Position numbers and translations under genes: made by a program | Part shown: piece after piece, positions 1 through 64,000 of the stretch | How the letters are laid out: every line of letters begins with the position of its first letter | How positions within the stretch are numbered: the stretch's first letter is position 1 | Origin: Octopus sinensis | Lineage: Eukaryota | DNA: 64,000 nt | NCBI RefSeq assembly: GCF_006345805.1 | Contig: NC_043010.1 | Span: 23,808,001-23,872,000, forward strand | Reading direction: 5' to 3' | Notes under the pieces: generated by a model | Told to the model about the DNA's origin: nothing | Database searches by the model: none | What the model saw: the letters and a program-made list of their open reading frames with translations, nothing else

Positions 1-177
1 ATTTTAATATTTATGAAACATAAAAATTTATAAATATAAATTAAGAATTTTAAATTTAAATAATTCAAATTTTAAATTTTATATATTTTGTATATTATAT
101 TAATTATGTTTATTTTTATGTTTTGGTTTATGTTTTAATCCTAAATTTAATTTTTCCCTGTAAGTTTGGATTTACTC

Positions 178-334
178 CCTATTATTATTATTATTATTAT
201 TTATTATTATTATATTATTATTATTATATTATTATTATTTATTATTTTATTATTATTATTATTTTATTATTAATTATTATTATTATTTTATTATTAATTA
301 TTATTATTATTATTTTATTATTTTATTATTATTA

Positions 335-366
<32 letters not shown>

Positions 367-396
367 ATTATTATTATTATTATTTTATTATTATTA

Positions 397-436
<40 letters not shown>

Positions 437-498
437 TTATTATTATTATTATTATTATTATATTATTATTATTTATTATTATTTTATTATTATTATTA

Positions 499-535
<37 letters not shown>

Positions 536-555
536 TATTATTATTATTATTATTT

Positions 556-587
<32 letters not shown>

Positions 588-602
588 ATTATTATTATTA
601 TA
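178..602. repeat. (TAT/ATT)n microsatellite, imperfect
   Basis: Read directly. It explains the spurious poly-Y/I/L ORF 123..731. Confidence 0.95.
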
Positions 603-777
603 ACATATATATGTTTGAAATGTGTGAGATCCTCGGTACAGTCAGGTATATTTGAAAAAAGAAAAAGAATGACTTCATCTGTAGTTCTAATAAGTTCAAT
701 TTATATTATTAAGAAATCAAAAAATAATTAATAAAACTGATTAGAAATACCAATGTAGTCATTCTCTTTCCTTTTTC

Positions 778-838
<61 letters not shown>

Positions 839-867
839 TTTATTTTAAGCAGCAGAAAATTCAACAA

Positions 868-912
868 AATCTGTTACTCTGAGTTTCTCGTTGCCGTTCA
901 TCAGACAGTTTT
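868..912 (-). ncRNA. Second copy of the minimal hammerhead, in the inverted repeat
   Basis: Reverse complement of 2836-2880. Confidence 0.7.
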
Positions 913-1343
913 TGCTAGAATGGAACTGATATATCAATTCAATCTATACTCTTAGAAACGCTACACCTTTAAAAAGAAATGGACTTGTTTGATTGGCCAT
1001 TTAGAAAAAACGGTCAATCTTCGAGCGATAAACAAAAAGGTCAAAAATATATGTATATATATATATAAAAAACTTATAAAAATTATAAAATCCGAGGAAA
1101 AAACCTTACATTGAATAAAATACATATTGACGTTAATGAAGAAAGTGCAAATTAATGCATAGAAATTAAACCTGTTATAAATATTACACTGCAATACATA
1201 ATTATATTAAAATCTACATATATATATCAACATACACAAAATTATGCGTGCAAACGCCATACATATACAGACGTATGAATATAAATCTAAATATACACAT
1301 AAAAGCATGTGTACATATATTCACGCAAAAACATCTCGCACGC

Positions 1344-1745
1344 TCCTGTCCGTTAGAAGGGAAATGTCTGGTGAAAGGAGTAGTTTATAGAGCCAAGGTG
1401 CAAGTGGAAGGCTCATCGGAATACACGACATACACAGGGGCTTCAGAAAATTCAATTAAAACAAGATTTTATTCTCATAAAAATTCATTTAAATACCCAG
1501 AGAATAGGAAGAAAACCAGCCTAGCAAAATATGTCTGGGAACTAAAAGAAAAGGAAGCCCCACCTTTCAACGTGACATGGAGTATTCTGGACAGGGCGGC
1601 ACCATACAGGCATGGAGCTTACAAAAATAATTTCAAGTGCAAGCTTTGTCTATTAGAAAAAATGTACATCTTATTCAAAGACAATAAATCTTTGAATCAA
1701 AGAAGCGAGCTAATGAACTTATGTAGGCACGCGGCAAAAATTTAA
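1344..1745 (+). pseudogene. C-terminal GIY-YIG endonuclease domain of a Penelope-like element (RT portion missing)
   Basis: CPLEGKCL..GVVYRA...YTGASENSIKTRFYSHKNSF...KCKLCLLEK...LNQRSELMNLCRH: VVY/YTG motifs, catalytic R and E, terminal LN. The first ~32 codons of ORF 1248..1745 come from the inverted repeat. Confidence 0.85.
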
Positions 1746-2403
1746 AATGTCGAATATAAATATACCATATGGATAGAGTATATATTTTGTATTTTTGATT
1801 TTGATTTTGACTCTTGAACGATGAGCGCTACGATGGATTTTGTTTCCAAGGAATGCGGATCTTAATCCGTATAGCAAAGTCTTATGTTTCTACATATATA
1901 TTAGGAAAAACCTCAACTTTTGTTTTCATGTTATTGTATTATATAGGTACCTTGATTATTTATATTACCTTAATATTATAAATGACCCAAAATAGGATGT
2001 TATATTTTATTTTATATGTCTTTCGTATATATTTTTATTAATGCACACCCATTTTTCTTTTAAAAAAAGCAATGTTTTTTAAAAAAAGCAATGTTGTCAA
2101 AATTAGAATGTTGATATAAGTATGTGCATAGCAAAGCATATGTATTTGTAAGCATGCGTATCTGTGTATGTGTAAGTGAAAGTATGTTTGTGCTTAAGCA
2201 CACATATACACGACTGTATCCATTCAAACTTATGTATGTATACTGGTCTCCATATATGCCATAATGCCGTTACACTGCTTGTATACATATTTTTTCTTAT
2301 TTCGTTTTTTTTCCCCACACCTCCTTCGTTCCTTTTTCTCTCTCCCTTTCTTTCGTTCCCCCTTACTCAGTATATGAGAATCGCTACATAGATCTTTTAA
2401 CTT

Positions 2404-2910
2404 GCGTGCGAGATGGTTTTGCGTGAATATATGTACACATGCTTTTATGTGTATATTTAGATTTATATTCATACGTCTGTATATGTATGGCGTTTGCACG
2501 CATAATTTTGTGTATGTTGATATATATATATGTAGATTTTAATATAATTATGTATTGCAGTGTAATATTTATAACAGGTTTAATTTCTATGCATTAATTT
2601 GCACTTTCTTATTAACGTCAATATGTATTTTATTCAATGTAAGGTTTTTTCCTCGGATTTTATAATTTTTATAAGTTTTTTATATATATACATACATATA
2701 TTTTTGACCTTTTTGTTTATCGCTTGAAGATTGACCGTTTTTTCTAAAGGGCCAATCAAACAAGTCCATTTCTTTTTAAAGGTGTAGCGTTTGTAAGAGT
2801 ATAGATTGAATTGATATATCAGTTCCATTCTAGCAAAAACTGTCTGATGAACGGCAACGAGAAACTCAGAGTAACAGATTTTGTTGAATTTTCTGCTGCT
2901 TAAAATAAAG
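2404..2910 (+). repeat. PLE pseudo-LTR; near-perfect inverted copy at 838-1343
   Basis: Reverse-complement match read by eye. Mirrored ORFs 1248+ / 2230- and 961- / 2634- confirm it. Confidence 0.95.
2836..2880 (+). ncRNA. Minimal type I hammerhead ribozyme in the PLE terminal repeat
   Basis: CTGT-CTGATGA-aCGgcaaCGa-GAAA-CTCaGAG-TA-ACAG: conserved CUGAUGA and GAAA boxes, GUA triplet, tiny palindromic stem III typical of PLE hammerheads. Confidence 0.75.
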
Positions 2911-2989
2911 CATATTACTCTACCACTGGTATTTGAGTACTCTTTTTTCCACCTTGTTTCACATTTATGTGTTTACTCCGGTATATATA

Positions 2990-3041
<52 letters not shown>

Positions 3042-3658
3042 TATTATATATATATATATATATAATAATTTTATATAATTAAATTACCCTTTTATTACTA
3101 TTGAAATAAAATTTACTCCCTGATCGAAAACTGCAGTTTCTGCGGGATTACTCGTAACACACGTAGACTTTGAAGATAAATACGTGTTCTCATTCGGCTG
3201 TATATTTTTAGAAGTGCTGGTTAAATATCAGTTATGCGATGACGCTTGATCGCATACATATTTAATGCTAACACTCTCAAATCTATATTTGAAATGCTAC
3301 ACTCATCAGGTGAAATAAGTAAGTAAATATAACTTTACTTTAATCCCGAAACACGTATGTAGCAATCTAAGTCGTGTGGATTCGTTATTTTTTCTCTTTG
3401 CCTACTGTATCCTATAGAAATATTGATTCTTCACATAGGTGACGATGTGTTTAATTAGCTTGATCTCAATACTCTACATATACGTTTTTAGCAAATCCAG
3501 AAGCACGAAAGACTAACCTCTTATCATCAAGAAATGAACTCAGAAAATCTAAATTCATTGCAAACGCTCTACCTATACTGCCAATTGATTTCTACAGTAT
3601 TTCTCGTATTGGAACAAGGTAGCACATTTACAAGGAATGGTATAATGTGTTAATTCGA

Positions 3659-3892
3659 GGCGGCGAGCTGGCAGAAACGTTAGCACACCGGGCGAAATGC
3701 TTAGCGGTATTTCCTCTGGCGTTACGTTCTGAGTTCAAATTTCGCCGAGGTCGATTTTGACTTTCATCCTTTCGGGGTCGATAAATTAAGTACCAGTGAT
3801 GCTCTGGGGTCGATGTAATCGACTTAATCCCTTTGTCGGTCCTTGTTTGTCCCCTCTGTGTTTAGCTCCTTGTGGGTAGTAAAGAAATAGGC
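3659..3892 (+). mobile_element. tRNA-derived SINE, family A (Meta-like central domain, Tx1-like 3' tail)
   Basis: A-box-like TGGCAGAAACGTTAG, B-box GAGTTCAAAT, central CTTTCATCCTTTCGGGGTCGATAAATTAAGTACCAG, tail TTGTCCCCTCTGTGTTTAGCTCCTTGTGGGTAGTAAA. Many copies in the window. Confidence 0.85.
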
Positions 3893-3997
3893 ATTTCGTC
3901 TGTGTGAGTTTGGATTTATTGATAATTATTATTGGGGTGCGTCTGTATAGTAACTGCAAGTTTCTATGGACTGTTTTTGTGTTATTTCCTGTCATAA

Positions 3998-4177
3998 TTA
4001 GAAATACCAGTGTAGTCATTCTCTTTCCTTATTCATATATATATATATAATTTTATATAATTAAATTTACCCTTTTATTACTATTGAAATAAAATTTACT
4101 CCCTGGTCGAAAACTGCAGTTTCTGCGGGATTACTCGTAATACACGTAGACTTTGAAGATAAATACGTGTTCTCATT
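3998..4177 (+). repeat. Uninterrupted copy of the ~180-bp segment split by the PLE (740-790 plus 3062-3194)
   Basis: TTAGAAATACCA.TGTAGTCATTCTCTTTCC-(TA)n-ATAATTTTATATAATTAAATT..CCCTTTTATTACTATTG...GTGTTCTCATT occurs in both places. Confidence 0.85.
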
Positions 4178-5271
4178 GTTCCTATTATAATTATTTGTGT
4201 GATAGTTTTCGTTCAAAACATATCGTGTGTTTTCCCCTGTGGGGGAAACGATTGCTGGCATGATGGTAAAAAGCGCATCTTCGTCTGGCAAAGAGCCGTC
4301 AACCGACAGGGAGGCAAATATGATTGAAAGTTTAATATTTGGCAATATTTCGGATTCTTCTGAAAGTGAATTTCCCCAATCATCAATGTGTACTGTTGCA
4401 AAGAGGAATATTGACGTGAAAACCCTTTAAACAGAAGAAAATATACAAAAAAGAAGTTTTACTTCGGCGCCTGGAGGTGGAACCCGCCAGCTGTCGATAA
4501 ACAAAAATGACCTGATAAAGTACAAAGATATGATAACAATTTCGGTGTCGATAAATTAAGTACCAGTTACGTATTGGGGTCATTCTAATCGACTGGCCTC
4601 CTCCCCCAAAATTTTGGGCTTGTGCCTAGAGTAGAAAATAATACGTTAATTCGATCCAGAAGATAGATCCTTCACTTTATTGAACTGAGAATCATGAGCA
4701 TGGCTGAAACCAAACTCCGATATTTAGATAAACACCGCTTTAATTTTGCAAGTCCACCGCTTTTGAGGAGTTAAAGTTTTGACTGAGAAATTTCACTATT
4801 GTCATGGTAACATCGCAGGATATATGTCTGCACTACTACGCTGGGGAAGTTCGCAACAACACATTAATCATAAGTTTTTCTGGACAGCCTAATATGGACT
4901 TGCGTCCGACATGGATATACATGGATCAACTGTCTAGTAAAAACTTCCATCGATTAGCTGCGAAGTCACCAGATGTCGGCTTTCTAACGCTGGTCAATGC
5001 AAAACGTGATCGGGTTGAGCGTCGTTATTGAATCAGGCAAATCAAAGCAATGGCGAACAGATGTTCATGCGCAAGAAGGCAGCATTCATATTTGTGACAC
5101 GAAATCGAGTCACAGATGGGAAAGAGAAGCTTTTCTTCTTTGCAAGTCATACATGACTGAAAATCACAAAATAAGAAAGTTGATGACAAACGCATTCCAT
5201 TCGTGGGTAATGAAAGACAGTTGCATTGCTAAGCTAGTACTGAAAGGTAGTGAATGCTGTTCTTTCAATTC

Positions 5272-5312
<41 letters not shown>

Positions 5313-5363
5313 CAACAACAACAACAACAATAATAATAATAATAATAATAATGGTGATGATGA

Positions 5364-5714
5364 TTTCATTTATTTACCACAAGGGCCAAGGATGAGGGGG
5401 ACAATACAGAGACAGACATAAAGTTTTGGGGGTTTACATATAATAATGAAATGGAAAGAAAAAGGTAAGTATACACGTATACACTGAAAAAGAAGGGACC
5501 TGAGCGTAACTTACATAGGTCAAAAAATGGCAGGGAGGATGATAGAGATGTGGCCCTCAAGATACAGGAACCCTCTAGGAATAATCGAGGAGCCCCTACT
5601 GTCTGATATTTCCCTGAAACCCTAGGAACAAGTACCCTTTCAAGTTCCTTCTCTCCGACTCACAGGTCTACACTTAGCAAGGTACCATCTGCTCGTGCCA
5701 TTTTTGCAACGTTC
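5364..5714 (-). mobile_element. Heavily 5'-truncated Tx1-like LINE (ORF2 C-terminus plus 3' UTR) within (AAT)n
   Basis: Minus-strand tail TGTATTGTCCCCCTCATCCTTGGCCCTTGTGGTAAATAAATG resembles the LINE tail at 62080-62127. Peptide NVAKMARADGT resembles the ORF2 end NVARKLRMDVT. Confidence 0.65.
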
Positions 5715-5764
5715 AATAATAATAATGATAATAATAATGATGTGGTAGCAACAGCAGTAGCGGC

Positions 5765-5846
<82 letters not shown>

Positions 5847-6215
5847 ATGTTGGTGAACGCCGTTATGGTTTCCAAAACTATTTTCATATTTCCTTTACAG
5901 CCTGGAGTAAGTTAGGAAGAACAAAAAAGTATTAAAGAAATAAATGAAACGACGAGATAGCGAAAGAAAGAACGAAGGAAAGAAAGAAAGAACGAACGAA
6001 AAGAAAAACAGAAAGAAAGAAAGAAAAATGTTTATTCTTCTTTCTGTAAATGAAATCAATTTGTCTGTGAACCTAAAAGCAAAAAGGTTTTCTCTAAAGC
6101 TCTGCAATCTACGCAGATATATCTACAAGACGTGAAGGAAGTGTTCTGATCTTCGGTCTAACTTTCAATTGAGAAGTTTTATATTCTGGCGGAAATGCAA
6201 AGATCACAAAAATAA

Positions 6216-6600
<385 letters not shown>

Positions 6601-7009
6601 TGGTAAAGAGAAACCAGGAGAAGGAGAAAAAGAATATTATAATTCTATTTCTCTTTCACTTATTTCTGAAAGAAAAATATTTCAGGTAGAACGCAACTAG
6701 AAACGCAGAAAAACAATATCCTGTTTATACATACGACGATGTATATGAAAACATACATACATGCATACATACATACATGCATACATGCATACATACATAC
6801 ATACATACATACATACATACATACATACATACATACATACATACATACATACATTACATATGTACATGCGTGCATGCATATACAAACACAGGCACAAACA
6901 CTCACACACACAAACACACATAAATATATATACACAAACAAACCTCCATATATATTCATAAGGATAGAAGGACCCAAACTTACATACACATATTAATATG
7001 CATATACTA

Positions 7010-7069
<60 letters not shown>

Positions 7070-7206
7070 ATTATATATTATATATATATATGTATGTATG
7101 TATTTATGTATGTTTGTATGTATGTATGTATGCATGTATGTATATATGTATATAACTATATTCATTGGTATCCATGGACGTATATTTTATATAGATATAT
7201 ATCTGG

Positions 7207-7260
<54 letters not shown>

Positions 7261-7379
7261 GATATATATACATATCACATCATATAATCAAGATAAACAT
7301 ACACTTCTGCTACATACAGTTACACATGTGTGAGTGTATATAAATATACAATATAATATATATAAATGTACATATATGG

Positions 7380-7432
<53 letters not shown>

Positions 7433-7586
7433 TTTATATTTATATATATATATATATATCAATCTATTTGTCCATCTGTTTATCTACCTACCTATCTATA
7501 TATCTATCTACTTACCTATCTATTTAGCCATCCATCTATCTAGAAAAACAGATGGACGGACAGACAGACAGTCAGATAGATAGACT

Positions 7587-7664
<78 letters not shown>

Positions 7665-8291
7665 GAGATAGATAGATAAGGATATATGTAAATTTGTATA
7701 TACTTATGTACGTAAGTTTGTATATACTTACGTATGTTTGTATGTATGTATGTATGTATATCTGAGTATCTTGCACATAGCGTCAGAAGACTTCATTCAG
7801 AAAAATATTGAATCGATTTCCTCAATAATTTCAATAAATCCTTTTTCCCCCTATTTATTTTTCTTTGTTATATTCCTTCTACTGTTTTCTTATTGTCTCC
7901 TTTGAAATGGAACTTTGGTATATTTAACTACATGTTTTGTTTGAACAGCAGTCTTTTATCTAAATTTTATATCTATCTACGAATACGTCACATGACGGCG
8001 TATATATACACATATACTAAAGTTCAATCACACACAGACACACACATATATGTGTGCGTGTGTATATATATATATATATATATAATATAATATATTATAT
8101 ATATATATTTATGATACATGTATATATATATATACATATACATACATATATATATATATATATATACATATATATATACACATACATACAATATAATATA
8201 TATGTATATACATACATATGTATATATATACATACATATTATATATATTATATATATAATATATTACATATATATATATATACATATATAT

Positions 8292-8325
<34 letters not shown>

Positions 8326-8336
8326 AATATATAATA

Positions 8337-8367
<31 letters not shown>

Positions 8368-8928
8368 AACACATATATATTTATGATATTGCATGAGAAT
8401 ATATGTTCACTAATAGTACAGGCGTTATGTTTTCTATAGATGAAGGTGAAAAATGTACAAAGTAAGAATTTGGAGAAGAACTAAAAAGATTGACTAAATA
8501 TTAAAGAAACGAATCTAAGTTTGGAATATAGAATTTGCCAGCCGTTTATAAATGAACACTTTTGTGTACGTGCTTTTGTGTGTGTATGTATGTGTGTGTG
8601 TGTGTGTGACTTTTAACCCCTGTATCCAAACCTGGAGTATTGTGTAAAGAGAGAGTCGATTCCAATTGATTAATTAAGTAACTGAATAGTTAATTATTAT
8701 TATCAAGGAACCGAGCTGGTAGAATCGTTAATGCGTCATAGAGAATGCTTAGCGCCATTCCATCCGTCTTTATTTTTCTGAGTTTCAATTTTATACTTAG
8801 CTTCTCATCTCTATAAATACCATTTAAGCAATGGGATTGATATAATTGATTTACACCCCCCACCCCACCCAGAAAATTGCTGGCCTCACGCCAAAATTTT
8901 CGAGAAATATTATTATCAATGCAGCGAA

Positions 8929-9605
8929 GGAGGTGAGCTGGCAGAAACGTTAGCACGCCGGAAGTTCTGGGTTCAAATTCCGCCGATGTCGACTTAGCCT
9001 TTCATCTTTTCGGGGTCGATAAATTAAGTACCAGTTATGCACTGGGGTCGATATAATCGACTTAATCCGTCTGTCTGTCCTTGTTTGTCCCCTCTGTATT
9101 TAGCCCCTTGTGGGTAGTAAACAAATAGGTATTTCATTTCGTCTGTCTTTACGTTCTGAGTTCAAATTCCGTCGAGGTCGACTTTGCCTTTCATCCATTC
9201 GGGGTCGATAAATTAAGTACTAGCTGCGTACTGGGGTCGATCTAATTGACTAGCCCTCTCCCCCAAAATTTCGGGCCTTGTGCCTAGAGTAGAAAAGAAT
9301 CGTTAGCGCGCTGAACAAATGCTTACGTTCTGATTTCAAATTCTGCCGATGGCGACTTTGCCTTTATTCCTTTCAGGATCGATAAATTAAGAACTAGATG
9401 AATACTGGGGTCGATATAATCGATTCATCCCCACTTCCCCCAAGCCGCCCTTGTGGCAAATTTTAAAATAGGTATTATCAATGCAGCGAGCTGGCAAAAT
9501 CGTTAGCGTGTCGAACAAAATAATTCACATCATTAATTCCGAATCATTACGTTCTGCATTCAAATATCGCAAATATCATCTTTGTCTTTTATCCGTCGGG
9601 GTCGA
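8929..9605 (+). mobile_element. Cluster of tandem/partial family A SINEs with two alternative 3' tails
   Basis: Repeated central domain. Tail 1 ...GCCCCTTGTGGGTAGTAAA (to ~9125); tail 2 ...CCCCCAAAATTTCGGGCCTTGTGCCTAGAGTAGAAAAGAAT (to 9300). Confidence 0.8.
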
Positions 9606-9937
9606 TGAAAATTGATCAGAATTATTGACATTTAAGATACTTAAGGTGTGTGCGTTCCCAGCCTGTCAAACTAGAGTAGTGGATAATGGAATAGGGTCGG
9701 GAATATAAGAATTAAAAGCATTAATATCCTTGAAATTTCCTTACCCCATGCGACTCCATCAACAAAGGCCATTTATGATAGAATTTACTTGAATATTCAA
9801 GAACGTAGGTGCTAAGCATGTCAGTTGACTCTACCAAGTTGTTTTGCGGGGCAGCTGCCGTCACTCAACTTAGTTCCTCTTATTGTAACAATATTTACAT
9901 ATATATAACAATATATTTTAGTATAATCTGATAGTGT

Positions 9938-10135
9938 GTGGAGGCGTGTGTGTGGACCGGGCGACGCGTTGCGTTCTTGAGCAAAATACTTCATTTCATG
10001 TTGCTCCAGTCCCCTCATCTGGCAAAAATGAGTAACACTGCGATGGACTGGCGTCCCGTCCAGCTGGGTAACACATACGCCATAGAAACCAGGAAACCGG
10101 GCCCATGAGCCTGGCTAGGCTTTAAAAGGGCGCAT
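9938..10135 (+). mobile_element. tRNA/CORE-type SINE, family B (internally deleted)
   Basis: CORE-like GTTCTTGAGCAAAATACTTCATTTCA. Tail GAAACCGGGCCCATGAGCCTGGCTAGGCTT is shared with 20066-20367(-). Confidence 0.7.
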
Positions 10136-11544
10136 TTATTTTATTTTTATAATCATATAGTATACTTTCTAAAGCTCCTCTGCAGATATCGGCTACCAAA
10201 TGCTATAATGATGTGGGACCTCTTGTGTTACTGCACATACATGCGGAAATCCTTAAAATCCGTAATGTTTATACAAACATATTAATAAAAGAAGATAAAT
10301 ATGTAACAATACATACCTATATATGTGAATATGTATATAGGTATATATGAATACGTGTATATATGAATATATACATACGTTATGCCATACAGGTGTGTGG
10401 CTTAATAGCTCGGGCATTCGACACAACATCGTTTGATCATGAGTTGATTCCAAGCAACCTGTTGTGTCCTTGAGGAGACACTTTTTTGCACGTTGGTCCA
10501 GTCCACGAACCTAGCAAAAATGAATTGTACTTGTAATTCAAAGGGCCAGCTTCGTCACACTCCGTATCAGATGGAATCTCCCCGAGAACTACGTTACGGA
10601 TACGTGTTTCTGTAAAGTGCTCAACCTCTTTCAGGCTACTTTCACGTTGATTGGATCAACTAGAGCGCACGTCATCATAACCGACGGAAAGTAAGGCCAT
10701 AAGTATGTGTGTGTGCATGCATGTGTATGTGTGTATATGTATGTTTGTATGAATGTATGTATGAGTGCGTGTGTGTGTGTGTATGTGTGTTTGTATGTAT
10801 TTATTTGTGTATGTATGAGTGCGTGTGTGTGTATGTGTGTGTATATATGCAGGTATGAGTGCATGTGTGCATGTACGTGTATGCATGTGTGCGAATGTGT
10901 GTGTTTGTATGTATTTATTTGTGTATGTATTAGTGCGTGTGTGTATATGTGTGTGTGTATGTGTAGGTATGAGTGCGTGTGTGTAAGTATCTATGTAATT
11001 ATGCATGTTTCTAACGCTGCCTCTTTATGTGTATGATTAGGTGAATTTGCGTGTGTTACTTTATGTGTGAGTATGTGAGCGGTGTGCGCACACGTGTGTG
11101 TGCGCGCGCGTGCGTGTATATGTGTGTGTGTATGTGTTTGTGTGTGTTTGTGCACGCATGGGTGTATTTATGTAAGTGCTTGATACATCATAATCCAACA
11201 CTGAAGGCAAAAATTGGAGTTAAATGTTTGCTGCTGAGAAAATAATCGTTGCTTTTGCATGAAATCTATTCAAAAACAATCCTGAAATCCAGGCAACGTT
11301 TTATCCGGCACTTGGATTGAAAACTCCAGCCTGCAGCTCAAACTTTTGGCCACAAATCTCCATTGTTGCAACAGCTTATCGCCAGTGAAACCGTTTTAAT
11401 TAGGTTAGAATACATTTACAACTTTTCATTCGTTACCTTTGTATCAAATATATCTGGCATCTGAAGGATCTCCGTCGTGTTCGAAGATCGATGAAATTAC
11501 TTGCTTCTGTTTCTAACGTGTAACTGGCGGAGAATCTCTTATGT

Positions 11545-11905
11545 TTTACTTGTTTTAGCCATTTGACTGCGCCCATGTTGTAGCACTGCCTTTTAGGAAA
11601 TTTTTGTTTTGGTTATTTTCTGTGTTTTAGGAAAATGAAACGAACCCGCTACTTACTGTATTCTTTCAAGCCTGGTACGTATTCCATCGATTATTTTGGC
11701 CGAACCACTAGGTTACGGGAACATGAGCACACCAACGTCGAGTGTCAAGCGGTAAAGGAGGACAAACACAGACACAAAGACACACACACATTATATACTA
11801 CAGGCTTCACATTATATATAACAGGCTTGTTTCGGTTTCCGCCTACCAAATCCACTTACATGACTTTGATTAGCCGAGGCTATAGCAGAAGATATTTGTG
11901 CCAAA
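11545..11905 (-). mobile_element. Degenerate SINE, family C
   Basis: Similar to 25240-25645 and 27381-27575 (TTACTTGTTT..GCCATTTGACTGCG, CTACCAAATCCACT). Confidence 0.65.
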
Positions 11906-12367
11906 CAGTCGGACTCGATCTACATTAAAATTACACGTATTTGAGGAATACTCAACTAATTCAACCTTAATTTCTTAAGGCAGGATCTGTATGACACATA
12001 GGGTGGATAATGTTGAAACATGAATTATATAAGAATCCATCCAGCGAGCTTCTCAACAGTTTCCCTCTCTTAGATTTCATTATCAAGATACAGGTAGTAC
12101 TGAAACTAAAGAAAACATCTACCCAAGATGCGGACTTAGCAATTCGGTAAGGGAGAACCAGTAGAATAAATACCTGGGGGTCAATGTAAACACACCAAGT
12201 ATGGCCGCAGTCAAATGTCTGCAACAAAACACAACAGAACAAATGATATCTGATTTCTTTTCCAAATGTTTGCCTTAACCTTTTTGTTGGCACCTTATAA
12301 TTCTCAATTATTTATCTTAAACAAGCTCATTAACGAAAGCTATCATTCCTTAAGGCGTTTGTTGTTA

Positions 12368-12589
12368 CAGTAATCCCTCGACTATCGCGGGTGTTACGTT
12401 CCAAAACCCCCGCCATAAGTGAAAATCTGCGATGTAGAAACACTACGCTACTGTATATCTTTTAAAAATTATTTTTATAATTTGTATATATTTATTTTAC
12501 TATAAAGGCAAAATAACACCACGGAGGAATCAACTTAAGCTTAAATGATAAACCGCGATAGGTGAACCGTGATATGGCAAGGGGTTACA

Positions 12590-12590
<1 letters not shown>
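12368..12590. mobile_element. Tigger/pogo-like MITE
   Basis: TA|CAGTAATCCCTCGACTATCGCGG ... CCGTGATATGGCAAGGGGTTACAG|TA: imperfect TIRs with TA flanks. Confidence 0.65.
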
Positions 12591-12634
<44 letters not shown>

Positions 12635-12679
12635 TATAGATATAGATAAGATACATATACATATATATACACATATGTA

Positions 12680-12724
<45 letters not shown>

Positions 12725-12760
12725 TATATATATATATATTATTTAAATATATATATAATA

Positions 12761-12840
12761 TGTTATTTAAATATTTAGCATGTCCTTTGATTAATTTTAA
12801 TCTTTCAGTTTTACATACATACATACATACATATATAAAT

Positions 12841-12925
<85 letters not shown>

Positions 12926-12928
12926 ATT

Positions 12929-12968
<40 letters not shown>

Positions 12969-13423
12969 ACTGAAAGATTAAAATTAATGAAAGGACATAC
13001 TAAATATTTAAATAACAGCGAAAACTCTTATTTAAATCGGCAAAATACACTGATGATAACTACAGAAATCAACTGCCCGAAGGCAAACGGGCAAAGAAAA
13101 TGTCCCAACGTACATTTAGGTATTTTGACTCACGCAAAGCGAATCAGTTGCAGCGCAGACTTCAACACGACAGGTTGGGAATCTCTATCATGGTAACGCG
13201 TGCTTAGGAAGTTAAGGCTATTCTTGCAAGTACAGAAACCGGTCCACGTGAGTCCTGATACTTAAATGTACGTTGGGAGATTGTCTTAGACCGTTTGCCT
13301 TTGGACGGTTGATTTCTGTCATTATTATCAGTGTATTTTGTCGATTTAAATAAATGTTTTCGCTGTTATTTCCAGCAGGTAGACATACTTATTATGTCCT
13401 TTGATTAATTTTAATCCATCAGT
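12761..13423. repeat. Two overlapping fold-back structures (palindrome 12761-13017; inverted arms 12968-13135 / 13246-13423)
   Basis: Reverse-complement matches read by eye. Confidence 0.8.
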
Positions 13424-13573
13424 TATTTAATGCTTTTTGGGGGACCTGAAATCGCCTGTATTATTGAATCTGTTATCATTTTTAAATTGGTACACTAGAT
13501 AATAAAAGAGGCAATGATATCTTCGCAAATTATTTTATTATTTTTTCTCGTGAATTATTTGCTCCGTATTGAA

Positions 13574-13605
<32 letters not shown>

Positions 13606-14858
13606 AGAAAGAGGATCCGATATATATATCGGAGGATCAACACCAAGAAGGAAGAAATATTATTTACATATATTTATTCGTGTTCCTGACAAGTAGTTAG
13701 AGGAAGGAGAAGTTCCTATCTGCCAGTAGAGCGGGAAAGTGTAAAGCATACACGGTGCTGACTAGGAAGGAAGTAAGGATAAAGTTGGCTCTGCTCTTAT
13801 TTGCTGTATGCAAATGAGTTCGTTACTGGGGTCCAGAACTCTCGTTGGAAAAAGTTTTTCGCGTCCGTGTAGGGCCTACCACGTCACGTCCATTCACGGG
13901 TGTTGCTGTAGCTCAAATTAATGAGTATCGTGTCAGGGTAGACAAATGGCGTCCCAGTAATAACGATCTCTTCCGTACTGCTAGATCCGTTTACATTTTC
14001 CATTTTATTTTCATATCACCAAGTATGTAAACTGAGGGAGAATTGTCTCTTATTTCTAGTAACGTTCAAGCGATTGCGTACAAACTAATTCATCAACTCC
14101 AAGCATGGGTGTTGCTAGAATTATAAAGTCTCATTTTAGAATTGAACAATAGCGTCCCATCTGTAAAGAACCCCTCCGTGTTTACATATCCCTTTGAATT
14201 CCATTGTATCTTAAAATTATAATGTGTGTAATCTGAAGAATATTTAGCTGCTAATTCTTGCCAATCGGAAGACCACGTACTATTTCCGTATCTAATTCAT
14301 CTTAAAGTGTTTCTATTCTATTGGAGCGGAACACCGAAATTTGTAAAAAGGGTATCGATAAATGTCATAGAAAAATTCTGAATTCCAAGAACAAAAAAGC
14401 ATCAGACATCATATTTCCCTTTTTCGCCATAATATCAGTCGATTCCAATATATCATATTTACTGTGCGTTCTTCAAATATTTATCAAAGAACATGTTTTT
14501 AGTTTCAAGTCTTTCGCTTATCGTTTATTTATCTTGACTTATTATTTTGCTAAGCTACGTATCACGTATGTGTGTTTGTGTGTGTGTGTGTGTGAGCAGG
14601 AGATGCATGATCAAAAATACATACATACATATACCCCCACACATACACACACGCACATATGTATATATACATATACACACACCACAGACACACACACACA
14701 CATATATAAATATGTTAGGAAAAACATGACTATATAGATACGTGTGTATATGTCTTTCTTCACTCAACATACACATGTATATACTTATATATGTATGTAG
14801 GTAAGTGTATGTTAATGTCTTATTTTCTTGTTACATTCTCGCACAAATATTTATAAGC

Positions 14859-14937
<79 letters not shown>

Positions 14938-15089
14938 GCATACATATAGAAGAGAGAGATAGGGGTGAGAAGGAGGAGAGGGAGTGGGAAATAGAGGGAG
15001 AGAAAGATACGTACAAACATACATATATCGACAGACAGATGTACATATATAAACCTATATATATATATACATATATATATACATACATA

Positions 15090-15120
<31 letters not shown>

Positions 15121-15134
15121 GCATATATATTATA

Positions 15135-15181
<47 letters not shown>

Positions 15182-16434
15182 ATATTATATATGTATGTAT
15201 GTATGTATGTATATATATATATATATATGCATTCACACACACACACACAAGTGACGATTATTATTTTTCTTGACATAAATGCTTTTCGTCATCAACACAT
15301 TCTGTACACCATCATCATCAACAACACTACCACCATCAACATCACCGTGACCAGAAGCCCCCCTCCACCACCACCACCACCACCACCACAACGTTTCCTC
15401 GTGATTGTTGGTTTCACTGTTTGTATACTTACTTCGCTTTTACTATTTTTCTTTTCTATATTTCTTCATTTTTCCATGTGTGTGTGTGTGTGTTATTTTT
15501 GTTGTTTGTCAGGGGTGTATGGGTGTGGGAAGGTGGGTGTGTCCTTGTTTTCCTTCTTTTTTCAATATCTTAATATTGATCTCTGCGTCTTCTATTTGCC
15601 AGTTGATTGATTACTTGACAATCCCAAATGGCTGCCAGTCGCTACTTTATTTTTACTTACATACGCAACCCCCACCTCCCCACACACACACACTATACAC
15701 CCCCACAACCACCACAACGGCGACGACCACCACCATCACCACCACCAACAACAACAACAACCATCGCTAGACAGGCATTACACCACAACGTACCACCATG
15801 AAATAAATGCTACACAGTTATCAGTAAGAACAGTGAGATGATGATTAGAGAAAGACCAGACACATACGCACGCGCGCATGTGTGTGTGTGGTGTGTGTGT
15901 GTTTGGGGAGGTGTAGTTCTTCATTCTTGCATTAGACCAGCGATTATTATCTACAGTAAGTCTTTTATTCATTGTGTATCTTCATTGTTCTCACATTTTT
16001 CTTCGCTTGTCATTCTTGCCTTCCATAATTCACTTTGATGTTTTTTTTCTTTTTTCTTATGTTGTTGCCTTTATTTAATATACTTACAAACACACACGCA
16101 CTAAAGTAGAAAGACAGACTCCAACTAGCAATCACGTAGCACAAACACACACACACAGACACACGCTTATATGAATATGAAAATATGTATGTACACATAA
16201 GTGTGTGACCAGTATATATATATATATGTATGTATGTATATATATATATATGTATATATATGTATATATATATATATATACATACATATACATATATATA
16301 TAAACATGTATATATATATATATGTATATATATACATATATATATACATACATATACATACATATATATATATACATGTATATGTATATACATGTATATG
16401 TTATATGAACCTATGTATATATATATATATATAC

Positions 16435-16466
<32 letters not shown>

Positions 16467-16669
16467 GTTGATTCGTTAGCTACTGCACGCATTTTTTTTC
16501 TCTCCTTCTTTCTGTGTTTTTCTCTCTCTGTGTATCTTTCTGTTGAAGAGCGTAGGCTCGAAACGTTAAAGACTTGTTTTATTTATATTTCCTGAGCGCC
16601 ATACTAATACAATTGTTCGTTTGTCGTCCACCTGCCTTCGTCTTTTGTTTATTTTCATAAAGCTTCCCG

Positions 16670-16714
<45 letters not shown>

Positions 16715-17094
16715 ATATATATTATGAATCTATGTACATGTATGTTTGCATTATGCATATATATCTGTATGTATATATGAAAACATTTCTTTCAGGAACT
16801 AATTAGGCCACTGTCAAACCAAGGGACTCCAATCATTTAGTTATTATGGTACACAAGCATATATCTTTCAACATACAGACTTACATACAATAAATGCACA
16901 TATACATAATTTGTTTTTACTATTTATGTGTGATTCTGTTGTTCTAGCTATCATTGTTCTTAAAATTTTGCTGTTGTCCTTGTTTTAGCTCCAGTTAAAT
17001 TCTAATCGATCGGGGAATCAGCCAAACGTATTGCAGCTGTGAAAATTTAGTCTATTTGTTATTTTCAAGGTCCAGTATAATATAATATGGTCGA

Positions 17095-17510
17095 AGGCCC
17101 CATTCTACAGAAAGCGAGCGAACTCAGAGGAAAAGTGACAAAGGAGACTCCAGGAAGCGTTTCAAAAACCAACTTACCCAGGTAACGTTATATACTCCAG
17201 GATGAGAGCGAGTCGCAGAACAGTGGTAGAGCAAGACTACATCATGACTGCATCGCGACTGTATCGAGATTGTATCAAGACTGCTGTGAGCAATTCTGAG
17301 AGGGCCAGAGAAAATGCAGCAGAAAAGAAACGCCGAATGAGGACAAAGTCCCTCGTCCCTCATTAGATTCTTGCATACATATTTGCCCCAAATGCACCAG
17401 AGCCTGTCGTTCAAAGATCGGTTTCCATAGTCACTTAAAGGCTTACCTTGCTTCTCCATGATCCTCCAACGCAAAGAAATTGCCATCATCTCTCATCATC
17501 ATCATCATCA
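17095..17510 (+). mobile_element. Degenerate 3' end of an RTE-clade LINE
   Basis: Remnant peptides ..SRKRFKNQL.. and ICPKCTRACRSKIGFHSHLKA (C2H2-like C-terminus), then a short UTR and a (CAT)n tail. Confidence 0.6.
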
Positions 17511-18489
17511 TTCGTAACATGTGCAGCGTTCGAAGATTATGGTGATATGATTATTATTTATAGCAGACCGACCGATCTTGTGCAGACTTGTTCTTCGGTT
17601 TCTTCATACTTGTTATTGTTGTTATAGTTGCTCCTCTTGTTGTTGTCCTTCTTCCCGTTACTTTAACCATTTCTGTTTCCTTTTACAAACAAAAACTTTA
17701 GCGCCATCGTTTTGCTCTACAATTCCTGTATTGATACAAGTTGTTACTTTGCTATTTGTTCCTTCCCAGCTTTATTTTAAGATCTCACAGACTGCACCGT
17801 TATTTTCCTGTTAAATATTTCAATTGTTAAGCTATACAAATAATAACTTACAAAGTAAAATTACTCGACATTTTCTCACACTTAACGCCTTTCATTTGTC
17901 TACAAGTACTTACTACAAATTTGTTTCATATATTCTTAATTCATTGTCAAGTGTTACGCGGTTACGCCCCTTTGTTTCTATTTAAGTCATTGCAACAACT
18001 GTTTATTAACGGCTGACAAAATTACCTTAAATGAACAAAGACAGTTCAAACAGACAAGGAAACAGAAATGAAATTTTATTTCTTTTATTCTGGTTAGTAT
18101 GGTCGGCTTATAACATTGGCGTTGCATTTGATAAATAAATATTGTGATGTCTCAGCATTAAACTTGCTGCACACGCACACACACATACCGTATTATATAT
18201 TATATTTCCACGATGTAAATATTTGTGTATGTATATATATGGTTCAAATGTACAGAAAACAAAACACAGAGACAAGCGAAGGAATAATAAGGAGGTGTAT
18301 TAGTTTGACACTCGAGGGAAATGGAAAAAGACATTGACGTTTCGAACCTACGCTCTTCGACAGAGAGGGACGAGGTGGGGAAATGGAGAGATGAGAAAAC
18401 GGAGAGAGAGAAAAAAGCGTCTGGATAACCAGCTCCGCATGTTGAAATGCGTGTGTGTATTTGTATGTACAAATACATATATATAATAT

Positions 18490-18680
18490 TCTTCTCTACG
18501 CTAAGCACAAGGCCCGAAACTTTGAGGAAGAGGAACAGTCGATTATATCGACTCCAGTATGCAGCTGGTACCTTATTGACTCCGAAAGGATGAAAGGCAA
18601 AGTCGACCTCGGCGGAATTTGGATTCAGAACGTAAAGACAGACGAAACACATTTCGCCCGGCGTGCTAACGTTTCTGCCC
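18490..18680 (-). mobile_element. Family A SINE (tail type 2)
   Basis: CGAAAGGATGAAAGGCAAAGTCGACCTCGGCGGAATTT is the reverse complement of the central domain. Confidence 0.75.
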
Positions 18681-18854
18681 TTCATATATATATAATATTT
18701 TCACACCATTGGTTATGGCGATAAGTGCACCAGTTGATCTGATGAACGGAACAGCTTGGTCGTGAAATTAGGGGCTAAGTGGTTAAATATTCCTCAAACA
18801 CCCGTACTTTTAACTAGGTTTTTGGAAAATATAAAAAAGAAATTCGTCAGTTTA

Positions 18855-19262
18855 GGCGGCGAGCTGGCAGAAACGTTAACACCTCAGGCGAAATGCTTAG
18901 AGGTATTTCGTCTGCCGCTACGTTATGAGTTCAAATTCCGCCGATGTCGATTTTGCTTTTCATCTTTTCGGGGTCGATTAAATAAGTACCAGTTACGCAC
19001 TGGGGTCGATATAATCGACTTAATCCTTTTGTCTGTCCTTGTTTGTCCCTTCTATGTTTAGTTTTTGTGGGTAATAAAGAAATAGGTATTTCGTCTGCCG
19101 TTATGTTCTGAGTTCAAATTCCGCCGAGGTCGACTTTGCCTTTCATCCTTTCGGGGTCGATTAAATAAGTATCACTGGGGTTGACATAATCGACTGAATT
19201 CGTTTGTTTGTCCTTGTTTATCCCCTCTGTTTGTAGCCCCTTGAGGGCAGTAATAAAAATAA
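18855..19262 (+). mobile_element. Family A SINE, full copy followed by a 5'-truncated tandem copy
   Basis: GGCGGCGAGCTGGCAGAAACG head, two central domains, two Tx1-like tails. Confidence 0.85.
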
Positions 19263-19687
19263 GAACGTGAGTATCAATATTGAACACGAATAGTCAGTTT
19301 GATGCACGTGAGACAAACAGAACGGAGGTGTCGTTATCAGCGGATGTGGGTGGCTTGAAAAGTAGCGGGGTGCATCCCTTTTATATATTTTAGCCTCTTA
19401 CTATGACACATATTGCATTTCATCCTTTCGGGGTCGTTAAAGTAAGTACCAGTTGGGCATTGGAGGCGTTGCAATAGACTTAACCTACGCCCCCCTCCCG
19501 AAATTACTAGTCTGGGACCTAAATTTTAAACCAATATTTGTTTCAGCTCTCAAATACTAATGAGGTCAACCTTGTCTTTGTTTTCCTTTTGGAATCGATA
19601 AAACAGAATCGATAAAACCTGTCAAGTACAACAATCAATTTTATCGTCTGCCCCACCTCGTTGAATATTTCTGAATCTTTTACTTAA

Positions 19688-20522
19688 CCCATTCACTGCC
19701 AAATGTTTTTTTCATATTCTTTGGCTTTGCCAGGTGTCTTGGGAGTTAAAATAACATACGATATTTCAATTTTCTTCTTATGTAGAATATTTTGGAAATT
19801 TTTTGCAAAAGTCCCAAAAGGGGAACGCAAAAAAAAAGCATATTTATCCTTTTCTATTCAATTGAAATAATAAACAACTTTTTCCTTTTCCTTTTTTTTT
19901 TTTTGAATCTATAGTATCAAATACGAATGTGTACGAAATATCAATGAATGATATGGATGGGAAATGCCAAAACAAAAATGAAAATTTTCAGTTAATATTT
20001 TTGTAATTCAAAAATTGCGATTTATGACAAAATTTCTAAAATTAGCCAGAGCTAATGATATTTTTTGTCGCCTTTTTCAAGCCTATCCAGGCTCATGGGC
20101 TCGGTTTCCCGGTTTCTTTGGCGTATGTGTTCCCCCCAGCTGGGCGGGACGCCAGTCCAACGCAGCGTTACTCAAGAAAGGACGATAGAATGAGAGAAAG
20201 TTGTGGCGAAAGAATACAGCAGGGGTCACCACCACCCCTGCCGGAGTCTCGTGGAGCTTTTAGGTGTTTTTGTTCAATAAACACACACAACGCCCGGTCT
20301 GGGAATCGAAACCGCGATCCTCAGACCGCGAGTCCGCTGCCCTAACCACTGGGCCATTATGCCTCCACAGATCTAATAATGAGAATCTTTAATTACTAAA
20401 TACTGTTAAATACACCTCTGCAAATGCAATGGACATAAGCAATTCACTTTAAATACAACGAACAACCGGCAAGGAAACCGTTTTCAGTAGATCCCCAAAT
20501 GGGGCTCATGGCAGGCAATAGG
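19688..20522. mobile_element. Possible piggyBac-type non-autonomous element containing a nested SINE
   Basis: TTAA|CCCATTCACTGCCA ... TGGCAGGCAATAGG|TTAA: imperfect 14-bp TIR with TTAA flanks. Confidence 0.45.
20066..20367 (-). mobile_element. tRNA-derived SINE, family B, near full length
   Basis: Minus strand shows A box TGGCCCAGTGGTTAGG and B box GGTTTCGATTCCC, with the same tail as 9938-10135. Confidence 0.85.
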
Positions 20523-20832
20523 TTAAATTATAAATAATTATTTAGGGCGTTACCTGTCAATTACTGGTATTAATGCTGTCGACTGACTATCTTCTTTCAT
20601 AACATTTAGATTTCTGCCTAAATTTGAAACGGGTAATGGACTGGCAGAATCCTTAGAATTTGGGACAAAATGTATCATCGATCCCTACAATCTGAGTGCA
20701 GATACAACCAAGGTCAACTTTGCCCTTCAGTGTTTCGTGGTAGTGGTGGTGGTGCGGGTAAGTACTTGTCAATTACTAGGGTCAACGCAATTGGTTTTCA
20801 CCCTCTCCTCCAGATTGCGCCAAATTTAGTGT

Positions 20833-21110
20833 GAAGGCGCGTGGCCTAGTGGTTAGGCTTGCGACAATCCCGATCGAAAGATCGTGGTTTCGATAGCCAA
20901 ACCGGATGCATGTTGCGTCCTTGAGCAAAACACTTCATTTCACAGTGCTCCAAACCACCTAGCTGTAAATGGGTAACCCTGTGGCGGAATAGCCGTCAGA
21001 TCAAGGCTAATGTTAGCCTGTCTGCCTGTCCGCCTAGTCAGCAGGGTGGCATCGTTGAAAAGCTAAGTGTGAAGCTCACTGTGACCAGCGATCTATGACA
21101 ACATCTTATA
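20833..21110 (+). mobile_element. tRNA/CORE-type SINE, degenerate
   Basis: GGCGCGTGGCCTAGTGGTTAGG (A box), GGTTTCGATAGCC (B box), GTCCTTGAGCAAAACACTTCATTTCAC (CORE-like). Confidence 0.7.
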
Positions 21111-21340
21111 AACTGGTCATGTGATCACGTGATGATTGTTAAACAGTAGTTATAGTGCAGCCTCAAGTGAGTCTTCGTTCACATCTAGGATCAAGTTCAT
21201 TCCAGTCATGACGAATAGGTCAGTTGTACATCGAACACCAGATCGTCCTTTCTGGCTATTTCTTTTTTTCTTTTTTTTCTTTTTTTTTCGTCTTTCCCGC
21301 TCGAAGATGTGATTTGAGGCAGATTTTGTCTGCTATCTTT

Positions 21341-21381
<41 letters not shown>

Positions 21382-21388
21382 TAGTAGT

Positions 21389-21460
<72 letters not shown>

Positions 21461-22010
21461 TTTGGTAGTAGTAGTAGTAGTAGTAGTAGTAGCAGCAGCA
21501 GCAGCAGTGGTGGTGGCGGTGGTGGTTACCGCAGCCGCCAACACCGCCACGTATTGTTCTCGCCGTCATCTTCGTCGAAAGGCATTGCAAACTTCACGGA
21601 AAGCAACCTTGCATTGTCACCGGAAGTACATGTGGCGCATGTCAACTATGCTTCATTAGCGTAAGAAGAACATGACTCTATGGAAGTACGTTTGCGTTCA
21701 AACACATCTCTTTGTTATCTTCGTTCACCATCCACAGTCATTTGCCTTGCCTCCTTCATACATTTCTTTCGCTCACTCTCTCTTTCTCCCTCTTTCTCTC
21801 TCCCTCTTTCTCTCTCCCTCACTCTCTCTTTTCTCAGTCTTTCTCCCGTCACTCTTATTCTGTCTACATACGCATTTATCTATCTATCTATCTATTTATC
21901 TAACGATATCTCTTTCTCTTTCTCTCTCTCTCCCCCTCTCTCTCTCTCTCTCTCTCTCTCTCATTCTCTGCATGTATGTCTATCTATCTACCTACCTACC
22001 TATCTCTCTT

Positions 22011-22051
<41 letters not shown>

Positions 22052-22170
22052 TCTTTCTCTCACTACCTCTTTATCTCTCTCTCTCTCTCTATTTATCTAT
22101 ATCTATGTATCTATGTATCTATCTCACTCACTCACTCCTCTCTCTCCTTCTCTCTCTCTCTCTCTCTATC

Positions 22171-22202
<32 letters not shown>

Positions 22203-22760
22203 TATATATATATATATATTATATATATATAATATATTAATATATATATATATCGTATATATATATATATCTGTCTAACGCCCTGTTCCTCTCTCCTCCC
22301 TATCTTTCTCTTTCTCTCTCTCTCTCTCTATTTATCTATCTATCTATCTAACTGTCTATCTATCTATCTAGTTGTCTGTCTGTCACGTACGTACAGACTT
22401 TCACTACTCCATTCTATGTCCATCGCTAAGGCTGCCTCTTTCTGCATTTTTCTCATCAGTTCTAAAAGTTTTTTCTCTCACTGGCATGGTATAGCACTTG
22501 TCCTTCTCTCTCGTCTCCCTCTCTCATAAAACACATCACGCTCGCACACACACACACACACTCCTTCTCTCTCTTTCTCCTTCTATTTCTCCCGCTCTCA
22601 CACCCTCTCTCTCTCTCACACACACTCGTACACACTTCCTCTTTGTCACTTAACTGACGTGATATACTTTCCTCTCTCATCTGCGGTGTTTTACTGTTAC
22701 TCTCCTCTCTTCAAATCACACACTTCACACACACTCTTTTCCCTCTCCCCTCTCTTTCCT

Positions 22761-22791
<31 letters not shown>

Positions 22792-24159
22792 TTTCCTTCT
22801 TATTCTCTCGTTACCCCTCTACCTCTCTTTCACTTTCACCTTTTCTCTCCTTCGTACAGTATATTGAAAATTGCACTAAATGTACCGAATTTTCGCAAAA
22901 CGCACTGTTACGCTTAATTCCAACGTTGGAAAAGAAAATATAAGACAAAACAAAAGAAGAAAAAAAAATTGAAATCACGTTGCCAAACTTTCAAAGTTTT
23001 TCTTCACTCCGTTGTAAACAGGTTCGTAGGAAAAAGGGAAGGATAAAAAAAAAACGCCCAGACGAATAAAATAATCACAATAATAATAATAATAATAATA
23101 ATAATAGTAATAATAATACTAATAATAATGTAAGAAGAAGGAGGAGGAGGAGAAGAAGGTGGAATAGGAGGAGGAGGGGGAGAAGAAAAAGAAGAAGAAG
23201 AAGTTGATGATGATGATGATGATGATGATGGAGGTGGTGATGATGATGGTGAAAATAAGAAAAAGAAGAGGAGTAGGAAATGGGAAGTAGAAGAAAAAAA
23301 AAGAAGGAGAAGAAGAAGAAGAAGAAGAAGAAGAAGAAGAAGAAGAAGAAGAAGAAGAAGAAGAATGATGATCACAACGACGACGTCGACGATGACAATG
23401 ACCACGACTATGGTGATGATAATGATGATGATGATGATTATGATGACGATGATGGTTATGGTGATGATAATGACGACGATGATAAAATAATAACGAGTTG
23501 TTTTATATATATATATACTTTTTGGGGTCTATTTTGATTTATCATGTTTGCTGTATATTATTTGTGTTAAATATAATGGTGTCATTTTTTTCCATCTTAT
23601 AAAATGTATTTTATTTTCTAATTTTTAATTTTGTTTCAATTTATCTTTGTACGTTTGTTGTTATTTCGACAAATGAGAACCAGTGAATGAGTAACGCATT
23701 TAAAGGTTTCTGAAGGAAAAAAAAGAAAATAGGAAAAATGAAAAGAAATTCTGCTGAAAGAATTGTAAACGTAGTCAGATTTTTGGGAGAATATGTTCAA
23801 ATTGAAGGTGTATGTGTATGAATGAGTAACGAAAGAAAGAGAGGAGAATGAGCGAAAGAGATTTTGGTGTGTGTATGTGTGTGTGTGTGTGTGTGTGTGT
23901 AAAGAGAGGGGGAAAGAGAGAGTGTTGTGTGTGCGTGAATGAGTGAGGTTGAAAGAGACAGAAAAGGTACGAAAATAGAAGGATCAGAGGGAAGGAAAAT
24001 CAGCGAATGAGATAGAGGAGGAGGGAGCGAGAGAGAAAGAGAGATAGCGAAAATGAAAGAGCGGACCCAAACAGAATTTTAAAAATGAGAATGAGAAGTA
24101 AATAAAGAATCTATATAAAGAATATATGTACACACCACACACACACACACACACACACC

Positions 24160-24223
<64 letters not shown>

Positions 24224-25239
24224 TATATAACAAAACATGTATATGTAAATACAGATGTATACATTCACACATATATACATACTAGACACATCCATACACA
24301 CGCACATACACAGATGAATGTGTTTGTGTGTGTGTACCAATGCTGAAAAATCTTACGAAAGGGGTTCTAAATTAAAGAGAAAAATGGATACACTTTTTCG
24401 CCATGAACGCTCGTAAGAAAAAGCATTTTTTGGCAGGTTTCGTGAGTCGCAAAAGTGCGATACGTTTTACCTGGTATTTTCCCTTTTTCATTCCTTCTTT
24501 CTTTGTTTCTTTGTTTCTTTTTTCTTTCTGTCTTTCTTTCTTTCCTTCCTTCTTTTTTGTATGTTTTATTCTAATTGTATTTTTCCACTGCTCGTAGTTA
24601 GTCCTTTTCTAAACCATCTTCTAGGTCTTTTCTACAAGTGCCAAATGGAAGGTGGAAGATGGAGAAATTGGTAAACGAGATAAAAGGAACTTTCTGTTGT
24701 GTTCTGTTGTGAGAACTAGAAATGTGATACACCTTGGGGGCAAAAAAAGTGAAAAAGAAAAAAACAAGAAGAATTAAAGAAATTGCTTGGCAAGATAAAA
24801 GCAACGAACACGTGATGATTTGATGGATCGAAGCAGGGTGAAGACGAGGGCGGTGGTGATGGTCGGAGGAGGAGGAGGAGGGGGCGAGGAGAGGCGGGAA
24901 GGGGGAGGGGAGGAGATGGAGGAGGTTGAGGAGGAAGCAGAGGAGAAGAAAGAAGAGTGGTTTTTAAGCATAGAAAGATGAGGTAGTTAAGGCTTCTGGA
25001 AGAATCAGATAGGTTGATAGAATGTTTAAGAACGAGAGATCGCAGAAAATGATATAGAAACACAAAACGATTGTTACGTCGAAGTGAATGAAAAAATTCT
25101 GGGGGGAAGGGTGGGGGGAAATTATATTTAAAATTAAATTTAAGAAAGAAAGAAAGAAAGAAGGAAACGAGACATACATCATAAAGAATATTCCCCTTCT
25201 TCAGTTGTCTCTGTTTCATCTACTCCGCGTTTCGAAGTT

Positions 25240-25645
25240 CTGGGGTCGAGTTTTTTCGACTAAAAAGGCAAACCAACCCCAAGATTTATTCTTTGTAAGC
25301 CTAGTACTTATGCTATCAGTCGCTTTTGCCGGGGACGTAAATACACCAGCATCGGTTGTCATGCGATGTTGCGGGGATAAACACAGACACACAAAACATA
25401 TATACACACACATTATACATATATATATATATATCTATATATATATATATTATATAGATATATATATATATACATACATATATATACGACGGGCTTCTTT
25501 CAGTTTCTGTCTACCAAATCCACTCTCAAGACTTTGGACTGCCCGAGGCTATATAGAAGAAGACACTTGCCCAAGGTGCACAGTGTGGGACTGAACCCGA
25601 AACCATGTTGTTCGTGAGCAAGCTACGTACCACACAGCCACTCCT
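25240..25645 (-). mobile_element. tRNA/CORE-type SINE, family C, with internal (TA/CA) microsatellite
   Basis: Minus-strand head AGGAGTGGCTGTGTGGTA, GGGTTCAGTCCCAC (B box), CCTTGGGCAAGTGTCTT (CORE-like). Confidence 0.8.
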
Positions 25646-26154
25646 ACACTAATAATATTTTATTTTAAAAATACAATTGGATATTTTTAAACATCGAATG
25701 TCTATGGGGTTCCATCATTAAATAGGAATCAAAAGTGTCGGCGGCCCAAAAATAGTTGAAAATCCCTGGTATAACTGGAAAAACCAGAACGTAGTCCTGG
25801 AGCTTACACAATCAGGGACTTGAGTAGGCTTGGTACTCAACAGGACTGTTGTAAACTAGTTTATATAGGTTAACACATTTTTAGCCTGTCTTCTCTGTGC
25901 AAATGATTCCATGCTGGAGCAGCAATTTTACAAGAAAAGAGAGATGAATGAATTATCGATTTTGCCACAAATTTATATTCACAGACCTACCAACACACTA
26001 ACTCACGCGTCGATAGATAAGAATACATGTGTGTATATACATACATGCATATATATGTGTATATATATACATGTATGTATATATATATATACATACATAT
26101 ATAATCATATGAAAATATACTGACATACATATATATATATATACACACCAAATA

Positions 26155-26391
26155 TGTAGATTCATATTTATTTATATATATAGACATATATATAAATATA
26201 TATATATATAAATATATATATGTAGATTCATATTTATTTATATATATAGACATATATATAAATATAATATATATAAATATATATAGTTATTCATATTTAT
26301 TTATATATATAGACATATATATAAATATATATATATATAATATATATAGGATATTCATATTTATTTATATATAAGACCTATATATAAATAG

Positions 26392-26410
<19 letters not shown>
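26155..26410. repeat. ~65-bp AT-rich minisatellite, four decaying copies
   Basis: ATTCATATTTATTTATATATATAGACATATATATAAAT recurs at about 26160, 26226, 26290 and 26353. Confidence 0.75.
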
Positions 26411-26422
<12 letters not shown>

Positions 26423-26480
26423 AATATTAATATATATATATAAATATCATATATATTATATATATTATATATAAATATTA

Positions 26481-26513
<33 letters not shown>

Positions 26514-26619
26514 TATATATATAATATATATATATATATATTAATATATATATTTATATATATATATATATATATATAATATATCTATATATATATTAAA
26601 TATATATTATTATTATATA

Positions 26620-26657
<38 letters not shown>

Positions 26658-26666
26658 AATATATTA

Positions 26667-26725
<59 letters not shown>

Positions 26726-27574
26726 TATATATACATAATATCATACTATTATCTGTTTTGCAACGACCTAGATTTTTCCATATTCTTTTAAATTGCTTTT
26801 TTTAACTTAAAAATTGCTTACGTATTCTTTTTTCTTATATTTATTTAGGATCGATAATATTTAAAATATTAATTCTCCGCAATTATTTGTCAACTGGTAA
26901 ATTGAAGAGTACATTTTTTGACAGTAGATATAAATAAAATAGCAATAAATATATGACAATTGGCTATTATTAGTCTTATATCGAATTACCGAATCATTTA
27001 AAACCCCCATTGTATTGAACACAGAGTTTAAACGAACGGAGCAACATACTCGCTCCGACTAAAATCTGACGTCATTGTGCGTGGTTAATCTCAATGTGAT
27101 AATGGCCGATGTAATTGTTCGTTGGTTTCTGGGTTGAATATTTTATTCAAGTTTTATCGTATAAAGAGCGGTAGAAAATGAATAAAAGAGAGGTACAGAG
27201 AGAGTTAATATAAGAGGGGTAGGATAAGGACTCATGCGAGATATGGTTACTTGCGATACTGTCTTTTTAAAAAAATTAATAAAATACATGGTTTAATTTT
27301 TTGAAATGAAATTTTGCAGAAGTAGTTTTCGATGTAGCAGATTGCGATGTTGGTGATAAAAGTTAGAAGAACATTAACATATTCTTTTATTCTTTTACTT
27401 GTTTCAGTCACTTGATTGCGGCCATGCTGCAGTACCACCTTTTTAGTCGAAAAAATTCGACCCCAGAACTTATTTCTTTGTAAGCCTGGTATTTAGTGTA
27501 TCGGCCTCTTTTGTTGAACCGACAAATTACGGGGACGTAAACACACCAACATCGGTTGTCAAGCGATGGTGGTG

Positions 27575-27876
27575 AGGGAACGAATTAGCTTACCCCTTTC
27601 TGGTTTTAAGAAACCTATTTCCTCAAGATTGGTATTTAGGCAATGCGTTACATATCCCAGGACCCCAATAATTACAGGCATAAACCTGAACTTGTAATCT
27701 GGATAGAGTAACTGCAGATTTCTCAATAGTTCAGCATAGGTGTTCTCTTTTTCACTTATCTTCAGCTCTATGTTAATATCCGTTGAGCAGCTAATTTCCA
27801 CAATTGTGCACAGTTTCCCTTTTCTCTCCCAAATCATATCAGGTCTGTTGCGCTTACATTTTATTGAGGTCTTCAC
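27575..27876 (-). pseudogene. Restriction-like endonuclease (RLE) domain fragment of an R4/Dong-type LINE
   Basis: NRPDMIW...CTIVEISCSTDINIELKISEKENTY..L....PVIIGVLG matches the PD..D/E..K-type RLE motif. Confidence 0.75.
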
Positions 27877-28472
27877 TGGGCCATTCCACTAGCATTCCCT
27901 TTTATTATGAATGGCTATGTATGTATGTATGTATGTATGCATGCATACATGCATGTATGTATATGCATTATATATGTATTTTATGAGTATTTATGTCCGT
28001 AGGTAGGTCGATATAATGGTATATTTGTATATACATTCTCTAAAACGTGGAATACCAAAATCTATTCAAACTTTTCTACATTTCTGTAGTTTATATCAGT
28101 GTCGATGAAACCAAACCAGTTTTAAGATTCTTGAAGACAATCTACACAATTCGCTTCGCCATTGAATGCTTCGCGCACGTGCATGTGAATGCATGTGTGC
28201 GCACCTGTACTTGTGCGTGCGTGTATCGATGTATGTTTGTGCGGTCTTCGAATAGTGCTTTTCTTTTTCCTTTTTTTTCTTTTTTAATTATCTCTTGGTA
28301 ATAGCTTTTCCACCTTTATACGTGTTGCTGCCTTAAATCTTCAATATTGGGATACGCCATTTGTTGCGTGACACAAAACATATTTAGGAAATATAATAAA
28401 TTAATTAGGATTGCACGTTGCGTGCGTGTCTATATATATATAGGTGTATGTGTGCGTGTATGTCTGTGTGTG

Positions 28473-28514
<42 letters not shown>

Positions 28515-28832
28515 CATATACACACATGCACGCAGACACACATAACGCGCATGTACTGTGTTTAAAACGGTCACCTGTTATTGACAAACTAGTTATCGCT
28601 TCTACACCAACTGAACCTACTCTCCACGGAACAATCGAAACCAGGAAGCCGTTGCTTCGTTGCTTAACTGACATGCTAGAAGAAGCAACCAAGTCTCCCT
28701 CATACCACACTACATACTCTTTTGTCAATAAAGCAAATAGAGAACAACACTTTCGATAATTTAATACCGGTTACGATGCCACTTAATTTACTGTACACTA
28801 ACAGCAGCAGCAGCAGCAGCAGTAGCAGTAGC

Positions 28833-28864
<32 letters not shown>

Positions 28865-29078
28865 ATATGTTATTATTTTTGCTGTGGTGGTGGTGGTGAT
28901 GGTTGCGGTAGTAATAATAGTAGAAGTGGCGGGGGTCACAGCAGCAGTAGTTGTACTACTGCTAGTACTAATGCTGCTGCTATTACTACTTCTACTACTG
29001 CTACTACTACAATAGGGCGGGGAATGTGTGTGTGCGTGGGGAGGAACATTGTTGCAAACCTATTTGAGATATTAATTT

Positions 29079-29178
29079 NNNNNNNNNNNNNNNNNNNNNN
29101 NNNNNNNNNNNNNNNNNNNNNNNNNNNNNNNNNNNNNNNNNNNNNNNNNNNNNNNNNNNNNNNNNNNNNNNNNNNNNN
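29079..29178. other. Assembly gap (100 N)
   Basis: Run of N. Confidence 1.
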
Positions 29179-29559
29179 ACCATAAATATTAAAGATGTAT
29201 AGGTATATACTACACACCTTCATACATACACATGCATATATGTTCGCGCGCACGGGTGTATATGTATGTGTATGTTTGTTAAGACTTCAAGCCAAACTTC
29301 GAAACCAGCGCCACGTTCGACTGGTGCTGCCTGATTGCTAAGCAAGTAAACTTGATGTTGAATTTAAACAACCGCACGCCACGTCAGCAAGTCAGTCAGC
29401 CACAACTATGAGGTTTGAACACCATAGTTTTTCACTTAACAATTTCTTACAAATTGAATAATAAACCATTTTGAGGACCAAAACCGTTAGCACGCTGGGC
29501 AGAATGCTTTGCGGCATTTTGTGCGACATTACATTCTATGTTCGAATTCCTCCAAGATC

Positions 29560-30947
29560 GAAGCACAGCACTGTCCTACCCACTGTCAACCACTCTGGTG
29601 TTACCAGGTCGGTAGTTAACAAGGTGTTGAGTTGTGCAGCTATTCGTGCATGACATTCACCAAATCTTTTGATCCAGTAGCCATGAACTCCATCTGGTGC
29701 ATTCCTGTTGCTCATTTAAAAATTTTTTTTGCTGATTTCCTTCACTCCCTAACTGAAATGACTAGTTCTGCCTGTTTTGGACAGACTACTTTTTGTTTCA
29801 GTTCTTGCAACCATTCAGCATCCTTCTTGTGCTCCTTGTCTTTGGTATCAACTTTTCATCTGTACACCCTCCATTTATTTCTTTATAGAATCTTTTCTAA
29901 TCTACACTGAATAACGTTTTCTGATGGTATCCCTTCATTCTTTGGTCTATCTTACCTTTTTTGCTTTCTTTACAACGAGGCGCTGTTTTTTCAGTTCCTT
30001 CCTTACTACTTTCAGGCCCTTTCTTTCAAAATCATACGTCCTGTCCAGTGCCCTGTATTTTTGTTAGCTTTTAAACCCCACTTCTCCTTTCGGTCTAACA
30101 CAGAAATGTCGTTCAAGAGCATATCTAACCCGCCTGTATTCTTCTTTTCTCCCATGGATCTTTTCTTTTGTCACTCCCATTATATATCTTTTTCTTGACA
30201 TCAACACCCATATTTTCTGCTACGACAATACTTGCTGCCTTGATCAAACTGTTTGTTTCTGTGATGTTTTTTGTTCTGATGTATTTCAGAATCTCATTCC
30301 CATGTTTCGTGTCTTGGTTCAATTCCACTGATCAACCTTTTTAAGGTTGCAAATAATGTCACTATCATTCTCCTGTAGCCTTGCCTTTATTCTGTCGTAG
30401 ATTGCCTTTTGTTCATCTGACATATCACCATTAGTTTTAGTGTCTTCCTCCAACTATTTATATGCCTCTCATCGAGCAAGATAATACTGTTCCTTTTCTG
30501 TGGTTTATTAGAGATCTCACCTCTGTTTTTTGCACTGAGATTACTTTTATCAGTAAGGACTGTATTTTCATCTTTTCCTCTGTTGCTGTTTTCCAATACC
30601 CGTCTTTTGAAGGCTTCGAGCTCTACTTCTGTGAACCAACGACTTTTTTCTTATTGCTCTAGCTTGATCACATAATCTCTGTTCCGTGAGTTGAAACAAG
30701 CCTCTTTCTCTCCATTGACCATTCATACGTTGTCGGTATCCCCTAATATGTACATTACTTTCGTCTACGTGATTGCTCAGATAGTAATACTCCATAACCA
30801 CAACATTGACTTGTTTGTTCCATCTACGCCGTGTGTGCTCGTCCATTGCTGGATGACAGTAGGCAGCAGTTGGGCCAGTATCTCTGAGCCTGCCGGGTGC
30901 AACACTGTCACCATCAAGGGCTTCAGTTTCATTACTACCGTGGTTCA
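29560..30947 (-). mobile_element. Degenerate 5' half of an R4/Dong-clade LINE abutting (TAA)n
   Basis: RRRWNKQVNVVVMEYYYLS...GYRQRM..QWRERGLFQLTEQRLCDQARAIRK and NITETNSLIKAASIVVAE..PWEKRRIQ are typical R4/Dong N-terminal blocks. The 5' end joins the (ATT)n tract at 30948-31025. Confidence 0.7.
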
Positions 30948-31029
<82 letters not shown>

Positions 31030-31060
31030 TTCTATATTTAAGAGATGAGGAATTATGTAC

Positions 31061-31318
31061 ATTATTTACATTATTTATATTTGAGGATATTTGTCCTCAT
31101 CTTTTCTGTTGTTAACACTTCACCGACTCCTGCAATTCACATCAGTTCACGCGGATAGCCGCGCTCTTCATCGACGGGGGATCACGCAGATCATCCGTCG
31201 ATGAAGAGCGCGGCTATCCCCCTGAACTGATGCAAATTGCAGGACTCAGGGAAGTGTTAACAACAGACAAGATGAAGACAAATATCCGTAAAATATAAAT
31301 AATATAAATGTAAATAAT
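31061..31318. repeat. Fold-back element, ~120-bp arms with a short loop
   Basis: GGATAGCCGCGCTCTTCATCGACGG / CCGTCGATGAAGAGCGCGGCTATCC is a perfect 25-bp inner stem; outer arms are imperfect. Confidence 0.9.
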
Positions 31319-31589
31319 GATAATTATTGTTGTTGTAGTTGTAGTTGTTGTTGTTGTTGTTGTGGTTGTGGTTGTAGTTGTTAAGGCAGGTAGAATGCTT
31401 CATACCATTTTGTCTCTCATAACGTTCTGAATTAAAAAATCCGCCAAGGTCAACTCTGCTAGTAATCTTTTTTCGGGGTCGATAATATAAGTACCAGTTA
31501 AGCATTGGGGTCCAATTTCCCCCTAACGAGATATTTCTGCACTTGTGCAGAAATTTTAAACCGGGATTATTATTTTGCTAGTAGATGCT

Positions 31590-32860
31590 AATTTAGTTAG
31601 CAGGTATTTTATCTTCAGACTTAGGGACAAGTTTCCTCAAAATATCAAGAATTTTTCTTCAGATTCTTGCAGAATTTAGAATGGTACAATTCTGCATGTC
31701 GACAATGCGAGTTACTGTTCCAATCTGCTTCAGTCTTTGAGGCAGCATTTCGGGTGTTGTGCTAAGCGGACCAATTACTGCAGGAATAATCGTTGCCTTG
31801 TTCTTCCATAGTCTCCTCAGGTCTCTGATTACATCCTCCTATTTCTCAGTTATTTTTCATTTTCTTTGGTATGAATTCCGGCATCATAGGGAATTGCAAA
31901 TCTATTATGTTACACTGTTTTTTTTTTTGTCCTCTCTGATCATATCCGGTTTTCTTACTATCAACTACACGGTCAGTCTTTATAGGAAAACGCACAAGAT
32001 GTTGTACTTATCATTTTCTTTCACTGCCTCTCTTTTCTATTATTTTGAAGCCCACACACTCGGCTAACATCCCAATATACTCTTTTGCTTACACAGTCAT
32101 GCTTACGTTTACACTCCTTTTGTGCTAGTATACTGCACTCGCTCAAAATGTGGTGGATACTTTCGTTTCATTTCCTGAAGATGCTACATGTGTTGCCTGA
32201 CTGGGTCTTTACTGTATAAAGTTTGTTCTAAGTTTTGTTCCTGAGCGGCTATAATTAGCGTTTTGGTCTCTCACCTCAGGTTCCCATCCGTCAGCCAGCA
32301 GTCCTTCACTTCTGTTATTCTTGATTTGTTGCATGAATTGGTCATTTAGTCCCTTCTCTTCCCATCTGTTTGCGTTGTTGTTCTTTCTTTACCCCTTCAA
32401 TTCTTTTACTGTGTCGGTCACTTTTGGGTATCTTTGGCTACCGATGGCATTCTTTCTTTACTCTGCGCAAAATTATTTTCCACGTCCAAAATCGCACAAC
32501 TAATCGATTCATCTGCATTTAGTAATACTCTACCACCTTCATTTCTTCGTATGCAGAGTCGGTTGATATTATTATTTTTAGGATGGAGTACATTATACGT
32601 CGTGAGTAGCTTTCTAGTTCTTCTGTCCAAGTTCTGGAGTTCGACTTTTGTCCATTTCAGAAAGGGATCAGAGTATCTCAATACGGGCATAGCCCAAGTT
32701 TTTGTGGCTTTAATGATGTTCCCGTCATTTAATTTTATTTCGAGCACCTTCCTTATTCTCCTTTTGTACTCTTTATTGACTTTCTCTCTCATTTCTCCTT
32801 CCATTATCCTATTGTCGTGTGGCTTCCTCTCAGCAGCGATTTAATGATGTCTTATGATAA
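31590..32860 (-). mobile_element. Degenerate 3' half of an R4/Dong-clade LINE (RT thumb to RLE region)
   Basis: KEYKRRIRKVLEIKLNDGNIIKATKTWAMPVLRYS..WTKVELQNLDRRTRKLL..LHPK..RLCIRRNEGGRVL. Confidence 0.75.
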
Positions 32861-33341
32861 ATTGATGTCATCTGAGTTTACCTTCCGGCCTCTCTACTAT
32901 TATCATTAATACGCAATTAGAATAGCGCGATATAGAATAAAGCACAAAATGACTTTCTTTATTGAACTGAACGGCGTTTCAAGGTTGTGTCCCTTTTCGT
33001 AATGTTCGAAATAGGATGAGAATGTTGAGAGGTGAAAAATACACAGAAATGCTGAAATTTAAAACTTCAAGTGGATGACCCTGCATCCCAACTTATGCCA
33101 AAAACATATCCAAGTTTCGCTTGTTTGTCACTGGTTAAAACAAGGAAAAAAAACAAGAAAAATAAAAGAAAAATGGGAAGAGAACTCTTACTCAAAAAGT
33201 TTTATATAAATCTAATGGAATTCTCCAGTCATTTTGTTCATAACTCTACTCAAGAATGAGTTTATATAAAAAATATATATTAATATTACGATGTATTTGC
33301 ATTGCAAGTGACCTGATCTGAGATCGTGTACTGGAACGAAA

Positions 33342-33615
33342 ACAATTGCAGCGTGGAAGGTTATAAGCCATTTAAAAACCCACAAAAACCGTTAGATTCA
33401 CTTTAAAATTTATATTTAATTTGCCAAAATATTTTCGTCGCTTTCAGATCGCGACATGTTCACAGCTGAGATACAGCACGAAATTTTGTCAGTGAACAGG
33501 TCGCGGTCTCAAAGCGACGAAAATATTTTGGCAAATTAAATTTAAATTCTGAAGGGAATCTAACGGTTTTGTGTGTTTTTAAATAGCTTATAAACACCTT
33601 CAACGCTGCAATTGT
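33342..33615. repeat. Fold-back, arms 33342-33463 / 33492-33615
   Basis: Reverse-complement match. A single-arm relative lies at ~46190-46280. Confidence 0.85.
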
Positions 33616-33679
33616 CTTGTATATTAATATATAAGAGGCTAATATATTAGCGCTAAGCAGTGACAAGTATAAAGGTAAT

Positions 33680-34202
33680 ATTATTACCAGTCCAAATATG
33701 CTTGAGACACGTTCGAGCTGGGGAACAAGTAATTCACTGTGTTTTGTCATAGAGAAAATCTCTCGCTGTTGACAAATGGTGTGGATATACCTTGATCATT
33801 TCGCAGCGCCACCTACTTAGACTGTGAGCTGCTGGCATCGAACGTACCTCAAGCATATTTGGACTGGTAATAACATTGCATTTACACCTATCGCTGCTTA
33901 GTGCTTCTCCTCCGTAATTTGCTTACGGTCAGCCGCCGCATTGCGCTATCACCAGGAAAAGCACAAGGGAGACAATCTCTTTGATCAGTATGGAGGATCA
34001 CTTGCCTGGTGTCTGTGGCCGAAGAGGATACAACTGCACAGAAATGCTGGCATCTCACAGTCAAGTTAGTTGGCGCTGTGAACTGACCTAGATGTATCCA
34101 CGCCATTTGTCAACAGCGAGAAATTTTCTCCATGATAAAATACAGCGAGGGCCTTGTTCCCCAGTTCGAGCGTGCCTCAAGCAAATTTGAACTGGTAATA
34201 AT
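33680..34202. mobile_element. MITE-like element with ~155-bp imperfect inverted arms (33680-33836 / 34046-34202)
   Basis: ATTATTACCAGTCCAAATATGCTTGAG ... CTCAAGCAAATTTGAACTGGTAATAAT. Extra terminus copies at 33848-33872 and 34871-34887. Confidence 0.65.
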
Positions 34203-34254
34203 TATTTCAAATTGTTGTCACTAGGGCAGCTTGGAGGAGATGAAAATTACACCC

Positions 34255-34441
34255 ACCCCCCAGTCTTCAGCTGATACTTATTATCATGACCACGAAAGGA
34301 TGAAAGGCAAAGTAGACCTTTGTGGAATTTGAACTCAGAACGTAGAGACTGGCGAAAAACTGCTAAGCATTTCGTCCAGCTTGCTAACGATTCCGCCAGC
34401 TCACCGATTGTATCATTATCATTATCATTATTATTATTATA

Positions 34442-34474
<33 letters not shown>

Positions 34475-34868
34475 TCTACTCTAGGCAAAAGGCCTTGAAA
34501 ATGTTGGGGAAGGGGGCTAGTCGACTATATCGACACCAATACGTAACTGGTGCTTATTTCCTCGAACCCGAAAGGATGGAAGGCAAAGTCGACCTCGCCG
34601 GAAATTGAACTCAGAACGTAAAGACAAATGAAATATCTATTTCTTCACTACCCACAAGGGGCTACAACTGAGAGGACAAACAAGGACAGACAAACGGATT
34701 AAGTCGATTATATCGACCCCAGTGCGTAACTGGTACTTATTTAATCGATCCCGAAAGGATGAAAGGCAAAGTCGACATCGGCGGAATTTGAACACAAAAC
34801 GTAGCGGCAGACGAAATACCGCTAAGCATTTCGTCCGGCGTGCTTACATTTCTGCTAGCTGGCCGCCT
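34255..34868 (-). mobile_element. Cluster of three family A SINE copies
   Basis: Three AAAGGATG.AAGGCAAAGT.GAC blocks. Tx1-like tail on the minus strand at ~34640-34690. Confidence 0.85.
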
Positions 34869-35271
34869 TCATTTGGACTGGTAATATTATTGCACAAATA
34901 TATTTATTTTGATATATCGAAAAGAACAGAAATGGAGCAATAAATATCAATGAGAAGTTGATCATTGGTACGAAAAGTTCATAGATGAATTGTAGTTCAG
35001 AACCATTTACAGCTGTTTCTGTTTATCAAATCGAAGTAAATTTGCATTTATCTCGTTCCATTTAAGGAACATCGTCAGAATGATTTAGAAGAATATCAAT
35101 AGGAGAAAAAGGGAAATGAAAGAAGAGGAAAAGCGTAAAAGAAAATGGGAAAAGTTTGTTTATTTTCATATATTCTGCGAGTTGAAAATTTGTGGAGACA
35201 GAATACTTTCTATCCATGGGTACTTGGAGGCGTTCGTCAAAATTATAGTTGTTTTATTCTTTTTTATTTTT

Positions 35272-35915
35272 ATCTTTTACTTGTTTCAGTCATTAAACTG
35301 CACCCATGCTGGTGCACCGTCGTGAAGAATTTTACTCGAATGAATCGACTCGCAATACGTTTTTGCTAAAGTCTGGTAATTATTTTATCGGTGTCTTTTT
35401 TCAAAACTGTTGAGTTACAAACACGGACACAAAAATAATCACTCACACACACACATACACACACAAACACTCTCACACACACGTTCATACACAGTCACGC
35501 ACACACTCACATACACACACACGCACACGCATACACATACACTCACACACTCACTCACTCTCACACAATCACACGCACACACTTCCACAAACAAACACAC
35601 ACACACGCACATACAGACACACGCATACACACACGCATTAACACACATACACACACACTCACACACATACACACGCATACACACACACTCACACATGCAC
35701 ACATACACATACACACATACACACACACACACACACACATAAATATATATACACGCGACGGGTTTCTTTCAGTTTCATTTTACCAAATCCTGTCACAAGG
35801 CTTTGGTCATCCCGAGGCTTTAGTAGATATATTTGCCGAAGATATCACGAAGTAGGACTGAACCCGGAACCATGTGGTTGGGAAGCAAGCATTTTGCTAC
35901 ACATCTATACCTGCG
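35272..35915 (-). mobile_element. Family C SINE with expanded internal (CA)n tract
   Basis: TTTTACTTGTTTCAGTCA tail and GGACTGAACCCGGAACCATGTGG head bracket a ~330-bp CA-rich tract. Confidence 0.7.
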
Positions 35916-36429
35916 CCTGTTTTAAGTTCAAATTCTAGTGAAGTCAGCTTTGGCTTCCATCCTCCTGCGGTCCCTAAATTTGTAAGACCGCCTCTTCTCG
36001 AATTAGAAACAAATCACAGGTCTTGGATTGGAAATCCCATTACAGAGCCGGTCAAAATGCTTTGCTTAATCGTTCCGGTTATTTCGATTGCGTGATGTTA
36101 AATCCGGCATATCGTGAGCTTTGCTTTTCATCCCTCCAGATTCGATATCATAATGTACCAGTTATATACTGGCGTCGATGTAACCGACTTGGTTCCTATG
36201 CGAATTTTCTGGTCCTCTGCATATTTTTATGACGCGAATGAGGGTAACGGTGTTGTTGTAGTTGATGATGACGATGATGGGGTGGTGATGGTGGTGGTGA
36301 TGGTGATATGGACGATGATGGTGAAGAGGAAAAGGAGGAGGAGAAGGGGATGGGGGAAGGTGACTACAGCGCTACAACAATAAAGAAGACAACGACTACA
36401 AAGACGTCGACGATAACCCCGACAACGAC

Positions 36430-36607
36430 ATATTGAGACTGATGATGATGATGACGATGATGATTATGATGGTGGTGGTGGTTGTGGTGGTGGTGGTGGT
36501 GATGATGATGGTGGTGGTGGTGGTGGTGGTAGTTTTGGTGGTGACGATGATGGTTATGATGATGGTGGTGGTGGTAGTGGTGGTGGTGTTGGTGGAGGTG
36601 GTGGAGG

Positions 36608-36641
<34 letters not shown>

Positions 36642-37110
36642 GGTGGTGATGACGATGATGGTGGTGGTGGTGGTGGTGATGACGATGATGGTGGTGGTGG
36701 TGTTGGTGTTGGTGGTGGTGATGGCGGTGGTGGTGGTGGAGGTGATGATGATGATGATGATGGTAGTGGTGGTTGTGGTGGTGGTGGTGGTGGTGGTGGT
36801 GATAATGATGGTGGTGGTGGGGGTGGTGGTTGGTAGTGGTGATGACGATGATGGCTATGATGATGGTGGTGGTGTTGGTGGTGGTGTGGTGGTGGTGGTG
36901 GTGGTGGTGGTGGTGGTGGAGGTGATAATGATGATGATGATGATGGTAGTGATGGTTGTGGTGGTGGTGGTGGTGATAATGATGGTAGTGGTTGTGGTGG
37001 TGGTGGTAGTGGTGATGACGATGATGGCTATGATGATGGTGGTGGTAGTGGTGGTGGTGTTGGTGTTGGTGTTGGTGGTGGTGGTGGTGGTGGAGGTGAT
37101 GATGATGATA
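36430..37110. repeat. Compound (GGT)n/(GAT)n microsatellite
   Basis: Read directly. It explains the poly-V/M ORF 36433..37359. Confidence 0.95.
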
Positions 37111-39438
37111 CTGTTTGAAATAGAAACGTATGCAGTGATAGCGGCAGCGGCGAGGGCGTTAATGGCGGTGATGGTAGTGACGGTAGCAGAGTTGATGATG
37201 GCGGCGAGGTTGACGGCGATCATGTCCGTGGCGGCGGCGGTGGTAGCGGTGATAGTAGTAGTGGTGGTGGTAGTGGTGGTGGCGTTGCTATTAGCGGTGG
37301 AAGTGTTGGCGCCGATTCCTCTGTTGATGTCTTCAGATCTGCTACATCAAGAAAACTAGTACAGGTAAATGGTGACGAATTAGTTGAAACGATTTAGTGA
37401 CAGATACCACAAGAGCAGCAGCAGTAGCGGCAGCAGCAGCAGTGGCGGTAGCAGCAGTAGCAGCAGTAATTGCAGCGGCAACAAGAACAAGAGAAAATTT
37501 TAAATTAATGATAATTGAAAATATTAGCATCGTAAGAAAAGAAAAGAAGAAGAAGAAGAAGAAGAAGAAGAAGAAGAAGAGAAAAAGAAAAAGAAAAGAA
37601 GAAGAAGAAGAAGAAGAAAAAGAAGAAGAAAGAAAAAAGAAGCAAAAGAAGAAGAAAGAAAAAAGAAGCAAAAGAAGAAGAAAGAAAAAAGAATAAGAAT
37701 AAGAAGAAGATGAAGAAAAAACAGAAAGAAAGAAAAAAGAAGAAGACGAAGAAGAAAACAGAAAGAAGGAAAAAAGAAGACGAAGAAGAAAAGAAGAAAG
37801 GAAGAAGAAAAAGAAGAAGAAAGACAGAAAGAAAGAAAGAAAGAAAGAAGATGAAGAAGAAAATAAAGAAGAAATAAATTGGGATGTGGATAATGATGAT
37901 GATGATGAAGTGAGTGAGGTGGTGGAGTGGTGTGGGAAAGGAAAGTGAAGAATAGGTCCAAGAAATTCGAAAAATGACTAAACGAAGGAAAACTGCAATA
38001 AGAGGCAGAGGTGTTGTTGGTGGTGGTACTTATGCTGGAGCCCAAGGTAAAGGTGACGGCGGTGATGATGAGGGTGGGGGTGGGAGTGGGTCAGGTGGTG
38101 TTGGTGTTCTTGGTGGTGGTAGTGATGGTGGTGGTGGTGGTAGCGGTAGTAGTGTTACTGTTGCAGATGGTGGTGCTGGTGGTGGTGGTGGTGGTAGTGG
38201 TTATAGTGGTAGCGATGATGTCTGAGGTGTTTTCGGTGGCTGTGGTGGTGATAGTGGTGGGAGCAGCGGTTAATTGTTATTGTTGTTGTTGTCGTTGTTG
38301 CTGGCGGTAATGTTCATTATGATGATGATGAGGTTGGAAACGATTGTGACGTACATAGTGACGAAGAGATTTGACAATGTTAAAGGTGAGGAGAATTGAA
38401 GTGGACGACGATGACGCTGGTGATGATTATGATGACGATGATGATAATGATGATGGTGGTGGTGGGGATGATGATGATGATGATCATGATGATGATCATG
38501 AAAAGATAATGATGGTGAGAAAACCGACTACGATGGAGATGAGTTTTGAGGTAAGAGCAAGACAAGGAGAGAAAACAAAAGTGAGGCTGAAGGAGAGAGA
38601 TAGAGAGAAAGAACAAGAAAGATAGAGGGGCGGACCGAGAGGTGGAGGGGAAAGGCTGTGCTATTTGTTTATTTATTTATTATATTGTTGTTGCTGTCGT
38701 CGTCGTCGTCGTTGTTGTTGTTGTTATTGTTGATGTTGTTAAGTTGTTTGATCTTTCTTCACATGTACATTGCCGCAGGCCAAAATGATGGCTGAAACAA
38801 CAAAAACAACAACAACAAAAGCAGCAGCAGCAGCAATATCTGGATAGCACATGTTAACACACATACACACGCACATGTATAAGCATCACAGAAAAAATTA
38901 AACACACACATAACCAAATATGAATAGATACATACATACATACATAACACACACACACACACACACACACGGATATATGTGTGTGTACGTGTGTGTGTGT
39001 TGTGTGTGTTTGCGGAGATTTGTGTATGCCTGCATACAAACAACTTACAACATACAACACACATATGTGTATACGTGTATGTCTGTATACACACAGGCAG
39101 AGCTAAATACATACCTTGACTCATACATATATATACATACATACAATGTACATGAAATATATATATATATATATATATACACATACAATTATATGCATAT
39201 ATATGTATATATATACATATGTGTATGTATATGTATATACATATATGTATATATATATAAATATATATATATATATGTATATATATATGTATATACATAT
39301 ATGTATATATATATATATATAAATATATATATATGTATATATATATACATATATATGTATATATGTATGCATATATATATATATATATGTATGTATATAT
39401 ACATATATATATATGTATATATATATGTATACATATAA

Positions 39439-39482
<44 letters not shown>

Positions 39483-39842
39483 GCCAATAAAGGTAATACC
39501 CATACTTATTTACTTTCATACGCACGTAGAAACTCGTATACGCATAGACGAAAACATACTCGCGCATAGGTATAGAGCTATCTTTTCACGAATGTTTATC
39601 AATGTATGTATGTATGTATGTATGTATGTATGTATGTGCGCATGTCTGTATAAGTAAATATAGGTTTGTGTGTGTTTGTGTATACCTAGGTCCTCACACA
39701 CGCGCGTGCGCACTCACAAATTCACAGAAACACACATATATACCACATATATACATAAATACATACGCTCTGACACATAAATACATACACTCGGACATAT
39801 GTACATATACATATATATCGAAATATATATTCATTTATTTAT

Positions 39843-39881
<39 letters not shown>

Positions 39882-40785
39882 TATGTATTGTGTTTGTTAG
39901 TCTGCTTACGACAGTATATGCATATATATATGGCTTTACATACAAATGCATTTGTACGTTTTGTCATTCAGGTGTGTTTGTTTGAATATGGGTACACGTG
40001 TGTGTCCATGCATGTTTCAATGTATATATATGTATATGTATATATGTATATATGTATATGTATGCATGTATACATATGTACCTAAGTATATGTGCATGTA
40101 CATGTGTATGTATATATAAGCACCTTTGTACGTATATATTAATACACCTGATCTCTCTCTCTCTCTCTCCATGTATGAGTGTAATATGAGCGCGCACCAT
40201 AATTTGTCATGAAGTGTGCGTGCGTCTGTTAGTATAAACTGTGTCGTGTGTGTGTGTGTGGTTGTGTGCGTGTATGTGTTTGAATCGGTGTGTTTATGTG
40301 TGTATATGTATGCATGTGCAAGTGTGTGTGCGTGTGTGTAAGTAGGCATATCACTGAATCAAAATAGAAGAAGAAGAAGAAGAAGAAGAAGAAGAAGAAA
40401 AGAAGAAGAAGAAAAAGAAGGTAACGATGACGAAAGAAGATATGATTTAGCGATGAGATATAACAGAGGGGTAGGGGTAGAGTTGTGGCAGAAGTACGTG
40501 TTACTGAAATTGTGTGTGTGAGCGTGTGTGCGTGTGAGTGTGTGCGTGTGCGTGTGTGTGTGTGGGTGTGTGTGTATGCGTGTGTGAGTGTGTGTTTGTG
40601 AGGGTGTGTGTGTGTGTGTGCATGTGTGCTATAAGGGTGGTGTGGTGGAGTGGTGGAATGGTGGTACTCGAATATTATTGTGATGGAATTAAGAGGACAA
40701 AATGAGAAATGGTAAGAATTAGAAAACGAAATCCTAAACAAAAAATAATACAAATTCTGAAGACAGCAAAATTTATATAAATGAA

Positions 40786-40818
<33 letters not shown>

Positions 40819-41290
40819 TGTATGTATGTTTGTATGTTTGTATGTATGTATGTATGTATGTATGTATGTCTATACACATAAAAGCGTGTACACGCACACA
40901 CACACGCACACTCATATGTATGTATGCATGGTGTGGATGTGTATGTCTACTGAAACAAATACGCAATGTAAAAAAAAAATCTTATTGATTTCTAACTTAT
41001 TAAGAATGATAACCGAAGATCTGGATATAATTAAATGCAAAAATTGAAAAGGAACTTTAATATGGATATATATATATACGTGAGTGTGTGTGTGTGTGAG
41101 AGAGAGAGAGGGGGGAGAGAGAAAAGGATAGAGAAAAGTTTCTAAAATTTCAAGCAAGTTAGATAGTGTCTTAGATTAAGAAGCTACATAGGCATATTGG
41201 TGGTGGGGGGCATAGCTAGTGGTATATGTATATGTGTATGTGTATATATAAATATATACAGATATATAAATATATATACATATATATATA

Positions 41291-41429
<139 letters not shown>

Positions 41430-42493
41430 GTCCGTATATATGTATATATATATATACAGGCAGGTAGATAGATAAATAGCTAGATAGACGTATATATATA
41501 CATATATATATGCATTTATATATATATATATATGTATGTATGTATATATAAATATATCCGAGGCGTTCAAACGTATGAGTGTCGGGGACACAAACGGACG
41601 CACACACATATACACAGAGCTTGAAAGAGGGAGAGAGGGAGAGAGATTGCGTGGTTGATGGTCAGGTAAATAAATAAGATAACTGTATGCCGGTAGTTTA
41701 TCCATAAATGTATCTGTATGTGCGCCGCGTGTATGATTAAAATATACACGTGTATATATATATATACAAGCAGGTAGATAGATAAATAGCTACATAGACG
41801 TATATATATACATATATATATGCATTTATACAAGTATATACATATATGCAAATACATCGATATATATCATATACATATATCATATATTATATAGATGCAT
41901 ATATGTACATTAGAACACAAACACAGACACACACACACATTTCTATATATGAATGAGTATTCTATAAGATATCCCTATCGATGTATAGATAAATGTGCGG
42001 TAGATGGCGTTGGAAACTGTTGTGAAATGTGAAAGAGAGGAATGAGTACAATGTATGGTTAGGAAAAGAATATGTGAAAGGAAGGAAAGAAACTGAGAGC
42101 GAGAGAGAGAGACAGACAGACAGACAGAGAGAAGGGGGAAAGTGATAGAGTAAAGGAGAAATGTGAATAAGTGAGAGAATGAATGAAATAATAGGTTTAC
42201 TTAAGTCTTGGAATTAAAATGGTTAAACAAAGTGAAGAAGGAAGAAGAATTTGCGAAATGGAAGTTGCGATGACATAAAGAAGACGTTTGTAAGCGTATG
42301 TGGGAGTTAAAGAGGGCGATTTGGGAGGGGGGTGGATCTCGATTCTCACCGTTTCCCCTAAATACTGTTTCTGTGCGCGCGCGCGTGTGTGTGTGTGTGT
42401 AAATATTTTAACTTGAGAATTCTCAGCAAACCTAAAAGTTATTCTTCTTCTTCCCCTTTTCTTTCCCACTCTAGAGAACCCAGTTTATATTTG

Positions 42494-42532
<39 letters not shown>

Positions 42533-42549
42533 AATATATATATATATAT

Positions 42550-42580
<31 letters not shown>

Positions 42581-42597
42581 GTGTGTATATATATATA

Positions 42598-42628
<31 letters not shown>

Positions 42629-42661
42629 GTGTATATATATATATATATAATATATTATATA

Positions 42662-42743
<82 letters not shown>

Positions 42744-42815
42744 TACATACATGTATGTATGTATGTATGTATGTATGTATGTATGTATACACATATACAC
42801 ACACACCACACACAC

Positions 42816-42852
<37 letters not shown>

Positions 42853-43688
42853 TGCCTTAGTTATTTTACTTTCTTCTTCATCACCTTCCTATAATCTTGT
42901 TACTTTGAAATTTCACGATTCCTTGCCGAATATTTTTCCGCTGCCTCCAAATCACCAGGGAATTGTGCTGCCCCCCCCACCCCCATACACACACCCCACT
43001 TCGCTTGATACAGTAAAAGAAAGAAGCTAACCGATACACAATTCCTGAACTTAAACAACGATAACCACTACTACTACTACTGCAAATACTGCCGCCGCTG
43101 CTGCTGCTGCTAGCTGTTGTTATTTTTCTGTTTGTGCACCTGCTGCCTCTACTGCAGTTCCACATATTGGTACCTGTTTGTAGCAGGAATTTGACTGCAA
43201 AACTAATGGTAGCTGTCGCAATTCGAATAGTTAAAGACACTGTTTTTTTTGTTGTTTTTTGGGGGGGATTGGTAGCGCCGTCGTTCAATATTGATATTGC
43301 TGTTGTTGTCGTTGTTGTTGTTGTTCCTACTGTTGGTAATGTTTGTGCTGCTGCTGCCGCTGCCGTTGCGGTTGTTGTTGCTGAAGTTTCCTCTGTTGCT
43401 GCTGCTACTACTACCACTACTACTACTACTACTACTACTGAACAAACGTGATAATGGTATGAAAATTCATCTGAGATTCCATTACGATAGCACGAGTCTA
43501 CCTCGCCATTTCCCGGCGGAGTTATATGTATATTTTTTTTTTCATTTTTCCTTCCTTATCTTTTATTTATTTATTTATTTATTTATTTATTTTAGCTGCA
43601 ACTTTCCTCACTTGCAAATGATTAGAATCATTCTATTGAAATAGCAGGTATAATTGCACCTGCGTAATCTAATTTGAAGACTTCGTGG

Positions 43689-43758
<70 letters not shown>

Positions 43759-44269
43759 GCCTTTCGTCGCATCTCTAAGCACGTGCTTTATGACTTCTAC
43801 AGTCGTCGTGACGTTCGCCATATTCTACGTGACGTCGATAAAAGATTTTCGAGAATAACGACTGTGAGGTGATAAAAATAGATTTGGTGAATTACTTTCG
43901 ATAACTTTTATATTGAGCTATAAGGGGCAGGTAATTGAACAATGATTTCAATTTCGATTCTCATAACACAGTGGCTAATTTTCCATTGGTCGAACACATG
44001 AGTCGAATATTCCCGAATCTGCAAAGAAATTTGCTTGAGTTTATCCGGTTAGAAACCGAAGCAACACTACACGCGGAAAGGAACCTGCTTTTTCAATTGA
44101 CTTGCTAAAAGTTACAACAAAACTCCTCTAAAATCACGCCTTCACATGTAATCGCTGACATGTAGACATTGACATGTAGTTCGTAATTTAGTTCACATCT
44201 TTGGGATTGAAAGCTATACCAACCAGCGAACCGGATGCCACTGCATCGTACAAAAGATCCCGTCCTCTC

Positions 44270-44617
44270 CATCTAGAGTAAGGACACATATTATTGTAGC
44301 AGTTTAGATTTCAGGGGCCTACAACTTTTCGACACTCTGCCTAACAACATCGGATATATGTGAGGTACAGGGGTGGCTGTTTTCAAAGAACATTTCGACA
44401 AATTTTGTATCTGAGGTACCAGACGAACCTACACCGTCGTAGGGAGCAAAAAGGAAAGCAACTCTGCCCAAGTCACGGCTTCACAAAAACAAAAAAAAAC
44501 AGTTCCGCAGAGAAAGCCGACAAGTGTGTGTGAGATAAAAAAAAAAAAAGAACAACTGCCTTAAAGGCGTGTTGCAGTATGACCACAGTCTGTAGCTGAA
44601 ACTAGTAACCATAAAAG
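44270..44617 (+). mobile_element. Degenerate 3' end of a CR1-group LINE
   Basis: Remnant peptides YCSSLDFRGLQLFDTLPNNI and VFKEHFDKF.SEVPDEPT. The tail resembles the family C SINE tail. Confidence 0.55.
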
Positions 44618-45025
44618 TAACATCTTTGTGTTATGAAGGGAAAATAAGTATTTGTCATTTTTGAAACGCTTCTCATGAGAGATCCATAAACGCTTCTCAT
44701 GAGAGATCCATAACAACAGCACAAAGAACAATAAAAACGAAGGATTTCAAATATTGCTTCGGGAATTGTCATCCAACCACGTACATGCCAATTTGTTCAT
44801 TGTTGAAGTTTTCCTCCAAGGTGTTCCAGAGTAAAGGAGTCTAATAAAAATATATTCTTGTTATAGAGCGTTATTAAATCCACGTTCCGCTATTAATTTA
44901 CAAACGTGAAGTTTCATATCTATCTTTCTTTCTTTCTTTTTTTCTCCCTAAAAAGAAACGCTCTACTTTGTAATTTGTCCCCATTGTGTTCAGCTCTGTG
45001 TGGCTAATAAAGAAACATATCTCTG

Positions 45026-45085
<60 letters not shown>

Positions 45086-45146
45086 ATATATATATAGAAC
45101 AATCTTACTTAGAAATGGATGCGTGCGTTCAGTCATATATAAATAA

Positions 45147-46023
45147 ATAAATAAAACATATGCATATATACATACATATATGTACGTACCTACCTCTACA
45201 TGTATATATACATGCATATATGGGTACAGGACACCAAAACAAAACGTCGAAAACAATGAGAAACGAAAACATAAACACAAAACTGAAGAAATGGACATAT
45301 TTTTTTAAACAACGAAAAAATAGAGTACAGGACATACAAACAAGGAAAATTCCCCTTCTTCAGTCGCCTTAATTTCATCTACTCCACGTTTCGAAGGTCA
45401 GGCGATACATGACTTCAATGAAATTTTCCTTCCCGCGGAAATCAAATTAAATAAAATTTGAGATTTTTTTGCGGAGGGGTAAAAATGGTAACAAAAACAG
45501 GACAGTAACGACAGTACAAAATATAAACAGGGCAAGGAGAATAACAGTAATACAAACAAGGAGGGCTGTTAAGCCAAACGAGATAAAAAATGTTTACGAA
45601 CGCTATTCTTTGGCATCGGCAGAGCAACAGATTTTACCGTCCCTACCTGGAGGAAGCTGGAGAAGAAAAGACCGAAATAGGCATCTCATCACGTGACCGC
45701 GACGGGACGGAGGAGGAGGAGTAAGAGAAAGGGAGAGAAAAAACGGGGATGGTGGTAGAGAAAAGAATGAAGAATGAGAGAGAGAGGGAGAGACAGTAAG
45801 GTAGAAGGAAAGGAAAGCCAAAAGAATGAAGGCTGAGAAAGGGAGGGGGAGAGAAAGGTTAAGAGTGCGCATCAGTATTAGTCCATTTCCTCAGTTTTGT
45901 GTTTATGTTTTCGTTTCTCATTGTGTTCGACGTTTTTTTTTTTGGTGTCCTGTACCCATATATGCATGTATATATACATGTAGAGGTAGGTACGTACATA
46001 TATGTATGTATATATGCATATGT

Positions 46024-46031
<8 letters not shown>
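45147..46031. repeat. Element bracketed by ~150-bp inverted repeats (45147-45296 / 45881-46031)
   Basis: Near-perfect reverse-complement match; mirrored ORFs 44990- and 45899+. Confidence 0.85.
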
Positions 46032-46093
<62 letters not shown>

Positions 46094-46543
46094 ATATAGG
46101 GTAAAAAATTATTAATTCATATTTAATAAATTTCACCATGTAGTTTCGGTATGGAAAGGAACCATATTCGGTAAAAACTTATACAAGAACCGTTCGATTC
46201 ACTTCAACATTTAAGTTTAATTTGTCAAAATATTTTCGTCACTTAGTGACCTGTTCACTAACAAAAATCCGTGCTGCATATACAAGAAGTGTTATATATA
46301 ATTATAACAATAATTATATATATAACAATAATAATTATTGTTATATATATATATAAATTCAATTTGAAAATTCCACCAGAATGGACGAAAGCGAGATTAT
46401 ATGATATTTGATATATGATGTATAAAAGCATGTAATATACAAATAAATATCCGTAAATATAAAACCATCCGAATTTTTGAGTACCTCATTTCTTCTAATA
46501 TAAAATACCTGTACATCATCTCCAAACCATCTAATATATATAT

Positions 46544-47523
46544 TGTTGTGAGTTCAACTTAAGGACAGAGCCGGCGACCTACATTTGGCAATGAATCCAT
46601 TGTTCTGCTAGATGCGGGTTGATTAATTAGCTCTGGGGAGACTCCCCGACCCCTTCGGGTGAATTAGGGTTCATTTGGAGGGCTGCCCCCTTAAGTAAGC
46701 AGTTCAATGTGTGAGAGACAGTGAAGAAACGGAAGAAGAAAGTAGTGAGGAAGACAGATTAAGGAATCTGAGCGGGGATAGAGAGAGTATTAGAGCTAAG
46801 AGAGATTGAGGATAGTGACAGAACCAGAGGTTTTGGGCAGTCGGTATTTGGTCGTCAAGGCGAGCGGTTGGATTTAGGAGCGAGGATTTTGGAATTCAAG
46901 GCAAGCGTTTAGCAATTTGGAGTTAGCAGTACTGAGAGAGATGAGGTGCAATATGAGACACTGGCTATTCTAGTAGGAACTAAGGTACGTGAATTGTGTA
47001 TTGATATGTGAAGAAAAAGAAGGAAAAAGAATCGATGTATTGAAATGTTGAAAAGAAATGGGACAGTAAAAAAAAAGAACAATGTGAACTGTGTAAAGAT
47101 ATTATGTATAATAATATATATTATGTGTAATGAATATTGAACTGTATAGGCCTTTAATGTCCTTTGAACTGTAACTTTAATGTGTTTTGAAACTGAACTG
47201 TTGTCTCCGGACGTGTACTCTTGAAATGCATTTGATGTGTTGATTCTGTTACTTGTATATACCTGATGTATGTAATTGATGTTGTAACAATTGATTGTCA
47301 TAAACTAGTTGTTAAATGTGAGCCAATTGCCTTGCCTCTTTGTGTCTCTCTCGATCGCCTCCGCTGTGTCTCTGTGTCTCTTCTTGCTGCGGCTGCTGTT
47401 GTAGTTGTTGTTGTTGTATCTCTCTCTTCTCTCCGAGTTTCCGTGGGGAACATTTGCTGCATCGAACGGGCCTGTGTGAGGGATTCCGTAACAGCTTTCG
47501 TTCGACGGAATCCCCTCGTAACA
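46544..47523. mobile_element. Probable solo LTR (980 bp) inserted in (TA)n
   Basis: TG...CA ends with short inverted termini TGTTGTGAG / CTCGTAACA, ATAT on both flanks, complex non-coding interior. Confidence 0.65.
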
Positions 47524-47629
47524 ATATATATATATATATATAACAAATGTAGGATAAAATTTTTTTTCCGGGAAAAAAATTTAACAATGGCCAGCACATC
47601 AAAATATACCTTTAAAGGTTAAATTTATA

Positions 47630-47721
47630 AATAATTTACAAGATAAGGGCAAAGGAAAAATTCTAATGCCAAATATGCCGAAAAACAGACAAAAATTGTC
47701 AATCTTTTGCCCTTATCTTGT

Positions 47722-47728
<7 letters not shown>
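47630..47728. repeat. Short inverted repeat (23-24-bp arms)
   Basis: ATAATTTACAAGATAAGGGCAAA / TTTGCCCTTATCTTGTAAATTAT. Confidence 0.85.
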
Positions 47729-47762
<34 letters not shown>

Positions 47763-48443
47763 AGAAAGACAGAGGGTTAGAGAGCAACGGTTTGCTTTGC
47801 GCTTCAAGTGTCACGCTACGGCGATCTACAGGTTCTCATGTAGAGTTCAGATTTTTGCACAAAGCCAGCAACTTTGAGAGACTGTGTGAGTCGATTACAT
47901 CAATAGGGGTCATTTATCATATTGAACCGTTATTCCTAACACATATTTCTCTGACCGTTATTTTTTTTGTACATACATATAAATAGACACACATTCACAA
48001 ACACACACACACACACGCGCGCGCTCATATATAGAATAAATAATTATGATTCAGTTGAATTACGTATTTAAGTTGAGGCACCAAGTCTGTCCAGCATTGT
48101 CCGCAGATATTTTATTCACCGATATATATATATATAGACATACATGCATACATACATACATGCAGATGTGCATACATACATACATATACATATGGAGGGA
48201 ATCCAGAGGTAGACTTCATCAGCTGTTAGACATTATATTATGGCTATTTATTTATTCAAAACAGACTCTAATAATATATATAAATACGTGTGTAAAGTAC
48301 TATTAATTTCTAGAATAGAGAAAGAAGACCAGATTCTTACAGCTGTTTCTGCCAAGAGATCACAGTACCTCACATGTTTTTCAATCTTTTCCCTTAGTTG
48401 GTTGGATTCACAACCTCAAACTCTCTTGAATTATATATATATA

Positions 48444-48477
<34 letters not shown>

Positions 48478-49139
48478 TGGTGTGTGTGTGTGTGTGTGTA
48501 TGTATGTTATTATATACATATATATATAATATATGTATATATGTATGTATGTATGTATGTATATTATGTATGTATGTATAATGTATGTATATATATATAT
48601 ATATACATATATATTCTTTTTACTTGTTTCAGTCATTTGACTGCGGCCATGCTGGAGCACTACCTATAATCTTTATATATATAAAACTGAGAATGTGTGT
48701 CTGTCTGCCTGTCTGTCTGTTTGTTTCCCTAAAACTTGAGAACTACACAATTTTACCTTTTTGCCTAGAGCGAGCTCACAGCAATATCATATCTTCTCCA
48801 CTACGATTCCCTAAAACTTGAGAACTACACAACCAATTTCATTCAAAATTTACACATGCCTTACTTAGGGTCCATGTATTTTCATGGGCAAAATAATGCT
48901 CAACTTCTTCCTAGGGCGAGCCCATAGCAATATCATATCTTCTCCACTATATCAGTATTACGTGTTAAAAGTGAAACAAAAACATTTCTCTATTTTATGT
49001 CAGATATTTCACTTAAACAATAAAAATAATAATAACAATTGAATTATATGTAGTAAGAAATAATTAAAATCAAACCAAAGTATAATATAATCGTAACATA
49101 ACAAAAGTAAAAATAGCAATTGGTATAAAATTGCATCAA

Positions 49140-49297
49140 TGACTTGAACTTGAATAAGTGGTTTCACATGAATGGGAATAAATTAAAAATAAAATTAGCG
49201 TGCAGAAATGGAATAGTCTAGATGGATAATAAAATAAATCAAAGAAAAGACTATTGTCTATAAAGTATACAATGTAGAGAAAAAAGAAGATTTGAGC
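49140..49297 (+). pseudogene. Left part of an old, degenerate Tx1-type ORF1 (the interrupted target)
   Basis: KEKTIVYKVYNVEK/RRFEH(M) aligns with KTITYRTQD of the units and KRIIIYKTFND of the LINE; it continues at 62128. Confidence 0.6.
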
Positions 49298-51209
49298 ACA
49301 TGGCGGAACGCAAAGAGTGTGTTGGTTAGTTATTTTGCATGTGAAAATTTGGAAAAAAACTGTTAAAAAATTGTCAAAAATTGAATCGCGCGAGGCGTTT
49401 TGCCGCTGCGTGTTTGAACCTTTTATAGAAGGTGTGTCGACCCTCAAGTCATGGAGACTTACGCGGGGGTCGCCACAACAAAAAGTGACGAGTCACTTAG
49501 AATAAAAGAAGTGTTCTTTAGAAAAGAACAATTGAAGGAATACGAGAAGTTCGTCAAAAGGGAGGGTGACAGCGTGAAGCTGGTCCCGCCTGTGGAAATA
49601 GAAGAAAAAATAACAAGACGATAACGTATAGAACGCAAGATAGAAACACGAGAAAACTGGTGAGAGTGACGATTGAAGAAATAGAGAAATGTCTGGGGGA
49701 CATCATGAAAAAAGCGACTTTTGTAGACAGAGGAAAGAAATATGGTACGGTGGAGGTGAGATGCGCAACAAAGGAAGTGGCGGCCTCATTGGCTTCCACT
49801 GTCCTGAAAGCGGAAAATTTCACCATGTGGCCGACATATAAAGGAAGACGAGGGGTACGGGTAAGAGTCCCAAAGGTGCCCCCAAATATTAAAACAGAAA
49901 TGCTGGTAACAGCCATTATTGGGGCAGCAAAGAGGAAGTAGAAATAGGGTCAATTAGGAGACGAACGTTGTAAATTGGAGGGATTCGGAGTAGAGTTGTG
50001 GCTGATGGCCACAATGGAAGACATCGAAAGATTTCCCTTCCAAATAGAATAGAAAACGAAAAAACAATTAGTGTAATAGTGGAAGGCAGAAAACCGAATT
50101 GCTACCTGTGCGGTTCAAGAGGGCACATAAAAAAGGAATGTCCGCTGTATGAATTCACAGCGGAGCAAAAAGAGACACAAAGTGGAGAGAAGGAAAACAA
50201 ACACGAAGAAAGAACAGCGAAAACAAGGAAAAGGAAATAACGGAGAAACAACAAGAGAAGGGAAGTAACAGCGCACTGAAGGAAAATGAAAACAAAGGGA
50301 AGAAGATAGTAGAAAAGGAGCAAAATTCACAGGGTGCAGAAGTAGAGGAGAAGGAGCCAAGACAGAAGCAAGAGAAAGAAAAGGAAAGTACATTAAAGGA
50401 AAGAGAAAAAGCAGGAAAAGAACAAGAGAAGGAACCGAACCAAGAGAAAGGAAAAGATGGTATGCAAAAAGGAAAAGAAACAACAGGAAAGGAACTTAAG
50501 GCACAGGGTAGAGAGACGGCAGACAAAGAGCCAAAAAGACAAGAGAAGGAAAAAGAAAGAAGAGAAAGCAAAAAGAGAGAAAGAGAGAAACCGAGGGAGG
50601 AGAAAAAAGAGGAAGTAAGTCCTAAGAAAAAACTAGAGAAAACGTAGGTACGAATAGAAAATTCACTATGGAACGTTGATCCATCACAAGCACTGTGAGG
50701 AGATGGAAGATTTAATAAGCGAACAAACGGATATACGTGGGTCAGGATGGGCACCGAATGGAAAGAAACAGGTGCACTCGTCCACGAGAACGACGCCGAG
50801 AGGTTCATCGAGGCAGCTGGCGAGAAAGTGTTAAAACATATGAAATGCCGACTTACAAGGTGGCCTCGAACGATGGAAGTTTACTCAGACTTGGTAGACA
50901 TAATGGAGTATATATAAAAGAAAAGGTATTGTGAAAACTTAATTTGGAAATGATAAAAGAACTTTAAATTCGGAAAAAAAAAAAGAAATGTTGAACTTTG
51001 TAAAACTTTTGAAATGTATGTTGAAAATGTAAAAAATGTTTTATTTGGAAAATATTGATGACGAATAAAAATAAATGACGAAATGTAACCGCTCGATTTC
51101 GGGGATCGAGTGGGCATTGCACCACATTGTACAAACTTCATAATTCATTATTCATTTTCCCGATTGTATTGTCCCATCTATGTAGCCCCTAGTGGGTAAT
51201 AATAAAACA
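49298..51209 (+). mobile_element. Array unit 1: ORF1-only non-autonomous non-LTR element (1912 bp)
   Basis: Starts ACATGGCGGAACGCAAAG and ends ...GCCCCTAGTGGGTAATAATAAAACA. Near-identical to units 2-4. Confidence 0.9.
49451..50917 (+). pseudogene. Gag/ORF1-like zinc-knuckle protein, unit 1 (several small deletions)
   Basis: Fragments match the unit 4 protein; CYLCGSRGHIKKEC present. Confidence 0.8.
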
Positions 51210-53133
51210 ACATGGCGGAACGCAAAGAGTGTGTTGGTTAGTTATTTTGCATGTGAAAATTTGGAAAAAAACTGTTAAAAAATTGTCAAAAATTGAATCG
51301 CGCGAGGCGTTTGCCGCTGCGTGTTTGAACCTTTTATAGAAGGTGTGTCGACCCTCAAGTCATGGAGACTTACGCGGGGGTCGCCACAACAAAAAGTGAC
51401 GAGTCACTTAGAATAAAAGAAGTGTTCTTTAGAAAAGAACAATTGAAAGAATACGAGAAGTTCGTCAAAAGGGAGGGTGATAGCGTGAAGCTGGTCCCGC
51501 CTGTGGAAACAATAGAAGAGAAAAATAACATCACGATAACGTATAGAACGCAGATAGAAACACGAGAAAACTGGTGAGAGTGACGATTGAAGAAATAGAG
51601 AAATGTCTGGGGGACATCATGAAAAAAGCGACCTTTGTAGACAGAGAAGAAATATGGTACGGTGGAGGTGAGATGCGCAACAAAGGAAGTGGCGGCCTCA
51701 TTGGCTTCCACTGTCCTGAAAGCGGAAAATTTCACCATGTGGCCGACTTATAAAGGAAGACGAGGGGTACGGGTAAGAGTCCCAAGGTACCCCCAAATAT
51801 TAAAACAGAAATGCTGGTAACAGCCATTATTGGAGCAGCAAAAGAGGAAGTAGAAAATAGTTCAATTAAGGAGACGAACGTTGTAAATTGGAAGGGATTC
51901 GGAGTCGAGTTGTGGCTAATGGCCACAATGGAAGACATCGAAAGATTTCCCTTCCAAATAGAAATAGAAAACGAGAAGACAATTAGTGTAATAGTGGAAG
52001 GCAGAAAACCGAACTGCTACCTGTGCGGATCAAGAGGGCACATAAAAAAGGAATGTCCGCTGTATGAATTCACAGCGGAGCAAAAAGAGACACAAAGTGG
52101 AGACAAGAAAACGAACACGAAGGAAAGAACAGCGAAAACAAGGAAAAGGAAATAACGGAGAAACAACAAGAGAAGGGAAGTAACAGCGCACTGAAGGAAA
52201 ATGAAAACAAAGGGAAGAAGATAGTAGAAGAGGAGCAAAATTCACAGGGTGCAGAAGTAGTGAGAAGGAGCCAAGGCAGAAGCAAGAGAAAGAAAAGGAA
52301 AGTACATTAAAGGAAAGAGAAAAAGCAGGAAAAGAACAAGAGAAGGAACAGAACAAGAGAAAGGAAAAGATGGTATGCAAAAAGGAAAAGAAACAACAGG
52401 AAAGGAACTTAAGGCACAGGGTAGAGAGACGGCAGACAAAGAGCCAAAAAGACAAGAGAAGGAAAAAGAAAGAAGAGAAAGCAAAAAGAGAGAAAGAAGA
52501 AACCGAGGGAGAAAAAAGAGGAAGTAAGTCCTAAGAGAAAAACTAGAGAAAACGTAGGTACGAATAGAAAATACAAATACTATGGAACGTTGATCCATCA
52601 CAAGCACTGTGAGGAGATGGAAGATTTAATAAGCGCAACAAACGGATATACGTGGGTCAGGATGGGCACCGAATGGGAAGAAACAGGTGCACTCATCCAC
52701 GAGAACGACGCCGAGGCGTTCATCGAGGCAGCTGGCGAGAACGTGTTAAAACATATGAAATGCCGACTTAAAAGGTGGCCTCGAACGATGGAACTTTACT
52801 CAGATTTGGTAGACATAATGGAGTGTATAGAATAGAAAAGGTATTGTGAAAACTTAATTTGGAAATGATAAAAAGAACTTTAAATTCGGAAAAAAAAAAA
52901 AAAAAAAAAAAAGAATGTTGAACTTTGTAAAACTTTTTGAAATGTATGTTGAAAATGTAAAAAATGTTTTATTGAAAATATTGTTGACGAACAAAATTAA
53001 TTGACGAAATGTAACCGCTCGATTTCGGGGATCGAGCGGGCATTACACCACATTGTACAAACTTCATAATTCATTATTCATTCCCGATTGTATTGTCCCA
53101 TCTATGTAGCCCCTAGTGGGTAATAATAAAACA
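51210..53133 (+). mobile_element. Array unit 2 (1924 bp)
   Basis: Same termini and body as unit 1. Confidence 0.9.
51362..52835 (+). pseudogene. Gag/ORF1-like protein, unit 2 (frameshifted)
   Basis: ORF pieces 51362.., 51811.. and 52590.. match the unit 4 protein. Confidence 0.8.
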
Positions 53134-55058
53134 ACATGGCGGAACGCAAAGAGTGTGTTGGTTAGTTATTTTGCATGTGAAAATTTGGAAAAAAACTGTT
53201 AAAAAATTGTCAAAAATTGAATCGCTTGAGGCGTTTGCCGCTGCGTGTTTGAACCTTTTATAGAAGGTGTGTCGACCCTCAAGTCATGGAGACTTACGCG
53301 GGGGTCGCCACAACAAAAAGTGACGAGTCACTTAGAATAAAAGAAGTGTTTTTTAGAAAAGAACAATTGAAAGAATACGAGAAGTTCGTCAAAAGGGAGG
53401 GTGACAGCGTGAAGCTGGTCCCGCCTGTGGAAACAATAGAAGAGAAAAATAACATCACGATAACGTATAGAACGCAAGATAGAAACACGAGAAAACTGGT
53501 GAGAGTGACGATTGAAGAAATAGAGAAATGTCTGGGGGACATCATGAAAAAAGCGACTTTTGTAGACAGAGGAAAGAAATATGGTACGGTGGAGGTGAGA
53601 TGCGCAACAAAGGAAGTGGCGGCTCATTGGCTTCCACTGTCCTGAAAGCGGAAAATTTCACCATGTGGCCGACGTATAAAGGAAGACGAGGGGTACGGGT
53701 AAGAGTCCCAAAGGTACCCCCAAATATTAAAACAGAAATGCTGGTAACAGCCATTATTGGAGCAGCAAAAGAGGAAGTAGAAATAGGGTCAATTAAGGAG
53801 ACGAACGTTGTAAATTGGAAGGGATTCGGAGTCGAGTTGTGGCTGATGGCCACAATTGAAGACATCGAAAGATTTCCCTTCCAAATAGAAATAGAAAACG
53901 AAAAAACAATTAGTGTAATAGTGGAAGGCAGAAAACCGAATTGCTACCTGTGCGGTTCAAGAGGGCACATAAAAAAGGAATGTCCGCTGTATGAATTCAC
54001 AGCGGAGCAAAAAGAGACACAAAGTGGAGAGAAGGAAAACGAACACGAAGGAAAGAACAGCGAAAACAAGGAAAAGGAAATAACGGAGAAACAACAAGAG
54101 AAGGGAAGTAACAGCGCACTGAAGGAAAATGAAAACAAAGGGAAGAAGATAGTAGAAAAGGAGCAAAATTCACAGGGTGCAGAAGTAGAGGAGAAGGAGC
54201 CAAGGCAGAAGCAAGAGAAAGAAAAGGAAAGTACATTAAAGGAAAGAGAAAAAGCAGGAAAAGAACAAGAGAAGGAACAGAACCAAGAGAAAGGAAAAGA
54301 TGGTATGCAAAAAGGAAAAGAAACAACAGGAAAGGAACTTAAGGCACAGGTAGAGAGACGGCAGACAAAGAGCCAAAAAGACAAGAAAGGAAAAAGAAGA
54401 AGAGAAAGCAAAAAGAGAGAAAGAGAGAACCGAGGGAGGAGAAAAAAGAGGAAGTAAGTCCTAAGAGAAAAACTAGAGAAAACGCAGGTACGAATAGAAA
54501 ATTCAAATACTATGGAACGTTGATCCATCACAAGCACTGTGAGGAGATGGAAGATTTAATAAGCGAAACAAACGGATATACGTGGGTCAGGATGGGCACC
54601 GAATGGAAAGAAACAGGTGCACTCGTCCACGAGAACGACGCCGAGGCGTTCATCGAGGCAGCTGGCGAGAACGTGTTAAAACATATGAAATGCCGCCTTC
54701 CAAGGTGGCCTCGAACGATGGAAGTTTACTCAGATTTGGTAGACATAATGGAGTATATATAAAAGAAAAGGTATTGTGAAAACTTAATTTGGAAATGATA
54801 AAAGAACTTTAAATTCGGAAAAAAAAAAAAAAGAAATGTTGAACTTTGTAAAACTTTTTGAAATGTATGTTGAAAATGTAAAAAATGTTTTATTTGAAAA
54901 TATTGTTGACCAATTAAAAATAAATGACGAAATGTAACCGCTCGATTTCGGGGATCGAGTGGGCATTGCACCACATTGTACAAACTTCATAATTCATTAT
55001 TCATTTTCCCGATTGTATTGTCCCATCTATGTAGCCCCTAGTGGGTAATAATAAAACA
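53134..55058 (+). mobile_element. Array unit 3 (1925 bp)
   Basis: Same termini and body as unit 1. Confidence 0.9.
53286..54762 (+). pseudogene. Gag/ORF1-like protein, unit 3 (frameshifted)
   Basis: ORF pieces 53286.., 53528.. and 54520.. match the unit 4 protein. Confidence 0.8.
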
Positions 55059-56985
55059 ACATGGCGGAACGCAAAGAGTGTGTTGGTTAGTTATTTTGCA
55101 TGTGAAAATTTGGAAAAAAACTGTTAAAAAATTGTCAAAAATTGAATCGCTTGAGGCGTTTGCCGCTGCGTGTTTGAACCTTTTATAGAAGGTGTGTCGA
55201 CCCTCAAGTCATGGAGACTTACGCGGGGGTCGCCACAATAAAAAGTGACGAGTCTCTTAGAATAAGAGAAGTGTTCTTTAGAAAAGAACAATTGAAGGAA
55301 TACGAGAAGTTCGTCAAAAGGGAGGGTGACAGCGTGAAGCTGGTCCCACCTGTTGAAACAATAGAGGAGAGAAATAACAAGACGATAACGTATAGAACGC
55401 AAGATAGAAACACGAGAAAACTGGTGAGAGTGACGATTGAAGAAATAGAGAAATGTATGGGGGACATCATGAAAAAAGCGACTTTTGTAGACAGAGGAAA
55501 GAAATATGGTACGGTGGAGGTGAGATGCGGAACAAAGGAAGTGGCGGCCTCATTGGCTTCCACTGTCCTGAAAGCCGAAAATTTCACTATGTGGCCGACG
55601 TATAAAGGAAGACGAGGGGTACGGGTAAGAGTCCCAAAGGTGCCCCCAGATATTAAAACAGAAATGCTGGTAACAGCCATTATTGGAGCAGCAAAGGAGG
55701 AAGTAGAAATAGGGTCAATCAAGGAGACGAACGTTGTAAATTGGAAGGGATTCGGAGTAGAGTTGTGGCTGATGGCCACAATGGAAGACATCGAAAGATT
55801 TCCCTTCCAAATAGAAATAGAAAACGAGAAAACAATTAGTGTAATAGTGGAGGGCAGAAAACCGAATTGCTACCTGTGCGGATCAAGAGGGCACATAAAA
55901 AAGGAATGTCCGCTGTATGAATTCACAGCGGAGCAAAAAGAGACACAAAGTGGAGAGAAGGAAAACGAACACGAAGGAAAGAACAGCGAAAACAAGGAAA
56001 AGGAAATAACGGAGAAACAACAAGAGAAGGGAAGTAACAGCGCACTGAAGGAAAATGAAAACAAAGGGAAGAAGATAGTAGAAAAGGAGCAAAATTCACA
56101 GGGTGCAGAAGTAGTGGAGAAGGAGCCAAGGCAGAAGCAAGAGAAAGAAAAGGAAAGTACATTAAAGGAAAGAGAAAAAGCAGGAAAAGAACAAGAGAAG
56201 GAACAGAACCAAGAGAAAGGAAAAGATGGTATGCAAAAAGGAAAAGAAACAACAGGAAAGAACATAAGGCACAGGGTAGAGAGACGGCAGACGAAGAGCC
56301 AAAAAGACAAGAGAAGGAAAAAGAAAGAAGAGAAAGCAAAAAGAGAGAAAGAGAGAAACCGAGGGAGGAGAAAAAAGAGGAAGTAAGTCCTAAGAGAAAA
56401 ACTAGAGAAAACGTAGGTGCGAATAGAAAATTCAAATACTATGGAACGTTGATCCATCACAGGCACTGTGAGGAGATGGAAGATTTAATAAACGTAACAA
56501 ATGGATATACGTGGGTCAGGATGGGCACCGAATGGAAAGAAACAGGTGCACTCGTCCACGAGAACGACGCTGAGGCGTTCATCGAGGCAGCTGGCAGGAA
56601 CGTGACAAAACATATGAAATGCCGACTTACAAGGTGGCCACGAACGATGGAAATTTACCATGATTTGGTAGAGATAATGGAGTATATATAAAAGAAAAGG
56701 TATTGTGAAAACTTTAATTTGGAAATGATAAAAAGAACTTTAAATTCTGGAAAAAAAAAATGTTGAACTTTGTAAAATTTTTGAAATGTATGTTGAAAAT
56801 GTGTAAAATGTTTTTATTTGGAAAATATTGTTGACGAATAAAAAACAAATGACGAAATGTAACCGCTCGATTTCGGGGATCGAGTGGGCATTACACCACA
56901 TTGTACAAACTTCATAATTCATTATTCATTTTTTCCCATTGTATTGTCCCATCTATGTTCGCCCCTTGTGGGTAATAATAAAACA
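55059..56985 (+). mobile_element. Array unit 4 (1927 bp)
   Basis: Same body as units 1-3. Its 3' tail variant is identical to the LINE tail. Confidence 0.9.
55211..56691 (+). CDS. Gag/ORF1-like protein (~493 aa after repairing a 1-nt deletion near 56260): N-terminal domain, CX2CX4HX4C knuckle, E/K-rich low-complexity region, ~85-aa C-terminal domain
   Basis: The 391-aa ORF 55211..56386 joins the 80-aa ORF 56449..56691 when GGAAAG(G)AAC is restored as in units 1-3. Homologous to LINE ORF1 (RGK.YGTVEVR, VEGRKP.C..CG..GH....C). Confidence 0.75.
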
Positions 56986-57211
56986 ACATGGAGGAACGCA
57001 AATCGCGTGTGTAGTGAGTTATTATATTTTTCCTTAGTGTATATTTTCTCCGTTATATTCTACTGTGTGTCTAATTGTCTTTGTTTTTTGTTGTACAACT
57101 GTTGAAGTCAGCCTTCGTGCGAGGGATTCGTGTTGGTGTTCCCCCCTCCGTGGGGGAAAAACTATCATTATTGCGGCTTGTGCCAAGGGCTTGTTAAGCC
57201 AGTTGCTCGAG

Positions 57212-58494
57212 ATGGAATCCCCCATCTCATATTCCCCTGTGACTAGTGAAGCAGAATCACCGGCGGTGTCGCCAATGAAAAAAGATATTGCAGCTCCAGC
57301 GAAAAAATTTTCAGAAGTAGCTGGCAAGAAAATCAAAAGAATAAACGTCGAAGACCTAAAGAAATATGCAGACTGTGTGACAAAAAAGGGCACGGAAGTG
57401 ACAGTGGTCACAAACGCCCCAAAACAGGAAGAAATTGCTAAAAGAATAATAATTTATAAGACCTTTAATGATACAAAAATTTGAGGAAAAAAAAATCGAA
57501 AATTGCTTAAAACCAATAATGGATAAGATCACATACATCAATAGAGGAAAGAGATACGGCACAGTGGAGGTGCGATTCACAACAGAGGAGATAGCTAAAA
57601 AAACTATCTATGGAGCCAATAAAAGCGGAGAACATTGTTCTCCTCCCCCTGTATAGAGGAAAAAGAACATCAAAAATCACCATGAATAATATTCCGCCAG
57701 AAGCGGATGCCGAATGTCTGGTGGCAGCAGTTATGGTAGGCCTGGAGGAAAAAATAAACATCCTCCAGGCCACAGTAGAGGAAGAAGAATTCTGGAAAGG
57801 ACAGCGGATAATAATATCCATCCAGGCAGAAATTCAAACATTGGAGGAGATTCCAGAGACTCTAAAAATAAGCGAAGAAGATAGAGTAATAGTTTTCGTA
57901 GAGGGCAGAAAGCCGAGGTGCTTCGGCTGCGGCAAGAAGGGGCATGTAAGGGCGAAATGCCAACCCCAACCCAAACCGCAGGAAGCAGCTCAGCCAGGTG
58001 GAAAAGAAGAAGTGTCACCAGTAGCAGCGTCGGGCGGCCCAGAAGGGACGGCTGAAGGTGTGGAGGTGACAGAGGCAGCGGAACCAGCGACGGAGGAAAA
58101 AAAGAGCGAGGTAACGAAAAATGAGGAGGGGTGGTCAAAAATTACTAGAAAAAAAAGAAAAACTGAAACCACCCCTCCCATAGTGATCATAAAGAAGAAA
58201 AGAGAGTCGATGAACTTATTTATGGCCGTTAAGGCATCGAACAACAGACTCGGGAATGTGTTGGCAGCTATGGCCAAAGTGGAAAAAATAGGAAAAAAAA
58301 ATGACTATATAGTGTACAGAATAGGCCGGAAGGATTACGGACGGATAAAGTCCGAATTCTTTCATGACGTGGGCCCGCTCAGAATGGATATAACATCTCC
58401 ATATATATTCGAGGGCCTGCGTCAGACTCCCCCACGAGGCCCAGAAAAAGAGACAAACAAAGAAGAAAAAGAAAAAACCGAACCACTGATATAA
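57212..58494 (+). CDS. LINE ORF1 (Gag-like CCHC zinc knuckle), two apparent frameshifts in A-runs (~57478, ~57600)
   Basis: MESPISYSP...KRIIIYKTFND / FEEKKIENCL...RGKRYGTVEVRF / MEPIKAEN...EGRKPRCFGCGKKGHVRAKC. Confidence 0.85.
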
Positions 58495-58502
58495 AGTAAG
58501 TA

Positions 58503-61500
58503 ATGGATTACATTTATGTTGGTTGTTTAAATGTGCGCGGCCTGGGATCAGGCTGGAAGCAAGGTCGCTTCCTGCATGATATCAGGTCGCGTAATTTAGA
58601 TGTTATTGTTGCTACAGAAACCCGGTTAGAGGGGCCAAGAGGTCTACTCCCGCTGTTTGACGGCTACGAGAGTTTTTCTCTCCTGGCAGTCCTACAGGCG
58701 GGGGTGGGGTGTTGGTCCTATTAAAAAGAAACCGGGTTTCTGAGAAAAAGTTAATTTTTGCAGATCCAGAAGGTAGGCTGGTCGTCATGGATTTGACGTT
58801 CAGTAACGGTAAAGTTATCAGACTGGTTGCAATTTACGCACCCAACCATAGAGGGCAAAGTGATTATTTTCGTGAACTGGAAAACTTTCTTGGTACTTCG
58901 CATTCATTAGTTGTGCTAGGAGACTTTAACACAATTTGCAAAGCGGATGTAGATTGTGTTAGCTCGCGTCCAGATAGAAAAGGTAACAGTGGCTTCATGG
59001 AACTGCTAAGCCGCTTTGAGCTAGCAGATCCTTATAGGCTGGAATTTCCGAACGCTCCATTGTGGACATGGTCAAACAGCGACGGATCTTCCAGGTCATA
59101 TTTAGATAGAATACTAATTAGAAAAGTAGACAGAAATATAGCTAAGTGTCCACAGTTTTACCTGGTCAGCTACAGTGATCATAAAATGGTCACCTGTAAG
59201 CTTGACATAGATAAGGTTAAAAATAGAGGATCCGGTTACTGGAAACTTAATACGTCCCTTTTGGCGATTAAGGAGTACAAAGACCGGATTAGGACTATAA
59301 TTCAGAGGGCACTATCTGGTACCATCATTAATAACAAATGGTGGTACGCCCTCAAACGAGCCATCAAATTCGAGTCAATTAGATATAGCATAGGAGTAGT
59401 GGCTAGAGAGGCTAGGAGGGAAACTACTCTAGTTAAGGAATTAGAGGAAGCCTTGACAACTGGCTCCGCGGCTCAGGTGACGTCCAAGAGACTGGTGTTA
59501 AACCAGCACCTCGAGGCCAAACACATGGGCTGCATTGTCAGGGCTAGGATCCGCCATATGGGTTGTGAAGGAATTAACGCCGTGAGATGGGTGGAAGCTC
59601 AGCATGGTAACGATGCCACGATTCGATCTTTGACGAACCAACAAGGTGAGTTGATAAACGAGCCCGAGGAGATGTGCGAGGCCTTTCAGGAGCACTTCGC
59701 TCAGCTTTTCGGTGAGTGCGGCGGACTGGATAGGAGAAGGGCCTTTACGGACATCCTCGACGGGCTGCCGCGCTTATCGGGGCGAGATGCGGAGGGCTGT
59801 GAAGGGCCAATCACGCCTGGGGAGGTGGTTGAGGCGATGGCGGACTGCGGCGCGGGCAAGGCGCCGGATTTAGATGGTCTACCCTATGAGTTATATAAGA
59901 GTATGCCAGACTTGTTCGGGCACCTACCGGCGGAGGTCTATGCGAACTGGCAGCAGAACGGGCTCATACCCAGATCTGTGCGCCGGGGAGTAGTGACACT
60001 CGTCAGAAAGGACCCGAGCAAGGGGGAGTGCATTGATAATTTTAGGCCCATCACTCTGCTAAACACAGAGTTGAAGATTTTGGCCAAAGTGTTATCGAAA
60101 AGATTGGCGCGTGTCGCGGATGGTCTGATCGGGGAGGTACAGACATGTGCCGTTCCGGGCAGAACCATTCAGGATAATCTCCATCTTATGCGGTACACTA
60201 TAGAGGGGTTTAATAGCGATTCTGGCAAGGGTGGGGCACTGGTCCATTTAGACCAATCTAAAGCATTTGATAGGGTCGACCATCGCTACCTGGTATCTGC
60301 CCTGGCACAGTTCGGGCTGAGCCTCGGCTTCCTCAGGTGGATTATCCAAATTTACGACAACATCGACTCGGTAGTTCGGGTGAACGGCTTCTTGTCGAAG
60401 CCGTTCAACATCAAACGCTCGGTTCGTCAAGGGTGTCCGCTCTCCCCGCTTTTGTATGTGATGGCTCTTGAGCCATTACTGCGAAAACTGAGCGGCATCC
60501 CGAGACAGCCAGGTAGTGGAAAATCGGTGTCAGCGTACGCGGATATCACCATCATCGTAACCGAAATGGACCACATACGTAAAGTAGGCAAGGCCATAGA
60601 GGTTTACGAGACGGTGACAGGAGCAAAAGTTAATCGCGAAAAGTCAGTCGGCTTGCAACTCGGCACCTGGAGAGGCAAGTCGATGCCTCCTGACAGCGTC
60701 GTGGGACGTTTGACGGAGGGTCCGATTAAGTTGCTAGGGGTTTGGTTCGGTCCAGACCTCCAAATAGAGAAGAATTGGGGCGAGGTATCGAGCAGGGTGG
60801 CTGCAGTAACCAAGACCTGGTCTTGGCGGTGGCTATCCCTGAAAGGGAGGGCGGAGGTAGCCAATGTGTTTATCGCATCGGTTATCACCTACCGCCTTTC
60901 CGTCGTTCCTTGCCCTGATTCGTGGTTGATCAAGTTGGAAAGACAGCTCTTCTACTTCTTGTGGAAGGGCGGGAAACCACTTGTGAAACGCTCTACTTGC
61001 TGTCAACAACCGTTAAAGGGTGGGCTAGGGATGCCTTGGCTGATGATGCGCAGACATGCGCTGAGGTTAAGACATCTGTGGCTCTACCTGGATGGTGAAC
61101 GGGTGTGGTCTCCGCTAGCAAAACTGATGTTTCCCAAGTTCACTAGTTTCGGTGGATGGGAAACCTGGCTGAATCGTAGATCGAAACTAGGCACATGGTA
61201 CACGGAGTGTCGCAAGGCTCTTCTGCTATTCCGTCGCTCGGGCAACGCCTGCGGTGGGGGTTCCACCACATTCTTCTATAGAGGGTTGGTAGAGGCGGAA
61301 TGTGAAGATACCTTGGGGGAAACCCTAGGTCTCGACGATAATCAGCTGGCCAGTCTGTTCCGACGTACGTTCGAGCCGAAGACACTGGACAACTTCCAGA
61401 AGTCTCTGGCATGGCAATGCTACAGAGGAGCTCTACCTGTTCGGGATAAACTCGCAAGGCACGGTGGCCAAGACAATCCGATATGTCCAAGATGCGAGCG

Positions 61501-61885
61501 GGATAGGGAAACCGTCCCGCACGCTATTGTTCATTGTTCGGACGTGTCTGAGGTGTGGGTTTATGCCGAACAGCTGTTGTCAAGCACACGAAGAGTACAG
61601 CTGTCGACTGAATCGATTACAAAAATTGACCCACCAGATTTCCTCGCGAAAGAAGGTAAGAATTGTTTTCTCGTAGTAGTAGCAATTGCGAAAGAGGTGA
61701 TATGGAAGACGAGAATGAAAGGTTTACAGTCAGGCAAGTTCATCTCCAACCCTGGTTTGATGAATTATTTCATCTTTCACCTGAAAAGGAAGATAGGGCT
61801 GGAGAGAATATGCCTGACTAGGAGAGTGTATGAAGAACGATGGAAAAATGTAGCACGAAAGTTGCGAATGGATGTTACCACATAA
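58503..61885 (+). CDS. LINE ORF2: AP endonuclease, reverse transcriptase and C-terminal CCHC zinc finger; one frameshift near 58680
   Basis: APE motifs LNVRGL, TETR, IYAPN, GDFN, LDRIL, SDHK; GYWKLNTSLL; RT motifs FRPITLLN, LDQSKAFDRV, VRQGCPLSPLLY, YAD(-)I, KGGLG; CPRC-X8-H-X4-C. Confidence 0.95.
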
Positions 61886-62127
61886 ATGTAAAACCGGACG
61901 AAACCAAAGTATCAGTGGGGAGGCGGGGCTCGTGGAGTCCGAGCTAAACCCGCTCCCACTCCATCCGTAATGTCTTCCGGTCTGTGCTCCATTCGATTTT
62001 TTATATTTTGTAATTTTTTGTAAATTTTTAAAATTCGCTTTGTTGTAAAACCCATTCGTGTATCTGACCCCATCATCAGATTGTATTGTCCCATCTATGT
62101 TCGCCCCTTGTGGGTAATAATAAAACA

Positions 62128-62445
62128 ACATGGAGGAAAGCACCTTCGAAAAGTGTCTTTGTGCGACTATGAAAGATATCTAATCAGAGGCGGTAAAGTC
62201 GCCACAATAGAAGCAAGGTTCGAGTCAACGGAGCGTGCAAGGGAGTATTCGACTCGAACTTGCAAAGTGGAATTATATTTTACTTTTCCCTTTATATCTG
62301 GGACGTAGGACGTCCGGAAAAAAATTTTTAATGCATCCCCCACCCCAGAAGTAGAGGTAGGCTGTATTGTAGCCACGCTTCTATACAAGAGGGAGGGCAA
62401 GATACAATTGATCGAAATTACAAGAGACGGGCTAACAATTCCAGT
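62128..62445 (+). pseudogene. Right part of the old degenerate Tx1-type ORF1 (continuation of 49140-49297)
   Basis: MEESTFEKCLCATMKDI / YLIRGGKVATIEARFESTERA / LYLGRRTS / PEVEVGCIVATLL align with IEKCMGDIMKKATFVDRGKKYGTVEVRC..TYKGRR..PPDIKTEMLVTAII. Confidence 0.75.
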
Positions 62446-62799
62446 CTGTTATATATTTTGAGTATTGTTATCACTAGCGATATCAACATATAACTTTGTA
62501 TTTCGTATTTTATGTGTAGATGTATATATATAGAAGTACATGTAATATGTACACATATATATACACATATATACATGCACTAGCACTATGACCCGGCAAG
62601 GCCGGGTCTTTAATGCTAGTATATATATATATATCATCGACCGCATATACTCAATGCTTGTTTTCTTGTTCGTTGGTTCGCTGCGTACATCGCTCTAGAG
62701 ACGACTCCTGCATAACACTGGATGTTAGAATACCTGAAAGTCATATGCAAGTGAGACACCATGCTTCCAGTCCCATCCAAGGGTGGTGGATACCGACAT

Positions 62800-62925
62800 T
62801 TCGCTGCTTTCAGTTTTCGTCCACTTACAAGACTTTGGTCGACCCGGTGATGTTATAGAAGACCAGCTGTGGGACTGAACCGGAAACCATGTAGCTGGCA
62901 AGCAAACTTTTTTACCACACAGCTA
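62800..62925 (-). mobile_element. Family C SINE head fragment
   Basis: GTGGGACTGAACCGGAAACCATGT..GCAAGCAAAC..ACCACACAGC as in 25585-25640. Confidence 0.65.
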
Positions 62926-62976
62926 CGTCTATACATTTACATACACGCTCATATTTAAGTTGAGGCACACACACTC

Positions 62977-63057
<81 letters not shown>

Positions 63058-63661
63058 GTGTGTGTTGTGCATATATGCAGGTATTTATACATATATATAT
63101 GACACGTTATCTCGTTTGGAATTTCTGTATCGATAATTTTTACGTAAACTAAACACTAGACGCAGAAATCCACAGGTTAAACAAACAGCAATTCATGAAC
63201 GGGTATTTTGAAAAACTATTGGACAAAGAGTCATGGAACAACACAAGTAGAATAACAACAACAGCAACAACGAAATAAAAGGAAATAAAACTAAAATTCG
63301 ACAGACACCAAACCTATTAAATATGCACAAATCATACGCCAAGTGAATGATATAAATCAAATGAACACCAACCGCAGAATAGGTGAGCACATGATCAGAA
63401 ACCCACGTAAACCAAGAAAGAAAACGTGTTACAACAAACTATATATTAACGTGAGTAATATACTATTAAAACAACTGAAATTAAAAACTTTCTGAAGAAT
63501 AATAAATCAGAAATTTGTAAACCCAGGAGCCGGTGACTAACGACCAATGTGGTTTATAGATTTCTATTGTAAACGTGTAGGTTGTAAATTTCATGACTAT
63601 GGCTGCTATTCTGGCAGTAAATTCAGTTGCATACTGTGGGGTTGCAGAGTAGAGGAAACGA

Positions 63662-64000
63662 GGCGGCGAGCTGGTAGAAACGTTAGCACGCCGGACGAAA
63701 TGCTTAGCGGCATTTCGTCTGCCGTTACGTTCTTAGTTCAAATTCTGCCGAGGTCGATTTTGCCTTTCATCCTTTCGGGGCCGATTAAAGAAGTACCAGT
63801 TACGCACTAGGGTCGATATAATCGACTTAATCCGTTTGTCTGTCCTTGTTCGTCCTCTCTATGTTTAGCCCCGTGTGGGTAGTGAAGAAATAGGTATTTC
63901 GTCTGCCGTTACGTTATGAGTTCAAATTCCTCCGAGGTCAACTTTGCCTTTCATCCTTTTGGGGTTGATAAATTAAGTACCAGTTACGCACTGGGGTCGA
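63662..64000 (+). mobile_element. Family A SINE plus tandem partial copy (runs off the window)
   Basis: Same head, central domain and Tx1-like tail as 3659-3892 and 18855-19262. Confidence 0.88.

What the first reader, a model, noticed from the sequence alone, without database searches (positions are those of the whole stretch)
49230..62445. The array interrupts the ORF1 of a third, older relative exactly at the junction motif
Seen: joining 49297 to 62128 gives ...KEKTIVYKVYNVEK/RRFEH-MEESTFEKCLCATMKDI/YLIRGGKVATIEARF.... This aligns colinearly with the unit protein (KTITYRTQDRNTRKLVRVTIEEIEKCMGDIMKKATFVDRGKKYGTVEVRC) and with the LINE ORF1. The left boundary ACATGGCGGAACGCA and the right boundary ACATGGAGGAAAGCA match at 13 of 15 nt, like a target-site duplication that also mimics the elements' own 5' end. 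Inference: the founding insertion hit a target-like motif inside a related retrotransposon's ORF1 (H-M-E-E codons), so one LINE family is nesting in and disabling a relative.
Basis: partly seen in the sequence, partly recalled or inferred. Interest (0 to 1): 0.8.

Follow-up and report, generated by a model that had tools for sequence, protein, structure and literature searches.

The report
LINE trains parked inside a Helitron
Five retrotransposons are stacked at one base inside a common rolling-circle transposon that carries the long-dead remains of an older relative; the same base is hit in many copies across the genome, and a natural deletion shows that the DNA upstream is needed to set the landing spot, possibly because it acts as a promoter.

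Summary
Observation confirmed, interpretation partly corrected. The 12.8-kb array (four ORF1-only units plus one EN-RT LINE) sits between two flanks that are adjoined in empty copies elsewhere (21 of 30). At least 16 of the first 100 of 1,249 motif matches are filled at this same base. The flanks encode a real ORF1 remnant (51.7 bits; best of 660 shuffles 2.3). But the host is a non-autonomous Helitron carrying a truncated, frameshifted remnant, so no live LINE is disabled. The 13/15 match is a ~15-bp target duplication overwritten by each RNA's own inherited 5' leader. Insertions are independent, not Helitron cargo, and trains grow at the upstream end. A host deletion brings a different sequence to the same position; 21 of 28 insertions at that sequence are in the deletion form, 0 in the far commoner undeleted form, 7 unresolved. 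So upstream host DNA is needed; the motif alone is not enough. It works like Tx1-Mar and tandem R1 arrays. The scan noted this system before on other DNA of this genome.

The parts
48670..49297 (+). Left arm of a non-autonomous HLE1-type Helitron (starts A|TC); short subfamily
   Evidence: family copies about 4% apart
49220..49297 (+). Left part of the old LINE remnant: AGATGG start, then the deletion joint that removed ~500 bp of 5'UTR and ORF1 start, then ORF1 codons IKEKTIVYKVYNVEK..RRFEH
   Evidence: long subfamily keeps the missing part
49255..49264 (+). TGTCTATAAA, TATA-like motif 33 nt upstream of the insertion base; candidate positioning or promoter element (role inferred)
   Evidence: same spacing in the deletion variant and at one single-copy off-host site; not at 7 other off-host sites
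49298..51209 (+). ORF1-only unit A, copy U1 (clade-1 body, first ~78 nt of U4 type)
51210..53133 (+). ORF1-only unit A, copy U2
53134..55058 (+). ORF1-only unit A, copy U3 (clade-1 body, first ~94 nt of U4 type)
55059..56985 (+). ORF1-only unit A, copy U4 (different subfamily); ORF1 with zf-CCHC from 55211
56986..62127 (+). Full-length L1-group (probably Tx1-clade) LINE: frameshifted ORF1 from 57212; ORF2 EN-RT-zf from 58503 to 61885 with one frameshift near its start; no poly(A); tail ...GTGGGTAATAATAAAACA
62128..62142 (+). Right copy of the target (ACATGGAGGAAAGCA), host-type
62128..62430 (+). Right part of the ORF1 remnant (MEESTFEK...IQLIEIT), frameshifted, ends before the zinc knuckle
62431..62455 (+). 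Site 2 (CTAAC^AATTCCAG): unused here, used in host copies where a ~310-bp deletion puts it 33 nt behind TATAAA
62590..62619 (+). Helitron 3' end: hairpin GACCCGGC/GCCGGGTC and CTAG|T

Best explanation
A LINE and several partner elements that encode only ORF1 have inserted again and again at one base of a high-copy non-autonomous Helitron, inside the dead remnant of an older related LINE, and build mixed head-to-tail trains that grow at the upstream end; the LINE's enzyme likely moves them all. Steps: (1) An ancient relative became part of the Helitron and lost its 3' part; the Helitron amplified the remnant, and a further deletion made the short form seen here (structure shown; order of events inferred). 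(2) The LINE ORF2 likely nicks at C^ACATGG and cuts the top strand ~15 nt downstream (TSD length shown at off-host sites; enzymology inferred from standard TPRT). (3) Element RNAs begin 4-7 nt upstream of the nick, so they carry the target at their 5' end (shown by leaders at off-host sites). The cDNA end likely anneals into the duplicated target, which gives the imperfect 13/15 repeat. (4) Each newcomer lands right behind the host's left arm and copies the 5' end of its right neighbour (shown). (5) Site choice is bipartite. An upstream host element fixes a window about 25-37 nt behind TGTCTATAAA (need for upstream DNA shown; which bases act is inferred). A lineage-specific local preference, ACA or ATTC, picks the base (shown; endonuclease or RNA 3' tag not separated).
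For: Empty and filled sites. 18 of the top 30 LINE tails end at site 1 and 4 at site 2. Of the first 30 of 301 exact tails, 9 are at the host site, 11 inside trains, 10 elsewhere, mostly short or truncated. Of 64 unit-A 5' ends, 23 lie on the host left arm, 32 behind another tail, 9 elsewhere. Mixed trains reach 36 kb and 9 elements in one Helitron. Independence: in 55 of 55 pairs of B-bearing loci the hosts differ more (median 4.0%) than the B elements (1.3%), and 13 such hosts are not a clade. Rare host variants ACTTGG and ATATGG stand on both sides (L119, L122). Upstream growth: locus-specific leaders run leftward across families (C3c, C1 train, L289, L297), and window U1-U3 have clade-1 bodies with U4-type first 78-94 nt. 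Upstream need: of 28 tail+site-2 junctions, 21 are in the deletion form (11 read in one locus, 10 paired by strand and distance), 0 in undeleted hosts, 7 unresolved. Yet 96 of the first 100 of 2,047 site-2 matches have the undeleted context, against 194 deletion-joint matches. Two 5'-truncated LINEs (L238, L239) also sit in the deletion form.
Against: Local sequence matters too: 15 of 41 ACATGG hosts against 1 of 59 ACCTGG hosts are filled (Fisher p=3e-6). Site-2 LINEs are their own subclade with a few endonuclease changes. Only 1 of 8 independent off-host full-length insertions has TATAAA at the spacing, so TATA is not required for insertion as such. The long subfamily keeps the same TATAAA yet 0 of 30 copies are filled, but this is confounded with ACC. 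The identical 5' joint of B in 13 hosts and the frequent right-end position of the LINE are not fully explained. U1-U3 share 5 private substitutions, so part of this array may be local duplication. One site-2 train (C2a) has a different upstream deletion and could be an undeleted host hit and later deleted.
Confidence: 0.75

Rival explanations
1. One reading: the endonuclease reads the ACATGGAGGAA motif itself; elements mimic it at their 5' ends and so nest into each other and disable a related LINE.
For: ACA is favoured over ACC. Off-host sites of the site-1 lineage mostly start ACA. All six window junctions carry the motif.
Against: Newcomers landed upstream where the motif was absent although an intact motif lay at the right end (L037, L224, L282). 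A different sequence is used in the deletion form (21 of 28) and not in undeleted hosts. The relative is a truncated remnant in a Helitron.
Confidence: 0.12
2. One or a few insertions were copied as Helitron cargo, so the shared base reflects descent and not targeting.
For: 13 loci share one odd B 5' joint, and the order B-A-LINE recurs in 6 loci.
Against: Host distance exceeds B distance in 55 of 55 pairs. B-A-LINE loci differ in LINE subfamily (L281 is 16% apart in the 5' part) and in joints. Trains have many different compositions.
Confidence: 0.05
3. Targeting is RNA-guided: host-derived sequence at the RNA 5' leader or 3' read-through pairs with the target, as proposed for R1, with no protein tether or promoter involved.
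For: Leaders are inherited and lineage-specific; site-2 units form a clade (support 0.998) and return to deletion-form hosts or ATTC/ATC sites. PMC2718515 section 15 proposes flanking 28S sequence on R1 transcripts.
Against: Leaders seen reach only 4-10 nt upstream, and GCTAAC is also present upstream of site 2 in undeleted hosts, so they do not explain the exclusion of those hosts.
Confidence: 0.2

Closest known systems
Tx1-Mar and SINEU-3 of crocodilians (Kojima 2015, PMC4494074; passages and section 20 read); Xenopus Tx1L in Tx1D (one sentence in PMC6719617; primary paper not held)
   Same: LINE plus non-autonomous partners prefer fixed positions in a non-autonomous DNA transposon; tandem insertions sandwich a ~16-bp TSD; transcription from the flanking transposon was proposed.
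   Different: Host here is a Helitron; the site lies in the remnant of an older related LINE; partners encode ORF1; trains reach 9 or more elements; a natural deletion separates position from sequence.
Drosophila R1 tandem arrays and insertion-site rearrangements (Stage and Eickbush 2009, PMC2718515; section 11 part 1 and section 15 read)
   Same: 14-bp TSD; arrays grow by insertion into the TSD at the 5' end of the resident element; upstream target sequence on the RNA gives precise small deletions or TSD-plus-leader joints.
   Different: R1 targets 28S rDNA by sequence; here the target is a selfish repeat, several families share it, and upstream position is needed.
HAL1, HeT-A, Ag-Sponge: ORF1-present bipartite LINEs (PMC5786205, passage read)
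   Same: Units A, A2, B, B2 encode only ORF1 and share the LINE's ~50-bp tail.
   Different: ORF1s of A-type, B-type and LINE are only 28-38% identical to each other, so they are not deletion products of this LINE, and they share a fixed target.
Dictyostelium TRE5-A (review PMC5911963, passages read)
   Same: APE-RT-ZF element placed by distance from a landmark; ORF1 binds TFIIIB including TBP.
   Different: TRE5 inserts upstream of Pol III genes in opposite orientation; here insertion is downstream of a TATA-like motif, in the same orientation, and no tether is shown.

Membership tests
HLE1 Helitron, non-autonomous (host) | 5' TC, inserted after A | tested here: met
   37 of 48 distinct 5' ends preceded by A (crude pattern, slips in TA/TC runs); window A|TC at 48670; definition PMC11417382
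HLE1 Helitron, non-autonomous (host) | 3' hairpin, CTRR end, followed by T | tested here: met
   CTAG followed by T in 63 of 65 ends; hairpin folds at -15.1 kcal/mol
HLE1 Helitron, non-autonomous (host) | Autonomous RepHel partner with the same ends | not tested
   no search made
   homology stops at profile position ~175 in short and long copies; Helitron end follows
L1 group LINE | ORF1 plus ORF2 with APE endonuclease, RT, C-terminal zinc finger | tested here: met
   Pfam Exo_endo_phos, RVT_1, zf-RVT; all 8 PDB hits of the EN are L1 ORF2 or L1-derived endonucleases
Tx1 clade | RT phylogeny with Tx1L, Keno, Kibi references | not testable with these tools
   no named reference found; nearest named relative is a hypothetical Argonauta protein, 64%; Tx1 label rests on recalled features
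Tx1 clade | Target preference with ~15-bp TSD | tested here: met
ORF1-present bipartite LINEs (HAL1-like) | ORF1 only, partner's 3' tail | tested here: met
   zf-CCHC
ORF1-present bipartite LINEs (HAL1-like) | Derived by internal deletion from the mobilising LINE | tested here: not met
   ORF1 identity to the LINE 32-35%; source LINEs not found
Position-targeted elements (TRE5-like) | Fixed distance from a landmark regardless of local sequence | tested here: inconclusive
   met in the deletion form and B-joint hosts; local ACA or ATTC preference remains; 1 of 8 off-host sites fits
Position-targeted elements (TRE5-like) | Protein tether to a transcription factor | not testable with these tools
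   needs biochemistry

The most novel reading that the evidence does not exclude
An animal APE-type LINE is steered by an active TATA promoter rather than by its cut sequence. A deletion in a Helitron created a chimeric promoter from the Helitron arm and TATAAA codons of a dead relative's ORF1. The LINE and a guild of distantly related ORF1-only elements land ~6 nt behind its start site, take their RNA 5' ends from it, and queue up there, each newcomer taking over the promoter.
Probability: 0.25. Interest if true: 0.8.

Novelty: new variant of a known kind. Interest (0 to 1): 0.55.

Why it matters
Target choice of APE-type LINEs is usually credited to the endonuclease's cut sequence. Here natural host variants (undeleted, deletion form, long form, ACA or ACC, B-joint) separate upstream position from local sequence in over a thousand copies, so the question can be tested directly. 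It also shows a Helitron serving as a multicopy safe harbour for a guild of retroelements. I found no report of Helitron-targeting LINEs or of this cephalopod system in the listings or in the passages of PMC13282606. The library lacks most subscription papers and Repbase, and no supplements were read.

Tried and rejected
Helitron cargo as the main cause: rejected. Plain TSD reading of the 13/15 match: rejected. TATA as a general requirement: not supported, 1 of 8 off-host full-length sites; TATAAA conservation in filled against empty hosts had no power (27 of 28 empties intact). Long against short arm: 0 of 30 long copies filled (27 independent; p=0.02 against 16 of 100) and 45 of 45 filled left arms short, but confounded with ACC, so inconclusive. 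A-to-G editing in the window units: no excess (A>G 3-9, G>A 2-12 per unit). Expression: no RNA holder listed; contigs of four guessed-RNA runs cover unit A but cannot show start, strand or level. Bacterial promoter scan is not applicable. The single-copy off-host TATA site has only two matches, likely haplotypes, and its original downstream sequence is lost. Naming the clade through homologue names failed. The PDB search of the RT stretch was mis-framed and not repeated. A look-up of earlier notes by the right flank sequence gave nothing.
Full report
Anatomy. Window 49298-62127 holds four ~1.92-kb units (49298, 51210, 53134, 55059) and a 5.14-kb LINE (56986-62127), head to tail. The units encode only an ORF1 with a CCHC knuckle; the LINE has ORF1 and an EN-RT-zf ORF2. 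All end in ...GTGGGTAATAATAAAACA without poly(A). The genome is 2.72 Gb. The nearest named ORF2 relative is from Argonauta, so an octopus is likely (inferred).

The observation. Both flanks belong to one repeat. Of 30 loci found with the right flank, 21 have the left flank adjoined and 9 (self included) carry a LINE or B-family tail at the same base. With the left flank, 27 of 30 are empty. Of 1,249 exact motif matches, 16 of the first 100 are filled (counted by hand from the listing). The ORF1 homology is real: 51.7 bits against at most 2.3 for 660 shuffles, and 25-35% identity to the active ORF1s. It needs frameshifts and stops before the zinc knuckle.

What the host is. It starts A|TC at 48670 and ends with a hairpin and CTAG|T at 62619 (37 of 48 and 63 of 65 ends), which fits the HLE1 definition. 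A longer subfamily (1,421 first-look candidates) keeps ~500 bp more: a 5'UTR beginning AGATGGAG and the ORF1 start. So the third relative is an old LINE 5' part fixed in a Helitron. Nothing live is disabled.

A guild, not one event. Of the top 30 LINE tails, 18 end at site 1, 4 at a second host position, 1 at a B 5' end, 7 elsewhere. In genome order, 20 of the first 30 of 301 exact tails are at the host site or inside trains; the 10 others are mostly short or truncated. Of 64 unit-A 5' ends, 23 follow the host arm, 32 follow another tail (one of them an off-host tandem) and 9 lie elsewhere (64 of 65 matches classified). Trains mix A, A2, A3, B, B2 and LINE; one Helitron holds 9 elements over 36 kb. 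A-type, B-type and LINE ORF1s are only 28-38% identical, so the shared factor is likely the LINE ORF2 acting in trans.

Independent insertions. Thirteen loci share an odd B joint, which suggested cargo copying. Their hosts are not a clade, and in 55 of 55 pairs among 11 of them the host distance exceeds the B distance (4.0% against 1.3%; L037 and L224 were left out because their B is interrupted or divergent).

The 13/15 repeat. Off-host insertions show a 14-19 bp TSD followed by the element's own leader, which often begins with host letters from upstream of the nick (GAAC, TTGAAC, GCTGCC). So the RNA starts 4-7 nt upstream of the nick. At the host site TSD and leader merge into one imperfect 15-mer, as in R1 joints. 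An internal promoter that starts upstream and a host promoter both fit these leaders.

Direction of growth. Locus-specific leaders run leftward across families while the right host flank keeps its own letters (C3c, C1 train, L289, L297). In the window, U1-U3 have clade-1 bodies but U4-type first 78-94 nt. In L037, L224 and L282 newcomers entered the first bases of B, though an intact motif lay further right. U1-U3 share 5 private changes, so local duplication or one donor may account for part of this array.

What sets the site. A host form lacks ~310 bp, which puts CTAAC^AATTCC 33 nt behind TGTCTATAAA, the same distance as site 1. It has 194 joint matches, 14 of the first 99 filled (one unrelated row dropped). 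The same sequence has 2,047 matches, 96 of the first 100 in undeleted context. Of 28 tail+site-2 junctions, 21 are in the deletion form, none in an undeleted host, 7 unresolved. Two of the 21 are 5'-truncated, so the effect is not just 5' annealing. Against a pure position rule: ACA is filled in 15 of 41 and ACC in 1 of 59; site-2 LINEs form a subclade with a few endonuclease changes; and only 1 of 8 off-host full-length sites has TATAAA at that spacing, although that site matches all 10 letters, has ATTGG upstream and was hit twice. The long form is unfilled (0 of 30), confounded with ACC. Best reading: an upstream element sets a window and a lineage-specific local preference picks the base. 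A promoter tether is possible but unproven.

Comparison. It works like Tx1-Mar with SINEU-3, R1 arrays and HAL1-type partners, and resembles TRE5 in position dependence. Tx1 membership was not tested by phylogeny. New: a Helitron host, a target inside a relative's remnant, a multi-family ORF1-only guild, and the natural deletion test. Earlier notes of this scan describe the same system on other DNA; they were used as leads only. Verdict: real, a new variant of a known kind, interest 0.55.

Noticed in passing
window 63835-63895 and many loci (L170, L174, L176): The abundant SINE ends in a tail close to the LINE and unit tails (CCCC..GTGGGTA..AAGAAATA) and shows 14-18 bp TSDs, so it likely uses a sister LINE.
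   Followed up: partly
L033, L035-L038, L209-L211, L215, L216, L218, L220, L224: Family B has an identical 5' joint that removes 8-11 host bases in 13 independently filled hosts, like the precise 9-bp deletion of melanogaster-type R1.
   Followed up: partly
L210, L214, L215, L216, L220: In the 5 mixed trains of the unbiased sample the LINE is always rightmost, and B leftmost in 4 of 4; not explained by age alone.
   Followed up: partly
L174/L175 (C8846, C6142): Single-copy site with ATTGG and TGTCTATAAA 33 nt upstream received two full-length elements; it may be a host gene promoter.
   Followed up: partly
L159-L162 (C3) and L163, L164, L213, L295 (C1): Very long trains (36 kb; more than 30 kb) with blocks of near-identical elements, suggesting local re-insertion or unequal crossing over.
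   Followed up: partly
L034, L240, L242: Truncated LINE plus host right arm with no host left arm upstream: possible 3' transduction or later deletion.
   Followed up: no
L180, L198, L200-L202, L204, L205, L208; L190, L207: Further Helitron forms with different middles that lack site 1.
   Followed up: no
LINE copies L033, L082, L102, L281 against window 56986-58400: LINE subfamilies differ by 15-25% in 5'UTR and ORF1 but by 1-5% in ORF2, which suggests 5' part exchange.
   Followed up: no
L165/L166 (C25): 296-bp LINE 3' fragments repeated inside a related LINE at an ACATAGGG site.
   Followed up: no
window 55211-55930: Unit ORF1 resembles clusters with ZCCHC3-type RNA-binding domains in the protein atlas (score 0.90); a lead only.
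   Followed up: no

What the first reader, a model, noticed from the sequence alone, without database searches (positions are those of the whole stretch)
49298..62127. Head-to-tail train of four ORF1-only retroelements plus one full-length Tx1-like LINE: a candidate two-component, self-targeting system
Seen: four 1912-1927-bp units, each with a 5' UTR, one Gag/ORF1-like zinc-knuckle ORF and a 3' UTR but no RT or endonuclease, lie directly upstream of a 5142-bp two-ORF LINE with no spacer. All five end in the same ~48-nt tail (TTGTATTGTCCCATCTATGT..GCCCCT.GTGGGTAATAATAAAACA). All six junctions read ACATGG(C/A)GGAA(C/A)GCA. The unit ORF1 is only distantly related to the LINE ORF1 and the UTRs differ, so the units are not internal deletions of this LINE. 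Established: Tx1-clade elements are often sequence-specific, LINE machinery mobilises partners through a shared 3' tail, and Drosophila HeT-A is a Gag-only partner of TART/TAHRE in head-to-tail arrays. Inference: this is a protein-coding non-autonomous family that uses the LINE ORF2. Each element's 5' end recreates the target, so new copies stack upstream of old ones at an internal site.
Basis: partly seen in the sequence, partly recalled or inferred. Interest (0 to 1): 0.92.

Follow-up and report, generated by a model that had tools for sequence, protein, structure and literature searches.

The report
Retrotransposon trains stacked inside octopus Helitrons
In an octopus genome, a LINE retrotransposon and four related families that encode only an RNA-binding protein sit at one spot inside a small DNA transposon at more than 100 places, often piled head to tail, each newcomer likely copied by the LINE's enzyme and likely landing at the front: a partnership like that of fruit-fly telomeres, but scattered along the chromosomes.

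Summary
The train is real and belongs to a genome-wide system. It sits inside a 1.2-kb non-autonomous Helitron; 110 occupied and 315 empty-type sites match exact patterns. At least four ORF1-only families (A, B, B2, C) and three LINE subfamilies share a 3' tail and form mixed trains of up to 36 kb. The units retrotranspose: stray copies are 5'-truncated with 15-18-bp target duplications. Their ORF1 is under purifying selection (dN/dS 0.08-0.21) and never ran into an ORF2 (0 of 129). Junction variants pass to upstream neighbours across families, so trains grow at the front. Corrections: no reading frame in the window is intact, so the helper lies elsewhere; the junction motif is a copied target duplication; and the address appears to be the Helitron's left arm, with cuts 36-40 nt after a TATA-like box. 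Each ingredient has a precedent (R1 arrays, Tx1-Mar/SINEU, HeT-A, HAL1); eight literature searches did not show the combination. This scan noted Tx1-type arrays inside other transposons in two other genomes, without ORF1-only partners in the lines shown. Tx1 membership, expression and promoter capture are untested.

The parts
48670..49297 (+). Left arm of a non-autonomous Helitron (TC start after A); holds the TATA-like box and the start of an ORF1 relic
49259..49265 (+). TATA-box-like heptamer, 39 nt before the insertion point; promoter role inferred
49298..49316 (+). 5' tag of unit 1: copy of the target duplication, same variant in units 1-4
49298..51209 (+). Unit 1, family A ORF1-only element; ORF1 from 49451 to about 50917, frameshifted
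51210..53133 (+). Unit 2, family A; ORF1 from 51362 to about 52832, frameshifted
53134..55058 (+). Unit 3, family A; ORF1 from 53286 to about 54762, frameshifted
55059..56985 (+). Unit 4, family A, a different sub-lineage with the LINE-type tail; ORF1 from 55211 to about 56691, one frameshift
56986..62127 (+). Full-length L1/Tx1-group LINE, broken in this assembly: ORF1 57212-58494, ORF2 58503-61885 (APE, RT, CCHC); RT active-site codon missing near 60540
62080..62127 (+). Shared 48-nt 3' tail (also ends each unit)
62128..62619 (+). Right arm of the Helitron: target duplication, rest of the ORF1 relic (to about 62430), unused second site near 62438, hairpin 62590-62608, CTAG end before T

Best explanation
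A LINE of the L1/Tx1 group and at least four ORF1-only partner families share a 3' tail and one insertion point in a small Helitron, where the LINE's ORF2 protein likely copies the partners' RNAs in trans, one at a time and likely always at the front of the train. Steps. (1, shown) Empty and filled Helitron sites coexist, and the inserts are younger than the Helitron copies. (2, inferred) ORF2 protein from an intact LINE elsewhere binds the shared tail, nicks 36-40 nt after a TATA-like box in the Helitron's left arm and reverse-transcribes the RNA. (3, shown as sequence) A second cut 15-18 nt further on duplicates the target. (4, inferred) The donor RNA starts a few bases before its own duplication, so it carries that motif as a 5' tag, which pairs with the new duplication and gives a clean junction. 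(5, shown by polarity of variants) The left arm is untouched, so the next element lands in front and copies its neighbour's tag. (6, shown) The partners keep a two-RRM plus zinc-knuckle ORF1 under purifying selection; (inferred) it packages their own RNA. (7, weakly supported) The front position likely captures the left arm's promoter, which would make only the newest copy a donor.
For: Dispersal: 46 near-full-length copies outside the window on 18 contigs (37 of 802 candidates scored). Target: 15 of the 30 best Helitron copies filled at the same base, 15 empty; 110 filled and 315 empty-type exact matches. Retrotransposition: 15-18-bp duplications in 14 of 21 stray copies examined, 6 of them 5'-truncated. 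No ORF2: 126 of 129 A/B-type ORF1 motifs run into the tail, 0 into ORF2, 3 are cut short. Selection: shared variants among 56 A copies pN/pS 0.34, p 2.5e-11; between families dN/dS 0.08-0.18 (N-terminal core) and 0.08-0.21 (C-terminal domain, where measurable). Polarity: in 24 informative cross-family neighbour pairs, 21 tags are closer to the downstream neighbour and 2 to the Helitron (permutation p 2e-4); derived letters form 11 left-anchored and 0 right-anchored blocks. One at a time: the last element's internal tag carries the local Helitron variant in 4 of 5 trains that have it, against 1 of 30 without (Fisher p 5e-4). Upstream address: a deleted Helitron subfamily (147 matches) brings a different sequence to the same distance from the box, and all 12 filled second-site junctions held are in it; in full-length copies that sequence is empty in 30 of 30 held and at least 99 of 100 listed. 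Donors: 7 off-site full-length insertions begin with the last letters of the left arm, none with tail letters (read by eye).
Against: Adjacent A and LINE copies show correlated relatedness (19 pairs, rho 0.37, p 0.002; an earlier set of 11 gave -0.12), which one-at-a-time insertion does not predict. In long arrays the nearest relative is often in the same train (A 19 of 44, B 24 of 32), so local amplification adds copies. A quarter of unit tails and two fifths of LINE tails lie outside Helitron trains, and small trains occur without the left arm (L004, L162, L165, C9). A 3-nt shorter left arm is cut at the same letters (36 instead of 39 nt), so local sequence matters too. A-element and Helitron distances are weakly correlated (rho 0.28, p 0.047, one of three tests). 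Loci were not sampled at random: 26 were picked from unit and junction hits.
Confidence: 0.8

Rival explanations
1. Blocks move together: RNA reads through from the front units into the LINE and is copied as one long molecule, or the RT jumps from the LINE RNA onto unit RNAs in a single event. The units would then ride in cis.
For: LINE is last in 27 of 28 mixed trains (9.5 expected) and a unit precedes a LINE 29 times against 4 the other way. A-LINE pairs co-vary; four trains share diagnostic letters in both A (7 sites) and LINE (17 sites) while their Helitron arms differ by 5-12%.
Against: The last element's internal tag matches the local Helitron variant. Units insert alone, into empty Helitrons and stray sites, and are 5'-truncated there. 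Internal junctions lack the extra left-arm letters that RNA ends carry. One of the four related trains has different tags. Co-activity of two sub-lineages at one time explains the correlation as well.
Confidence: 0.12
2. The array is a local tandem amplification (unequal crossover) or an assembly artefact of one unit.
For: Some long trains are internally related (9 A copies on C1; 6 B copies on C3). Frameshifts are more frequent in multi-copy trains (9.6 against 4.1 per ORF) and 304 of 371 single-base deletions lie in homopolymer runs (54% expected), which points to consensus errors. One long train has a gap with a repeated left arm.
Against: Each of the four window units has its nearest relative on another contig (7-16 shared-variant differences against 22-59 within the window). 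Trains mix families only 25-72% alike. No N lies in 48670-62619.
Confidence: 0.04
3. The Helitron captured the train once and spread it by rolling-circle copying.
For: Trains lie inside complete Helitron ends, and the Helitron holds a captured ORF1 relic.
Against: Inserts are less diverged than the Helitron arms in 45 of 45, 123 of 126 and 197 of 197 pairs. Left and right arm distances do not co-vary (rho -0.02). Train content differs from site to site.
Confidence: 0.02
4. The unit ORF1 is a helper that the LINE needs (a HeT-A-like division of labour), or a host-recruited inhibitor of the LINE, instead of a parasite's own packaging protein.
For: Long purifying selection; an old lineage, with an O. 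bimaculoides protein 47-52% identical to A/B/B2 and 34% to the LINE ORF1; Atlas look-alike clusters include ZCCHC3-type domains (score 0.90), and ZCCHC3 suppresses LINE-1 (search listing only).
Against: The LINE keeps its own full ORF1 (456-459 aa) and inserts alone at the same site. Selection on a mobile copy number of hundreds is what cis-acting packaging predicts.
Confidence: 0.12

Closest known systems
Drosophila HeT-A / TART / TAHRE telomeric arrays (PMC5537684, PMC13534243; passages read)
   Same: Mixed head-to-tail arrays of two-ORF LINEs and ORF1-only families; several ORF1-only lineages, some giving rise to new ones; ORF1 under purifying selection; promoter outside the element proper.
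   Different: Jockey clade, chromosome ends, no nick or target duplication needed. Here: L1/Tx1 group, interstitial sites in a Helitron, 15-18-bp duplications, no known host function.
Tx1-Mar LINEs and SINEU in Mariner-N4_AMi; Tx1L in Tx1D (PMC4494074; passages and part 3 of 5 read)
   Same: Tx1-type LINE and non-autonomous partners prefer fixed sites in a non-autonomous DNA transposon; tandem copies sandwich a target duplication; 5' extensions from the target.
   Different: Partners there are non-coding snRNA-headed SINEs. Here they are 1.7-1.9-kb protein-coding elements, the host is a Helitron, and trains reach 15 elements.
Drosophila R1 tandem arrays in 28S rDNA (PMC2718515; passages read)
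   Same: Arrays form by insertion into the duplication at the 5' end of an earlier copy; RNAs carry 6-27 nt of upstream target that anneal for a precise junction; a lineage with a fixed upstream deletion (like family C here).
   Different: R1 clade, a fixed rRNA target, autonomous copies only; the sequence between copies is constant. Here the tag drifts and passes between families.
HAL1, Ag-Sponge, TRE5-A.2 (PMC5786205, PMC5753468, PMC5633606; passages read)
   Same: ORF1-present non-autonomous LINEs moved in trans; TRE5-A also inserts at a fixed distance from a promoter-bound complex.
   Different: Described as derivatives of a known parent LINE. No parent with the same ORF1 was found here. 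The passages read do not describe mixed trains.

Membership tests
L1 superclade LINE (L1/Tx1 group) | Two ORFs; ORF2 with APE endonuclease, RT and C-terminal cysteine-rich motif; RT nearest to L1 | tested here: met
   Pfam; open 1131-aa ORF2 with APE and RT motifs in other copies; PDB best hit human L1 ORF2p E 1.5e-57 against R2 2.5e-22
Tx1 clade | RT phylogeny groups with named Tx1 elements | not testable with these tools
   No named Tx1 reference among 120 listed RT hits, 18 APE hits or 10 clusters
Tx1 clade | Target preference for a repeat, more than 20% of flanks (criterion of PMC4494074) | tested here: met
   31 of 73 LINE tails abut the Helitron and 13 more abut another train member (hand count)
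ORF1-present non-autonomous LINE (HAL1/HeT-A/Ag-Sponge type) | Encodes ORF1 only | tested here: met
   0 of 129 ORF1 motifs run into ORF2; 268 motifs exist in all, so not all were seen
ORF1-present non-autonomous LINE (HAL1/HeT-A/Ag-Sponge type) | ORF1 maintained by selection | tested here: met
   13 of 56 A copies have an open 486-517-aa frame
ORF1-present non-autonomous LINE (HAL1/HeT-A/Ag-Sponge type) | Shares the 3' end with a LINE and shows retrotransposition marks | tested here: met
   48 of 48 tail bases; 5' truncation with duplications
ORF1-present non-autonomous LINE (HAL1/HeT-A/Ag-Sponge type) | Mobilisation by partner ORF2 shown by assay | not testable with these tools
   needs a cell assay
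Simple deletion derivative of the resident LINE | ORF1 and 5' UTR near-identical to the parent | tested here: not met
   ORF1 28-30% identical; A/B/B2 form their own clade, 100/100
HeT-A/TART/TAHRE | Jockey clade, chromosome ends, no target duplication | tested here: not met
   Interstitial positions on large contigs; duplications; RT nearest L1
Non-autonomous Helitron (host element) | 5' TC, 3' hairpin and CTAG end, between A and T, no target duplication, dispersed | tested here: met
   Ends seen in the copies with unrelated outer flanks; 2485 candidates; autonomous partner not sought

The most novel reading that the evidence does not exclude
The Helitron's left arm is a shared external promoter and landing pad: the LINE machinery inserts just behind its TATA box, only the front car is transcribed, and every new insertion silences the one behind it. 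This contest for the front seat lets ORF1-only parasites arise and persist for millions of years, as at Drosophila telomeres but with no telomere, showing that stacking itself, not a service to the host, breeds ORF1-only families.
Probability: 0.4. Interest if true: 0.9.

Novelty: new variant of a known kind. Interest (0 to 1): 0.78.

Why it matters
A 2026 survey of Drosophila telomeric retrotransposons found ORF2 lost in dozens of lineages and noted that this does not seem to happen in non-telomeric Jockey elements (PMC13534243, passages). Why arrays breed ORF1-only partners is open. This octopus system is an independent case in another LINE group, away from telomeres, with more than 100 separate loci whose drifting tags record the order of insertion. 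It makes three questions testable: whether stacking alone selects for ORF1-only elements, whether a LINE can aim at a position behind a promoter instead of at a sequence, and what an ORF1 does for a passenger RNA. The families are young, with open LINE frames in the genome, so they may still shape octopus genomes.

Tried and rejected
Local duplication, Helitron hitchhiking and simple deletion derivative: tested and rejected for the window. Rfam found only microsatellite-like miRNA matches below gathering score; ARAGORN found no tRNA in 62600-64000. No read evidence was obtained, so array length, frameshifts and expression stay open. Named Tx1 references: none found. The unit's C-terminal domain folds as a small alpha/beta sandwich (pLDDT 74) with no Foldseek match at E 0.001, best VIA Z 7.5 (rmsd 1.9, 65 aligned) and no Atlas hit: uninformative. 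The first A-LINE co-variation test was negative and the larger one positive; both are reported. One search was a mis-written pattern (0 hits), redone. Whether stray sites have a TATA-like box upstream, and a shuffle test of the SINE tail likeness, were not computed and remain open. No complex prediction was run. Literature searches without a description of this system. The HAL1 paper was not held. Supplements of PMC4494074 could not be read. The O. vulgaris repeat library (80 L1-Tx1 and 84 Helitron families), Repbase and Dfam could not be searched and may hold these families.
Full report
Observation. The units are 94-96% alike, not identical. None of the five elements is intact as assembled: unit frames stop after 57, 71, 119 and 391 of 493 codons, and the LINE has frameshifts and lacks an RT active-site aspartate that 55 of 58 held stretches keep. 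Most unit frameshifts look like consensus errors (304 of 371 single-base deletions in runs; more in multi-copy trains), but this was not checked with reads. The host is an octopus: the named relatives of the proteins are from Octopus and Argonauta.

The target. Both flanks recur across the genome. Joined in empty copies they form a 0.9-1.4-kb element with a TC start, a 3' hairpin and a CTAG end between A and T: a non-autonomous Helitron. Of its 30 best copies 15 are filled at the same base and 15 are empty. Exact patterns give 110 filled sites and 315 left-arm junctions of the empty type (a few are filled). The site lies in a decayed ORF1 fragment inside the Helitron (tblastn best E 3e-9 against three empty loci).

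The guild. I fetched 26 loci picked from unit and junction hits, 32 more for stray copies and arrays and 29 from a position-ordered motif list. They hold trains of up to 15 elements or 36 kb, mixing LINE subfamilies (L1, L2, L3; 82-92% alike over ORF2) with ORF1-only families A (1.9 kb), B (1.75 kb), B2 (1.9 kb) and C (1.67 kb, two subtypes), all ending in versions of one tail. ORF1 of A is 70% identical to B2, 65% to B, 25% to C and 28-30% to the LINE. A, B and B2 form one clade (100/100); C is a long branch of unsure place, so ORF2 may have been lost twice. The N-terminal 240 residues model as two RRM domains plus a zinc knuckle (pLDDT 77; Foldseek best IMP3 RRM1-2, E 2e-5; VIA Z 8.7, rmsd 2.5, 77 aligned).

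They are true non-autonomous retroelements. Of 129 A/B-type ORF1 motifs in fetched DNA, 126 run into the tail and none into ORF2 (268 exist). Fourteen of 21 stray copies examined have 15-18-bp duplications (two of the 14 are one event), six of them 5'-truncated. Thirteen of 56 A copies have an open frame; shared variants give pN/pS 0.34 against 0.69 for singletons; between families dN/dS is 0.08-0.21 at dS 0.7 or more. Open 1131-aa ORF2 frames exist in other LINE copies. By hand count of position-ordered lists, 55 of 73 unit tails and 44 of 73 LINE tails abut the Helitron or another train member; 2 and 8 lie in a third repeat, 16 and 21 elsewhere.

How trains form. Each window unit has its nearest relative on another contig, so the window is not a local duplication, though long arrays elsewhere are partly local (A 19 of 44, B 24 of 32). 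Inserts are younger than the Helitron arms in 365 of 368 pairs, so hitchhiking fails. The junction motif varies between trains. In 42 trains, 21 of 24 informative cross-family neighbours carry a tag closer to the element downstream than to the Helitron (2 the other way; permutation p 2e-4), and derived letters form 11 left-anchored and no right-anchored blocks. These pairs come from 16 trains and fewer tag lineages, so they are not all independent. The last element's tag carries the local Helitron variant (4 of 5 against 1 of 30), so it was joined to the target before others came in front. Against this, adjacent A and LINE copies co-vary (rho 0.37, p 0.002) with unrelated arms, and the LINE is last in 27 of 28 mixed trains; block transfer or co-activity may contribute.

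The address. Tags drift widely yet trains keep growing, so the motif itself is a weak determinant. A deleted Helitron subfamily (147 matches, 99 of 100 listed empty) places a different sequence 39 nt after the same TATA-like box, and all 12 held second-site junctions are in it, whereas the same sequence in 607 full-length matches is empty in at least 99 of 100 listed and 30 of 30 held. The first site is cut 36-39 nt after the box. In trains capped by family C, an A element landed about 40 nt after the box within C's own 5' end (by eye). Seven off-site full-length insertions begin with the last 2-7 letters of the left arm and none with tail letters (by eye; four more were uninformative), although internal copies outnumber front copies. 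That puts the RNA start roughly 31-35 nt after the box and suggests front cars are the donors. This step is inference; no RNA data bear on it.

Comparison. R1 arrays grow by insertion into the 5' duplication and use upstream target letters on the RNA (PMC2718515, passages). Tx1-Mar and SINEU stack in a Mariner (PMC4494074). HeT-A, HAL1, Ag-Sponge and TRE5-A.2 are ORF1-only. Telomeric Jockeys lose ORF2 repeatedly, non-telomeric ones apparently not (PMC13534243, passages). Octopus surveys list active L1-Tx1 and Helitron families without such trains in the parts read (PMC13282606 part 1 of 3, passages and supplement search; PMC8967140 passages). PMC4758252 and PMC11203168 (passages) added nothing. 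Eight searches showed no account of this combination; Repbase, Dfam and unread supplements may hold the families. Family names A, B, B2, C, L1-L3 are my labels.

Verdict. Real, general and more elaborate than first read: a new variant of known kinds, with a strong case for trans-mobilised ORF1-only partners stacking at the front (0.8) and a plausible, untested promoter-capture rule (0.4). Interest 0.78.

Noticed in passing
window 63655-63900 (+) and near 34678 (-): An abundant SINE-like repeat ends in a tail resembling the LINE and family C tails (fuzzy match), so the same LINE group may also move it; significance not tested. Its head is also used as an insertion site (L151, L227).
   Followed up: partly
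window about 49240-49297 and 62128-62430: The Helitron carries a decayed ORF1 fragment of the same LINE group, and the insertion site lies inside it.
   Followed up: yes
L028, L162, L163; rows: A third repeat is a recurrent secondary target with several nearby sites and its own small trains (8 of 73 LINE tails).
   Followed up: partly
L129-L130 and L135-L136 (G000 C9): A two-unit train sits inside the 3' part of ORF2 of another LINE family (65-69% alike) that itself lies in tandem; the locus is duplicated.
   Followed up: partly
L179-L184, L225: Family C joins the left arm at one fixed point with an 11-nt target deletion in 12 of 12 held junctions, like the fixed 9-bp deletion of melanogaster-type R1.
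   Followed up: partly
L174-L176 and G000:C3:72266000-72286000: Two near-identical long trains 115 kb apart; segmental duplication or assembly duplicate, second copy not fetched.
   Followed up: no
P0260 cluster: Unnamed ORF1 relatives lie on four contigs of 1849-1930 bp, the size of the units; possibly ORF1-only elements in another organism.
   Followed up: no
window 833-1343 and 2404-2915: A 513-bp inverted repeat pair at 98% identity, likely a TIR element.
   Followed up: no
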